This document shows, one piece after another, positions 1-52,382 of a stretch of 52,382 nt of DNA. Below the pieces are notes generated by a model. The model worked only from the letters and a program-made list of their open reading frames with translations. It ran no database searches and was not told where the DNA came from. Source of the stretch: Acidimicrobiia bacterium (lineage in GTDB: Bacteria > Actinomycetota > Acidimicrobiia > Acidimicrobiales > Poriferisodalaceae). The stretch covers positions 1 through 52,382 of the forward strand of contig JAJEIW010000002.1 of assembly GCA_022828045.1 (NCBI GenBank), in the 5' to 3' direction. The translations under genes were made by a program, and so were the position numbers. Each line of letters starts with the position of its first letter. Within the stretch, counting starts at the first letter, position 1.

Positions 1-1
1 C

Positions 2-211
2 GACAGCGGCGGCAGCCAGCAGCCGACGCCTGATCCGAACGATCCCGACGGCGACTACGACGGCGACGGCAAGACCACGGCCCAAGAAGCAACCGAGGCA
101 GCCATCAAACACCAGGCCGGCGAGATCACCGACGCGGAGTACACCCGGATTCTCAGAAGGTACTGGTGCGGCAGCGGCGACCCGTCCTACACGTCCTACT
201 GCAACGAGTGA
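2..211 (+). CDS. 3' end of a hypothetical protein running off the left edge; Asp/Gly-rich segment DPDGDYDGDGK
   Basis: Open frame from position 2 to TGA at 209-211. It translates ...DPNDPDGDYDGDGKTTAQEATEAAIKHQAGEITDAEYTRILRRYWCGSGDPSYTSYCNE*. The DxDxDG-like run resembles calcium-binding loops. No family assignment is possible. Confidence 0.35.
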   Translation, partial: DSGGSQQPTPDPNDPDGDYDGDGKTTAQEATEAAIKHQAGEITDAEYTRILRRYWCGSGDPSYTSYCNE

Positions 212-252
212 GGCGGGAAACAACGATAGACACCCCAAACTACCCTGACACT

Positions 253-489
253 ATGAGCGCACCCGACACGGCTGAGCCGCAACCGCAGAGGTCGCCGTTT
301 CGGTATCTGCTTTGGTACCTGCCGGCGGTATGCGTGGTGACGCTCATCGTGAGCTACGCGCTGCCTTCCAACTACCAGCGCATGACGTTTGGGCTGATCG
401 TGCTGGGCTTGTACGTGCTGGTGCGCCTCGGCATGTGGACGTATAGCCGCAGAAGGCCCCGACGCGAGGCTGGGGGTTCGTCGGGCTGA
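253..489 (+). CDS. Small hypothetical membrane protein (about 78 aa, two hydrophobic helices)
   Basis: Internal ATG at 253 of track ORF 166..489. The product MSAPDTAEPQ...LLWYLPAVCVVTLIVSYAL...FGLIVLGLYVLVRLGMW has two hydrophobic spans followed by a basic tail. No recognisable family. Confidence 0.4.
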   Translation: MSAPDTAEPQPQRSPFRYLLWYLPAVCVVTLIVSYALPSNYQRMTFGLIVLGLYVLVRLGMWTYSRRRPRREAGGSSG

Positions 490-993
490 GTATCTGACGG
501 GCTGCCAGAGCGCTCACAGGCTCTGTAGCGCCTGCCTGCGTGGCAGGCCGCACTGTTCGCAGGACCCTTCAGGGTCGGCTCAGGTCGGCTCTGAGGGGTC
601 TTGCGCGTCGTTGTGTTCGTGGCTGCTGGCGGGTTGAGCGCCTTGCACGCTGTCCGCTGGCACCCTGCGACGGATGGCAGGCACAGAACCCGACAACGAC
701 GCTGAGCGCCGCAGCGCCGCATAGCCGCCGCAGTGACAGCGTGGCGACTCTCAGCACGGCACGGCGGGCAAGGCAACGGCGCAAGCAAGCTGCTGGCGCT
801 GGAGCAGCGCGAACGGCGTGAAGCGCTGCGGCGGCTCGGCTACGACTCGCCAGCGGCGCTCGAAGCGTTCGGGCTGGGGTAGACGGCGAACAGCGGAGCA
901 GGTCAGCGAGAGTGCGACCAGAGCGCTTGTGCCTTCGAGGTCGCGGATTCCTCTGCCTTGCAGGAAATGGCATAAGGCATGGCCAAGCGCTCA

Positions 994-1037
994 GCCGGTA
1001 CCGCTTCCCGCAGCCGCAAGGCTTGAGCGGTACCGGC
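994..1037. other. Perfect 12-bp-stem hairpin in a long non-coding spacer
   Basis: GCCGGTACCGCT (994-1005) and AGCGGTACCGGC (1026-1037) are exact reverse complements around a 20-nt loop. The hairpin lies about 130 nt beyond the accA stop. An AT-rich stretch (tttatatgcgcctatatatattttt, about 1053-1077) follows. Confidence 0.3.
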
Positions 1038-1163
1038 GCACTTCCGCAGCTTTATATGCGCCTATATATATTTTTCGGGCGAATGTGCCGCTGACCTGCG
1101 GGTTTCAGCAAACTGCCGGATTGCGGGGGCCAGGAGACAGTCCCGCCATCATCGCGCGCTCGC

Positions 1164-2927
1164 TCAGGAAATAACGACCACCACGTCGCCGGCGCCGACG
1201 GTGTCACCGGGCGCCACCTTGATCTCGGTGACTGTCCCCGAGCGGTCAGCGTTGATGCTGTTCTCCATCTTCATAGCTTCGAGCACCACCACGCCTTCGC
1301 CGGTGGTGACCTCTTGGCCGACCTCCACGAGGATCTTCACGATCGTGCCCTGCATGGGCGCCGTCACTTGGCCCGTGCCGGCGCCCGCTGAAGCAGCGCT
1401 GGCTGAGCGCCGAGGCCGCGTGACCGTCGCCGCCGAGTTCGCGCCAGGCGCCGACTCGGGCACCCAGGCACTCACCGAGTAGCGCTTGCCGTCGACTTCC
1501 ACCACGACGTCGCGCCGGACGCGCGGTTCGGCCTCGCCGTCGAGCGATGCCTCCGGTGCCGCATCGGCCTTGCCGCTCACGCCGCTCAGATCGAGCCGCT
1601 CTTCGACCCACTTCGTGCTGTGGGTGCCGGCCTGGAAATCCTCCGACGCCATGATCGCGGCGTGTGCTGCAGCCGTCGTCGCGACGCCGCCGACTTCGAG
1701 CTCGCCGAGCGCGCGCTGCATGCGGGCGATCGCAGTCGGACGGTCTGAGCCCCACACGACGAGCTTGCCGATGAGGTTGTCGTAGAACTGGCTGACGGTG
1801 TCGCCCGCCTCGTACCCGCCGTCCCAGCGGATGCCGAAGCCGTCGGGCACCCGCAGTGCGCTCAGCTCGCCGGGCGAGGGCAGGAAGCGCCCGCCGGCGG
1901 GATCCTCGGCGTTGATGCGTGCCTCGATGGCGTGGCCGACCGAGGTGATGTCGGACTGGCCGAACGACAGCGGCTCGCCCGCCGCCACCCGGATCTGCTC
2001 GCGGACCAGGTCGATCCCGGTGACCATCTCGGTGACCGGGTGCTCCACCTGCAGGCGGGTGTTCATCTCGAGGTAGAAGAACTCGCCGTCCTGGTAGAGG
2101 AACTCCACGGTGCCCGCATTCGTGTAGTCGCAGCCGCGCGCCACGGCCACCGCCGCCTCTCCCATCGCCGTGCGGACCTCGTCGTCGAGCGACGGCGCGG
2201 GGCTCTCCTCCACCAGCTTCTGGTGCCGGCGCTGGGCGGAGCAGTCGCGCTCGCCCAGCCAGACGGCAGTGCCGTGGTGATCGGCGATGACCTGCATCTC
2301 GATGTGGCGCGGCCACGTGAGGTAGCGCTCCATGTAGCACTCGCCCCGTCCGAAGAACGCCCCGGCTTCTCGCTGCGCGGACGACAGCGCCGCTTCGATC
2401 TCGTCGGGCCCGCTCACCACCTTCATGCCGCGGCCGCCGCCGCCGTAGGCCGCCTTGATGGCGACGGGGTAGCCGTGAGCGTCGCCGAATGCCGCGACAT
2501 CGTCGGTCGAGGTGATGACTTCGGTGGTACCGGGCACGCCCGCGACGCCCGAGCGCTCGGCGGCGAGGCGCGCCGAGATCTTGTCGCCCATGACTTCGAT
2601 GGCTTCGGGCGGCGGCCCCACGAAGGTCACGCCCTTCGAGGTGATCGACCGGGCGAAGTCGGCATTCTCCGAATAGAAGCCGTAGCCGGGGTGCACCGCG
2701 TCAACCCCGCTGCGCTCGATCACATCCACAATGGCCTCGGTATTGAGATAGCTCTCCGCAGCAGTCTGTCCGCCGAGCGCGAACGCCTCGTCAGCCAGCC
2801 GCACATGCATCGCATTGCGGTCGAGTTCGCTGTACACGGCGACGGTGCCGATGCCCAGCTCACGGCAGGCCCGGATGACGCGTACCGCGATCTCACCTCG
2901 GTTGGCAATGAGGAGCTTGCTGAACAC
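1164..2927 (-). CDS. accA: Acyl-CoA (acetyl/propionyl-CoA) carboxylase alpha subunit: biotin carboxylase plus C-terminal biotin carboxyl carrier domain
   Basis: 587-aa ORF. The N-terminus MFSKLLIANRGEIAVRVIRACRELG is typical of biotin carboxylases. It has the ATP-grasp glycine loop AAYGGGGRGMKVV and a C-terminal biotinyl domain with EAMKMEN (biotinyl-lysine motif). Confidence 0.95.
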   Translation of the reverse strand: MFSKLLIANRGEIAVRVIRACRELGIGTVAVYSELDRNAMHVRLADEAFALGGQTAAESYLNTEAIVDVIERSGVDAVHPGYGFYSENADFARSITSKGVTFVGPPPEAIEVMGDKISARLAAERSGVAGVPGTTEVITSTDDVAAFGDAHGYPVAIKAAYGGGGRGMKVVSGPDEIEAALSSAQREAGAFFGRGECYMERYLTWPRHIEMQVIADHHGTAVWLGERDCSAQRRHQKLVEESPAPSLDDEVRTAMGEAAVAVARGCDYTNAGTVEFLYQDGEFFYLEMNTRLQVEHPVTEMVTGIDLVREQIRVAAGEPLSFGQSDITSVGHAIEARINAEDPAGGRFLPSPGELSALRVPDGFGIRWDGGYEAGDTVSQFYDNLIGKLVVWGSDRPTAIARMQRALGELEVGGVATTAAAHAAIMASEDFQAGTHSTKWVEERLDLSGVSGKADAAPEASLDGEAEPRVRRDVVVEVDGKRYSVSAWVPESAPGANSAATVTRPRRSASAASAGAGTGQVTAPMQGTIVKILVEVGQEVTTGEGVVVLEAMKMENSINADRSGTVTEIKVAPGDTVGAGDVVVVIS

Positions 2928-2947
2928 GTAATGAGTTCCTGACTGTC

Positions 2948-3931
2948 ATGTCCCGCCGGAGGCGGCTGCCGGTGCCCGCCGACCCCACGCCGGTTGCGCC
3001 GGCCCAGTTGCGACCGGCAGCGGGCAATTCTGTCGGCTGCCGTCCCGAGTGCCACCGTTACGCTCGGAACGTGCCCCGACCGCGCGACATCACGGCGACC
3101 GAATCAGCGCACTTCACGTCGGTCAGCGGCACCAGGTTTTCCAGCGTCGAGTGGCACGACGAGATCGACTCGACCAACACCGAACTGCTCGAACGGGCGC
3201 GCCAAGGTGCACCTGAGGGAATGGTCCTCATCGCTGACCTGCAGACTGCCGGGCGCGGCAGGAGGGGTCGCCGCTGGACCGCCCTGCCGGGCACCTCGCT
3301 CATGATGTCGGTGCTCCTCCGGCCGCCCCCAGGTGTGCTGCCTCTGTCCAGCGCGGCGCTGGTGACGATGGCAGTTGCCCTCGCTGCAGTCGACGCGTGC
3401 GAGCGCGTGAGCGGGGTGCGTCCGAGTCTCAAATGGCCGAACGATCTCGTGATCGCCGGCGCGGGCCCCGGGGACCGCAAACTGGCGGGCATCCTCGCAG
3501 AGTCGCTCAGCAAAGAGGGGGAACTGACAGCGCTGGTCGTCGGCATGGGACTCAACAGCGGCTGGCCGGCCGTCCCGGACGAACTCGACGGCATCGCGAC
3601 GAGCCTGAACCTCGAGTCCGGGGCACCCGTGGACCGGACGTTGCTGGCGCGCCTGGTCCTCGAGGGACTGGAACAGCGCTATGCGAGCTTGTGCAGCGAC
3701 GAACACGGTGTCGGCGAGGGCGCCGCATCCCTGCTGGCCGAGGCCCGTCACAACTCGGCCACGCTCGGACGACGCGTGCGCATCTCTTTTGACGAGACAT
3801 CCAATGGCGGAGCGCTGGAGGGAGTCGTCGGCGACCTCGACGCGGAAGGCCGATTGCTGGTCAGCGACGATGCGGGCCTCACTCATACGGTGTCGGTCGG
3901 GGACGTCGTTCACCTGCGGCCCACCTCGTAG
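2948..3931 (+). CDS. birA: Biotin--[acetyl-CoA-carboxylase] ligase, group I (no N-terminal HTH)
   Basis: Motifs WHDEIDSTNTELL and the biotin-binding loop GRGRRGRRW. The track start at 2948 leaves only 20 bp to the divergent accA start. An in-frame GTG at 3071 (VPRPRDITA...) would give a more typical length and a 143-bp divergent promoter region. The stop at 3931 is firm. Confidence 0.9.
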   Translation: MSRRRRLPVPADPTPVAPAQLRPAAGNSVGCRPECHRYARNVPRPRDITATESAHFTSVSGTRFSSVEWHDEIDSTNTELLERARQGAPEGMVLIADLQTAGRGRRGRRWTALPGTSLMMSVLLRPPPGVLPLSSAALVTMAVALAAVDACERVSGVRPSLKWPNDLVIAGAGPGDRKLAGILAESLSKEGELTALVVGMGLNSGWPAVPDELDGIATSLNLESGAPVDRTLLARLVLEGLEQRYASLCSDEHGVGEGAASLLAEARHNSATLGRRVRISFDETSNGGALEGVVGDLDAEGRLLVSDDAGLTHTVSVGDVVHLRPTS

Positions 3932-3997
3932 CCGTCGGCGATCGTCCAGAACTGCCTGCGCCGGCTGGCGGTGTCGGGTAGAACCGCGCTGCGGGTT

Positions 3998-4021
3998 GTC
4001 GAGCGCGTCCCCGCGCTCGGC
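3998..4021 (+). terminator. GC-rich hairpin downstream of birA (possible intrinsic terminator without U-tract)
   Basis: CGAGCGCG (4000-4007), loop tccc, CGCGCTCG (4012-4019). The stem is extendable by G-C and U-G pairs to 3998-4021. No T-run follows, as is common for actinobacterial I-shaped terminators. Confidence 0.3.
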
Positions 4022-4060
4022 TGAGGAACGACCCTGCAGACCCGACGGATGGAGGATGCC

Positions 4061-5560
4061 GTGCCGCTGAGTATGTCCATTGACGCTTTTGAGGTTGTCG
4101 CCGACCGTGGCGACGCGCCACCGACCGCCGCAAGCGACCGGCCGGTTCGCAGCGATGAACTCGAGACGCTGGGCGCTGCGCCGAATTACCTCGCAGCGAG
4201 CGGCTTCGACGGCTCCGCCGGCACGACCGCGTTGATGGCCGGCCTTGCCGAGGCCGCGGACGACGCCCTGCCGATTGCCGTCGGGCTGGGATCGGACGAT
4301 CTCGCAGCGGCAGACCTCCGCGGTGCGGCAGCGAACCTGTGGCGTTCGGCGTCGAAGCTCGACTCGCTGACCTCGGCGCTGGCGGCGGCAGCCGCTGACG
4401 ATCTCGGCGCCGATGTCGCACTCAGCGCCGTGGTCGAGGGCATGCTGCTCGCGTCGTACAGCTTCGACGAGCACAAGGGCGAGCCGCCTAAGCCAGCAGT
4501 AATCGATCGCATCGTGCTCTCGGCGCCCGACGGGACGGACGTGGCTGGCGCTCTGGCTCGAGCAGCCGCTGTGGCCGGCGGGATCGCGCTCGCCCGCGAT
4601 CTCGTCAATCAACCCGGCGGTGCGCTCACGGCCACCGGTCTCGCCGAAGCAGCGATCGCAGCGATCGAGGCTGCCGGTGCCGACGGCGATCCCGCGGCGG
4701 GCGCTGCCTCGGTCGAGGTATGGGACCGCGAACGTCTCGAAGCCGAGCGATGCGGCGGGATGCTGGGCGTCAATGCAGGTTCGACTGAGCCCCCGGCGCT
4801 CATCCGGATGCGCTGGCAGCCGACCGCCACACCGCGCGCGACCGTTCATCTGGTCGGCAAGGGCATCACCTTCGACACCGGAGGGCTCAACCTCAAGACC
4901 TTCGAAGGCATGGAGTGGATGAAGATCGACATGGGCGGCGCCGCTGCAGTCATCGGGGCGATGAGCGCCATCATCCGGCTGGCGCCCGACATCGCAGTCA
5001 CCGGCATCTGCTGCTGCACCGACAATCAGCCCGGACCGACAGCCACCAAGCCCGGGGACGTGCTGCGCATCCGCAACGGCAAGACGGTCGAGGTGCTGAA
5101 CACTGATGCCGAGGGCCGGCTCGTGCTCGCCGACGGCCTGTCGCTCTCCGTCGAAGAGGAGCCCGACCTGGTCGTGGATCTCGCGACGCTGACGGGTGCC
5201 TGCATGGTGGCGCTGGGTGACAAGTACGGCGGGCTCATGGGCAATGACCCCGCGGCGATCGAACGCGCCCTGACTGCCGCACATGCCGCCGGAGAGCTGC
5301 TGTGGCACCTGCCGCTGCCGCCCGAGTACCGCGAGCAGCTCGATTCGCCGATCGCCGATCTGCGCAACATCGGCAAGAATCGCTACGGCGGCACGCTGCA
5401 CGCAGGTCTGTTCCTGTCAGAGTTCGTCGGCGACACGCCGTGGGTGCACTTCGACATCGCCGGACCGGTGCGAACCGACGCCGATGCCGGCGAGCTGTCC
5501 AAGGGCGCGTCCGGATTCGGCGTGCGGACGCTGGTCGATCTGGTCTGCGGCTGGCACTAG
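4061..5560 (+). CDS. pepA: Leucyl aminopeptidase, peptidase family M17
   Basis: M17 signatures VGKGITFDTGGLNLK and NTDAEGRLVLADG. The track ORF starts at ATG 4049. GTG 4061 is preceded by GGAGG (4051-4055) at 5-nt spacing, so it is preferred as the start. Confidence 0.9.
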   Translation: MPLSMSIDAFEVVADRGDAPPTAASDRPVRSDELETLGAAPNYLAASGFDGSAGTTALMAGLAEAADDALPIAVGLGSDDLAAADLRGAAANLWRSASKLDSLTSALAAAAADDLGADVALSAVVEGMLLASYSFDEHKGEPPKPAVIDRIVLSAPDGTDVAGALARAAAVAGGIALARDLVNQPGGALTATGLAEAAIAAIEAAGADGDPAAGAASVEVWDRERLEAERCGGMLGVNAGSTEPPALIRMRWQPTATPRATVHLVGKGITFDTGGLNLKTFEGMEWMKIDMGGAAAVIGAMSAIIRLAPDIAVTGICCCTDNQPGPTATKPGDVLRIRNGKTVEVLNTDAEGRLVLADGLSLSVEEEPDLVVDLATLTGACMVALGDKYGGLMGNDPAAIERALTAAHAAGELLWHLPLPPEYREQLDSPIADLRNIGKNRYGGTLHAGLFLSEFVGDTPWVHFDIAGPVRTDADAGELSKGASGFGVRTLVDLVCGWH

Positions 5561-5579
5561 CCGCAACTGGCTGCAACCG

Positions 5580-5597
5580 GGCCCGCTCGGGCGGGCC
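5580..5597. terminator. Hairpin between convergent pepA and the 5618..6352 gene (possible bidirectional terminator)
   Basis: GGCCCGC (5580-5586), loop tcgg, GCGGGCC (5591-5597): a perfect 7-bp GC stem in the 57-nt convergent spacer. There is no U-tract. Confidence 0.3.
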
Positions 5598-5617
5598 GCC
5601 AGCACCGTCGGCGGCGC

Positions 5618-6352
5618 CTAACGAGGCACCCGCCGACCCGTCCGAGACCCCACGCAGTGATTCGCCCACGCCCAGGCGGTTGCTTCGTTGGCGGCTGACG
5701 GCGGCAACCCCAGGATCACGAGCCGCTCCGCCGCTTCGTGCAAGCCATTGCCGAGCATCAGCATGCAGGTCGCCAGCAGCCGGATCTCACCGACGGAGAA
5801 GTCGGCGTCGCCGTCGGTTCGGGTCCACAGACCGATCTCGCTTCGCAGCTCGCGAGGCATGCGCACGTAGAGCTGGTGAGGCACAGGAGGCACCCGCCTG
5901 CGCACCTGCAGCACCGCGTCGTCGTCGAAGTACGCCAGGTCGAACATGCGGCAACGGTCGACGGTCCTGATGAACGTGCTCTGGCGACCCCCGCGATGCT
6001 GCAGGCCGAGCCGCCGCGCCGTGAATTCGAGATCGAGCTGCAGGTCGTCGTGCGGTCCGAGTTCGTCGAATTCGCGTGCAAGCAGCCGCAGCAGCCACAC
6101 CGCGCTCGGACCGAGGACCGTGAGCCAGAACCGTTCCACGTACACCGAGCGCGGATCGTGGCCGGTGCGGCGCAGCACTGGGTCGTCCCAGGGGCGCACC
6201 TGCAAGGCGTGCAACCGCTTGTCCGGCCAGTCCTCGAGGGCAGATGCACTCAGTGGCTTGCTGGTGCCGCCGACAAGCCGCAGCGCGGTCGGCGCAGCGC
6301 CGTCGGGGCTGATCGGAGGCGGGGGAACCGTCGGCATCTGGTCAGCTGGCAC
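5618..6352 (-). CDS. Hypothetical protein, possibly DNA-binding (helix-rich, winged-helix-like segments)
   Basis: Track ORF 5618..6382. The in-frame GTG at 6352 is preceded by AAGGAG at 6-nt spacing, so it is the preferred start. The sequence ...ERFWLTVLGPSAVWLLRLLAREFDE...FTARRLGL...QSTFIRTVDRCRMFDLA looks like HTH/winged-helix segments. I cannot name a family. Confidence 0.55.
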   Translation of the reverse strand: MPADQMPTVPPPPISPDGAAPTALRLVGGTSKPLSASALEDWPDKRLHALQVRPWDDPVLRRTGHDPRSVYVERFWLTVLGPSAVWLLRLLAREFDELGPHDDLQLDLEFTARRLGLQHRGGRQSTFIRTVDRCRMFDLAYFDDDAVLQVRRRVPPVPHQLYVRMPRELRSEIGLWTRTDGDADFSVGEIRLLATCMLMLGNGLHEAAERLVILGLPPSAANEATAWAWANHCVGSRTGRRVPR

Positions 6353-6439
6353 AGGGATCTCCTTCGCAATGGTCCGCCGCATCCGGCCGCAGCCGGCATA
6401 TGAACACGGCCTTGTTCTATGTATGCCAAAAAATATTAG

Positions 6440-6460
6440 TACAATATGAAATGTATTGTA
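6440..6460. promoter_or_regulatory. 7-bp perfect inverted repeat (TACAATA-N7-TATTGTA) inside an AT-rich island in a divergent promoter region
   Basis: About 6400-6480 is strikingly AT-rich for this genome (ttgttctatgtatgccaaaaaatattagtacaatatgaaatgtattgtaaaatacgc). The palindrome is centred at 6450, between the 5618..6352 (-) gene and the sirtuin gene (+). Confidence 0.35.
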
Positions 6461-6514
6461 AAATACGCAACATCAGTCAACTCCGCTGCTGTGCCATCGG
6501 CCAGACTGTGAGAC

Positions 6515-7312
6515 ATGAACACAGGGGCCGATTCGGGTTCTGAGGTCGATGACGACGTGCGGACGGTGGCGGGGTGGATCGATGAGGCGCGTGCGATCAC
6601 CGTGCTGACCGGTGCGGGCATCTCCACCGACTCGGGCATCCCGGACTTTCGCGGACCCAACGGCGTGTGGACGAAGAACCCCGCAGCCGAGAAGCAGGCG
6701 ACGCTGCAGAACTACCTCGCCGATCCAGAAGTTCGTGTGCTCGCATGGCGCGCCCGCATGGACCATCGATCATGGGGCGCCGAACCCAACGACGGTCATC
6801 GGGCCCTGGTGCAGCTCGAGCGTCGGCGCAAGCTGGTATCGCTGCTCACCCAGAACGTGGACGGACTGCATCACGACGCCGGCTCCGATCCCGACAAGAT
6901 CGTGGAGGTGCACGGCACCATCCGAGAGGTGGCGTGCTTGGAGTGCGACTACCGCGACGACATGGGCGTGGTGCTCGACCGGGTGCGGCTCGGCGAGGAC
7001 GACCCGCCGTGCCCCGTCTGCGGCGGGATCCTCAAGAGCGCCACGATCAGCTTCGGACAGCAGCTCGTGGCGCGGGATCTGATGCGGGCTCAGATTGCTG
7101 CGGAGAACTGCGACCTGATGCTGGCTGTGGGCACGACGCTGGCCGTGTATCCCATCGCTGCGGTGGTGCCAGCGGCGAAGTCGGCCGGAGCGCGCATCGT
7201 GATCGTCAACGCTGAGCCGACCGAGATGGACTACCTGGCCGACACGGTGCTCCGCCGGTCGATCTCGGAGGTTCTGCCGCAGATCTGCGGCGGCGTCGGG
7301 TGCCTCGCGTGA
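6515..7312 (+). CDS. cobB: NAD-dependent protein deacylase (sirtuin, Sir2 family)
   Basis: GAGISTDSGIPDFRGPNG, QNVDGLH, catalytic His in VEVHGT, and the zinc ribbon CLEC...CPVCGG. Confidence 0.9.
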   Translation: MNTGADSGSEVDDDVRTVAGWIDEARAITVLTGAGISTDSGIPDFRGPNGVWTKNPAAEKQATLQNYLADPEVRVLAWRARMDHRSWGAEPNDGHRALVQLERRRKLVSLLTQNVDGLHHDAGSDPDKIVEVHGTIREVACLECDYRDDMGVVLDRVRLGEDDPPCPVCGGILKSATISFGQQLVARDLMRAQIAAENCDLMLAVGTTLAVYPIAAVVPAAKSAGARIVIVNAEPTEMDYLADTVLRRSISEVLPQICGGVGCLA

Positions 7313-7417
7313 CAGGTGACCAATTCCCGACCGGCTAGGTAGGATTTAGGGCCCGGGCCTGATCGGTTGATCAGGCCGCCTCGAACGCGACGCCAAGCGA
7401 CGAACAGGGAGGCCCAG

Positions 7418-8581
7418 ATGCCCTCGTTCCGCGAACTGCTGACTGCCACCAAGCAAGAGATCACCGAGATCGACACGGCGACTGCCGCCGAATGGATAGC
7501 CGAGGGCTCGCCCGTCGTGCTTGACGTGCGGGAGCCCGACGAATACGAACAGGGCGCGCTTGCGGACGCAGTCCACATTCCGCGTGGGCATTTGGAGGCC
7601 CAGATCGAGAACCGCGTGCCCGATCACAGCGCGGAGATCATCATCTACTGCGCCGGCGGGGTCCGTTCGGCCTTCGCTGCCAAGACACTCGCCGAGCTCG
7701 GCTATCCCAACTCGGTCTCGATGGACGGGGGTTTCGGTCGCTGGAAGGACGAGGGTCGCCCGTGGTCGACCTCCGCCTCGCTCGGCCCCGAACAGCGCAA
7801 CCGCTACCAGCGCCACCTGCTGCTGCCCGAGGTGGGCGAGACAGGCCAGCTCAAGCTGCTCGAGGCCAAGGCGCTCATGCTGGGCGCCGGCGGACTCGGC
7901 TCGCCCGCGGCGCTGTACCTGGCGGCAGCAGGGGTCGGCACGATCGGCATCATCGACATGGACATCGTCGACGAGTCCAACCTGCAGCGCCAGATTCTCC
8001 ACAACGTCGACCGCGTGGGCGACCGCAAGGTCGACTCGGCCAAGAAGACCCTCACATCGCTGAATCCAGACATCAATGTGGTGACCTACGACACCAGACT
8101 CGGCGCCGACAACGTGCTCGACATCCTGTCCGGCTGGGATGTCGTCGTGGACGGCGCCGACAACTTCCCGAGCCGGTACCTGCTCAACGATGCATCGGTG
8201 AAGCTGGGCATCCCGGTCGTGCACGGCTCGATCTTCCGCTTCGAGGGACAGGTCACTGTCTTTGACCCACTCAACGGTCCGACCTACCGCGACTACCTGC
8301 CCGAGCCCCCACCCGCTGAGCTCGCCCCGTCGTGCGCCGAGGCCGGCGTGCTGGGCGTGCTTCCGGGAATCGTCGGTTCGATCCAGGCGCTCGAGACGAT
8401 CAAGCTGATCCTGGGCATCGGCGATTCGCTCTCGGGTCGGATCATCGCGTTCGACTCGCTCGAGATGACCTTCCGCGAGTTCCGGCTGCGGCCCGACCCC
8501 GCCAATGAGGTGACCTACGACAACCGCGAGCGCATCAGCGTCGTTGAGCTCGACGGTCTCTGCAGCCCCACCCTGAGCTGA
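7418..8581 (+). CDS. Rhodanese--ThiF/MoeB-type adenylyltransferase/sulfurtransferase (MoeZ-like, but with the rhodanese domain at the N-terminus)
   Basis: The N-terminal rhodanese has the active-site loop IIIYCAGGVRSA. The ThiF/MoeB domain follows: RYQRHLLLPEVG, MLGAGGLGSPAALYLAAAGVG, DESNLQRQILH, PSCAEAGVLGVLPG. ATG 7418 is preceded by CAGGGAGG (7405-7412). The track ORF starts at 7367. Confidence 0.9.
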   Translation: MPSFRELLTATKQEITEIDTATAAEWIAEGSPVVLDVREPDEYEQGALADAVHIPRGHLEAQIENRVPDHSAEIIIYCAGGVRSAFAAKTLAELGYPNSVSMDGGFGRWKDEGRPWSTSASLGPEQRNRYQRHLLLPEVGETGQLKLLEAKALMLGAGGLGSPAALYLAAAGVGTIGIIDMDIVDESNLQRQILHNVDRVGDRKVDSAKKTLTSLNPDINVVTYDTRLGADNVLDILSGWDVVVDGADNFPSRYLLNDASVKLGIPVVHGSIFRFEGQVTVFDPLNGPTYRDYLPEPPPAELAPSCAEAGVLGVLPGIVGSIQALETIKLILGIGDSLSGRIIAFDSLEMTFREFRLRPDPANEVTYDNRERISVVELDGLCSPTLS

Positions 8582-8690
8582 GCCCGCGGCCAGAGGCAGA
8601 GCCCCGGGCCCGAGCGGCCCGTGAGCCCAGTCGCATGAAGACTCGGAGCAGGAGCGGGAAGCACGGCGGCCGCGACGACAGGGGGCCTGG
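8576..8690. repeat. Intergenic repeat, copy A (second copy at 46391-46490)
   Basis: It shares a 22-nt perfect core GGCCCGAGCGGCCCGTGAGCCC (8607-8628 versus 46413-46434). It also shares flanking blocks (gctgagcc, catga, gagcggg, cgcgacga) with identical core-to-cgcgacga spacing of 64 nt. My hand alignment gives roughly three-quarters identity over about 90 nt. Confidence 0.6.
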
Positions 8691-8714
8691 GGGCCACAGG
8701 TACGCTGCCCAGTC

Positions 8715-10082
8715 ATGGCCCAGAAGCGCTTCGTCGTGATTGGCGGTGGCCCGGCGGGTCACTCGGCGGCCACCTACGCGGCGCGCTACGGCGCAGAGGT
8801 GACGCTCATCGAGCGCGACATCGTCGGCGGGTCCGCCCACCTGCGCGACTGCGTGCCCTCCAAGACCATGATCGCCACGGGCTCGGCGCTCAGCTTCGCC
8901 GGGCACCTGGACGAACTGGGCCTCGCCAACGTGTCCACCTCCGTCGACACACCGCACCTGCGCCAGCGCATCGGCGATATCGAGGATCGGCTGGCCGATG
9001 TCGCCCGGCAGATGCTGGTCAGCCAGGGAGTGCAGATCTTCAAGGGCACGGGCCGACTGCTCGGGCCGAACGAGGTCTGCGCCGACACCCCCGACGGAGC
9101 GATCGAACTATCGGCTGATGTGATCGTGCTGTCCACCGGCAGCCGCCCCCGCATTCCGGACTGGGCGCCGATCGACGGCGAGCGCATTCTCACGACCCGT
9201 GACGCCTACCCGCCCGCAGAGCTGCCGGCACACCTGGTGGTGGTGGGCTCCGGGGTGACGGGCGTCGAGTTCGTGCACATGTTCACCTCGCTGGGTTCGA
9301 AGGTCACCTTGATCGTGAGCCGCCAGCAGGTGCTGCCGCACAAGGACCCCGAGGCCGCGGCGGTGCTCGAGCAGACGTTCGGCGATCTCGGCGTCGACAT
9401 GCTCAAGGGGGCTCGTGCGACGAGCATCGAGCGGCAGGGAGACGAGGTCAAGGTGGTCTGCAGCGACGGTCGGACCGTGCGCGCATCGCACGCCTTGCTC
9501 GCCATCGGCTCGATACCCAACAGCGACGGGCTGGGCCTGGACAACACAGAAGTCCATGTCGACGGTGAGGGGTTCGTGCAGGTCGATCACAACCTGTGCT
9601 CGTCGGTGCCGAGCATCTACGCGGCCGGCGACCTGTCGGGCAAGCTGCCGCTCTCGTCGGTGGCGGCCATGCAAGGGCGCAAGATCGTCGAGCACGCGAT
9701 GGGCTTGCACGAGACTCGCCCGCACCGCCATCTCGACTATGACAAGGCAGCCTCCGCCATCTTCACCGAGCCCGAGATCGCCGATGTCGGCCTTGCCGAG
9801 GCCGAGGCGTTCGCGACGGGTCGAAAGATCCGCGTCACCAAGGTGCCCTTCGGGGCGAACGCCAAGGCACTGGTAGAGGAGAACCCCCGCGGCTTCGTGA
9901 AGATCGTCTCGGACCCGCTGACAGGTCAGGTGCTGGGAGGATCCATCGTGGGCCGTCACGCCGCCGAGCTGATCTCGGTGGTGGCTCTTGCCGTCAGCGC
10001 GAACCTGCGAGTCCAGGACATCGCCGAGAGCCTGTTCGTATACCCGTCGTTGAGCGAGGCCCTCTCCGAGGCAGCTGAGTGA
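8715..10082 (+). CDS. lpdA: Pyridine nucleotide-disulfide oxidoreductase of the LpdA (NAD(P)H-quinone reductase-like) type, lacking the redox-active disulfide
   Basis: FAD site VVIGGGPAGHSAA and NAD site VVVGSGVTGVEF. The usual GGTCLNVGCIPSK is GGSAHLRDCVPSK here, with only one Cys. This matches what is described for M. tuberculosis LpdA (Rv3303c), as I recall it. Confidence 0.85.
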   Translation: MAQKRFVVIGGGPAGHSAATYAARYGAEVTLIERDIVGGSAHLRDCVPSKTMIATGSALSFAGHLDELGLANVSTSVDTPHLRQRIGDIEDRLADVARQMLVSQGVQIFKGTGRLLGPNEVCADTPDGAIELSADVIVLSTGSRPRIPDWAPIDGERILTTRDAYPPAELPAHLVVVGSGVTGVEFVHMFTSLGSKVTLIVSRQQVLPHKDPEAAAVLEQTFGDLGVDMLKGARATSIERQGDEVKVVCSDGRTVRASHALLAIGSIPNSDGLGLDNTEVHVDGEGFVQVDHNLCSSVPSIYAAGDLSGKLPLSSVAAMQGRKIVEHAMGLHETRPHRHLDYDKAASAIFTEPEIADVGLAEAEAFATGRKIRVTKVPFGANAKALVEENPRGFVKIVSDPLTGQVLGGSIVGRHAAELISVVALAVSANLRVQDIAESLFVYPSLSEALSEAAE

Positions 10083-11683
10083 GCCAGCGCAGCTGGCGGG
10101 CTCGCCTCATTCTTGTCTCGCTGGCGGTGCTGACCTTCGTCGGGGCGGCGGCGACCGGCGTGTCGGCCTACGTGCTGGTGCAGCTCGGGCGGATCGAACG
10201 CCACGACCTGGCCGGTGTGCTGACGTCGGCGCCACAGCAGCCGGTGACCGCAGCGGACGTTCTTTTCGACCGGCCGATCACCATGGCAGCAGCCTCTGAC
10301 AGCTCGGCGGGTGCGGGCGGCGCTGGCAGCGATGCGTCGGACAGGCCGGGCGACGGCGTCGCGCCGGTCACACCCGCCGATGTCGCCTCGGCTCTGGCAC
10401 GCGCAGCGGACGCACCCGATGGCGAACCGGCGCTGCCGGGGGGCCCAGCCGGCGAGAACTACTTGCTCGTCGGCACCGACAGCACCCTGGGCCTTGCTTC
10501 CGACGATCCGCTGCGCGCCGGCCACTTCGACGACAGCCGGCTCGCGGACGTGATCATGGTGATCCGCCTGCGCCACGACGGCACCGCGGCGATGATGTCC
10601 ATCCCGCGGGATCTGGCGGCAGAGATAGCCGGCACGAGCGATATCGCCGGCAACGGAGTCATCGCCAAGATCAACAGCGCTTACAACCGCGATCGCGCCA
10701 CGGCGGGACGCGCGGCCCGCCTGATCGACACAGTCGAGGAGAACCTCGACATCACCCTGCAGCACTTCGTGGAGGTGGACTTCCAGGCGTTCCTGCGCAT
10801 GGTGGATGCAATCGGCGGCATCACGATGACCTTTGACCGGCCGTTGCGTGACCAGCCGAAGGAGGACGCAACCGATCCGACGGACAGCCGGAGCGGGTTC
10901 TTCACCAGCGCGGGCACCCATCTCCTCGACGGCAGGCAGGCGCTTGCGTACGTTCGCAGTCGCCATCTCGAAGAGCAGCAGGCTGACGGAACCTGGCAGC
11001 GGCATGGCGCCTGGAATGATCTCGCCCGCAACAGCCGCCAGCGCGAGTTCATGCGCATTGCGGCCGCGCAGGCTGCATCCGGTTTGCTCAACAACCCGAT
11101 CCGGTTGCTCTCGGTGCTCGACATCGCAGCCGACCACCTGTCCACGTCGGACACGCTGAGCATCACCAACGATGGCCGGAGACTCGCGGACAGATTTGCC
11201 GGTCTCGATGTCGGTGCCGACATCGAGGAGTACAAGCTGAAGGTGGTCGATGTTCACGATCCAGTGCGCTGGTCGCTCGGGCTCGATCCGCAGCGCGCCG
11301 AGCACAACCAGCGCGTGCTGGATGTGTTCCGGGGTATTGGCTGGGATGACATCGTCGAGCGGCGCGTTCGAGTTCAGGTCACCGGCATCCAGCGCCACCG
11401 GATCGCCTCCGAGCTGAACGAGCTCGGCTTCGTTGCAGAGGCTGCAGGGGCGTTGCCGCCCGGTGTCGAAGCAGCGCCGCAGGGCACTGTCATCTACCTG
11501 GCTCCCGACGGCCGTCTCTCCGCAGGACTGCTCGCCAGCCGCTTGGTGCCTGTGCCAGACTTCGCCGGCCATGACGACCTCGAGGCCACCACGGTGATCC
11601 TGCACGTCAGCGGAGAGATGCCTCGCATCGATCCCGGGTACCGCAGAGTCGACGTCCCGACTGCAGCCGAACTCGCATCATGA
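10079..11683 (+). CDS. LytR-CpsA-Psr (LCP) family cell-wall glycopolymer ligase with C-terminal LytR_C-like domain
   Basis: N-terminal TM helix, then LCP motifs NYLLVGTDS, ADVIMVIRL, SIPRDL, INSAYN and LDGRQALAYVRSRH. The GTG start overlaps the lpdA-like stop (GTGA at 10079-10082). Confidence 0.9.
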   Translation: MSQRSWRARLILVSLAVLTFVGAAATGVSAYVLVQLGRIERHDLAGVLTSAPQQPVTAADVLFDRPITMAAASDSSAGAGGAGSDASDRPGDGVAPVTPADVASALARAADAPDGEPALPGGPAGENYLLVGTDSTLGLASDDPLRAGHFDDSRLADVIMVIRLRHDGTAAMMSIPRDLAAEIAGTSDIAGNGVIAKINSAYNRDRATAGRAARLIDTVEENLDITLQHFVEVDFQAFLRMVDAIGGITMTFDRPLRDQPKEDATDPTDSRSGFFTSAGTHLLDGRQALAYVRSRHLEEQQADGTWQRHGAWNDLARNSRQREFMRIAAAQAASGLLNNPIRLLSVLDIAADHLSTSDTLSITNDGRRLADRFAGLDVGADIEEYKLKVVDVHDPVRWSLGLDPQRAEHNQRVLDVFRGIGWDDIVERRVRVQVTGIQRHRIASELNELGFVAEAAGALPPGVEAAPQGTVIYLAPDGRLSAGLLASRLVPVPDFAGHDDLEATTVILHVSGEMPRIDPGYRRVDVPTAAELAS

Positions 11684-13044
11684 CCGACGCTGCGGCCGGG
11701 CATCGAATCCTCGTCGTCGGCGCCGGGTATGTCGGGCTGACCACCGCCGCGTGCTTCGCCCACCTCGGCCATGACGTCATCTGCGCTGACATCGACCGGG
11801 CCAAGGTGGCGTCGCTGTCCGCCGGCATCGTGCCCATCCGCGAGAACGACCTGGAAGGGCTGGTGAGCGAGGGCATCGCACAGCGGCGGCTGCGGTTCGT
11901 GATCTCGGCGACAGCGGTCGCGGCGACCTGCGACTTCGTGTTCCTGTGCGTCCCGACGCCCCTGCGCGCCGATGGCGAGACCGAGTTGGGCTATCTCATG
12001 TCGGCACTCGATTCGGTGGCAACCAGCCTGCGGCCTGGTTCTGTGGTCGTCACCAAGTCCACGGTGCCCGTGGGCACGGCGCCGAAGATCGGCGCGGCGC
12101 TGGGACGCACCGATGTGGCGCTGGCGTCGAATCCTGAGTTCCTGCGGGAGGGTTCTGCGGTCGCCGACTTCTTGGCGCCGGACCGGATCGTCATCGGTTC
12201 TGAGGATCACTCGGTCGCGCAGCGGGTTGCGGCGCTCTACGAGAACGTCGACGCGCCGCTGATCTTGTGCGATCCCACCTCGGCTGAGACGGTCAAGTAC
12301 GCGGCCAACGCCTTCCTGGCGGCCAAGGTCTCCTTCGTGAACGCGTTGGCGGCGGTGTGCGAGGCTGTCGACGCAGACGTCGACGTGGTGCTCGAAGGCG
12401 TGGGCACTGACCATCGCATCGGCTCGGCGTACCTGCAGCCGGGTCCCGGCTGGGGAGGCTCGTGCCTGCCCAAGGACACCCGGGCATTGGTGGGGGTCGC
12501 GAGTGATGCCGGCTATGTGTTCGACCTGCTCGAGGGCGTCATCGCTGTGAACGAGCAGCAGCTCGACCGGGTCGTTGCCAAGGTGGCGCGCGCCGCGCAT
12601 GGAGGCACCGGCGCCGAGCGAGTCGAGTCGGAGAGCGACGAGCCGGATCTGGACGGCATCGATGTGGCCGTGCTGGGGCTGACGTTCAAGGCCGGCACCG
12701 ATGACCTGCGCGGCTCTCCCGCGATCAGGGTGGCGGAGCGGTTGCGCGGCGCCGGTGCGCGCCTGGCGGCCTACGACCCGGCGCTGGGGAGCAACCTCGA
12801 CGAGCGCCCCGATCTCGAGGCCCATCTTCCCGACGGTCTCATCCTCAGCAGCTCTGCGCTCGAGGCCGTGCGCGGCGCCAATGTCGCCGTCGTGCTCACC
12901 GAGTGGCCCGAGTTTGGTTCCCTCGACTGGGAGCGAGCTGCCGACGAGATGGCGACCGCTCGTATCGTCGACGCCCGCAACATGCTCGACCCCAGCAAGC
13001 TGCGTGCCGCGGGATTCCTCTACGTGGGGCTCGGCCGGCGCTGA
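11680..13044 (+). CDS. ugd: UDP-glucose 6-dehydrogenase
   Basis: Rossmann N-terminus ILVVGAGYVGLTTAACFA and catalytic Cys region GPGWGGSCLPKDTRAL. The start overlaps the LCP stop (ATGA at 11680-11683). Confidence 0.9.
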   Translation: MTDAAAGHRILVVGAGYVGLTTAACFAHLGHDVICADIDRAKVASLSAGIVPIRENDLEGLVSEGIAQRRLRFVISATAVAATCDFVFLCVPTPLRADGETELGYLMSALDSVATSLRPGSVVVTKSTVPVGTAPKIGAALGRTDVALASNPEFLREGSAVADFLAPDRIVIGSEDHSVAQRVAALYENVDAPLILCDPTSAETVKYAANAFLAAKVSFVNALAAVCEAVDADVDVVLEGVGTDHRIGSAYLQPGPGWGGSCLPKDTRALVGVASDAGYVFDLLEGVIAVNEQQLDRVVAKVARAAHGGTGAERVESESDEPDLDGIDVAVLGLTFKAGTDDLRGSPAIRVAERLRGAGARLAAYDPALGSNLDERPDLEAHLPDGLILSSSALEAVRGANVAVVLTEWPEFGSLDWERAADEMATARIVDARNMLDPSKLRAAGFLYVGLGRR

Positions 13045-13121
13045 CGTCGGCGCATCGGACCAGCCGCCCCCCGCAGCGGGCGCACCCATCGGCCCTGCGC
13101 GCCGGTAGCTTGTCGGCCCGT

Positions 13122-13970
13122 ATGGCGAGATCGGCCGCAGCCAAGAAGGTTGCCAAGGCTGCCAGCGCGGGCGGAGCCGGCAAGGGCTTCGGGGCGCGGC
13201 GAAACCTCCTGTTTCCCGCGGCGATGCTGCTGGTCGTCGCCTTGGGCGTCGTGCTGATCCTGTTCGCACGCTCCGAGCGGGCGGCCAACGCTCCCGCCGG
13301 CCCGCCACGGCTCGGCGACCACTGGCACTCGCTCTACGCGATCTACGACTGCGACGATTTCGTCGGGGACGTCTACCCCAACGACGTCGACGACCGGTCC
13401 GGCATCCACACCCACGGCGACGGGTTGATTCACATCCATCCGTTCCACACCGGTGTCACGGGCCAGTTCGCCACCGTCGGGGCGTTCATGCGTGAGATCG
13501 AGGTCCAATTCGACGATTCGAGAATCGAGCTGCCCGATGGCACGATCCTCGACGAGTCGGGCGACGGCTGCGCCTCGCCGGATCCCAGCAGCGATGATCC
13601 CGCGATTGCCGAGCCGGGTGCGGAGCTGCGGGTCATGCGCTGGGAGACGCTGCAGGCCGAGAAAGCGCTGGCGTTCACCGACAACCTGCGAGATGTGCGC
13701 TTCCTGAGCGACGGCCAGATCTTCGTGTTTGCATTCGTCCATCCCAGCGTCGACAACGCCGACGTGCCGCGACCCGACGATGCATTCCTGCGCTCGTATC
13801 TGAATCTGCCGCCGGAAAATCAGCCCCTCATCGACGACGTGCAGCTCGAGGAGGGGCCGGTGCTGGGCGGTCCCGATGAGAGCGAGCCGGCCCCCGCCGA
13901 TCTGCCGGTCACCTCCGAGCCGGCCGAGGGCGAGTCCGGATCCGGCGACGAGACTGACTCGGGAGCCTGA
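13122..13970 (+). CDS. Hypothetical membrane-anchored protein with His-rich motif and acidic C-terminal tail
   Basis: Internal ATG 13122 of track ORF 12903..13970 (upstream part overlaps ugd). It reads MARSAAAKKVAKAAS...LLFPAAMLLVVALGVVLILFA (TM), then GDHWHSLYAIYDCDD...SGIHTHGDGLIHIHPFH, then an acidic tail ...EPAEGESGSGDETDSGA. Confidence 0.6.
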   Translation: MARSAAAKKVAKAASAGGAGKGFGARRNLLFPAAMLLVVALGVVLILFARSERAANAPAGPPRLGDHWHSLYAIYDCDDFVGDVYPNDVDDRSGIHTHGDGLIHIHPFHTGVTGQFATVGAFMREIEVQFDDSRIELPDGTILDESGDGCASPDPSSDDPAIAEPGAELRVMRWETLQAEKALAFTDNLRDVRFLSDGQIFVFAFVHPSVDNADVPRPDDAFLRSYLNLPPENQPLIDDVQLEEGPVLGGPDESEPAPADLPVTSEPAEGESGSGDETDSGA

Positions 13971-13994
13971 GGGCCGACCCGGGGCGTCTCCACC

Positions 13995-15026
13995 ATGAAG
14001 GCGATCTTGCTGCTGGGCGGCTTCGGCACCCGGCTGCGCCCGCTGACCGACGACATCCCCAAGCAGATGCTGCCGGTGTGCGGGCGCCCGATGATCGAGT
14101 GGGTCTGCGAGCACCTCGCGCGTCACGGCGTGTCCGAGGTGGTGCTGTCTCTGGGCTACCGCGCCGATGCCTTCACCGGCGCATACCGGCGGGGACGGAT
14201 CGGGCCGCTCGACTACCGGGTGGCCGTCGAGCCAGAACCCCGCGGCACTGCGGGAGCCGTGCGGTTTGCTGCGGAGGCCACGGGCATCGACGGATCATTC
14301 CTGGTGCTGAACGGCGATGTGCTGACCGATCTCGACATCGGGGCGCTGGCGAGATTCCACGCGGAGTCCGGCGCCGAGGCCACGATCGCGCTCCAGCCGG
14401 TGGCGGACCCGACGCCGTTCGGCCTCGTGGTTGCCGACGAATCGGGCCGAGTGCTGTCGTTCTCGGAGAAGCCCGAGCCCCATGTGGTGCTCCCTGGTGG
14501 TCCGCGCAGCCAATGGCCCACGATCAGCGCAGGCACCTACGTGCTGACGCCTGCCGTGCTGGATCGCATTGCTCCGGGGCGTGCAGTCTCGATCGAGCGG
14601 GAGGTCTTCTCCCGCATTGCCGCGGACGGGATGTTGGCGGCGCTGGTCTCGGATTCCTACTGGCTCGATACGGGCACCCCGCAGCACTATGTGACGGCCA
14701 ATCTCGACATCCTCGAGGGCCGGCGAGCGGCGGTCAAGGTGACGGACAGCGCTGTGGATCTCTCCGTCACCGTCCATCCCGACGCTCGCATCCGGACTTC
14801 GGCCATCGGCAACGGGTGCGTGATCGGGCCTGATGCCGTCGTGCAACGGTCCGTGCTGGGGGCGGGCTGCCGCATCGAGCCGGGAGCTGTCGTGTGCGAT
14901 TCGGTGATCGGCGCCGATGTCACGGTCGGGGCGGCAGCGATGCTTACCGAGTATTCGGTGGTCGGCGCCGGTCAGCACGTCGCTCCAGGAGCGCGCCTGC
15001 GAGCGATGCGCCAACCCGCCGCCTGA
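13995..15026 (+). CDS. manC: Sugar-1-phosphate nucleotidyltransferase, most likely mannose-1-phosphate guanylyltransferase (N-terminal NTP-transferase plus C-terminal hexapeptide beta-helix)
   Basis: MKAILLLGGFGTRLRPLTDDIPKQMLPV signature. The C-terminal half has hexapeptide-repeat character. It is positionally equivalent to Rv3264c in the mycobacterial synteny. Confidence 0.85.
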   Translation: MKAILLLGGFGTRLRPLTDDIPKQMLPVCGRPMIEWVCEHLARHGVSEVVLSLGYRADAFTGAYRRGRIGPLDYRVAVEPEPRGTAGAVRFAAEATGIDGSFLVLNGDVLTDLDIGALARFHAESGAEATIALQPVADPTPFGLVVADESGRVLSFSEKPEPHVVLPGGPRSQWPTISAGTYVLTPAVLDRIAPGRAVSIEREVFSRIAADGMLAALVSDSYWLDTGTPQHYVTANLDILEGRRAAVKVTDSAVDLSVTVHPDARIRTSAIGNGCVIGPDAVVQRSVLGAGCRIEPGAVVCDSVIGADVTVGAAAMLTEYSVVGAGQHVAPGARLRAMRQPAA

Positions 15027-15036
15027 GCTTGGGGCG

Positions 15037-15747
15037 CTAGCGGAAAAGGTCCTCTGCGGGGTCACGGATGATCTCCGAGCGCACCGATGCCCGCCGCAGC
15101 CAGCTCGCCTCCAAGCCCCGCACTATGGCGACCGGCACGCCCCGCGCTTTGCCGCACACCAGGTCGGCCGCCGAGGCGATCTCGTCCGCGATGCACACCT
15201 CAGTCACCATCAGCTCACGGCCGAGCGCGTCTTCGGTGCCCTTCAGATCGACCACCGCTGCGACGCCTGCGCACCCGATGGCCACGTCGGTGACGCCGCG
15301 TCGCCATGGCCGGCCGAACGTGTCGGAGATGATCACCCCGACGGTGCGGCCCGACAGCGCCCGGATGCGCTCGCGGATCTTGTTGGCGGAGCGGTCGCTG
15401 TCGTCGGGCAGCAGTGCCGCATAGCCCCGCTCGACGTTCGAGAGGTCAATACCCGCGTTCGCGCAGATGAACCCGTGCTTGGTCTCGCTGATGATGAGGT
15501 CGCCGCGGCGGCGCAGGATGCGGACCGACTCTCGCTCGACGAGGGGCTTGTGCGACAGCGGGTCGTCGGGGTTGATCTGTTCCATGGCGCCCTCGGCCTT
15601 GGAGACGATCTTCTGGGTCACCACCAGCACGTCGCCGTCGCGCAGGCCGACGGGCGATGCGTCGCAGGCACTCCAGATGACGGCGCCGAGATCCTCGCCG
15701 TGAGCGATCTCGCCGATGCCCTCGACGGGAAGCAGTTCGACAGTCAT
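15037..15747 (-). CDS. cofE: Coenzyme F420-0:L-glutamate ligase, single-domain CofE
   Basis: GDVLVVTQKIVSKAEG, ETKHGFICANAGIDLSNV, GVIISDTFGRPWRRG. At 236 aa it has no C-terminal nitroreductase-like domain. Confidence 0.9.
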   Translation of the reverse strand: MTVELLPVEGIGEIAHGEDLGAVIWSACDASPVGLRDGDVLVVTQKIVSKAEGAMEQINPDDPLSHKPLVERESVRILRRRGDLIISETKHGFICANAGIDLSNVERGYAALLPDDSDRSANKIRERIRALSGRTVGVIISDTFGRPWRRGVTDVAIGCAGVAAVVDLKGTEDALGRELMVTEVCIADEIASAADLVCGKARGVPVAIVRGLEASWLRRASVRSEIIRDPAEDLFR

Positions 15748-15763
15748 GCGGTGCCCGTTTCTG

Positions 15764-16714
15764 TCATTGTCCGCTCACGGCTTCGAGCGTCGTACGAGCC
15801 AGCGCGGCGGCCCGCTCTGGGCTGCTCATGATGGAGTCGGTGACCACGGGTGTCATCCCAGCATCGGCCACGGCATCGGCCAAGTCACGGTCGGCATTGT
15901 CGATCACCAACGTGCCGGCGAATTCGACATACAGCCGGGCGATTCCCACGACGCTGGGCTCGTGGCCCAGATCGCGCATCATCGCGCCCGCCGGTCCCTT
16001 GATCGATGCGCCGCCCACGATGGGCGACACGGCGGCGACGCTGTCGCGACGCCGGGCCAGCGTGTCGCGGATTGTCGGCACGCCGACGACCGGCCCGATC
16101 GAGACGAACGGGTTGGACGGCGCCACGATGACATCTGCGGTGCTCAGCGCGTCGAGCACACCGGGTGCGGGCTGGGCGGCATCAATGCCGGCAAAGCGAA
16201 CCGAGCGCACCGCGATGCCGTGACGCTGTGCGACGAAGTAGTCTTGGAAGTCGATCTCGGAAGCGTCTGCGGGTTCCGCAGGAGTGATGCGAGTCTGGAT
16301 CGGATCGTCGCTGACCGGCAGCAGCCTCAGCTCGAGCCCGAAGCTGGCGGCAATCTCGCTGGTCACCTCCGACAGCGTCGCGCCCTCGCTTCGGCGCTGT
16401 GTGCGGAACAGGTGCAGCGCCAAGTCCAGGTCGCCGAGCTGGAACCAGTCCTGCCCGCCGAGCCGCCCGAGTTCGGTGAGCACCCGCCAGGTCTCGTCGG
16501 CTCGCCCCCAGCCGGTCTCGGTGTTGATCTGTTCGGCGAGCGTGTAGGTCACCGTGTCGAGGTCGGGGCTGATGTGCAGGCCGTGCAGCGTGAAATCGTC
16601 GCTCACATTCACAATCGCGGTCACATCTGCAGGACGATGCACACGCAGGAGCCCGCGCAGGAACCGCGCCGCGCCGACGCCGCCGGCCAGCACTGTCACA
16701 CGACCCGTTCGCAC
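15764..16714 (-). CDS. cofD: 2-phospho-L-lactate (or EPPG) transferase CofD/FbiA
   Basis: VTVLAGGVGAARFLRGL...VNVSDDFTLHGLHISPDLDTVTYTLA. Track ORF 15764..17026 extends about 100 aa upstream into gmd. GTG 16714 (VRTGRVTVLAGG...) or GTG 16699 is the likely start. Confidence 0.9.
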   Translation of the reverse strand: MRTGRVTVLAGGVGAARFLRGLLRVHRPADVTAIVNVSDDFTLHGLHISPDLDTVTYTLAEQINTETGWGRADETWRVLTELGRLGGQDWFQLGDLDLALHLFRTQRRSEGATLSEVTSEIAASFGLELRLLPVSDDPIQTRITPAEPADASEIDFQDYFVAQRHGIAVRSVRFAGIDAAQPAPGVLDALSTADVIVAPSNPFVSIGPVVGVPTIRDTLARRRDSVAAVSPIVGGASIKGPAGAMMRDLGHEPSVVGIARLYVEFAGTLVIDNADRDLADAVADAGMTPVVTDSIMSSPERAAALARTTLEAVSGQ

Positions 16715-16793
16715 GGGCTGTGACGCTAACTGTTGTTCGGCGCGAAGGGCCGTGGTGCCTCCGCGCCAGGCGCGGCCGACTGGCCTGGCGCCA

Positions 16794-17774
16794 TCAGGCG
16801 AGCTTGCGCTGCTCGACTTCCAGGTCGTGGGCCACCATCGTGGCGACGAGCTCGTCGAATGACATCTGCGGCGCCCAGCCGAGGACTCGTCGTGCCTTGG
16901 ATGCATCGCCCACCAGCAGGTCGACCTCGGCCGGGCGAAAGAAGCGGGGATCGATGCGCACGTGGCGCTCCCAGTCGTCGATCCCGGCCGCTGCGAATGC
17001 CAGCTCCACGAACTCGCGCACGGCATGGGTCTGCCCGGTCGCGATGACGAAGTCGTCGGGTTCGGGCTGCTGGAGCATCAGGTGCATCGCCTGCACGTAG
17101 TCGCCGGCGAAGCCCCAGTCGCGCTTGGCGTCGAGATTGCCCAGCGCTACCTCGTCCTGCAGGCCGAGCTTGATCCTCGCGACTGCGCTGGTCACCTTGC
17201 GCGTGACGAACTCCTGGCCCCGGCGTGGCGACTCGTGATTGAACAAGATGCCGCTGCATGCGAACAGCCCGTAGCTCTCGCGATAGTTGACCGTGGTGTG
17301 GTGACCGAACACCTTGGCTGATCCGTAGGGGCTGCGCGGATGCAGCGGCGTGAGCTCGCTCTGCGGCGTCTCGCGCACTTTGCCGAACATCTCGCTGGAA
17401 GAAGCTTGGTAGAACCGGATCGGGTTCGGGCTGCCGCCGACGAGACGGATGGCTTCGAGCAGTCGCAGCACACCCAAGCCGCTGATGTTGGCTGTCAGCT
17501 CGGGCTGCTTGAACGACAGCGCCACGAAGCTGATGGCGCCCAGGTTGTAGACCTCGTCAGGCTGGGAGTACTCGAGGGCGGCGATGAGCGATGCCAGATC
17601 CTGCAAGTCGCCCTCCACCAGCTCCACGAAGGGCAGCGCGCTGGCCACGGTTTCGGCCCGGGCATTCCGCTGGCCGCTGATCAGTCCGAACACCCGGTAG
17701 CCCTTGCCGTGCAGCAGTTCGGCCAGGTACTGGCCGTCCTGTCCGGTGATGCCGGTGATGAAGGCTGTGGTCAT
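16794..17774 (-). CDS. gmd: GDP-mannose 4,6-dehydratase
   Basis: [21 protein letters not shown], catalytic [21 protein letters not shown]. The ATG at 17774 is internal to track ORF 16794..17867. Confidence 0.92.
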
Positions 17775-17884
17775 CAGGCGAGCCTCTCCAGCTGTGGCGC
17801 TGCCGATTCTGTCCTTGCTGAGCTTCCAGTATGGGGCGGGAGGGGTCTGCCAGTACAGCGACTTCATGGGTTACCTTGCGGCAG

Positions 17885-20800
17885 ATGCGCAGTCGCGGCG
17901 CCGCGGGCGAATTCCTCCGGCGCCGGCGCCGGTCATCGCAGCGCCGAAGCCGCCGTGCAGCAGTGCTCGTGCCGGGCGTTGCGCTGCTGGCGGTCGCATC
18001 GATGCTGGCGCCGGTTGCGCGTGCGGGCGCCGCGAACGCGGTGACGCCCGAGCGCCTCTGGGGGCAGGATCGCTACGAGACGGCGGTGCGCATCGCCGAG
18101 GCGTACGTCGCTGAATCAGCCCCGGTCGACACGGTGATCGTCGCTTCGGGGATCGCTTTCGCCGACGCGCTCTCGGCGGCGCCGCTGGCAAGCGTGCTGA
18201 ATGCGCCGGTGCTGCTCACGCCGCCTGACGGCCTGCCAGCGGCGGTGCGAAGCTTCATCGGGCAGAACGGCATCAGCCGCGCGGTCGTAGTGGGCGAAGC
18301 CGACCGTGTCTCCGATGCGGTGGCGGCCGATCTCGCCCGACTCACGGGCGCACAGCCCGAGCGCCTCTCGGGCGCCGACCGCGACGAGACGAATATCCGG
18401 GTAGCTGAACGGGTGGCCAAGGCAGGCATCGGCGACTACTGCGGCGACGGCCTCCGCACGGTGCTGCTGGCGACCCGCGACGTGTTCGCCGATGCGCTGG
18501 CAGTGTCGCCGCTGGCCTACTACGGCCGCCATCCCGTGCTGCTGAGCGACCCGCAGGCGCTGACATCGCGTTCACGGACGTTCCTGACTGATCGAGGTGT
18601 CGAGCAGGTGATCGTCGTCGGCGGCCCTGTCGCGGTGTCGCCGACGGTTCTCGACGCGGTGGCTGGTCTCGGCATCGCCACGCGCCGGTGGTGGGGACAG
18701 GACCGCTACGAGACAGCAGCCACCGTGGCGGCAGAACTGGCCGGCTCCTGCTTCGGTGACGCCGCGGTCGGGCTCGCAAGCGGCACCGCGTTTCCCGATG
18801 CCCTCGTGGGCGGCGCGTTGCTGGGCGCTCGCGCCGTGCCCATGGTGCTGGCCGACACGACGCTGCCCGCCCCGACTCGCCGGGCGCTTGCCCGCACGGC
18901 CGCAGCCGGCGGCGATACGGGCCTCACGGTGCTCGGCGGCCCAGCGGCGGTCCGCGAGACGGTGGTGACGGCAGCGGCGGCAGTGCTGACCCGCCCGCTC
19001 GATGATGCCGGTGCTTCCAGCGCCCCCGAGTGCACTGCGCCGCCTCCCGCTGCCGCTGGCCCGATCTCGGTCGATCCGCCGAGCGACGCCTCCGACGCGG
19101 TAGCCCCGTCGGAGATCGTGGTGGAGGGGCGGGGCCACGGTCACGGCAACGGCATGGGCCAGTGGGGCGCCTTGGGCTACGCCACGCATTTCGGCTGCAC
19201 CGGCGAGCAGATAGCGCTCCGCTACTACGGCAACACCACGCTCACAGATGTCAATGAGCGCGACATCTTCGTCCACCTGACGCGCAATGCCCGCCATGAC
19301 CTGCTGGTCACCTCGAAATCTTCGTTCACGGCCGAAGGCAATTCCTTCGCGGGCGGCGAGATCGCGCGTCTGAGCGTCAGCGGCAACGCCTTCGACGTCC
19401 ATCGCACCTCGGGCTGCGCGGACGACCCGGGAGCGAGCGTGGCGCCGGGCCTGTCCGGACGCAGCGGTCGCAACGGCGACGCGTTCGTCGAAGTGCTGCC
19501 GTCGAGCGACGACTACGCCGCCGATGACCGGTCGAACATGCTGACCATGATCTACTGCGGCGGCACCGGCGACGCCACCGAGATCATGCGCATCACCTAC
19601 CGGGGCGCCCTCGGCATCGTGAAGCAGTCCGGCCGCCCCTACACCTTCAACCGCCTGCCGCTCGAGCAGTACCTGCGCGGCGTGGTGCCCAAGGAGTCGC
19701 CGCCGGACTGGGGCGCCCGCACGGGTCCGGCCGGCACGGGCCTGGCGGCTCTCGAAGCGCAGGCCATCGCGGCGCGCAGCTACGCGCTCTACTGGTCTCA
19801 GTACCAGATGGGCCAGGGGCGCTTCACCGACATCTGCGACTGGCCCGACTGCCAGCTGTACGAAGGCGCGGCGGTCGGGAGCGGCGGTCGGGAGCGTCGC
19901 AACGATCACGGCGCCGGCTTCGAGCACACGACGCTGGCCATCGCCAACACCGAGGGCAGGGCGCTGGTGAATGCCGACGGCAGGTTCGCCTTCGCCGAGT
20001 TCAGCACCAGCAGCGGGGGATGGTCTGCGGGGCCGCCGGCGTCCACGTTCCCAGCTGTGCCTGATCTGGGCGGCGCCATCTACGCCGACAACGGCAACAG
20101 CGGCCACCGATGGACCATCAAGCTGCGACGCTCCGACATCGAGCGAGCCTTCGAGCCGCTGTTCGCGCAGCACGGCAAGACGCTCGGACAGCTCGTGCGG
20201 ATCGACATCACCGGGCGCGACGGCAACGGCGAGTGGGGCGGACGCGTGCGAGCCCTGCGAGTGGTCGGCACCGGCGGCGAGCACACCTTCAGCTTCGACC
20301 GATGGGCACGAGACCCGTTCCGCCGGGCATTCCCTCGCACGGTGCTGTCGGACTGGTACCGCTTCCCGCAGTTCGACAGCGGCTCGAACCCGGTCGAGCC
20401 GGTACAGGGCACCGCCGACGTTCACCTGTGGGTGCTCAAGGCTGACGGAACGGTGCGCGCGCACGGTCTCGCGCGCCACTACGGCGACGGCGCGGACGAG
20501 CCGTCCGATGCGGCTGCCGACGACGGCACCGCGGCGCCCGCATATGTCGATATGGCGGTCACCCGCAGCGGGAAGGGCTACTGGCTGCTCGACGCCTCGG
20601 GAGCGGTGAGGGCACTCGGCGACGCTCGGCACCACGGCGATGCCGTCGGGCAGGTCGACGATGCTGCGCCGCGCACCGCGCCTGTCGGCATCGCGTCCCA
20701 TCCCGAGGGCGGCTACTGGATCGCGCTGGGGAATGGCGAGGTGTTCGAATTCGGAGCGGCTGCCGATGTGGGAGCCGAGGAGCGCTCCGATGCTGATGCG

Positions 20801-21187
20801 CTCATCGTGGACGTCGAATCGACTCCGTCCGGCGATGGGCTCTGGCTGCTCGCCACGAACGGCGCGGTGCTGGCCTACGGCGGCGCCGAACAGCTGGGAT
20901 CGGCGGACACCGCTGCCGCGGTGGGCATCGCGGCAGCAGCCGACGGCGACGGCTACTGGGTGACCGACGCGGGCACGGCCGTGCACGTATTCGGCAGTGC
21001 AGCTTCGCTGGGATCGCGTTCGGGCCGGGCCAACCGTCTGGCAGCAGTCGACATGGTGGCCACCGACACAGGCGACGGCTACTGGCTGATCTGGAGCGAC
21101 GGCACCAGCTTCAACTACGGCATCGCGCCCGACTACCCGACGAGCCGGGCTGGGCCGGGCGTGGTCGCTGCTGCGTCGGTGCGCTGA
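17885..21187 (+). CDS. Large secreted cell-wall protein: three CWB2-type cell-wall-binding repeats, a SpoIID/LytB domain and six C-terminal propeller-like repeats
   Basis: Arg-rich signal (RRRRRSSQRRSRRAAVLVPGVALLAVASMLAPVARAGA). Three repeats of the GQDRYETA...FADAL...P(V/M)LL type. SpoIID signature GRGHGHGNGMGQWGALGYA. C-terminal GYWLLDASGAVRALG-type repeats. The start is either ATG 17885 or ATG 17831. Confidence 0.8.
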   Translation: MRSRGAAGEFLRRRRRSSQRRSRRAAVLVPGVALLAVASMLAPVARAGAANAVTPERLWGQDRYETAVRIAEAYVAESAPVDTVIVASGIAFADALSAAPLASVLNAPVLLTPPDGLPAAVRSFIGQNGISRAVVVGEADRVSDAVAADLARLTGAQPERLSGADRDETNIRVAERVAKAGIGDYCGDGLRTVLLATRDVFADALAVSPLAYYGRHPVLLSDPQALTSRSRTFLTDRGVEQVIVVGGPVAVSPTVLDAVAGLGIATRRWWGQDRYETAATVAAELAGSCFGDAAVGLASGTAFPDALVGGALLGARAVPMVLADTTLPAPTRRALARTAAAGGDTGLTVLGGPAAVRETVVTAAAAVLTRPLDDAGASSAPECTAPPPAAAGPISVDPPSDASDAVAPSEIVVEGRGHGHGNGMGQWGALGYATHFGCTGEQIALRYYGNTTLTDVNERDIFVHLTRNARHDLLVTSKSSFTAEGNSFAGGEIARLSVSGNAFDVHRTSGCADDPGASVAPGLSGRSGRNGDAFVEVLPSSDDYAADDRSNMLTMIYCGGTGDATEIMRITYRGALGIVKQSGRPYTFNRLPLEQYLRGVVPKESPPDWGARTGPAGTGLAALEAQAIAARSYALYWSQYQMGQGRFTDICDWPDCQLYEGAAVGSGGRERRNDHGAGFEHTTLAIANTEGRALVNADGRFAFAEFSTSSGGWSAGPPASTFPAVPDLGGAIYADNGNSGHRWTIKLRRSDIERAFEPLFAQHGKTLGQLVRIDITGRDGNGEWGGRVRALRVVGTGGEHTFSFDRWARDPFRRAFPRTVLSDWYRFPQFDSGSNPVEPVQGTADVHLWVLKADGTVRAHGLARHYGDGADEPSDAAADDGTAAPAYVDMAVTRSGKGYWLLDASGAVRALGDARHHGDAVGQVDDAAPRTAPVGIASHPEGGYWIALGNGEVFEFGAAADVGAEERSDADALIVDVESTPSGDGLWLLATNGAVLAYGGAEQLGSADTAAAVGIAAAADGDGYWVTDAGTAVHVFGSAASLGSRSGRANRLAAVDMVATDTGDGYWLIWSDGTSFNYGIAPDYPTSRAGPGVVAAASVR
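20420..21184 (+). repeat. Six tandem ~40-aa protein repeats (blade-like) at the C-terminus of the 17885..21187 protein
   Basis: LWVLKADGTVRAHG, GYWLLDASGAVRALG, GYWIALGNGEVFEFG, GLWLLATNGAVLAYG, GYWVTDAGTAVHVFG, GYWLIWSDGTSFNYG. The common pattern is G-[YL]-W-x4-5-G-x-[VF]-x3-G. Confidence 0.55.
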
Positions 21188-21213
21188 CACCGCTGCGGCA
21201 GACTCGAAGTCGC

Positions 21214-24200
21214 ATGGACACGAACGCCGAAGCGTCCGAGCCAGAAGATCCGGCCTGCGCCGCGAATCCGCCGGCTTCGGAGGTGCCGCCAGCGCCCGCG
21301 GCACTCGAACCAGCCGTTTTGGCGCCCTCGCCGGCGGTCGCAGCCATCGTCACGGCCTCGTCTCGATGGTCCGACACCGAGGCCACCTTGGGTGCACTGG
21401 CTGCCCAGGATTACCCCCGCTTGGCCGTCCTGGTGCTGTGCGACGCCGAGGGCCCTCAGGGCCATCGTGTCCGCGAACTGCTTCCCACCGTCGCGGTTGC
21501 GAACCAGATGTCATCCCGCCCCGAACAGCGCCGGGGCTCGCACCGGCACCGCACCGGATCGGTCAACAACCGGGGCGCGTCGCTGGTGCGGGGGGCCGAC
21601 TACCTGCTGTTCCTGACCGATGGCGTCGTGCTGACGCCTGATGCAGTCAGCGTCCTCATCGACGACGCCGAGAACGCCCCGGGCAGGGTCGTCGGTGTCG
21701 CTGGACCGAAGCTGCTCGACGCCGACGACGGCATGACGCTGCGCGATCTGGGTGGTACGGCGGATCGCCTCGGCGTGAGGATCCCAGCCGCCAGCCAAGG
21801 CGAAGTGGACCAGGCCCAGCACGACGAGGCACGGGACCTGTTCGTGGCGCCGACGCAGGCGATGCTGGTCCGGGCGGATGTGTTCGCGATCGTCGGCGGG
21901 TTCGATCCTCACCTCGACGGCGACGGCGCGGCCGTCGATTTGTGCTGGCGGATCCAGCTCGCTGGGTCGCGCGTGCGCATCGTGCCGGCCGCAACCGGGC
22001 TGGTGCAGTCCACGCCGCCCGCAGCACCGTTCGGCCCCTCGGCTCGCCAGCATGAACATCGGGCCCGGCTGCGCACGATGCTGAAGTGCTACGGCTGGGT
22101 GCATCTGCTGCCCTCAGTGCTGCTCGCAGCCGTGCTGGCGCTGGGCGAGGTGCTCTTCGCGGCCCTGCGCGGGCGGTTCGCGCAGGCATCAGACGTAGCG
22201 CTGGCTTGGGCGTGGAATGCCCGGCGCCTTCCGGGCACGTTTGCCTTGCGTGGTGCTGCGAAGCGCTACCGACGAGTGCGTGATGTCGACTTGCGCCGAT
22301 TGCAGCAGGGCGGCTCGATTCGGGTCGCCGACTGGTTCCGCTACCGCCTCAGCCCCGAAGGCGGTCTGGCGGCGCGCACCACCATCGACGAGAGCATCCT
22401 CGGCACCTGGCGGCGCAATGCGCACCGGACGGTGTGGGTGGTGTGGGTGCTCGTGGCAGGCGGGATCGCCTTCGGTTCCCGCCATCTGCTGACTGGCGGC
22501 ATCTCCGCATATGGACAGTTCGCGCACTTCGCCGATGCTCCGACGATGCTCAGCGCCTACCTCGACGGCTGGCGTGTCGATGCGGCGGGAGACGCCGGGA
22601 TCGGTCATCCCGCGATGGGTCTGCTGGGCATCGGCGGGATCATCGTGCTCGGCGCCGTCGGGCTGCTGCGTCACATCGCTGTATGGGGGCTGCTGCTGGC
22701 AGGCCTCGTCGGCATGTGGAAGCTCTGCGCACCATCGAACAGTCGCAATGGCCGGCTGGTCGCCCTCGCGCTCTATGCCGCATGTCCGCTGCCCTACAAC
22801 GCGGTGGCCAATGGGCGCTGGGACGTGCTGCTCGCGTACGGCGTCGCGCCCGCAATAGTGCTGATGGTCAGCCGGCTGATGGGTGCGGTGGCGGTCGGAC
22901 CCTCCGGTGACGGCAGCCGGCGTTCGACAGCGGCCCGTGTCGCGTCGCTGGGACTGTTGTTTGCCGTCGCCGCGGCATTCGAGCCGTTCATCGTGGTGCT
23001 CGGGCTGGGCGCCGCGGCGGTGCTGGCCGTCACCGAGTCCACTTGGCGGGCGACAAGCCGGTCGTCGCTGGCGACACCGTGGCTCGGGCTGCTGCTGGTT
23101 TTCGCGGCAGCGGCGCTCGCCGTGGCGGCACACCTTCCTTGGCTGATCGAATTCGGTTCACTGCAGGCGTTCTTGGATGTTTCCGGGGGCAGGTCGACAG
23201 CCTCGCCACCGGCGTCGCTCGCAGAGCTCCTGCGATTCCAGACGGGACCGCTGGGCGATCTGCCGCTGGGCTGGGGCATGGCGGGTGCCGCAGCGGTGCC
23301 GCTGCTCGTCGGGCGCTCGAGCCGGCTGTGGTGGGCGGCTCGGGGTTGGATGGTGGGCCTCGCAGGATTCGCAGGGGCGTGGGCAGTCGTCACCGGCTGG
23401 GCCGACGGCCTGCTGGCCGAGATTCCGATCGGAGACTCGCTGGCTGAGGTCTCGCTGGTGCTCGGCGCTGTAGGGCTGTGCTGGGCGGCCGCAGCAGGCC
23501 CGCCGGTGCTGGCGGCGTCCGGCGGCGACACGTCGCCGCGTGTGCGCAGCGCGATGGTGCTCATCAGCGGCCTCGCCGTGGGCGCGATGGTGCTGCCCAC
23601 GGCGTGGGCGGCGGTCGACGGCGACTGGTCGGCGCCGAGCTTCGATCACCGTGTGCCGTTGGGACTGATCGATGATCGAGATGTCGGGCCCGACTACCGC
23701 GTGCTCTGGATCGGCGACTCCGACGTCTTGCCGCTGCGCGGATCGGAGCTGGGCATCGACGGCCTCGCCGCAGGCACGTCGGTTCGCGGCTTTCCTGATG
23801 TCCGCCATCAATGGGCGTCGCCCCCCACGCCGGGAAATGAGCGCCTGCTGGACGCTGTGAGAGTGGGGTTGGCCGGCGACACCCTGCGCATGGGGCGGCT
23901 GCTCGGATCGTTCGGCATCCGTTATGTCGTCCTGGTCGAGCGTTCGGGTCCGTCGTACTCAGCAGGTTGGGAACGGCCGGTCGACCCGGCGATCGCGGAG
24001 GCGTTGGCCTCGCAGATCGACTTGCGCCCTCTCGCGGTCGATCCGTCGGTGCAAGTGTTCCGCAACGAGGCGTGGTGGTCGTCGCGGGCGCAGTTCTCCC
24101 AGCCGATCCCTCCCGGCTTCGCAGTCGACCAGACCGATCTGGTGGTGAGCGATCTGAGCGACGGCATCGGCGTGCTCACCGACTACCGGTCCCCAACGGT

Positions 24201-24498
24201 GCAGCTCGGGCATGTGGGTACCGGCCCATTGCTCGTCGCTGAGGGGTTCGATCCGGGCTGGAGACTCCAGGTGGACAGCACGGAGGTCTCACCGACGCCC
24301 GCGCTGGGCTGGGCGATGCGATTCGATCCGCCCCATGCCGGCCAAGCTGAGCTGAGCTACGAGCGCTCTGCTGCGGTCACCGACCGGCTGTGGGCTCAAG
24401 CGCTGATCTGGCTGTCGATCGGGTGGGTGGCCATCGGCCAGCCGACGCCACTCGCCGACCGCGTGACGGCGGCATTCGGAAGGTTGCGGCGGCGATGA
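21214..24498 (+). CDS. Fusion protein: N-terminal family-2 glycosyltransferase, polytopic membrane domain and large C-terminal (probably extracytoplasmic) domain
   Basis: GT2-like N-terminal third (AAIVTASSRWSDTEATLGALAAQDYPRLAVLVLCD..., FLTDGVVL, CWRIQLAGSRV). About 12 hydrophobic spans lie between roughly aa 300 and 790. A hydrophilic tail of about 300 aa follows. Confidence 0.8.
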   Translation: MDTNAEASEPEDPACAANPPASEVPPAPAALEPAVLAPSPAVAAIVTASSRWSDTEATLGALAAQDYPRLAVLVLCDAEGPQGHRVRELLPTVAVANQMSSRPEQRRGSHRHRTGSVNNRGASLVRGADYLLFLTDGVVLTPDAVSVLIDDAENAPGRVVGVAGPKLLDADDGMTLRDLGGTADRLGVRIPAASQGEVDQAQHDEARDLFVAPTQAMLVRADVFAIVGGFDPHLDGDGAAVDLCWRIQLAGSRVRIVPAATGLVQSTPPAAPFGPSARQHEHRARLRTMLKCYGWVHLLPSVLLAAVLALGEVLFAALRGRFAQASDVALAWAWNARRLPGTFALRGAAKRYRRVRDVDLRRLQQGGSIRVADWFRYRLSPEGGLAARTTIDESILGTWRRNAHRTVWVVWVLVAGGIAFGSRHLLTGGISAYGQFAHFADAPTMLSAYLDGWRVDAAGDAGIGHPAMGLLGIGGIIVLGAVGLLRHIAVWGLLLAGLVGMWKLCAPSNSRNGRLVALALYAACPLPYNAVANGRWDVLLAYGVAPAIVLMVSRLMGAVAVGPSGDGSRRSTAARVASLGLLFAVAAAFEPFIVVLGLGAAAVLAVTESTWRATSRSSLATPWLGLLLVFAAAALAVAAHLPWLIEFGSLQAFLDVSGGRSTASPPASLAELLRFQTGPLGDLPLGWGMAGAAAVPLLVGRSSRLWWAARGWMVGLAGFAGAWAVVTGWADGLLAEIPIGDSLAEVSLVLGAVGLCWAAAAGPPVLAASGGDTSPRVRSAMVLISGLAVGAMVLPTAWAAVDGDWSAPSFDHRVPLGLIDDRDVGPDYRVLWIGDSDVLPLRGSELGIDGLAAGTSVRGFPDVRHQWASPPTPGNERLLDAVRVGLAGDTLRMGRLLGSFGIRYVVLVERSGPSYSAGWERPVDPAIAEALASQIDLRPLAVDPSVQVFRNEAWWSSRAQFSQPIPPGFAVDQTDLVVSDLSDGIGVLTDYRSPTVQLGHVGTGPLLVAEGFDPGWRLQVDSTEVSPTPALGWAMRFDPPHAGQAELSYERSAAVTDRLWAQALIWLSIGWVAIGQPTPLADRVTAAFGRLRRR

Positions 24499-26195
24499 GG
24501 ATCCTGCGTTGGCTGCCGAGGTTGTTGATCCCGCTGGCAGTGGCTGCGGCGCTGCTCGTCGACGCGCGCATCGATCGCGCTCCTGCTGAGGCGGCGGCTC
24601 TCCATGATGAGGTGCCGACGCAGATCGAAGTGCCGGCACCGTCTGCGCTGACCTCGAGCTGGTTCTGCCCGGTCGTGGGGATGCGCGCCATCTCGCCCGG
24701 GTTCGGCGAGATCACAACCGAGCTGCTGCTCACCAACATGACCGGCGCATCGGTGTCGGTCTCGGTCGAGTTGCGCGGTCGCACCACGGGCCGCCAGTTC
24801 GTGACGGCGGACGTTGCGCCGCTGAGCACCGGTGTGGTGAACATCGCCGATTACGCGCCTGACGAGATCATCGGCGCCCTGGTCGAGGCCTCCTCGGGCG
24901 GTCTGGCAGTGACACGCAGGTTCTCCTCCCCGCTCGGGATCGACGAAGCCCGCTGCTCGAGCGTGCTTGCAGCCAGCTGGTATGTGCCTGTCGGCGACAC
25001 CCAAGCCGATGCGCTCGGGGTGATCGCGATCATGAATCCGCTGCCGCGCGATGCAATCGTCGACATCACCTTTGCCACCGAGGCGGAATTCGGGCCCTTC
25101 GTCGTGCCGGAGCTGACCGGGGTGGTGATTCCGGCGTGGAGTTCTGCCGCCTTCGACCTCGGCCAGCATGCGCGTCGGCGTGATGTCGTAGCTGCGTCGG
25201 TGCAGGCGCGCACCGGCCGCATAGCGGCTGACTCATTCGCGATCTACGACGGCAGCGTCGGCAGGCGCGGCTTTGCCGCGGAGTTGGCGTCGGTCAGCCT
25301 CAGCGAAACGTGGCTCGTGCCGGCAACGGGCATCGACAGCGAAACCCATCTGAGCGTTCGGGTGTTCAATCCCACCGACGAGGTGGCCCAAGTCGTCACG
25401 GAGGTGGCGGTCGCCGGCGCCGACAGCGACCGCGTGGCTTTCGCCATTGCAGCGCACGATGTGCTCGAGCTGACGGTCGAGCCGCCCAGCGACCGGGCGC
25501 CCGGGCTCGACTCGCTGCTGGCTCCCGCCGGAGTCCCGCTGGGCATCTCGGTGACCGGGCAGAACGACGTGCCCTTTGTCGTATGGGCGGAGACCCTGGT
25601 CGGCTCTGCGGAGAGCCCGCTGACGGACATCCCGATCGCTTCGGATCCTGCCGACGACACCACCGAACCCGCCGACGATCCGTCCCTCACCCCATCCGTC
25701 ACCGTCGTGGCCCAGCCGGACGTGTCACCCGACACCTCATCTGAGGCTGCCAGCGCTCTGCTGGACGGTTCCGGACCGCAGGACAACTCAGACGATCCCG
25801 GCGTTGCCGTCGCCGAGGTGTTCCCGCCGGTGCTCGCAGCACGGTCGGGTCTGGCCTCGGTGCCGGGCATCGGGGTGGAGCGCGAGCGCTGGCTCGTGGT
25901 GGCGCCCGCTGAGCCCGGCGTCGAGACTTTCCTGACCATCGTGAGAGCTCCGCCGCAGCCGGCTGGCGACGGTGAGTCCCCCGATGAGGGGGAGGGTGAT
26001 CGTCGGGTCGTCATCGGGACGTTGCATCGCGAGACGGTCGCGGTGGTCGACGTGCCAGCGTCGGGTGTGGTGACGCACCGACTGGCGAGCGGTACGACCC
26101 GTATCGTGGTGTCCGACGTCCCGTTCGCCGTGCTGCTGTGGCAATCCCGATCCGGCGGTGCCGGCCTCAGCGTGGCCCATCCGGTGGGATGGTGA
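24495..26195 (+). CDS. Membrane-anchored hypothetical protein (from memory resembles the actinobacterial DUF5719 family found next to this glycosyltransferase)
   Basis: ATG 24495 overlaps the upstream stop (ATGA 24495-24498). N-terminal anchor MRILRWLPRLLIPLAVAAALLV, then a long beta-rich-looking body and a Pro/Asp/Ser-rich linker. The family name was not verified by a search. Confidence 0.6.
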   Translation: MRILRWLPRLLIPLAVAAALLVDARIDRAPAEAAALHDEVPTQIEVPAPSALTSSWFCPVVGMRAISPGFGEITTELLLTNMTGASVSVSVELRGRTTGRQFVTADVAPLSTGVVNIADYAPDEIIGALVEASSGGLAVTRRFSSPLGIDEARCSSVLAASWYVPVGDTQADALGVIAIMNPLPRDAIVDITFATEAEFGPFVVPELTGVVIPAWSSAAFDLGQHARRRDVVAASVQARTGRIAADSFAIYDGSVGRRGFAAELASVSLSETWLVPATGIDSETHLSVRVFNPTDEVAQVVTEVAVAGADSDRVAFAIAAHDVLELTVEPPSDRAPGLDSLLAPAGVPLGISVTGQNDVPFVVWAETLVGSAESPLTDIPIASDPADDTTEPADDPSLTPSVTVVAQPDVSPDTSSEAASALLDGSGPQDNSDDPGVAVAEVFPPVLAARSGLASVPGIGVERERWLVVAPAEPGVETFLTIVRAPPQPAGDGESPDEGEGDRRVVIGTLHRETVAVVDVPASGVVTHRLASGTTRIVVSDVPFAVLLWQSRSGGAGLSVAHPVGW

Positions 26196-26202
26196 GACCC
26201 TG

Positions 26203-26616
26203 ATGGAACGCCTCGCAATAGCCGCGGTGCTTGTTGTCATCGCGCTCGCGGTCGCCTTCGTTGCCCAGCGCCGCAGGGGTGCTGCCGCCAGCGGGGTGCC
26301 GCATTCGAGCGTGCCCGCCTCGGTCGATCTCGGGTCGTTGGACATCGACACAGGCCCGGCAATCGTGGTCTTCACCGAGGAGACATGCCGGACGTGCGCG
26401 GCCGCGATCGCGGTGGTACGCGGACCGGCCGGCGCGGGCCTGCCGGTCACTGAGGTCCCCTTCGCCGACGAGCGGGAACTGCACCGGCGCCACGGCATCG
26501 ACACGGTGCCCACGACGGTGGTCGCAGATCTCGACGGCCAGGTTGTCGACGGCTGGATCGGTCGGGTGGACATGTCCGGGTTGGCCGCCGCGCTTGCGCA
26601 GGTCAGGGGCGGCTGA
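26203..26616 (+). CDS. Membrane-anchored thioredoxin-fold protein with CxxC (CRTC)
   Basis: MERLAIAAVLVVIALAVAFVAQRRRG (TM) then ...AIVVFTEETCRTCAAA...IDTVPTTVV...GWIG, typical of a thioredoxin/glutaredoxin-like fold. It starts 8 nt after the upstream stop. Confidence 0.6.
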   Translation: MERLAIAAVLVVIALAVAFVAQRRRGAAASGVPHSSVPASVDLGSLDIDTGPAIVVFTEETCRTCAAAIAVVRGPAGAGLPVTEVPFADERELHRRHGIDTVPTTVVADLDGQVVDGWIGRVDMSGLAAALAQVRGG

Positions 26617-26631
26617 ACGCCCGAGAGGGGA

Positions 26632-28725
26632 TCAGCCGGCGACCTGGGGCGGAGGGGCGGCTTGCTCGATGATCGGCACGTCGCGTGCGGACTCAGTCCC
26701 GGCATCGGGCTCGGGCCCGGACTCTGCCTCGACAGGTTCTTCGGCGCCTTCGAGCTTCCCATTGGCGGCTGCCGATGACTCAGCAGGCTCGGGATCGGCG
26801 ACGAGCGTCGCGATCTGGGAGCCAGTGATCGTCTCATGCTCGAGCAGTGCGGTCGCGATCCGGTCGAGCGCCCCGCGATGCTCGACGAGCGCCCGCCGAG
26901 CCCGGTCTTGCTGGGTCCGCAGGATCCGCTCGACCTCCTCGTCGATGACGCGGGCGGTCTCGTCGGAGTAGTCGCGCCCCGAGACGAGGTCTTCGCCCAG
27001 GAACACCTGGGCGTGAGATCCCCACGCCATCGGCCCCACCCGGTCGCTCATGCCCCACTCCGACACCATCTTGCGAGCCAGCTCGGTGCCTTGGACTAGG
27101 TCGTTCGCGGCGCCGGTGGAGGTCACGCCGAAGACGGTCTCCTCTGCCATGCGCCCGCCGAAGAGCACCGCAAGCCGGTCTTCGATGTACTCCTGGCTGT
27201 ACGCGTGGCGTTCCTCGGGCAGCTGCATGGTGACGCCCAAGGCCTGGCCGGTCGGCAGGATCGTCACCTTGTGGACCGGGTCGGCATGGGGGAACAACGT
27301 GGCGATCAGGGCGTGGCCGCCCTCGTGGTAAGCGGTGACCTCCCGCTCGCGTTCGGTCAGGGCGACCGACTCGCGGCGCTGGCCCATCAGCACCCGGTCG
27401 CGCGCCGCCTCGAAGTCGGCCAGGCCGATCGACTCCGAATCGCGCCGGACGGCGTGCAGGGCCGCTTCGTTGACGAGGTTCGCCAAGTCGGCGCCGCTCA
27501 TGCCGGGCGTGCCCTTGGCCAAGGCTTCGAACTGCATGTCCTCGTCGGTTTTCTTGTCCTTGGAATGGACCGCCAGGATGGCCAGCCGCTCGGAGTACTC
27601 GGGCAGCGGGACCACCACCTGGCGATCGAACCGGCCCGGCCGCAGCAGGGCCGGATCCAGAATGTCCGGTCGGTTCGTGGCTGCCATCATCACGATGCCG
27701 CCGGTCTCCTCGAAGCCGTCCATCTCGGCCAGCATCTGGTTGAGCGTCTGCTCGCGCTCATCGTGGCCGCCGCCCAGCCCGGCGCCGCGCTTGCGTCCGA
27801 TCGAGTCGATCTCGTCGATGAAGATGATCGCCCGACCCAGCTTGCGAGCACTCTGGAACAGGTCGCGCACCCGGCTGGCGCCGACGCCGACGAACATCTC
27901 CATGAAATCCGATCCGGTCACCGACAGGAACGGCACGCCCGCCTCGCCGGCGACCGCCCTGGCGATGAGCGTCTTGCCGGTGCCGGGCGGACCCACCAGC
28001 AGCACGCCCTTGGGGACCTTGGCACCGATCGCCGTGAAACGCTCCGGCGTCTTGAGGAAATCGACGATCTCGGTGATCTCCTGCTTGACCCCGTCGTAGC
28101 CGGCAATGTCGTCGAACTTCGTCGACGGGCGCTCGGTGGTGTATGTCTTGGCCTTGCTGCGGCCGATCGACATGATCCCCGACATCTGCCCCTGGGCACG
28201 TCGCTGCATCCACCAGAAGAACAGGAAGATCAGGCCGAACGGCAACAGGAACGGCAGCAGGCTGACGAGCAGGTTGGGCCTGTCGGTGTGGAACTCGATG
28301 GCCACTTCCTGCTGGCGCAGCAATCTCAGATCGGTCTCGGGCAGCTCGACGGGACCCTCGGAGGAGAACTCGGTCCCGTCGATGTACTCGCCGGTGATCT
28401 CGCCGGTGCCGTTGGTGATCGTGACGCTGCGAACGCTGCCTTCGGACACCTGAGCTATCAGCCCGCTGTAGTCGACGGGGTCGCGGTCCTCATTGTTGAG
28501 CAGGCCGGGCAGGAACATCACCGACAGCAACACCATGGCAAGCAGCCAGATGGACCAGCGGGGCCAGCGCTCGCGGCGCTGGCGCGTTCCGGTGCCCGAC
28601 GGCCCGGGACTGTGGCGGCGCGATCGCTCGTCGGGATCGTCGTGGGTGGGCGCGTCCGGGGGTTCGCTGGCACGGGGCTTGCGTGCTCGGGAGCGCCCCT
28701 CGTCCGAAGGCACCTCGGAAGCCAT
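26632..28725 (-). CDS. ftsH: ATP-dependent zinc metalloprotease FtsH
   Basis: Two TM helices, Walker [10 protein letters not shown], Walker [12 protein letters not shown], and zinc motif HEGGHALIA. Confidence 0.95.
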
Positions 28726-28801
28726 GAGTTCATGCTATGGCGGACAGGTCGGAACCCATAGCCGCGCAATTCCGGCTTGGGCACAGCACTAACCTGCGCT
28801 G

Positions 28802-31800
28802 GTGGCCGCACCGACCATGCGCCCCCCGCGCAAGGGGGCGGTGCTGGCGGCGTGGGTCGAAGCGGCAGTGGCGGCGGCGAGCTGCGTGGCCGTCTTTCTG
28901 TGGCTCGATCCGGCCGGCATCTTCTCGGCCGCGACGCCCACCGGCGGGGACATGGGCGCCCACGTGTGGGGGCCGTCGTTCCTCCGGAACGAGCTTCTGC
29001 CCTCGGGCTCGCTGCGCGGCTGGACGACTGAGTGGTACGCGGGCATGCCTGCGATGCAGTTCTACATGGTGGTGCCCTACCTGCTGATCGTGGCCGCCGA
29101 CCTGGTGCTGCTCTCGGGTGTCGCATTCAAGCTGGTGGCCGTCAGCGGGGTGGTCTCGATGCCCGCAGCCGCGTGGCTGATGGGCCGGCTGGCGGGCTGG
29201 GCGCGGCCGCTGCGGATGCTGTTGCCGGTTGCGGGGCTGCTGTTCGTCTTCGACGTGAACTTCACGATCTACGGCGGGAACGCAGCATCGACCTTGGCGG
29301 GGGAGTTCGCCTTCTCGATCGCGCTGTCGGCGACGCTGGTGTACCTCGGCATGCTGTGGCGCTCGCTCGAGCGGGGCACCGGCCGTGCCCGGACCAGCTT
29401 CGTCTTGGCGTTCGTCGCGCTCTGCCACCCGATACCGCTCGCGTTTGCCGTCGCCGCCAGTGTGCTGATGGTGGCGGTGCGCGGTCTGCACGGCCTGCCA
29501 GGTCGCATCGGCCGGGTGCCGGCGATGGGCGTGTCGATCGCGGCGATCATGCTGTGGGCCGCCGTGTGGAACATCACCGAGGCCCCGCTGTGGCGTCTTG
29601 CGGTTCCTGCAGCGGTGATCGCCGCGCTCGCGCTGGCGGAGTGGCGCAGGTCGTGGCACGCGCTCGTCATCGGGGTGATCGGCGGCGCGGTCTCGGCGTT
29701 CTGGACGGTGCCGTTCGCAGCCCGCCGGGCATTCATGAACGACATGGGCTGGGAGCGGCTCACCTCGGTGCGGGAGCACCTGTTCTTCACCGACGAGATC
29801 GGCGGTGAGGGGACCTTTCACAGCATCACCTGGCTGCTGGTGCTCGCTGGCGTGGGTGCAGCGGTGGGTCTCGTCCGCTGGTACCGCCCCGCGATGACGT
29901 GGACGGCGATCGCATTCGCCATGGCCATGGGATTCGTCCACTGGCCCCAGCACCGCCTGTGGAACGCGCGCATCCTGCCGTTCTGGTACCTGGCTCTGTA
30001 CTTGCTGGCGGCGATGGGGCTGTGGCTCATCATCGAGGGTCTGACACGCCGGGAAGCGTCTGCGACCGAGGGTTCACCGCGATCGGCACTGCCGGTCGTG
30101 CAGTGGCCGCGGGTGACGCTCCCGGTCGTGGCGTTCATCGCAGCTGTGGGCCTGCTGCTGTTGCGCTTCGGCGATGCCCCCGGCGGCAGCCTCGACGCCA
30201 GCGGAGCATTTCGCTGGGGTCCTCTCACGGTGTCATCGGAGGACCGAAACTTCGTGTCGGGATGGGCGCGCTGGAATTTCCGCGGCTACGAGGGACGCCC
30301 GGCCTATCCCGAGTACCGCAAGTTCGTCTCGACGATGGACGAGGTGGGTGAGCAGCACGGATGCGGACGATTGCTGTGGGAATACGACCGCGATGTCGTG
30401 GGCGCATACGGCACTCCGATGGCGCCGATGCTGCTGCCGCAATGGACTGACGGCTGCATCGCCTCGATGGAAGGTCTCTATTTCGAGTCGTCGCCGACCG
30501 TGCCGTTCCACTTCCTCATGCAGTCGGAACTGTCGGCTGCGCCTTCGCGCCCCATGCGAGGTCTGCCTTACAGCGCACTGGACTTCGGGCTCGGCGTCTC
30601 GCACCTGCAGATGTCGGGGGTGCGTTACTACGCAGCCTTCAGCGCCGAGGCCACGGCCGGGGCCCACGGCTCGGCCGACCTGGCCCACATCGCCTCATCG
30701 GGACCGTGGTCGATCTATCTCGTCGACGGCAGCGACGTGGTGTCGCCGCTGCGATTCGAGCCCGCCGTCGCCGAGGGCGTGTCCCACGCTGGACGAGCGT
30801 GGACCGATCCTGCGGCGATCTGGTTCATCGACCCGGCGGCGTGGGACGTGCCCATCGCCGCCGACGGCCCGCCGCACTGGTCTCGGGTGACGCTGCTGCC
30901 GCCGCCCGATCCTGACGGTGCTCCGCCCGCTTCGCTGACGAGATTCAGTGCAGCACCTCGGCGCGCCCTGCCACCGGTCGAGATCAGCCGCCCGGCGATG
31001 GAACAGGACCGGCTGTCATTCTCTGTGGATCGGCCTGGAGTGCCGGTGCTCGTCAAGATGTCCTACTTCCCGAACTGGTCGGTCGACGGCGCCGACGGTC
31101 CCTACCGCGTCACGCCGAATTGGATGGTGGTGATCCCCACCGGCCCCCATGTCGAGCTCACCTACGGCGCCACCGCCGTCGAGTATCTCGCGTGGCTGAC
31201 GACGCTCATCGGGCTCGCGGCGCTGGCTCTCGTTGCCGTTCGGCCACCGGCACGATTCGAGAGCCGCTCGGCCGCCGAGGCTCGCCGCGCAGCGCAGCTC
31301 GAGGCTGCGACAACGCAGGTCGATACAGCGGCAGCCCAGTTCGACTCCGGCGGCGGACACGACACAGCAGACATCGGGCGGGTACAGCCGACGGTGTCGG
31401 TCGTGCTGCCGGCCTATCAGGCTGCACACCTGGTGGGTCCGGCAGTGGCGCAGGTCAGCGCCGCTCTGCGCGGCAACCAGGCCATCGGCGGCGACCTCGA
31501 GATTGTCGTGGTCGACGACGGGTCCACTGACGGGACTGCGGAGGCGGCTCGGCGTGCCGGCGCCGATGTCGTCGTTGCCGAGGCTGCGAATCGCGGCAAA
31601 GGCGCTGCGGTGCGGGCGGGCATGCTCGCGGCCAGCGGGCGGCTACGCCTGTTCACCGATGTCGATCTGGCCTACCCACCCGGCCAGCTCAACTCGCTCA
31701 TCGAAGCGTTGGAAGCCGGTGCCGATGTCGCACTCGGCAACCGGCGTCATGACGAAGCCCGCACGATCACTCCTGCGCCAGCAGCGAGGGCGTTCGCAAG

Positions 31801-32143
31801 TCGCCTCTTCAACGCCTTCACGCGGGTCGTGCTGCTCCGCCGCTATCGCGACACCCAGTGCGGCTTCAAAGGCTTCACCGAAGAGGCAGCGCGGACGATC
31901 TTCGGTCGCTGCGTCATCGACGGCTTCGCCTTCGATGTCGAGGTGCTCTACCTCGTCGAACATCTCGGTCTGACAGCGACCGAGGTTCCCGTGGCGGTTG
32001 ATCACACTGCGGACACCACGGTTCGCCTGGCAGCGCAGTCGTTGAAGGTGGTTGCCGACATCTGGCGCATACGCCACCGCGCCGGGGCCGACGCGTACGA
32101 CGCTGACGCTGCGCCGTCGACTGTTGACGCAGCCCAGGCGTGA
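28802..32143 (+). CDS. Fusion protein: N-terminal polytopic membrane (GT-C-like?) domain, extracytoplasmic domain, one TM helix and C-terminal polyprenyl-phosphate glycosyltransferase-type GT2
   Basis: The N-terminus has GGDMGAHVWGP and then more than 10 hydrophobic spans to about aa 460. A soluble region of about 330 aa follows, then TM YLAWLTTLIGLAALALVAV. The GT2 part follows: VSVVLPAYQAA..., IVVVDDGSTDGT, FTDVDLAYPP, RDTQCGFKGF (Alg5/Dpm1/GtrB-like). Confidence 0.8.
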   Translation: MAAPTMRPPRKGAVLAAWVEAAVAAASCVAVFLWLDPAGIFSAATPTGGDMGAHVWGPSFLRNELLPSGSLRGWTTEWYAGMPAMQFYMVVPYLLIVAADLVLLSGVAFKLVAVSGVVSMPAAAWLMGRLAGWARPLRMLLPVAGLLFVFDVNFTIYGGNAASTLAGEFAFSIALSATLVYLGMLWRSLERGTGRARTSFVLAFVALCHPIPLAFAVAASVLMVAVRGLHGLPGRIGRVPAMGVSIAAIMLWAAVWNITEAPLWRLAVPAAVIAALALAEWRRSWHALVIGVIGGAVSAFWTVPFAARRAFMNDMGWERLTSVREHLFFTDEIGGEGTFHSITWLLVLAGVGAAVGLVRWYRPAMTWTAIAFAMAMGFVHWPQHRLWNARILPFWYLALYLLAAMGLWLIIEGLTRREASATEGSPRSALPVVQWPRVTLPVVAFIAAVGLLLLRFGDAPGGSLDASGAFRWGPLTVSSEDRNFVSGWARWNFRGYEGRPAYPEYRKFVSTMDEVGEQHGCGRLLWEYDRDVVGAYGTPMAPMLLPQWTDGCIASMEGLYFESSPTVPFHFLMQSELSAAPSRPMRGLPYSALDFGLGVSHLQMSGVRYYAAFSAEATAGAHGSADLAHIASSGPWSIYLVDGSDVVSPLRFEPAVAEGVSHAGRAWTDPAAIWFIDPAAWDVPIAADGPPHWSRVTLLPPPDPDGAPPASLTRFSAAPRRALPPVEISRPAMEQDRLSFSVDRPGVPVLVKMSYFPNWSVDGADGPYRVTPNWMVVIPTGPHVELTYGATAVEYLAWLTTLIGLAALALVAVRPPARFESRSAAEARRAAQLEAATTQVDTAAAQFDSGGGHDTADIGRVQPTVSVVLPAYQAAHLVGPAVAQVSAALRGNQAIGGDLEIVVVDDGSTDGTAEAARRAGADVVVAEAANRGKGAAVRAGMLAASGRLRLFTDVDLAYPPGQLNSLIEALEAGADVALGNRRHDEARTITPAPAARAFASRLFNAFTRVVLLRRYRDTQCGFKGFTEEAARTIFGRCVIDGFAFDVEVLYLVEHLGLTATEVPVAVDHTADTTVRLAAQSLKVVADIWRIRHRAGADAYDADAAPSTVDAAQA

Positions 32144-32148
32144 GCGGG

Positions 32149-33729
32149 TCAGGCCTCCTGGGCGTCGCGCATGGCGGGCTGTGGGGCGCCGCTGGTGGAG
32201 CTCTTGGGGTGCGACCGGCGATCGGTGCCCCCGACAACGGCCATGAGCGGTGCGGGTCTCGCCGTGGTGCCGGAACGGCCGTCGCGGGCGCCGTGGTGCC
32301 GAGAACGCGAGCGCCCGATGGCGACGCCGCTCGGCCGCTGCTGGCTGAAGAGGCCCGCTTCGTCGAGCAGTACCCGGTCTTCGTACTCGTCGAACCAGAG
32401 CGCCTCGGGGTTCCGGCCGACGATGGTCACCTTGCCCCGATCGGGGGCGTGGGCCGGGTTGCGCAGCACCTTGAAGATCACGACGCCGTTCTCGGCTCCC
32501 CGCAGCCCTGCGATCGGACCGTCGGTCACCGCTGAGACTTCCGTCTTGCCCTTGTAGTGCACGATGGTCAGCCGCGCGTGCGACTCCACACCCGACAGGC
32601 CACGCTGGGAATCGTTGAGCAGCTGCCACGCCCGCTCGATCGGCACGTTGAACGCCTTGTAGGCCACGATGTTGCGCCCGCAGAAGAAGTAGTGGTTCTC
32701 GACGCCGACGCCTTTGAGCGTCCGCTGCAGGATCCGCAGTGCGTCAGGGTCGTCGTTGACGCCGGCGATGATCGGTGTCTGGTTCTCGACGCTGATCCAG
32801 CCGCGCGACACCAGCGCATCGAGGGCCTGGCGCGTGTTCGCACGCCAGCGCAGGAAACCCTTGCCGTCCGCGATATAGCTGCCGTCGGCGTCCTTGACGA
32901 GGAACTCGTCGGGATGGTTGAAGTGGATCATGAACCGTATCGCGACATCCGGGTAGACCTCGTGAAAGCGATCGAGCATCGCAAAGAACGCATCGTCGAA
33001 GCGGTCGGGGCAGAACGCCAGCTCCTTGGTGCCGACACGGATGGCTTCAGTGCCGGCCTCCGCCAGCGATGTGAACCAAGCAGCCAGCTTGGAATTGGGC
33101 AGCACCATCGGATCGCCGCCCGAGAGAAGGATCTCTCTCAGCTTTGGCCGACCGGTCTCGGGGTGCGTACCGCCATTGGCAGCGACTGCTTCGTTATGCG
33201 ACCGGATGTAATCGGTTATCTCCAGAACGTTCGCAAGGCCCTTCTTCTTGAGCGTGCCGTCAGCACGTTCTATTTCCTTGCGGCCGATGAGTTCTTCCCT
33301 ATAGCAGAAGCGGCAATGCGCTGAACATGTCGAAATGACATACAGCAAACCCATCTCATACTTGTGCAGAAGTCCTTCGATCGGGCTGTAGTCCAGTTGA
33401 TTCGCAGGATCCGGATCGCCCTCCAAATCCACCGTTTCATCTGGCGATGCCTTCACGAGTTTTTGTAGTGCTGAACTTGACGTCGCCATGTCGAAATAGT
33501 GACGCGTCAATTTGACTGGCATTCGCGCTTCAACATCGCGCTCGGTACCGCTTAATTCCTGCAAATCTGCGAGTTCTTGCGAGGTATAGAAACTCTTGAA
33601 TTCGTCGGGTGCAGAGCCGCTCATGAAGGGCTCGAGACCATTGACAATCTGGCGGTCGTATCTGGGGTTCTCGACCGCATCAAGAACCAATTGTTCCCGT
33701 TCTGTTGGCTGATATTTGCTCTTGCTCAT
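32149..33729 (-). CDS. KamA-family radical SAM enzyme (lysine 2,3-aminomutase-like) with a low-complexity C-terminal tail
   Basis: CSAHCRFC (CxxxCxxC) preceded by SPIEGLLHKYEMGLLYVIS. Also ILLSGGDP, MIHFNHPDEF, ENQTPIIAGVNDD and HYKGK (possible PLP-Lys region). ATG 33729 is preceded by GAGAGG. The track ORF starts at GTG 33741. Confidence 0.85.
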   Translation of the reverse strand: MSKSKYQPTEREQLVLDAVENPRYDRQIVNGLEPFMSGSAPDEFKSFYTSQELADLQELSGTERDVEARMPVKLTRHYFDMATSSSALQKLVKASPDETVDLEGDPDPANQLDYSPIEGLLHKYEMGLLYVISTCSAHCRFCYREELIGRKEIERADGTLKKKGLANVLEITDYIRSHNEAVAANGGTHPETGRPKLREILLSGGDPMVLPNSKLAAWFTSLAEAGTEAIRVGTKELAFCPDRFDDAFFAMLDRFHEVYPDVAIRFMIHFNHPDEFLVKDADGSYIADGKGFLRWRANTRQALDALVSRGWISVENQTPIIAGVNDDPDALRILQRTLKGVGVENHYFFCGRNIVAYKAFNVPIERAWQLLNDSQRGLSGVESHARLTIVHYKGKTEVSAVTDGPIAGLRGAENGVVIFKVLRNPAHAPDRGKVTIVGRNPEALWFDEYEDRVLLDEAGLFSQQRPSGVAIGRSRSRHHGARDGRSGTTARPAPLMAVVGGTDRRSHPKSSTSGAPQPAMRDAQEA

Positions 33730-33978
33730 CACACCTCTCACTTGCTCCAGGCAGGTTCATGTCCTGCACTCTGCAACCACCATAGGGAGAAGCGGGCGCG
33801 AATTGCAAGGGCGTCGCCGCAGAGCGCCGCGCACTACTGCGCGGTGCAGTCAGGCTGGGCTCGTGCCGAAGGCCCTTCGAGGAAGCCTCGATTTCTGATA
33901 AATCCTTGCCCTCTGAGGCCCAGGCGCAGTGGCGCTTGCATGGGTCCGCTGCTCTGCCTCATAGGCTCTGGCAGCGTT

Positions 33979-35337
33979 ATGGCGGGCCGCATCCCACCTG
34001 AGTCATCGGCACGTCTGGCAGCGGTCGTCAAGGCATATGACATACGTGGGATTTGCCCGGAGGAGTTGGGTCCGTCCACCGCGCGAGCGCTCGGCTTTGC
34101 GTTCGCCGAGTGGTCGGGTGCCGCATGCATCGCGCTCGGCCGCGACATGCGCCCGAGCGGCATCGAGCTGGCGGAATCATTCGCAGACGGTGTCCAGCTC
34201 GCCGGGGTCGACGTCATCGATCTCGGGCTCGCTTCGACGGATCTGCTCTACTTCGCTTCGGGCTGCTTGGACATGCCGGGGGCGATGCTGACGGCCTCGC
34301 ACAACCCGACGGAATACAACGGCATCAAGCTGTGCGGACCTGGCGCTGCGCCAGTAGGCGCCGACAGCGGCCTCGCCGAGATCGCTCAGCGAGCAGCGGC
34401 CGGCGGCGTCGCGGGCGACGCCCGTGGCCAGCGCACCCGACGCGACCTGCTCGACACGTTCGCGGATCACGTCCGTTCGTTTGTCGATGTCGAGAGCTTG
34501 GCGCCCTTGCGCGTCGTGGCGGACACGGCCAACGGCATGGGCGGTCATGTCGTGCCGGCGGTCTTCGGGCCGCTGCCCTTCGAGGTCGAACTGCTCTACG
34601 GCGAGCTCGACGGCATGTTTCCCAACCATCCCGCCGACCCCATCCGGCCCGAGAATCTCGTGGATCTGAGCGAGCGTGTGCTGGACGCGGGTGCAGATGT
34701 CGGCCTCGCATTCGACGGCGACGCCGATCGCGTCTTCCTGGTCGACGAGCGAGGCCGCGCCGTGACCGGGTCGATGCTCACCGCGCTGGTCGCGCAGGCC
34801 ATGCTGCGACGTCACGGGCCGGGGCCGATCCTGCACAACCTCATCTGCTCACGGGCCGTCCCCGAGGCCATCGCCGAATCCGGCGGTCGGCCCGTGCGCA
34901 CCCGGGTGGGCCACAGCTACATCAAGACCGAGATGGCCCGCACCGGTGCCTCGTTCGGCGGCGAGCACAGCGGCCACTATTACTTTGCCGACAACTACCG
35001 GGCCGATTCCGGTCTCATCGCTGCGCTCATCGCTCTCGAGACGCTGAGCGGTGCCGCCGTGCCCCTGTCCGAACTGCTCGCGCCGCTCGACCGCTATGCC
35101 TCATCGGGCGAGATCAACACCCGCGTCGCCGATGTCGACGAGATGCTCCGCCGCACTGCGGCGCACTTCGCCGGGCTGCCGCAGGACCGGCTTGACGGGT
35201 TGACAGTGGACGGGGGCGACTGGTGGTTCAACTTGCGGCCGTCCAACACCGAACCGTTGCTCCGCTTGAATCTCGAAGCTCCTGACGCCGCCGCCGTGGC
35301 GCAGCGTGTGAGCGAGATCAGCACGCTGCTGGCATGA
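33979..35337 (+). CDS. manB: Phosphomannomutase/phosphoglucomutase
   Basis: Phosphoserine loop LTASHNPTEYNGIKL and Mg loop GLAFDGDADRVFLVD. The ATG at 33979 is internal to track ORF 33577..35337. Confidence 0.9.
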   Translation: MAGRIPPESSARLAAVVKAYDIRGICPEELGPSTARALGFAFAEWSGAACIALGRDMRPSGIELAESFADGVQLAGVDVIDLGLASTDLLYFASGCLDMPGAMLTASHNPTEYNGIKLCGPGAAPVGADSGLAEIAQRAAAGGVAGDARGQRTRRDLLDTFADHVRSFVDVESLAPLRVVADTANGMGGHVVPAVFGPLPFEVELLYGELDGMFPNHPADPIRPENLVDLSERVLDAGADVGLAFDGDADRVFLVDERGRAVTGSMLTALVAQAMLRRHGPGPILHNLICSRAVPEAIAESGGRPVRTRVGHSYIKTEMARTGASFGGEHSGHYYFADNYRADSGLIAALIALETLSGAAVPLSELLAPLDRYASSGEINTRVADVDEMLRRTAAHFAGLPQDRLDGLTVDGGDWWFNLRPSNTEPLLRLNLEAPDAAAVAQRVSEISTLLA

Positions 35338-35388
35338 TCGGATCCGCAGTCGGCGGCGTACGGCTGGCCGCGGCCTCAGGAGGCGTGC

Positions 35389-35646
35389 GTGGGTCTTGAT
35401 CCGGTGCTCATGGAGATCCTGGCCTGTCCGGCAGACAAGGGACCGCTGTACTACGTCGATGAGGCCGACCTGCTGTACAACCCACGCCTCGGTCGGGCCT
35501 ACCGGATCGACGGCGGCATTCCCGTGCTGCTGATCGACGAAGCCACCGAGGTGGATCCGGCCACGGTGACAACGTACGGCGAGCGCATCGCGAAGGGCGA
35601 GCTCAGCCCGACCTTCGTTCCGGCCCCGAGACAGACCAGTGACTGA
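35389..35646 (+). CDS. Trm112-family small protein (UPF0434-like)
   Basis: MEILACPADKGPLYYV...YRIDGGIPVLLIDEA matches the Trm112p-like zinc-ribbon pattern. Only one of the usual Cys pairs is obvious. Confidence 0.7.
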   Translation: MGLDPVLMEILACPADKGPLYYVDEADLLYNPRLGRAYRIDGGIPVLLIDEATEVDPATVTTYGERIAKGELSPTFVPAPRQTSD

Positions 35647-36667
35647 CTCGATGGGAATGGCGGCTGCGGTCGACTCCCTCCCTGAGCAGCTCGAAGCAGC
35701 GCTCGCCGCCGCGTCGGCAGTGCCAGGACCTACTCCCGCCGAGCCGATCGCCAGTGTCGTCGCATTGGGCATGGGCGGGTCGGGTGTTGCCGGCGACATC
35801 GTGGCTGCGCTGGCGTCGCTTCAGATGCCGGTGCCGGTGACTGTTGCCAAGGGCTACGAGTGCCCCGCGTTCGTCGGCCCGTCGACGCTGGTGATCGCGG
35901 TGTCGTTCAGCGGGAACACCGAAGAGACGCTTGAGGCGGTCACGGCCGCCCACCACGCCGGAGCGTCGATCATCGCCGTCACCTCGGGCGGGCGGCTGGG
36001 CGAGCTGGCCCGTCAGTGGGACGTCCCGTTGTACGAGGTCGACGGCACCATCCCGATGCCGAGGGCAGCGGTCGGGGCCATCTCGGTCGCACCGCTGGTG
36101 GCTCTGGAGGGCGCCGGGCTGCTGAGCGGGGTCGCAGACTGGGTTGCAGCAGCGGTCGCTCAGCTCCGTGTGCGCCAGGGGAACGAGCCCCGCAGCGATC
36201 TGGATGAGCTGGTGGGGGCCGTCGGCGCCGGGGACATGGTGCCGGTCTTCTATGGCGCCGGCGCGCTCGGCATGGTCGCGGCGGGCCGTGCCAAGGCCCA
36301 GGTCAACGAGAACGTCAAGATGCCCGCCTACGCCAGCGCGATGCCCGAGCTGTGCCATAACGAGCTGGCGGGCTGGGACCTCGCCGGCTCATCCAGCAGC
36401 GGCTCGCCGCTCGCGGTCATCGCGCTCAGGCACGACTTCGAGCATCCCCAGACACAGCGTCGCTACGACTTCACGCGGGGCGTCCTCGAAGGCGGACAGG
36501 TCGGCGTGCCGTATTGCGAGCTGCGCGCCGTCGGCGACGGTGCTCTGGCGCAGCTGTTCGACCTCATCTACCAGGTCGACGTGCTGAGCCTCCACTTCGC
36601 CTCGGCTGCGGGGCGCGACCCCGGCCCGATCCCGCTGCTCGAAGAGCTGAAGGCATTCCTTGCCTGA
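35639..36667 (+). CDS. SIS-domain bifunctional phosphoglucose/phosphomannose isomerase-type protein
   Basis: VVALGMGGSGVAGDIV and VIAVSFSGNTEETL (SIS motifs). It is positionally equivalent to Rv3256c. The GTG start overlaps the end of the Trm112-like gene. Confidence 0.8.
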   Translation: MTDSMGMAAAVDSLPEQLEAALAAASAVPGPTPAEPIASVVALGMGGSGVAGDIVAALASLQMPVPVTVAKGYECPAFVGPSTLVIAVSFSGNTEETLEAVTAAHHAGASIIAVTSGGRLGELARQWDVPLYEVDGTIPMPRAAVGAISVAPLVALEGAGLLSGVADWVAAAVAQLRVRQGNEPRSDLDELVGAVGAGDMVPVFYGAGALGMVAAGRAKAQVNENVKMPAYASAMPELCHNELAGWDLAGSSSSGSPLAVIALRHDFEHPQTQRRYDFTRGVLEGGQVGVPYCELRAVGDGALAQLFDLIYQVDVLSLHFASAAGRDPGPIPLLEELKAFLA

Positions 36668-36706
36668 GACGGCAGGCTGTCGGCCGACTGCTAGCGAGGT
36701 GATCCC

Positions 36707-38173
36707 ATGACCCCCCCGTCGCGTTTGATCGATGATTTCGAAGTTGCCGATCTCAGTGCGGCTCCGGCTGGGCGACGCCAGATCGAGCTGGCGGAGATCG
36801 AGATGCCCGGCCTGATGGCGCTGCGCGCCCAGCACTTCGACGCGCAGCCGCTGCGGGGTGCCCGCATCACCGGTTCGCTGCACATGACGGTGCAGACGGC
36901 GGTGCTCATCGAGACCCTGGTCGACCTAGGCGCGCAGGTGAGATGGGCGTCGTGCAACATCTTCTCCACCCAGGACGAGGCTGCTGCCGCCGTGGCGGTC
37001 GGCCGCGACGGTTCGCCTGCCGAACCGCGGGGCGTGCCGGTCTTCGCATGGAAGGGCGAGACGCTGGCCGAGTACTGGAGGTGCAACTACCGGGCACTGC
37101 GCTGGCCTGACGGCCCCGGGCCGTCCCTGATAGTCGACGACGGCGGGGACGCCACCTTGATGGTCCACCTCGGCGCCCGCTATGAAGCCCACGGCCCCGT
37201 GCCCGAACTGTCAGCCGAGGGCCCCGAGGCCGCCTCGCCTGATGAGGTGGCGGTGCACGAGCTGCTTGCCGAGCTGCAGCAGACCGAGCCGGGCCTGTGG
37301 ACGGAGATCGCCGCTGGCATCCGCGGCGTCTCCGAGGAAACCACCACCGGGGTGAACCGGCTCTACGACATGGCGAGCCGCGGGGAGCTGACGTTTCCGG
37401 CGTACAGCGTGAATGACTCGGTCACCAAGTCCAAGTTCGACAATCTCTACGGCTGCCGGCACTCGCTCATCGACGGCATCAACCGGGCCACCGACGTGAT
37501 GCTCGGCGGAAAGGTGGCGTTCGTCGCCGGCTACGGAGACGTGGGCAAGGGCTGCGCGCAGGCGCTGCGCGGCCAGGGCTGCCGCGTGATCGTCTCGGAG
37601 ATCGACCCCATCAACGCGTTGCAGGCCGCGATGGAAGGCTTCGAAGTGGACCGGCTCGAGAACGTGCTCGGCTTCGCCGACATCTACGTCACCGCGACAG
37701 GAAATCGCGACATCATCTCGGCCGAGCACATGTCGGCCATGAAGCACCAGGCCATCGTCGCCAACATCGGGCACTTCGACAACGAGATCGACATGGCGGG
37801 CCTGATGGCGATGTCCGATGTGCGGCGCAACGAGATCAAGCCCCAGGTGGACGAGTTCGTGTTCCCCGACGGCAACTCGGTGATCGTGCTCGCCGAAGGC
37901 CGGCTGGTGAACCTGGGCTGCGCCACCGGTCATCCCAGCTTCGTGATGTCGATGAGCTTCACCAACCAAGTGCTCGCCCAGCTCGAACTGCACGCACACG
38001 CGGAGGAGCTGCCCGCCGACGTGCACGTGCTGCCCAAGCGACTCGACGAGGAGGTCGCCCGCCTGCACCTCGACAAGCTCGGCGCGAAGCTCACCCGCCT
38101 CACGCCGTCGCAGGCCGACTATCTCGGTCTGGACGCCGACGGTCCCTACAAGGCAGACCGCTACCGCTACTAG
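36707..38173 (+). CDS. ahcY: Adenosylhomocysteinase
   Basis: Full-length match by eye to SAH hydrolases: NAD site [15 protein letters not shown] and [22 protein letters not shown] Shine-Dalgarno sits upstream of ATG 36707. Confidence 0.95.
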
Positions 38174-38221
38174 CGGATAATTCGCTTCAGCCGTCGGCAG
38201 GGCGGCACCTATGGTCGCCCC

Positions 38222-38872
38222 GTGCTGTTCGAGGTGCGATGCGCCGGCTGCGGGCTGTTGGGTTGGTGTCCCTGCGCTGCGTGCGTGGAAGCACTCGAGG
38301 CGCCCGAGCCGGCTTTGGTGCCCGGTGCAGACTCGGTCGCGCTGCTGTTCTCCCACTCGGGGGTCGGGCGCGAGTTCATCCATGCGCTCAAGTACCGCGG
38401 CGAGCGGGCGATCGCCAGATGGCTGGGGGACTCGCTCGCGCTCAGCCACCTAGGCGTGACAGCGTCGGCCTGGCCAATGCGCATTGACCCCGCATCGGCT
38501 TCGCCGATGGAGATTGACACAGTCACTTGGGCGCCGACGACGGCAGCTCATCGCCGATCCCGCGGGTTCGACCAGGCAGAAACGCTGGCGCGCGCCACCG
38601 CCAAGGCGCTGCAAGTCCGTCCCGAGCGGCTGTTGCGGCGTATCGGATCAGGCGCGCAGTCGGGCACCGGACGTTCAGCGAGACTGTCTGGGCCGCGCTT
38701 CGCAGGCCGTTCGAGTGCGCTTGGTCGGCGCGTATTGCTCGTCGACGATGTGCTCACAACCGGGGCCACGTTGGCGGCGGCGACCGCCGCGCTGGAGGGT
38801 GCCGGTGCTGCCGCCGTCCATGTGGCAGCGTGTGCACGACGGGGTCGCGACCGCTTCCCCGCAGTTGCCTAA
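38222..38872 (+). CDS. ComF-family phosphoribosyltransferase-like protein
   Basis: N-terminal Cys cluster CAGCG...CPCAAC and C-terminal PRTase motif VLLVDDVLTTGATL. Confidence 0.8.
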   Translation: MLFEVRCAGCGLLGWCPCAACVEALEAPEPALVPGADSVALLFSHSGVGREFIHALKYRGERAIARWLGDSLALSHLGVTASAWPMRIDPASASPMEIDTVTWAPTTAAHRRSRGFDQAETLARATAKALQVRPERLLRRIGSGAQSGTGRSARLSGPRFAGRSSALGRRVLLVDDVLTTGATLAAATAALEGAGAAAVHVAACARRGRDRFPAVA

Positions 38873-38937
38873 CATGGCACTCCCTTTATTTCGGGCGGCG
38901 CCGACCGAGCCGAGCAGCCGCTCAGAAAGCTGAGGCG

Positions 38938-39537
38938 ATGCAGATCACCATCACTGGTCGAAAAGTTCAGGTTCCCGACGATGTGCGGGCTGCGGTAGAG
39001 CGGAAGATCGGGGCCTTGGACCGGTTCGTAGGTGGGCTGGATCGAGCCGAAGTGGTGTTTCGCGAGGAGAAGAACCCGCGCATCGCCGAGCGCGAGCAGG
39101 TGGAGGTCACCCTGCTCGGCCATGGCCATCATGTGCGCGCCTCGGTCGCCGGAGTCGATCAGCACCAAGCGGTCGATCTCGCGGTCGGCAAGCTCGGCAA
39201 GCAGCTGCGCAAGCTGAAGACCCGCGTCGTGCGTCGGCACCGTCCGAACCTGCACCGCGACGAGGTGCATCATCCGCTGGCTCGCCTCGAAAACGATCTC
39301 GTGAACGGCGAGACGGCGCCACAGCCGGCGGCGGGTCCCGACGACACCGGGTGGGTGCCGCGCATCGTGCGCCGCAAGACGTTCGACCTCGAGCTGATGG
39401 ACCCCACCGAGGCGGTGACCCGCATGCAGCTGCTCGATCACGAGTTCTTCCTGTTCGTGAACGCCGACAGCGGCATGCCCAGCGTGGTGTACCTGCGCTC
39501 GGACGGCGATGCGGGTCTCATCGAGATCGACGCCTGA
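38938..39537 (+). CDS. hpf: Ribosome hibernation promoting factor, long form
   Basis: MQITITGRKVQVPDDVRAAVERKIGALDRF (S30AE/YfiA N-domain) and C-terminal dimerisation domain RIVRRKTFDLELMDPTEAVTRMQLLDHEFFLFVNA. The ATG at 38938 is internal to track ORF 38527..39537. Confidence 0.9.
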   Translation: MQITITGRKVQVPDDVRAAVERKIGALDRFVGGLDRAEVVFREEKNPRIAEREQVEVTLLGHGHHVRASVAGVDQHQAVDLAVGKLGKQLRKLKTRVVRRHRPNLHRDEVHHPLARLENDLVNGETAPQPAAGPDDTGWVPRIVRRKTFDLELMDPTEAVTRMQLLDHEFFLFVNADSGMPSVVYLRSDGDAGLIEIDA

Positions 39538-39629
39538 GGCTGCGCCTGCGTCAGCCGCTGGTTGAGCACCCATCGGAGCGCCCTGGAAATCTCGGCTACG
39601 GGCGCGAACCCCAGCGGTAGCCTGCGAAG

Positions 39630-42452
<2,823 letters not shown>

Positions 42453-42453
42453 G

Positions 42454-43593
42454 GTGAGCCGATCCCTGAGCGATCTCACCGACGCGCTGGCGGATCTGGA
42501 TCGGCGCGTGGGCGAGGCGCATCACTACCTGGGTATCGACGAGGCGCGCACCGCTGCGAACAGGCTGGAAGCTGAGGCATCGGAGCCATCGCTGTGGGAT
42601 GACCCCGACCGGGCCCGGGCGGTCACCACCCGGCTGTCGCGTGTGCGCGACGACATCGATCGCTGGCACCGGGCCCGCGTCGAGGTGGATGATGCCACCG
42701 CACTCGTGGAGCTGGCGGCAGAGGAGGACGATGCCGAGCTGCTGCCCGAGATAGGCGAGGCCGTCGAAGCAGCCGAACGCAGGCTCGCCGAGATCGAGCT
42801 GATGGCGCTGTTCAGCGGTGAGCACGACCACAGCGACGCGGTGTGCGAGATCAACTCGGGTGCCGGGGGCACTGACGCATGCGACTGGGCCGAGATGCTG
42901 CTGCGGATGTACCAGCGCTGGGCCGAGCGCAATGACTTCACCGTGGAGCTGACCGAGGCCACCGACGGCGGAGAGGCGGGCATCAGCTCGGCCACGTTTC
43001 TCGTCAAGGGGCGGCACGCGTTCGGCTTCCTTGCAGCGGAGCGGGGTGTGCATCGGCTGGTGCGCATCTCGCCGTTCGACGCGCAGTCTCGGCGCCACAC
43101 GGCGTTCGCCTCGCTGAAGGTGGTGCCGTTCTTCGACGAGGTGTCAGACGAAGTGCCCATCGACGAGGGCGACCTGCGCATCGACACCTACCGTTCCTCA
43201 GGCGCCGGCGGCCAGCACGTGAACGTCACCGACTCTGCGGTGCGCATCACGCACCTGCCCACGGGCATCGTGGTGGCCTGCCAGAACGAGCGCAGCCAGC
43301 ATCAGAACAAGGACCGGGCCATGCAGATGCTGGCGGCCAAGCTGGCCGACTTGCAGCGGACCGAGCGCGAGGCTGAGGTTGCCGCGTTGGCGGGCGAGCA
43401 GCGCGACGTGGCGTGGGGAAGCCAGATCCGCTCCTATGTGCTGCACCCCTACCAGCAGGTCAAGGATCTGCGCACTGGCATGGAGATCGGCAACGTGGAC
43501 GCCGTGCTCGATGGCGACCTCGACGGCCTGATGGAGGCGTACCTGCGCTGGCAGCGCTCCCAGCAAGTCCCCGACAGCACGGCTCCACGCTGA
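42454..43593 (+). CDS. prfB: Peptide chain release factor 2 (uninterrupted, no programmed frameshift)
   Basis: RISPFD (SPF) and SGAGGQHVN (GGQ). GTG 42454 lies 1 nt after the secA stop. The track ORF 41950..43593 extension overlaps secA. Confidence 0.9.
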
Positions 43594-43600
43594 GCGAACC

Positions 43601-43652
43601 CCAGCGGTGGCGAAGGCGCTCACGGGGTGCCCGAGCATTGCGGCACCGCTGG
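43601..43652 (+). other. Hairpin closed by a perfect 9-bp stem immediately after prfB
   Basis: CCAGCGGTG (43601-43609) pairs with CACCGCTGG (43644-43652), enclosing 34 nt. It may be a terminator, attenuator or processing site between prfB and ftsE. Confidence 0.3.
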
Positions 43653-43729
43653 CGTACCGTGGGAAGCGATTTGGTGATGTCGGCGCGGGACGGGTCGGAC
43701 CCACCCCGCCGCACGACATGAAGGCGCGC

Positions 43730-44491
43730 ATGATCCGCTTCGACAACGTGACGAAGATCTACAAGGGCGAGACGCGAGCGGTCAATGACGTGTCGCTCAA
43801 CATCGCCAAGGGCGAGTTCGTGTTCTTGGTGGGGCCGTCGGGTTCGGGCAAGTCCACGATGCTGCGCCTGATGACCTGCGAGGAGAAGGCCACGACGGGC
43901 AACATCCACGTGGCCGGCAAAGACCTGTCCAAGCTCAACAGCTGGCGCGTGCCGTACTTGCGGCGCAACATCGGGTCGGTCTTCCAGGACTTCAAGCTGC
44001 TGCCCACCAAGACTGTGTACGAGAACGTGGCATTCGCCCTCGAGGTGATCGGCCGTCCTGACGGCGTCATCCGCACGCAGGTGCCTGCCATCTTGGAATT
44101 GGTCGGGCTGCAGGACAAGCAGCGGCGGTTTCCCGATGAACTGTCCGGCGGCGAGCAGCAGCGGGTGAGCGTGGCGCGGGCCTTCGTGAACCGGCCGCTC
44201 ATCCTGCTCGCCGACGAGCCCACCGGGAACCTCGACCCCGACACCTCCGAGGAGCTGACGTCGCTGCTGGACAGGATCAATCGCACTGGCACGACCGTGG
44301 TGATGGCCACTCACGACCAGACGATCGTCGACCGCATGCGTCGCCGGGTGGTCGCGCTGCGCCACGGCGAGCTCGTGCGCGACGAGCAGCGCGGTGCCTA
44401 CGGCGGCGAACCAGAGCACGGGCCGGCGCCCGACGACGCAGCGCCGGGCGATGCCCCGCCCGCCGCGCCGCGCGATGGGACCGGCTCGTGA
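43730..44491 (+). CDS. ftsE: Cell division ABC transporter ATP-binding protein FtsE
   Basis: [11 protein letters not shown], Walker [10 protein letters not shown], signature LSGGEQQRV, Walker [10 protein letters not shown]. An alternative start is ATG 43718 (MKARMIRF...). Confidence 0.9.
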
Positions 44492-45381
44492 GCCGCATCC
44501 GCTACTTCGCGCGGGAGACCTGGGCCAACATCCGGCGCAATCTCACGCTGACCTTCGCCGCGATCCTGACCGTTGCGGTCGGCGTGATGCTGGTCGGCAT
44601 GGGGCTGATGGCGGGTTACGCCAGCGGCAACGCGCTCGACCGCTGGGAGGGCGGCGTCCAGTTCGAGGTGTTCATGGACCCCCAGATCGATCCGAGCCAG
44701 ATCGACGCGCTCGGCCTCGAGCTCGAGACTCACCCAGAGATCGACCGCATCGAGTTCTTCAGCTCCGAGGAGGCCTACGGGCTGGTGTCCCAGCAGATGG
44801 CCGACCAGCCCGAGCTGCTGGCCCAGGTGTCGCCCGAGGCGCTGCCGCCGTCGTACCGGGTGGTGCCGCGCTCGGTCGAGGCCGAGCTGATCGAGTCGCT
44901 GGCGGCGCAGTTCCGCCAACGGCCCGGAGTGATGTCGGTCCAGACCGGCCGCGAAGAGGTGGATGCCATCCGCACCTGGTTCTCGTCGTTTCAGGGCATC
45001 GTGCTGCTGCTGTCGATCGTGCTGGCGGGTGCCAGCGTGATGCTGATCTTCAACTCGATCCGGGTGGCGATGTTCGCCCGTCGGCGGGAGATCGAGGTCA
45101 TGAAGCTGGTCGGGGCCACCAACAGCTTCATCCGGTTCCCGTTCATGCTCGAAGGCATGCTGCACGGGCTCGTCGGCGGGATCGTCGGGGCGATCGCGGC
45201 CGGGGTGTTGCGCGGCCACGTCGAGGGACTGTTCTCGAGGTCCGACATCTTGGCGTTCTTCAGGTCGTTCGTGGTGACGTCCAGCCAATTCACCACCGTG
45301 GTCTTCGTCACGGTGATCGCCGGCGTGCTGGTCGGGATGCTGGGCTCTGCGTTCGCTGCGAGTCGCTTCCTGGACGTGTAG
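44488..45381 (+). CDS. ftsX: Cell division ABC transporter permease FtsX
   Basis: Typical FtsX N-terminus [24 protein letters not shown], a periplasmic loop, and three C-terminal TM helices. The GTG start overlaps the ftsE stop (GTGA). Confidence 0.9.
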
Positions 45382-45489
45382 CACGGCCCGAGAGCACTGG
45401 CCGCTCGACGGAGAGAGTGGCTGGGCGTGTAGAAAAGCCGCCGATACCGCCGTCCGCCACGTCGGGCGGCCACTGACTGAGGGGGCGTT

Positions 45490-46389
45490 GTGCCGGAGTT
45501 CGAGACGATCCTGTACGAGGTTGACGACCGCGTCGCCACCATCACGCTGAATCGCCCCGAGCGCCTGAACGCGTTCAACAGCCAGATGCTGCGTGATGTG
45601 ATGGACGCCATCGACCTCGTCGACGCCGACGACGACGTACGGGCGGTGATCTTCACCGGTGCCGGGCGTGGCTACTGCGCCGGGGCCGACCTGAGCGGGG
45701 GCGCCGACACGTTCGACTTCGACAGCCAGTCAGATGAGCGCAAGGCCGAGCGGGCTTCCGAGCGGGGCGAGGGCGGCGATCTGGCGTGGATGCGCGACGG
45801 CGGCGGGCTGCTCACGCTGCGTCTGTACGAGTGCAACAAGCCGCTGATCGCGGCGATCAACGGCCCCGCAGTCGGCGTGGGCGTCACGATGACGCTGCCC
45901 ATGGACATCCGGCTGGCTTCCGCCAAGGCCCGTATCGGCTTCGTGTTCGCCCGCCGGGGCGTGGTGCCAGAGGCCTGCTCGTCGTACTTCTTGCCCCGAG
46001 TCGTCGGGTTGTCACGAGCGTTGGAGTGGTGCTTCAGCGGGCGGGTGTTCGACGCAGACGAGGCGCTCGAGGGCGGGCTAGTGCGCAGCCTGCACGAGCC
46101 GGACGATCTGCTGCCGGCTGCCCGGGCCATCGCGGCGGAGATCGCCGAGAACACTTCTGCGATCTCCGTGACGGTGATCCGCCACATGCTGTGGCGCATG
46201 CTCGCCGCCGATCACCCGATGGAGGCCCACAAGATCGACTCCCGGGGGATCTTCCACCTCGGCCGCGGCGCGGATGCCCACGAAGGCGTCGCGTCATTCC
46301 TCGAGAAGCGGCCGCCGGAATTCTCGCTGCGGCCCACCCAGGACTTGCCCGAGTACTTCCCCTGGTGGGATGAGCCCGAATTCAGCTGA
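45490..46389 (+). CDS. Enoyl-CoA hydratase/isomerase (crotonase) family protein
   Basis: VATITLNRPERLNAF, FTGAGRGYCAGADL, KPLIAAINGPAVGVG. Confidence 0.85.
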   Translation: MPEFETILYEVDDRVATITLNRPERLNAFNSQMLRDVMDAIDLVDADDDVRAVIFTGAGRGYCAGADLSGGADTFDFDSQSDERKAERASERGEGGDLAWMRDGGGLLTLRLYECNKPLIAAINGPAVGVGVTMTLPMDIRLASAKARIGFVFARRGVVPEACSSYFLPRVVGLSRALEWCFSGRVFDADEALEGGLVRSLHEPDDLLPAARAIAAEIAENTSAISVTVIRHMLWRMLAADHPMEAHKIDSRGIFHLGRGADAHEGVASFLEKRPPEFSLRPTQDLPEYFPWWDEPEFS

Positions 46390-46390
46390 G

Positions 46391-46490
46391 GCTGAGCCGA
46401 AGGCGAAGCCGTGGCCCGAGCGGCCCGTGAGCCCGATCACATGAGAACTGGAACAAGAGCGGGGTGCAACGGGCGTCGCGACGAGAAGGT
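46391..46490. repeat. Intergenic repeat, copy B (first copy at 8576-8690)
   Basis: See copy A. Here it fills the 101-nt convergent spacer between the crotonase gene and the MFS gene. Confidence 0.6.
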
Positions 46491-47765
46491 CTAGCTCTGT
46501 GCGTTGTCGATTGAGGCAGGGTCGTCGCCCCAGCCGGTGAGCAGAATGCCTGCGACGCAGGCGGCGACGGCAAGGCCGAAGGCGGGACCGAAGCTGCCGA
46601 ACCAGTCAGCCAAGGCGCCACCGACCGGCGGTCCTGCCGCGAGGCCGAGGCCGAACAAGATGGTGGCGATCCCGTAGGCGGCGCCGAACTCGTCGCCGGC
46701 GAGGCTGTCGCTGACACGAGCGGCAATGGCGGCAATGATGCCGCTGAACGCCATTCCGAACGCGATCGCCGACACCCACGCGAGCAGCGGCCCGCCGAGT
46801 GCGAGCAGCGGGTACGCGGTCGATGTGATGATCGAGATCAACGACACGCCGAAACCGATAGCGACTGCGCGCCGCCTGCCGAAGCGGTCTGCCGAGCGTC
46901 CGAAGACCGGGCCGCCGGCGATGCAGCCGATGCCGATGGACGAGAACGCCAGCTCAGCGCCCCAAGCTGTGAAGATGTCCGTGTAGCTCTCGAGGTGGCC
47001 CACGATGAACGTGAGCACCGTCGAAACGATGAAAGCGTGCAGGGCATACGCCGTGATCAGCCGACCGGCTTGCGGCACCTTGGCGAGAGCGGCCCGGGCG
47101 CCCTCGAAGCCCATGCGACCGGGCGTGCGCGCCCAGCGGCGCACCGCGACGGCGAGGGTGATCAGCACCGCTGCGCCGATGCAGAACTCGATCAGGTACA
47201 CGCCCCGCAGGTGGCTACGGCTTGCGGCGGCCAGTGCTCCGTCGGTCGAGTTTTTGTCGCCGACACCCTGAAAGAACGTGTCGAGGGCGGCCGCTGCGAC
47301 CATGCCGGCGCCGACGCCGCCAGTCAGCCAGCCGGCGGCAGCGCCTCGCCGCTCAGGTCCCAGCAGCTCGGCAGCGAGCCCGGGGGTGCCCACCCACACC
47401 CCGGCTGCGCTGAAGCCGGTCAAGGCGAGCGCGAGAGCCGCGATGCCGACGTTGGGGCTCCATGCCAGCAGGGCCAAGCCCACTACGTTGCCGGCGACGC
47501 CAATACGCACGGCGCCGCTCAAACCGGTGCGGCCGACTGTCAGGGCAACTGCCAGCGATCCCACGAGGTACATCAGCAGATTCAGCGAACCGAGGGCGCC
47601 GACGATGGTGTTGGACAGGCTGAAACCGTCTCGCAGGTCGGTGAACAGCAGCGAATAGGTGAACCGGCCGAACGATTGCGATACCGCTGCTGAAGCCGCC
47701 AGCGTCAGCAGGGTGCTTATCCGGCGTACGCGGCTGAAACCCGCAGTGTGCGGAGCGGCAGTCAC
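46491..47765 (-). CDS. Major facilitator superfamily transporter
   Basis: 424 aa with about 12 hydrophobic spans and Gly-rich helices typical of MFS. No substrate can be inferred. Confidence 0.8.
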   Translation of the reverse strand: MTAAPHTAGFSRVRRISTLLTLAASAAVSQSFGRFTYSLLFTDLRDGFSLSNTIVGALGSLNLLMYLVGSLAVALTVGRTGLSGAVRIGVAGNVVGLALLAWSPNVGIAALALALTGFSAAGVWVGTPGLAAELLGPERRGAAAGWLTGGVGAGMVAAAALDTFFQGVGDKNSTDGALAAASRSHLRGVYLIEFCIGAAVLITLAVAVRRWARTPGRMGFEGARAALAKVPQAGRLITAYALHAFIVSTVLTFIVGHLESYTDIFTAWGAELAFSSIGIGCIAGGPVFGRSADRFGRRRAVAIGFGVSLISIITSTAYPLLALGGPLLAWVSAIAFGMAFSGIIAAIAARVSDSLAGDEFGAAYGIATILFGLGLAAGPPVGGALADWFGSFGPAFGLAVAACVAGILLTGWGDDPASIDNAQS

Positions 47766-47829
47766 GATGAGTTCGCTTGCTGGCTCATGGCGCGCGCGGG
47801 CGGAGAGTCTCTTGTGGGACGCGAGCGAA

Positions 47830-48441
47830 TCAGTCGTGTGGCCAGGTCACTGCCGGCAGCGGGGGACGCTGGCGGAAGATGGTCTCCGTTGCGATCACTC
47901 GCCGGGGCGAGCGCTCGGTGTCGGCGAACTTCGCCACGTCGGCACGGATGACTTCGCGGTCGTGGTCATCGCCGAAGAAGCGTTCACGCATGTCGTCGAG
48001 CGAGGCGAACGCGACCAGCGCGAAGCCGTCATAGGACGGGCCGTTGAGAGTGGCCACCACGCTGAGCTGGGTGTAGTCCCACATGCCGGGGTGATGTCGC
48101 AACGCGAGCGGAGCGTGGGTGTCACGCCAGTGGCTGTCGCCCTGCGAGTGGGTCAACGCCGGATGGTGGACCATCGGGAAGATCGCGGTCAGGCCAGGTG
48201 AGGGAGTGCCGGGGTCGGACTCCAGCGGGCGCTCGCGGATGATGCGCGAGAACGCCAGGTAGGTGCCCACTGACGCGGCCGGCGCGAGGGCATCGGGCGC
48301 ATCGGTCATCGCTCGCACCAGCGTGCGGAAGGGGAGCCCGCGACGTTCGCCAGGATCTGCTGCGTAGCACACGCCCCCGACACTGGCCGCTGCTTCCGCT
48401 GCGGCATCCGGATCGTTTCCCGTGACGACGAGCTCGTGCAC
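47830..48441 (-). CDS. EthD-domain protein (start uncertain)
   Basis: The C-terminal ~110 aa (IFPMVHHPALTHSQGDSHWRDTHAPLALRHHPGMWDYTQLSV...FASLDDMRERFF...DVAKFAD) look like an EthD domain. The N-terminal ~90 aa are low complexity and may not be translated. Confidence 0.5.
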   Translation of the reverse strand: MHELVVTGNDPDAAAEAAASVGGVCYAADPGERRGLPFRTLVRAMTDAPDALAPAASVGTYLAFSRIIRERPLESDPGTPSPGLTAIFPMVHHPALTHSQGDSHWRDTHAPLALRHHPGMWDYTQLSVVATLNGPSYDGFALVAFASLDDMRERFFGDDHDREVIRADVAKFADTERSPRRVIATETIFRQRPPLPAVTWPHD

Positions 48442-48519
48442 GCCAGCACGTTAGTGCTGGGCATCGAGCGCGGCGCAACCTAGAGGATGCGCAGGGGGCA
48501 GGATGGGGGCGTGCTCGAG

Positions 48520-48855
48520 ATGAACGAGGCCCGCTTTGCCGACCTGGTGGAACAGGCGCTCGAAGACATTCCCGACGTGCTGCGCTCGCTGATGGACAAC
48601 GTGGCCATCTTCGTGGAGGACCGCGGGGAGGATCCGGATTTGCTCGGCGTCTATGAGGGCATCCCGCTGACCGAGCGCCATGACTATGGCGGCCTGGCGA
48701 TGCCCGACAGCATCGTCATCTACCGGCTGCCGATCCTGGAGATGTGCGAGACGCCCGACGACGTCGTCGAGGAAGTGCTGGTGACGGTGGTGCACGAGAT
48801 CGCACACCATTTCGGCATCGACGACGACCGGCTGCACGAGCTCGGGTGGGACTGA
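48520..48855 (+). CDS. Small zincin-like metallopeptidase family protein (DUF1025-type)
   Basis: MNEARFADLVEQALEDIP...VVHEIAHHFGIDDDRLHELGWD (HExxH). The track ORF starts at 48487, but that ATG abuts its only purine-rich stretch. ATG 48520 fits family length better. Confidence 0.7.
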   Translation: MNEARFADLVEQALEDIPDVLRSLMDNVAIFVEDRGEDPDLLGVYEGIPLTERHDYGGLAMPDSIVIYRLPILEMCETPDDVVEEVLVTVVHEIAHHFGIDDDRLHELGWD

Positions 48856-48922
48856 CGCCGCCGCAGCTATGGCATCTGCGCCTGCAGCTTCGAGTCCTCG
48901 GCAGTCAGACGCGGTCGAGCTG

Positions 48923-50047
48923 TCACATTCGGCCGAGGCCGAGGTCCAGCCGGCCCCGGGCCACATTCGCGGCGAGCACCTCTGTCGGCCCTTCCGCGAG
49001 CTGGAGAGCATGCACCCGTCGCAAGATGTCGGCCAATGGATGGCCGTCCACGAGCGCGGTTCCCCCAACGAGCTGCACGGCGCCGTCACAGATCCGGCTC
49101 AACGTCTCGGTAGCCAGCGACTTGGCTGCCATCACTTCGTTGACGGCGTTCTCGCTGGCATCGAGCAGCCGTGCGGTCCGGTAGAGCGCGCTGCGAGCCG
49201 CGTAGGCGGCGATCCGCATGCCCCCCAGCGTCACCCGCTCCAGGTCAGTGCCGACCCGCGCAGATTCCTCCTGCAAGCCGTGTCGCCTCGCCCGCTCGAC
49301 CAGTGTCTGCTCGACCAGGTCGATCGCGAATCGACACAGGCCGATGCAATCGGCTGCAATTGCCATGCGCGTGGCGTTGATCTGGCGCATCGCCCGTCGC
49401 AGGCCGCCCCCGGCCTCGCCGATGACGTGCGTCGCCGGAACGCGCACATCGCTGAATATGAACGCAGCATGGTGGCTGCCGTCGAGAGTGCCGAATCGCT
49501 GCCCGAGCGTCACGCCCGCCCGGTCGGTCTCGATAAGCACCATCGCGGGGCCGATCCCATCGACCTCCACCAGCGCGTTGATGAAATCGGCGTCTGCGCC
49601 TCCCGTCACGTACGACTTCGCTCCGTTGACCACCAAGTCGTCGCCGTCCCGCCGTGCCCAGGTGTGGCGCGCGGCTTCCGCAGGTTCGGTGAACCCGAAT
49701 CCGCTGCGCATGTCCCCAGCGAGGTACGGCAGCAGGAACTGGCTGCGCAACGGCTCGCCGCCCTCGGCGAGCACTCCCGGCGACGGCCCGAAGACACCCG
49801 GCAGGTGACCCACATTGCGGCTGGCGAGCGTGTCGCGCACGATGGCCAGTGCCAGTGCGCCCGCCCCGGTGCCGCCAAACGCGACCGGTTGGGTCATGCC
49901 GAACACCCCGGCCGCCTTGGATGACTCCCGCACCGCCGCCCCGATATCGCCCTCGGCGACCCGGCCCGCCAGCGCCGCAAGCTCGTCAGCCAGCCGCTCG
50001 GCGGTACGCAGCACCTCAGTGTGTTCGGTGTCCAAGAAATCTGGCAT
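48923..50047 (-). CDS. Acyl-CoA dehydrogenase family protein
   Basis: 374 aa with overall ACAD layout (GFGFTEP, VNGAKSYVTGG, and a C-terminal helical domain ending ...LAEGPTEVL). Confidence 0.85.
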   Translation of the reverse strand: MPDFLDTEHTEVLRTAERLADELAALAGRVAEGDIGAAVRESSKAAGVFGMTQPVAFGGTGAGALALAIVRDTLASRNVGHLPGVFGPSPGVLAEGGEPLRSQFLLPYLAGDMRSGFGFTEPAEAARHTWARRDGDDLVVNGAKSYVTGGADADFINALVEVDGIGPAMVLIETDRAGVTLGQRFGTLDGSHHAAFIFSDVRVPATHVIGEAGGGLRRAMRQINATRMAIAADCIGLCRFAIDLVEQTLVERARRHGLQEESARVGTDLERVTLGGMRIAAYAARSALYRTARLLDASENAVNEVMAAKSLATETLSRICDGAVQLVGGTALVDGHPLADILRRVHALQLAEGPTEVLAANVARGRLDLGLGRM

Positions 50048-50059
50048 CGATCGCGCTTT

Positions 50060-50402
50060 CTAGCCCGTATGGCTGCGGACCCAGTCGGTGATGAGGTCGG
50101 CGGCTTCGGCTCGCGCACCGGCCGGTTCTGTCAGGTAGTGGTCGCCGGAGATGGAATGCACCGGGACGGCCGCGCAGCGCGTTGACGATCTTGGCGGTAC
50201 CGGAGGAGAAGATGCCTGTGTCGGCATCGTCGGCAGATCGATGTCGGCAAGCGCCAGATCGGCCAGAAAGTAGGGCGATGAAGCAGAGCGAATGGCACCA
50301 GCCGTGGTCCACTTCCATCAGCGGGAACCCCATCAGGTCCTCATAGAAGCGGTGGGTCGCCTCGGGATCGCGTGTTGCATAGGCGACATGGTGAAGTCCC
50401 AT
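50060..50402 (-). pseudogene. Decayed remnant: about 30 aa of a VOC/glyoxalase N-terminus joined to a frameshifted C-terminal fragment of an alpha/beta-hydrolase
   Basis: ATG 50402 gives MGLHHVAYATRDPEATHRFYEDLMGFPLMEV (VOC-like), which then degenerates. Two other reading segments give LADIDLPT, then DDADTGIFSSGTAKIVNALRG, then VPVHSISGDHYLTEPAGARAEAADLITDWVRSHTG* (hydrolase C-terminus with catalytic-His region). At least two frame changes are needed to join them. Confidence 0.45.
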
Positions 50403-50461
50403 GGCTCCCCTGCTGCGGTGTTCACAGCAAAGGTTCTCACATTCAGCTACACCGCTTCGCC

Positions 50462-50965
50462 TCACGAACCGGGCCCGGGATGCTCGTGGAGCGGGAACTT
50501 CGCAACATCCAAGTACTCGCCCCACGGCGCTGACTCGACCAGGCTGATCTCGTCGACCTCGAACGTCTCACCCAGGCGTGGCCAGTCGAGCGTCGGCTGC
50601 CGCTTGCGGAATCTGGCAACGGTGAGGTGTCCCACGAAAGGGTGATCCGGCGGCTGGTCGCCGATGTAGCGAGCGCAGTCGATGACGGACGCGGCGAGAT
50701 CGTCGACGCCCACAGCCGGAAGCATGAGCACGCCCCGACCCAGTCGTTCGGGCGCCGGTCCGAGCGTGACCCGCGCCGCGGGGAATGAGGCCGCCTCCAA
50801 CGTGCTCAGGGCCTCGTCTTGGTCGCATTCGCCGAGGAATCTCAGCGTGATGTGCAGCCGGTGGGGCTTGGTCCAGCTGACGCCTGGCCCCGACGGTCGT
50901 GGCAGCGCCGCTAACTCGTCGATCACGGAGGGGGGCGGCCACACGGCGACGAACATGCGCGGCAC
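50462..50965 (-). CDS. thpR: RNA 2',3'-cyclic phosphodiesterase / 2'-5' RNA ligase (2H phosphoesterase)
   Basis: Two H-x-T/S-x motifs (HITLRF and HLTVARF) at typical spacing; N-terminus MFVAVWPP. Confidence 0.8.
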   Translation of the reverse strand: MPRMFVAVWPPPSVIDELAALPRPSGPGVSWTKPHRLHITLRFLGECDQDEALSTLEAASFPAARVTLGPAPERLGRGVLMLPAVGVDDLAASVIDCARYIGDQPPDHPFVGHLTVARFRKRQPTLDWPRLGETFEVDEISLVESAPWGEYLDVAKFPLHEHPGPGS

Positions 50966-50998
50966 GGCGCGAACCTATCGGTGTGTTCCTGCCATGCA

Positions 50999-51092
50999 GG
51001 AGACACTCAGCCCCCGGCTCGATGCCGCCTCTGAGCCTGCGTGCCGGAGACACTCGGCTCAGGGATTGGTGTTGCTTCTGAGCCGGTGCAGA
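50999..51092. repeat. Tandem imperfect 47-nt direct repeat in the thpR / tlpA-like divergent promoter region
   Basis: Unit 1 spans 50999-51045 and unit 2 spans 51046-51092. Both begin GGAGACACTC and both carry CTGAGCC at offset 32. My hand alignment gives 31/47 identical positions. Confidence 0.5.
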
Positions 51093-51115
51093 GGAGGGTT
51101 ACGCTCACCAGCGTG

Positions 51116-52180
51116 ATGCTGGTACTGCGCCGAACGGCCTTGGTGGCTGTCTCGTGTGTCGTGGGAACTGGCCTGCTGGCCGGTTGCAGCAGCGCCAGTG
51201 ACGAGACACCCCAGACGGTGGCCGCCAGCACGGCCGCACCAGCGGTCGCGACGACCGAGCCGCCAGCGAGCCCGACCACGGCGCCCGTGTCTGCTGAGTC
51301 AGCAGATTCCGAAGGCGCTGCAGAGGACGCCGGAACCGCCGAGGAGGCTGTCGGCGACGGCGCGGATCAGGCCGCTGCCTCTCAGCCCGACGACGCAAGC
51401 GACGACCAGGCCCAGACTGACGGCGACGAAAGCGACGCTGCGGATCCGGCGGAACCGGCCGACAGCGAATCCAGCGAGACCGCAGAACAGCCGGCCGACG
51501 ACGAAGGTGAGGACGAGACCGACGAGAGTGCCGATGTCGACGAGGGGGTGATTGAGGGCGTCACTGATGATCCAGCCGACGAGGCTGACGATGAGTCCGA
51601 CGAGGGTGAGGATGAGACCGACGGCAGCGAGGTGTCTGAAGAGGAGGCCGACGCCGAGGATGCCGAGGCAGACGATTCTGCGAGCACCGAGGACGAGGGC
51701 GATGCCGAGGAGGCCGAGCAAGATCCAGAGGGGGATGACGCCGAGGAGGCCGTCACCGATCCCGAGCCCATCGAGGATCGGCCCAAGGTGCTGGCGCTGG
51801 CCGTCGCACAAGTCGACGGCACGACGCTCGATGTCGCTGCGTTTGCAGGCCGCGACGTGCTGGTGTGGTTCTGGGCGCCGTGGTGACCCAACTGCCGGCG
51901 GGAGGCGCCTGCGGTCGCAGCGCTGAAGACACGACATGGCGATGACTTGGCCCTTGTCAGCGTCGGGGGGCATGACAGCACATCGGCCATTTCCCGCTTC
52001 GTGCGCTCCTATGGACTCGGCCACATGCCGAACTTGCCCGATCCGGACAACGAGCTCGCCATTGCACTCGGCGTCAGCTATCACCCCCGCTGGCTGCTGA
52101 TCCGTGCCGACGGCACTGAGCAGGCAGGCGGCGGCGCGATCCCCGACGCCGTCGTGACCGACGCGCTCACCCCCGGCTGA
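51116..52180 (+). CDS. TlpA/ResA-like thiol-disulfide oxidoreductase lipoprotein with in-frame TGA (51884-51886) at the first Cys of CxxC: candidate selenoprotein or recent pseudogene
   Basis: Track ORFs 51041..51886 and 51947..52180 are in the same frame. Lipobox LLAGC. An acidic linker of about 165 aa. Then VLVWFWAPW-TGA-PNCRREAP, and a well-preserved redoxin C-terminus (...LGVSYHPRWLLIRADG...). Confidence 0.6.
51891..51915 (+). promoter_or_regulatory. SECIS-like stem-loop beginning 4 nt after the in-frame TGA
   Basis: Lower stem 51891-51895 pairs with 51911-51915 (A-U, C-G, U-G, G-C, C-G). A 1x1 mismatch follows (51896/51910). Upper stem GGCG (51897-51900) pairs with CGCC (51906-51909). 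The apical loop is GGAGG (51901-51905). The upper stem starts 10 nt after the UGA. Confidence 0.35.
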
Positions 52181-52382
52181 TCGCTCTCGGCTTCAGCGCC
52201 CCGTCGATCGGATGCGCAGCTCCCGGATGGGATCGGGCAAAGGGCTAGGAGACTGCTGAATTATTGGTGTGCGGGGGTGGTTTTGCGGCGAGTTCGACGT
52301 TGATGGTTCGTTGCCTGTGCGCGTTTTGTTGTTTTGTGGGCGGTGTCGGGCGGGCGCAGTGGGTGTCAGGCGGGGGCGAGGC

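Follow-up and report, generated by a model that had tools for sequence, protein, structure and literature searches.

A probable selenoprotein of the DsbE/DsbF type, split at an in-frame UGA in sponge-associated Acidimicrobiia

The DNA analysed here (the window, meaning the whole stretch of 52,382 nucleotides from an Acidimicrobiia bacterium, contig JAJEIW010000002.1) carries at 51116-52180, on the plus strand like all features described below, a gene that gene finders break into two ORFs, 51041..51886 and 51947..52180. The initial annotation noted that these ORFs share one frame with a TGA (51884-51886) between them, and both the ORF list and the translation bear this out. The TGA is in frame between TGG (W) and CCC-AAC-TGC (P-N-C), and is the sole stop from the ATG at 51116 to the terminal TGA at 52178-52180. 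Read through, 51116..52180 forms a complete gene of 354 codons plus stop, in which codon 257 would specify selenocysteine (Sec). A likely Shine-Dalgarno sequence, AGGAGG (51092..51097, read from the sequence), stands upstream of two alternative start codons, GTG 51113 or ATG 51116; its bases are kept in orthologues, where they are visible as a pseudo-translated 'RRV' right before the signal peptide. Of the 40 sequences compared here, 39 have TGA as the true terminator (52178..52180) and one has TAG; no conserved hairpin was found 3′ of it.

The translation and comparison with orthologues predict a lipoprotein signal peptide (MLVLRRTALVAVSCVVGTGLLAG followed by C; 51116..51187), with the lipobox LLAGC at 51173-51187 and the lipidated cysteine, Cys24, at 51185-51187. 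The lipobox, of the form L-(L/V)-(A/S)-(G/S)-C and followed by SS or GS, recurs in the short paralogues and in the majority of orthologues; together with the conserved signal peptide, it predicts an extracytoplasmic location. There follows an acidic low-complexity linker of about 195 residues (D, E, A, T, P; 51188..51772), which gave no family match in a Pfam search. Its length differs between orthologues, with 234 to 441 codons upstream of the TGA, while the length of the domain that follows is fixed. This domain (residues 220-354, 51773..52177) resembles the TlpA/ResA/DsbE/DsbF thioredoxin fold by Pfam, NCBIfam and solved structures. The UGA at 51884..51886 would place Sec (U257) at position 1 of a U-P-N-C redox motif, with the resolving cysteine C260 at 51893..51895. 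The latter codon is TGC in 37/37 distinct sequences, and its column is also invariant in the alignment with Cys-form homologues. The proline codon for P324 (52085..52087, in SYHPRW) is invariant in an 18-sequence alignment and is matched by the Pro within 'TQQPAY' of DsbF, corresponding to the cis-Pro loop of thioredoxin-fold enzymes; from what is known of the family, P324 is presumably in the cis conformation.

To assign the protein to a family, Pfam profiles were searched with U replaced by C. The initial annotation had proposed a TlpA-like domain running across the stop, and the search returned four matches above their cut-offs: Redoxin (45.4 bits, 9e-12; cut-off 26.6), AhpC-TSA (39.1 bits; cut-off 26), Thioredoxin_8 (32.7 bits; cut-off 27) and Thioredoxin (31.9 bits; cut-off 23.5). 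The NCBIfam models for TlpA, ResA and DsbE gave weak matches only, and the scores place the protein outside the equivalogs TlpA (NF047696, 46.3 vs. a cut-off of 230 bits), ResA (NF002854, 46.2 vs. 170 bits) and DsbE/CcmG (TIGR00385, 43.3 vs. 123 bits). Nor does it belong to the ResA-like WAxxUGC selenoproteins of NF041054 (30.6 vs. 300 bits), its motif being U-P-N-C and not U-G-C. On sequence grounds, the protein is a member of the TlpA/ResA/DsbE-like thioredoxin-fold superfamily only (cd02966), with no named equivalog, and neither ccdA nor resBC was seen next to the gene among the loci examined. In the window, an acyl-CoA dehydrogenase is encoded nearby. The predicted thioredoxin fold rests on matches to solved structures, the closest being Mycobacterium tuberculosis DsbF (3IOS, 1.3e-16) and MPT53/DsbE (1LU4, 2.4e-15), with about 105-115 residues aligned. 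The active site WAPW-U-PNC and the conserved Pro loop fit the W-x-x-W-C-x-x-C type.

For comparative analysis we assembled the window and 39 fetched loci from Ca. Poriferisodalis, other Acidimicrobiia and 'Microthrixaceae' genomes, giving 40 sequences, 37 of them distinct, that represent about 30 species-level genomes. Whether this column holds Cys or TGA in relatives has a uniform answer: TGA occupies the Cys codon in 40/40 of these independently assembled sequences. In DsbF, MPT53 and eight Cys-form homologues, the residue aligned with it is the first Cys of the CxxC motif, confirming the earlier reading that the stop falls exactly at the nucleophilic Cys of WAPW-C-PxC. The sequences form three paralogue groups that differ in their N-termini (a long-linker lipoprotein, a short-linker lipoprotein and a version with a CW_binding_2 domain as its anchor) and diverge down to about 55% amino-acid identity, all with TGA. 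Conservation in every relative puts a stop at the active site far outside what chance would produce. When the window and all loci were scanned for further ORFs split by TGA, with a coding signature before and after the stop, only the UxxC oxidoreductase family emerged. We found no literature on 'Poriferisodalis'.

Downstream of the UGA lies a conserved hairpin, the candidate SECIS element, at 51904..51924 (GGCGC-C-UGC-GGUC-GCA-GCGCU), defined by RNAalifold and comparative pairing. It consists of 5 bp, a bulged C (51909), 3 bp and an apical GGUC loop (51913-51916), for a total of 8 bp and an energy of -10.5 kcal/mol, and the loop lies 26 nt from the UGA. RNAalifold picks it independently as the consensus structure, and all cells are paired (100%) in 30 distinct sequences, the sole changes being A-U to G-U and G-C to G-U. 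No compensatory double changes occurred in these 30 sequences; since the hairpin is invariant, its support comes from conservation and one-sided changes only. Codons +7 to +12 (GCG CCT GCG GTC GCA GCG), all four-fold degenerate, show no synonymous variation in 37 sequences, while the other conserved four-fold columns vary in 19/19 cases (Fisher's exact test, ~6e-6 by our own calculation), and mean pS is 0.10 across the hairpin stretch vs. 0.47 in the flanks. The U-A pair of the upper stem comes from CCT and GCA, the two codons that end in T or A. All 39 TGA loci contain the exact 18-nt core, and both Cys-form loci lack it. One of these homologues, P0017, encodes the same peptide, C-x-x-C-RREAPAVAA, with other codons (GAG GCC CCG GCT GTG GCC GCC) and forms no hairpin, a forced fold having an energy of +2.2 kcal/mol.

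Published bSECIS criteria call for a loop of 3-9 nt with a G in loop positions 1-2, located 16-37 nt from the UGA, and an MFE of -7.5 kcal/mol or lower (PMC13188914). The 51904-51924 hairpin agrees with every one of them (GGUC, 26 nt, -10.5 kcal/mol). However, a scan with the same criteria passes 242/300 (~80%) random TGAs in this window of 68% GC, and is therefore useless as a discriminator in GC-rich DNA; the weight of the hairpin case accordingly rests on its conservation. Rfam detected nothing in the whole window at the gathering threshold, and a permissive search of 51700-52100 returned only a chance SAH match on the opposite strand. Rfam holds no usable bacterial SECIS model able to detect this hairpin, an absence likewise noted in the Actinomarina preprint.

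The initial annotation had placed the SECIS elsewhere, in an overlapping hairpin at 51891-51915 with a GGAGG loop and an upper stem starting 10 nt after the UGA. This is the real single-sequence MFE fold and, in the window's own sequence, is stronger than the conserved hairpin (-14.4 vs. -10.5 kcal/mol), but we reject it as the SECIS: it is no better than shuffles and is broken in relatives. The suspicion already voiced, that it might be fortuitous, proved justified, as 176/200 shuffled sequences fold at least as well (z = +1.04). When covariation was checked, pairing was kept in 80.7% of cells and one pair was broken in 24/30 relatives. Together, the shuffles and the random TGAs indicate that a hairpin alone is no better than chance at this locus.

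The conserved hairpin shares its apical design with the SECIS of E. coli fdhF, in which the UGA is followed, after 11 nt, by the minihelix GGU-U-GCA-GGUC-UGC-ACC (a sequence we verified in 5419/5426 E. coli genomes). Both elements have a 3-bp upper stem, a GGUC loop, one bulged pyrimidine on the 5′ side and a further helix, and both lie inside the coding sequence directly 3′ of the UGA. They differ in the bulge (C vs. U in fdhF), in the lower helix, which in 51904-51924 is made of 5 G-C-rich pairs, and in their stem sequences, which are unrelated. The minihelix equivalent starts 19 nt after the UGA here vs. 11 nt in fdhF, so that the loop is 26 nt from the UGA vs. 18 nt in fdhF.

Could the hairpin act without Sec? 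It might lead a suppressor or near-cognate tRNA to read through the UGA, inserting Trp, Cys, Arg or Gly, with neither SelB nor tRNA-Sec involved, and structures 3′ of stop codons can indeed favour read-through. The genomic neighbourhood lends this some support. ARAGORN found no tRNA-Sec either in the window or in the 39 related loci (~450 kb), and SelA, SelB and SelD were absent both from a Pfam search of the 30 window ORFs and from the ~450 kb of related loci. A search for homologues of E. coli SelA gave only Enterobacterales among the matches listed, and the proteins with a high-GC amino-acid composition picked from a representative SelA search belonged to Gemmatimonadota and Nitrospinota, with none from Actinomycetota. 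In addition, the UGA is followed by C, a context in which termination is leaky, in 33/37 sequences and by U in the remaining 4.

Several observations nevertheless make read-through by an ordinary tRNA quite unlikely. A UGA that coincides with the catalytic Cys, as here, is what marks Sec/Cys pairs. If Cys were the residue inserted, a plain TGC would suffice, as the Cys-form homologues show, and Trp or Arg here would destroy the redox motif. The hairpin fits the bSECIS model and, spacing aside, the layout of the fdhF SelB-binding minihelix, GGUC loop included. Finally, SelA, SelB and SelD do occur in related Acidimicrobiia from sponges and the sea: the COGs for all three are present in the sponge Acidimicrobiia bin76, and the Actinomarinales, likewise of the class Acidimicrobiia, carry selA, selB, selC and selD (Actinomarina preprint). 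We give as little credence to the bolder form of the proposal, in which the symbionts would lack canonical SelA, SelB and tRNA-Sec and the frozen 21-nt hairpin would drive Sec-independent recoding of the active-site UGA in three exported redox paralogues. Genome-wide reassignment of UGA is rejected, because RF2 is present (prfB lies inside the window, 488 bits vs. a cut-off of 370) and TGA is the main terminator, ending 26/33 genes. UGA is otherwise a normal stop in the source organism.

With RF2 present, translation might also simply end at 51886, as every public annotation of the locus has it. The first product would be an acidic lipoprotein of 256 residues with WAPW at its C-terminus; a peptide of 77 residues, initiated at TTG 51947, might be a second. 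We consider this very unlikely. Neither half makes a complete thioredoxin fold, and the alignment with DsbF spans the stop. The putative restart codon (+21) is TTG in 18, CTG in 11 and CTC in 8 of 37 sequences and is thus not conserved as a start, while the 20 codons that separate it from the TGA, the one for the invariant resolving Cys among them, are conserved at the protein level. Purifying selection acts on both sides of the TGA (dN/dS 0.1-0.5, pS 0.4-0.7), on one continuous frame across the stop, and both frame and distance are preserved over it in 40/40 sequences. The initial annotation offered a choice between a selenoprotein and a recent nonsense mutation, and only the former has fared well: for a single sequence, where one base change turns a Cys codon (TGC or TGT) into TGA, the legitimate default was a pseudogene or an artefact of sequencing or assembly in the window, but this is practically untenable for a TGA found in all 40 sequences across three divergent paralogue groups, flanked by synonymous sites near saturation and with no Cys-form found among relatives above ~40% identity.

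We conclude that 51116-52180 very probably constitutes a single gene, whose product is a thiol:disulfide oxidoreductase of the actinobacterial DsbE/DsbF (TlpA-like) type, exported and anchored by a lipid, with Sec as the nucleophile in W-A-P-W-U-P-N-C. Selenoproteins with a UxxC motif are not new in this superfamily; TlpA-like and thiol-disulfide-isomerase-like members constitute an established predicted family, and the one described here is unannotated in public records. Like the known UxxC TlpA-like selenoproteins, it has a TlpA-like domain (PF13905, PF00578, PF08534), Sec as the first residue of UxxC and a marine microbial origin. The descriptions in the papers set the present clade apart from the known references (MGB1650493.1, MAK15852.1, WP_010940744.1): it is confined to sponge-associated Acidimicrobiia, is anchored as a lipoprotein or to the cell wall and has up to three paralogues per genome, features absent from those descriptions. 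With NF041054 it shares a ResA/TlpA-like fold and Sec in a WAxx-U context, the motif there being U-G-C vs. U-P-x-C here.

The closest Cys counterparts come from the same phylum, Actinomycetota. M. tuberculosis DsbF (Rv1677, 3IOS) and DsbE/MPT53 (Rv2878c, 1LU4) are extracytoplasmic TlpA-like oxidoreductases, likewise exported, and both have the conserved Pro loop in common with the present protein. The active-site context is near-identical, WFWAPW-C-PTC in DsbF vs. WFWAPW-U-PNC here. The M. tuberculosis proteins have Cys at the UGA position and lack both a SECIS and the long acidic linker. Oxidase-like behaviour has been reported for DsbF and DsbE of M. tuberculosis.

A mechanism consistent with these data can be proposed. 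With the ribosome at UGA 51884-51886, the hairpin at 51904-51924 would lie just outside the mRNA channel, where it could be bound by SelB with GTP and Sec-tRNA(Sec), so that Sec would be inserted at the UGA in place of RF2 termination. We infer the role of SelB, whose gene, like those for the other Sec components, was absent from the window and the related loci. The protein would then be exported and lipidated at Cys24, and the ~195-residue acidic linker would hold the domain off the membrane. Sec257 would attack substrate disulfides or sulfenates, and Cys260 would resolve the resulting mixed selenenylsulfide. The direction of catalysis, oxidase or reductase, is likewise one that we infer.

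The same split recurs in all public relatives, whose 74-85 aa fragments bear the names 'hypothetical', 'peroxiredoxin family' or 'TlpA family'. Mis-split entries include WP_419946603.1 ('hypothetical protein'), WP_420446743.1 ('peroxiredoxin family protein') and WP_419946228.1 ('TlpA family protein disulfide reductase'). The gene stands as two meaningless fragments in some 30 public genomes or more, closed RefSeq chromosomes included; NZ_OZ242344.1, NZ_OZ244781.1, NZ_OZ241968.1 and OZ220724.1 are closed chromosomes with a copy. With a corrected annotation, as many as three exported selenoproteins could be recovered from each genome in this lineage of sponge-associated Acidimicrobiia. The locus also provides a very clean natural example of a SECIS, with 18 nt identical across paralogues at ~55% protein identity, and the Cys-form homologue with the same peptide from other codons is a natural control for it. 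This combination makes the family useful for training bacterial selenoprotein predictors.

While the concepts of Sec decoding are unchanged by the present selenoprotein, it extends the use of selenoproteins in Actinomycetota to a cell-surface oxidoreductase of the DsbE/DsbF type, and agrees with a report that sponge symbionts are enriched in SelA and SelB (PMC5649159). More speculatively, the three paralogues might represent the first Actinomycetota family of lipid- or cell-wall-anchored extracytoplasmic selenoproteins, expanded as an adaptation to the sponge host.

On the forward strand, the frame opened by the ATG at 51116 and closed by the TGA at 52178-52180 is interrupted only once, by a TGA at 51884-51886 that follows TGG (Trp) and precedes CCC-AAC-TGC (Pro-Asn-Cys); the read-through product has the form ...DVLVWFWAPW-[TGA]-PNCRREAPAVAALK...SYHPRWLLIRADG...TPG. 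The translation begins with a lipoprotein signal peptide (MLVLRRTALVAVSCVVGTGLLAG, followed by C), and an acidic low-complexity linker of about 195 residues separates it from a thioredoxin-fold domain. With the stop read as Cys, the C-terminal 135 residues exceed the Pfam cut-offs for Redoxin, AhpC-TSA, Thioredoxin_8 and Thioredoxin. The closest solved structure is that of M. tuberculosis DsbF, a secreted oxidoreductase (3IOS, 1.3e-16; active site WFWAPWCPTC), followed by M. tuberculosis MPT53/DsbE, also secreted (1LU4, 2.4e-15), and then ResA. The Pfam domains and the DsbF/MPT53 matches therefore place the stop exactly on the nucleophilic cysteine, as the initial annotation had proposed in assigning the TGA to the first Cys of a CxxC motif; the frame is as it described, and the DsbF active site aligns at this point. 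The protein does not reach the TlpA, ResA or DsbE equivalog cut-offs, and membership of NF041054, the NCBI-curated ResA-like WAxxUGC family, was rejected on both score (30.6 bits vs. a cut-off of 300) and motif, which differs.

In a homologue search, the 17 nearest database proteins (59-86% identity) were all fragments of 74-82 residues beginning about 20 codons past the stop, and Cys-containing full-length homologues appeared only at 40% identity or less. A selenoprotein annotation was absent from the public records found, the RefSeq fragments being WP_419946603.1, WP_420446743.1 and WP_419946228.1. We compared six loci fetched for the fragment matches and 33 more from species-representative genomes. 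With the window counted, TGA occupied the same codon in 40/40 sequences, which reduce to 37 distinct ones over codons -35 to +50 (numbered from the TGA); the question of whether relatives carry Cys or TGA here was thus answered by TGA in all 39 fetched loci. By database name, the genomes are Candidatus Poriferisodalis or unclassified Acidimicrobiia, Acidimicrobiales and 'Microthrixaceae' genomes, all within the class Acidimicrobiia. Since the window is about 83-88% identical to these loci in nucleotide sequence and shares their gene order (LigT-like, glyoxalase, acyl-CoA dehydrogenase, the TGA-interrupted gene and a convergent trpC), it represents a further species of their genus-level group. 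In one 3.9 Mb genome, a giant gene with dozens of fibronectin type III repeats (at least 6791 residues; locus L005, 15413-20237, reverse strand) lies downstream of the orthologue, at a distance of about 5 kb.

Pairwise dN/dS was 0.1-0.5 on either side of the TGA, with synonymous differences of up to 0.4-0.7; the part beyond the TGA has therefore long been maintained as protein-coding sequence in frame with the upstream part. Codon +21, where the C-terminal fragment supposedly starts, is TTG, CTG or CTC depending on the genome and so is not a conserved start. A very recent nonsense mutation, the alternative offered initially, is ruled out by a TGA present in 40/40 sequences and by purifying dN/dS on both sides of it. 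Genome-wide reassignment of UGA was ruled out by the presence of RF2 and by the use of TGA to end 26 of the 33 predicted genes in the window, this gene's own terminator included; UGA is a stop codon in this organism. The RF2 gene, prfB (41923-43593, forward strand), lies downstream of secA and matches TIGR00020 at 488 bits (cut-off 370). The E. coli RF2 gene contains a programmed +1 frameshift; the gene here seems to lack one, because TIGR00020 positions 2-353 were matched in a single frame.

Unguided RNAalifold predicted a hairpin at alignment columns 21-41, corresponding to 51904-51924 in the window, in which a bulged C (51909) separates five lower pairs from three upper ones, topped by a GGUC loop (51913-51916). 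All nucleotides in columns 22-39 after the TGA are invariant. Codons +7 to +12 (Ala-Pro-Ala-Val-Ala-Ala; GCG CCT GCG GTC GCA GCG) are four-fold degenerate but synonymously invariant across 37 sequences; the region's other conserved four-fold columns vary in 19/19 cases (6/6 vs. 0/19 invariant; Fisher's exact test, our own calculation, ~6e-6). Mean synonymous differences were 0.10 in this stretch vs. 0.47 in the flanks. The two A/T-ending codons that are fixed in this 68% GC genome, CCT and GCA, contribute the upper stem's U-A pair. The hairpin was paired in 240/240 cells, its only variation being a G-U in place of the bottom A-U pair (14 sequences) and of the adjacent G-C pair (2 sequences); no compensatory double changes occur among the aligned relatives, because nothing else in the hairpin varies. 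The 18-nt core is exact in 39/39 TGA-bearing loci and absent from 2/2 Cys-form loci. As a natural control, a Cys-form homologue from Sporichthyaceae (P0017) encodes the same peptide, C-T-E-C-RREAPAVAA, with codons GAG GCC CCG GCT GTG GCC GCC and cannot form the hairpin (forced fold, +2.2 kcal/mol). Conservation of the peptide therefore does not account for the invariant nucleotides.

The initial annotation was thus right about the codon and wrong about the hairpin, which it had placed at 51891-51915. Energy minimization of the window sequence gives that structure (-14.4 kcal/mol), but 176/200 shuffles folded at least as well, and among 30 distinct relatives no more than 80.7% of its cells were paired, with one pair broken in 24/30. 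It overlaps the 51904-51924 hairpin (-10.5 kcal/mol), and the two are mutually exclusive. While the A site holds the UGA, the 51891-51915 structure would have its 5′ arm inside the ribosome, and the conserved hairpin, starting 17 nt past the UGA codon, would then be free to fold.

The published bacterial SECIS consensus has an apical loop of 3-9 nt with G at position 1 or 2, an upper stem of 4-16 bp, a UGA-loop distance of 16-37 nt and an MFE of -7.5 kcal/mol or lower (PMC13188914). In the conserved hairpin, 8 pairs close a GGUC loop set 26 nt from the UGA, at -10.5 kcal/mol. Since 242/300 random TGAs in this GC-rich window are trailed by some hairpin passing the model as implemented here, the presence of a hairpin alone means little and the case rests on conservation. 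At its apex the element is built like the E. coli fdhF minihelix (GGU-U-GCA-GGUC-UGC-ACC, confirmed in fdhF of 5419/5426 E. coli genomes): a GGUC loop sits on a 3-bp stem with a bulged pyrimidine on the 5′ side. It differs in that the bulge is C, the lower helix is stronger and the start lies 19 nt past the UGA instead of 11 nt.

The TGA loci fall into three paralogue groups: the lipoprotein at the syntenic position, whose acidic linker is long; a short lipoprotein in which the motif is U-P-A-C and some 120 residues precede the UGA, and which in four genomes is located 65-70 kb away from the main gene; and a form with a 431-residue N-terminus containing a CW_binding_2 cell-wall-binding domain (L002/L032). 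The further Sec-containing paralogues, two per genome (L002 8642-10231 and L032, on the 4.49 Mb chromosome common to L001/L021; L035-L039), all have the identical 18-nt SECIS core. CW_binding_2, the domain anchoring the L002/L032 paralogue, also occurs as three repeats, with a SpoIID domain, in a very large window ORF (17822-21187, forward strand); another very large ORF (20797-24498, forward strand) has no Pfam match.

No selA, selB or selD was detected in the window (Pfam, 30 ORFs), and no tRNA-Sec in the window or the 39 loci. ARAGORN called a 91-nt tRNA-Ser(cga) at 31270-31360 (forward strand), within ORF 28793-32143 and just upstream of its glycosyltransferase-2 domain; Rfam gave no tRNA there at the gathering threshold or E<=10, and the call is probably a false positive. 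Of the protein-database searches aimed at Poriferisodalis SelA, one had Enterobacterales among the matches listed, and another gave Gemmatimonadota and Nitrospinota. Published data lend indirect support to the presence of the Sec machinery. Most symbiont bins from Aplysina sponges have SelA and SelB COGs together (Slaby et al. 2017); among them, Acidimicrobiia bin76 has SelA (2 copies), SelB (1) and SelD (1), and bin134 SelD only (Table S4). All 84 complete genomes of Actinomarina, of the class Acidimicrobiia, contain selA, selB, selC and selD (2026 preprint). MoeB is among the families listed with Sec-containing forms in marine metagenomes; the window's MoeB-like protein, with rhodanese and ThiF domains (7343-8581, forward strand), is uninterrupted.

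The UGA at the catalytic position and the structured element 17-37 nt downstream are both conserved, coding constraint extends across the stop, and the protein has a DsbE/DsbF-like fold with export and anchoring signals. From these sequence data, the TGA at 51884-51886 very probably encodes Sec in a UxxC selenoprotein. SelB with Sec-tRNA(Sec) would bind the 51904-51924 hairpin and deliver Sec to the UGA; the protein would be exported and lipidated at Cys24, and Sec257 would act as attacking nucleophile, the mixed selenenylsulfide being resolved by Cys260. The enzyme may work as an oxidase or as a reductase. M. tuberculosis DsbE and DsbF reportedly act as oxidases, and TlpA, ResA and CcmG proteins are reductases fed by CcdA. 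The nearest Cys-form homologue (L040 3001-4529, Sporichthyaceae) is preceded by a phage-type integrase and directly followed by a CcdA-like DsbD_TM gene; no CcdA-like or redox-partner gene was found beside the Sec forms at the loci examined.

Predictions of UxxC selenoproteins with a TlpA-like or Prx-like thioredoxin fold date back to 2004-2005, and the present finding would not surprise a specialist. The protein would be a Sec form of the actinobacterial DsbE/DsbF clade, with up to three exported paralogues per genome, and so far the Sec-form clade is limited to sponge-associated Acidimicrobiia. Its value lies in the annotation and in a clean example of a SECIS element, and it adds a cell-surface selenoprotein to the Actinomycetota.
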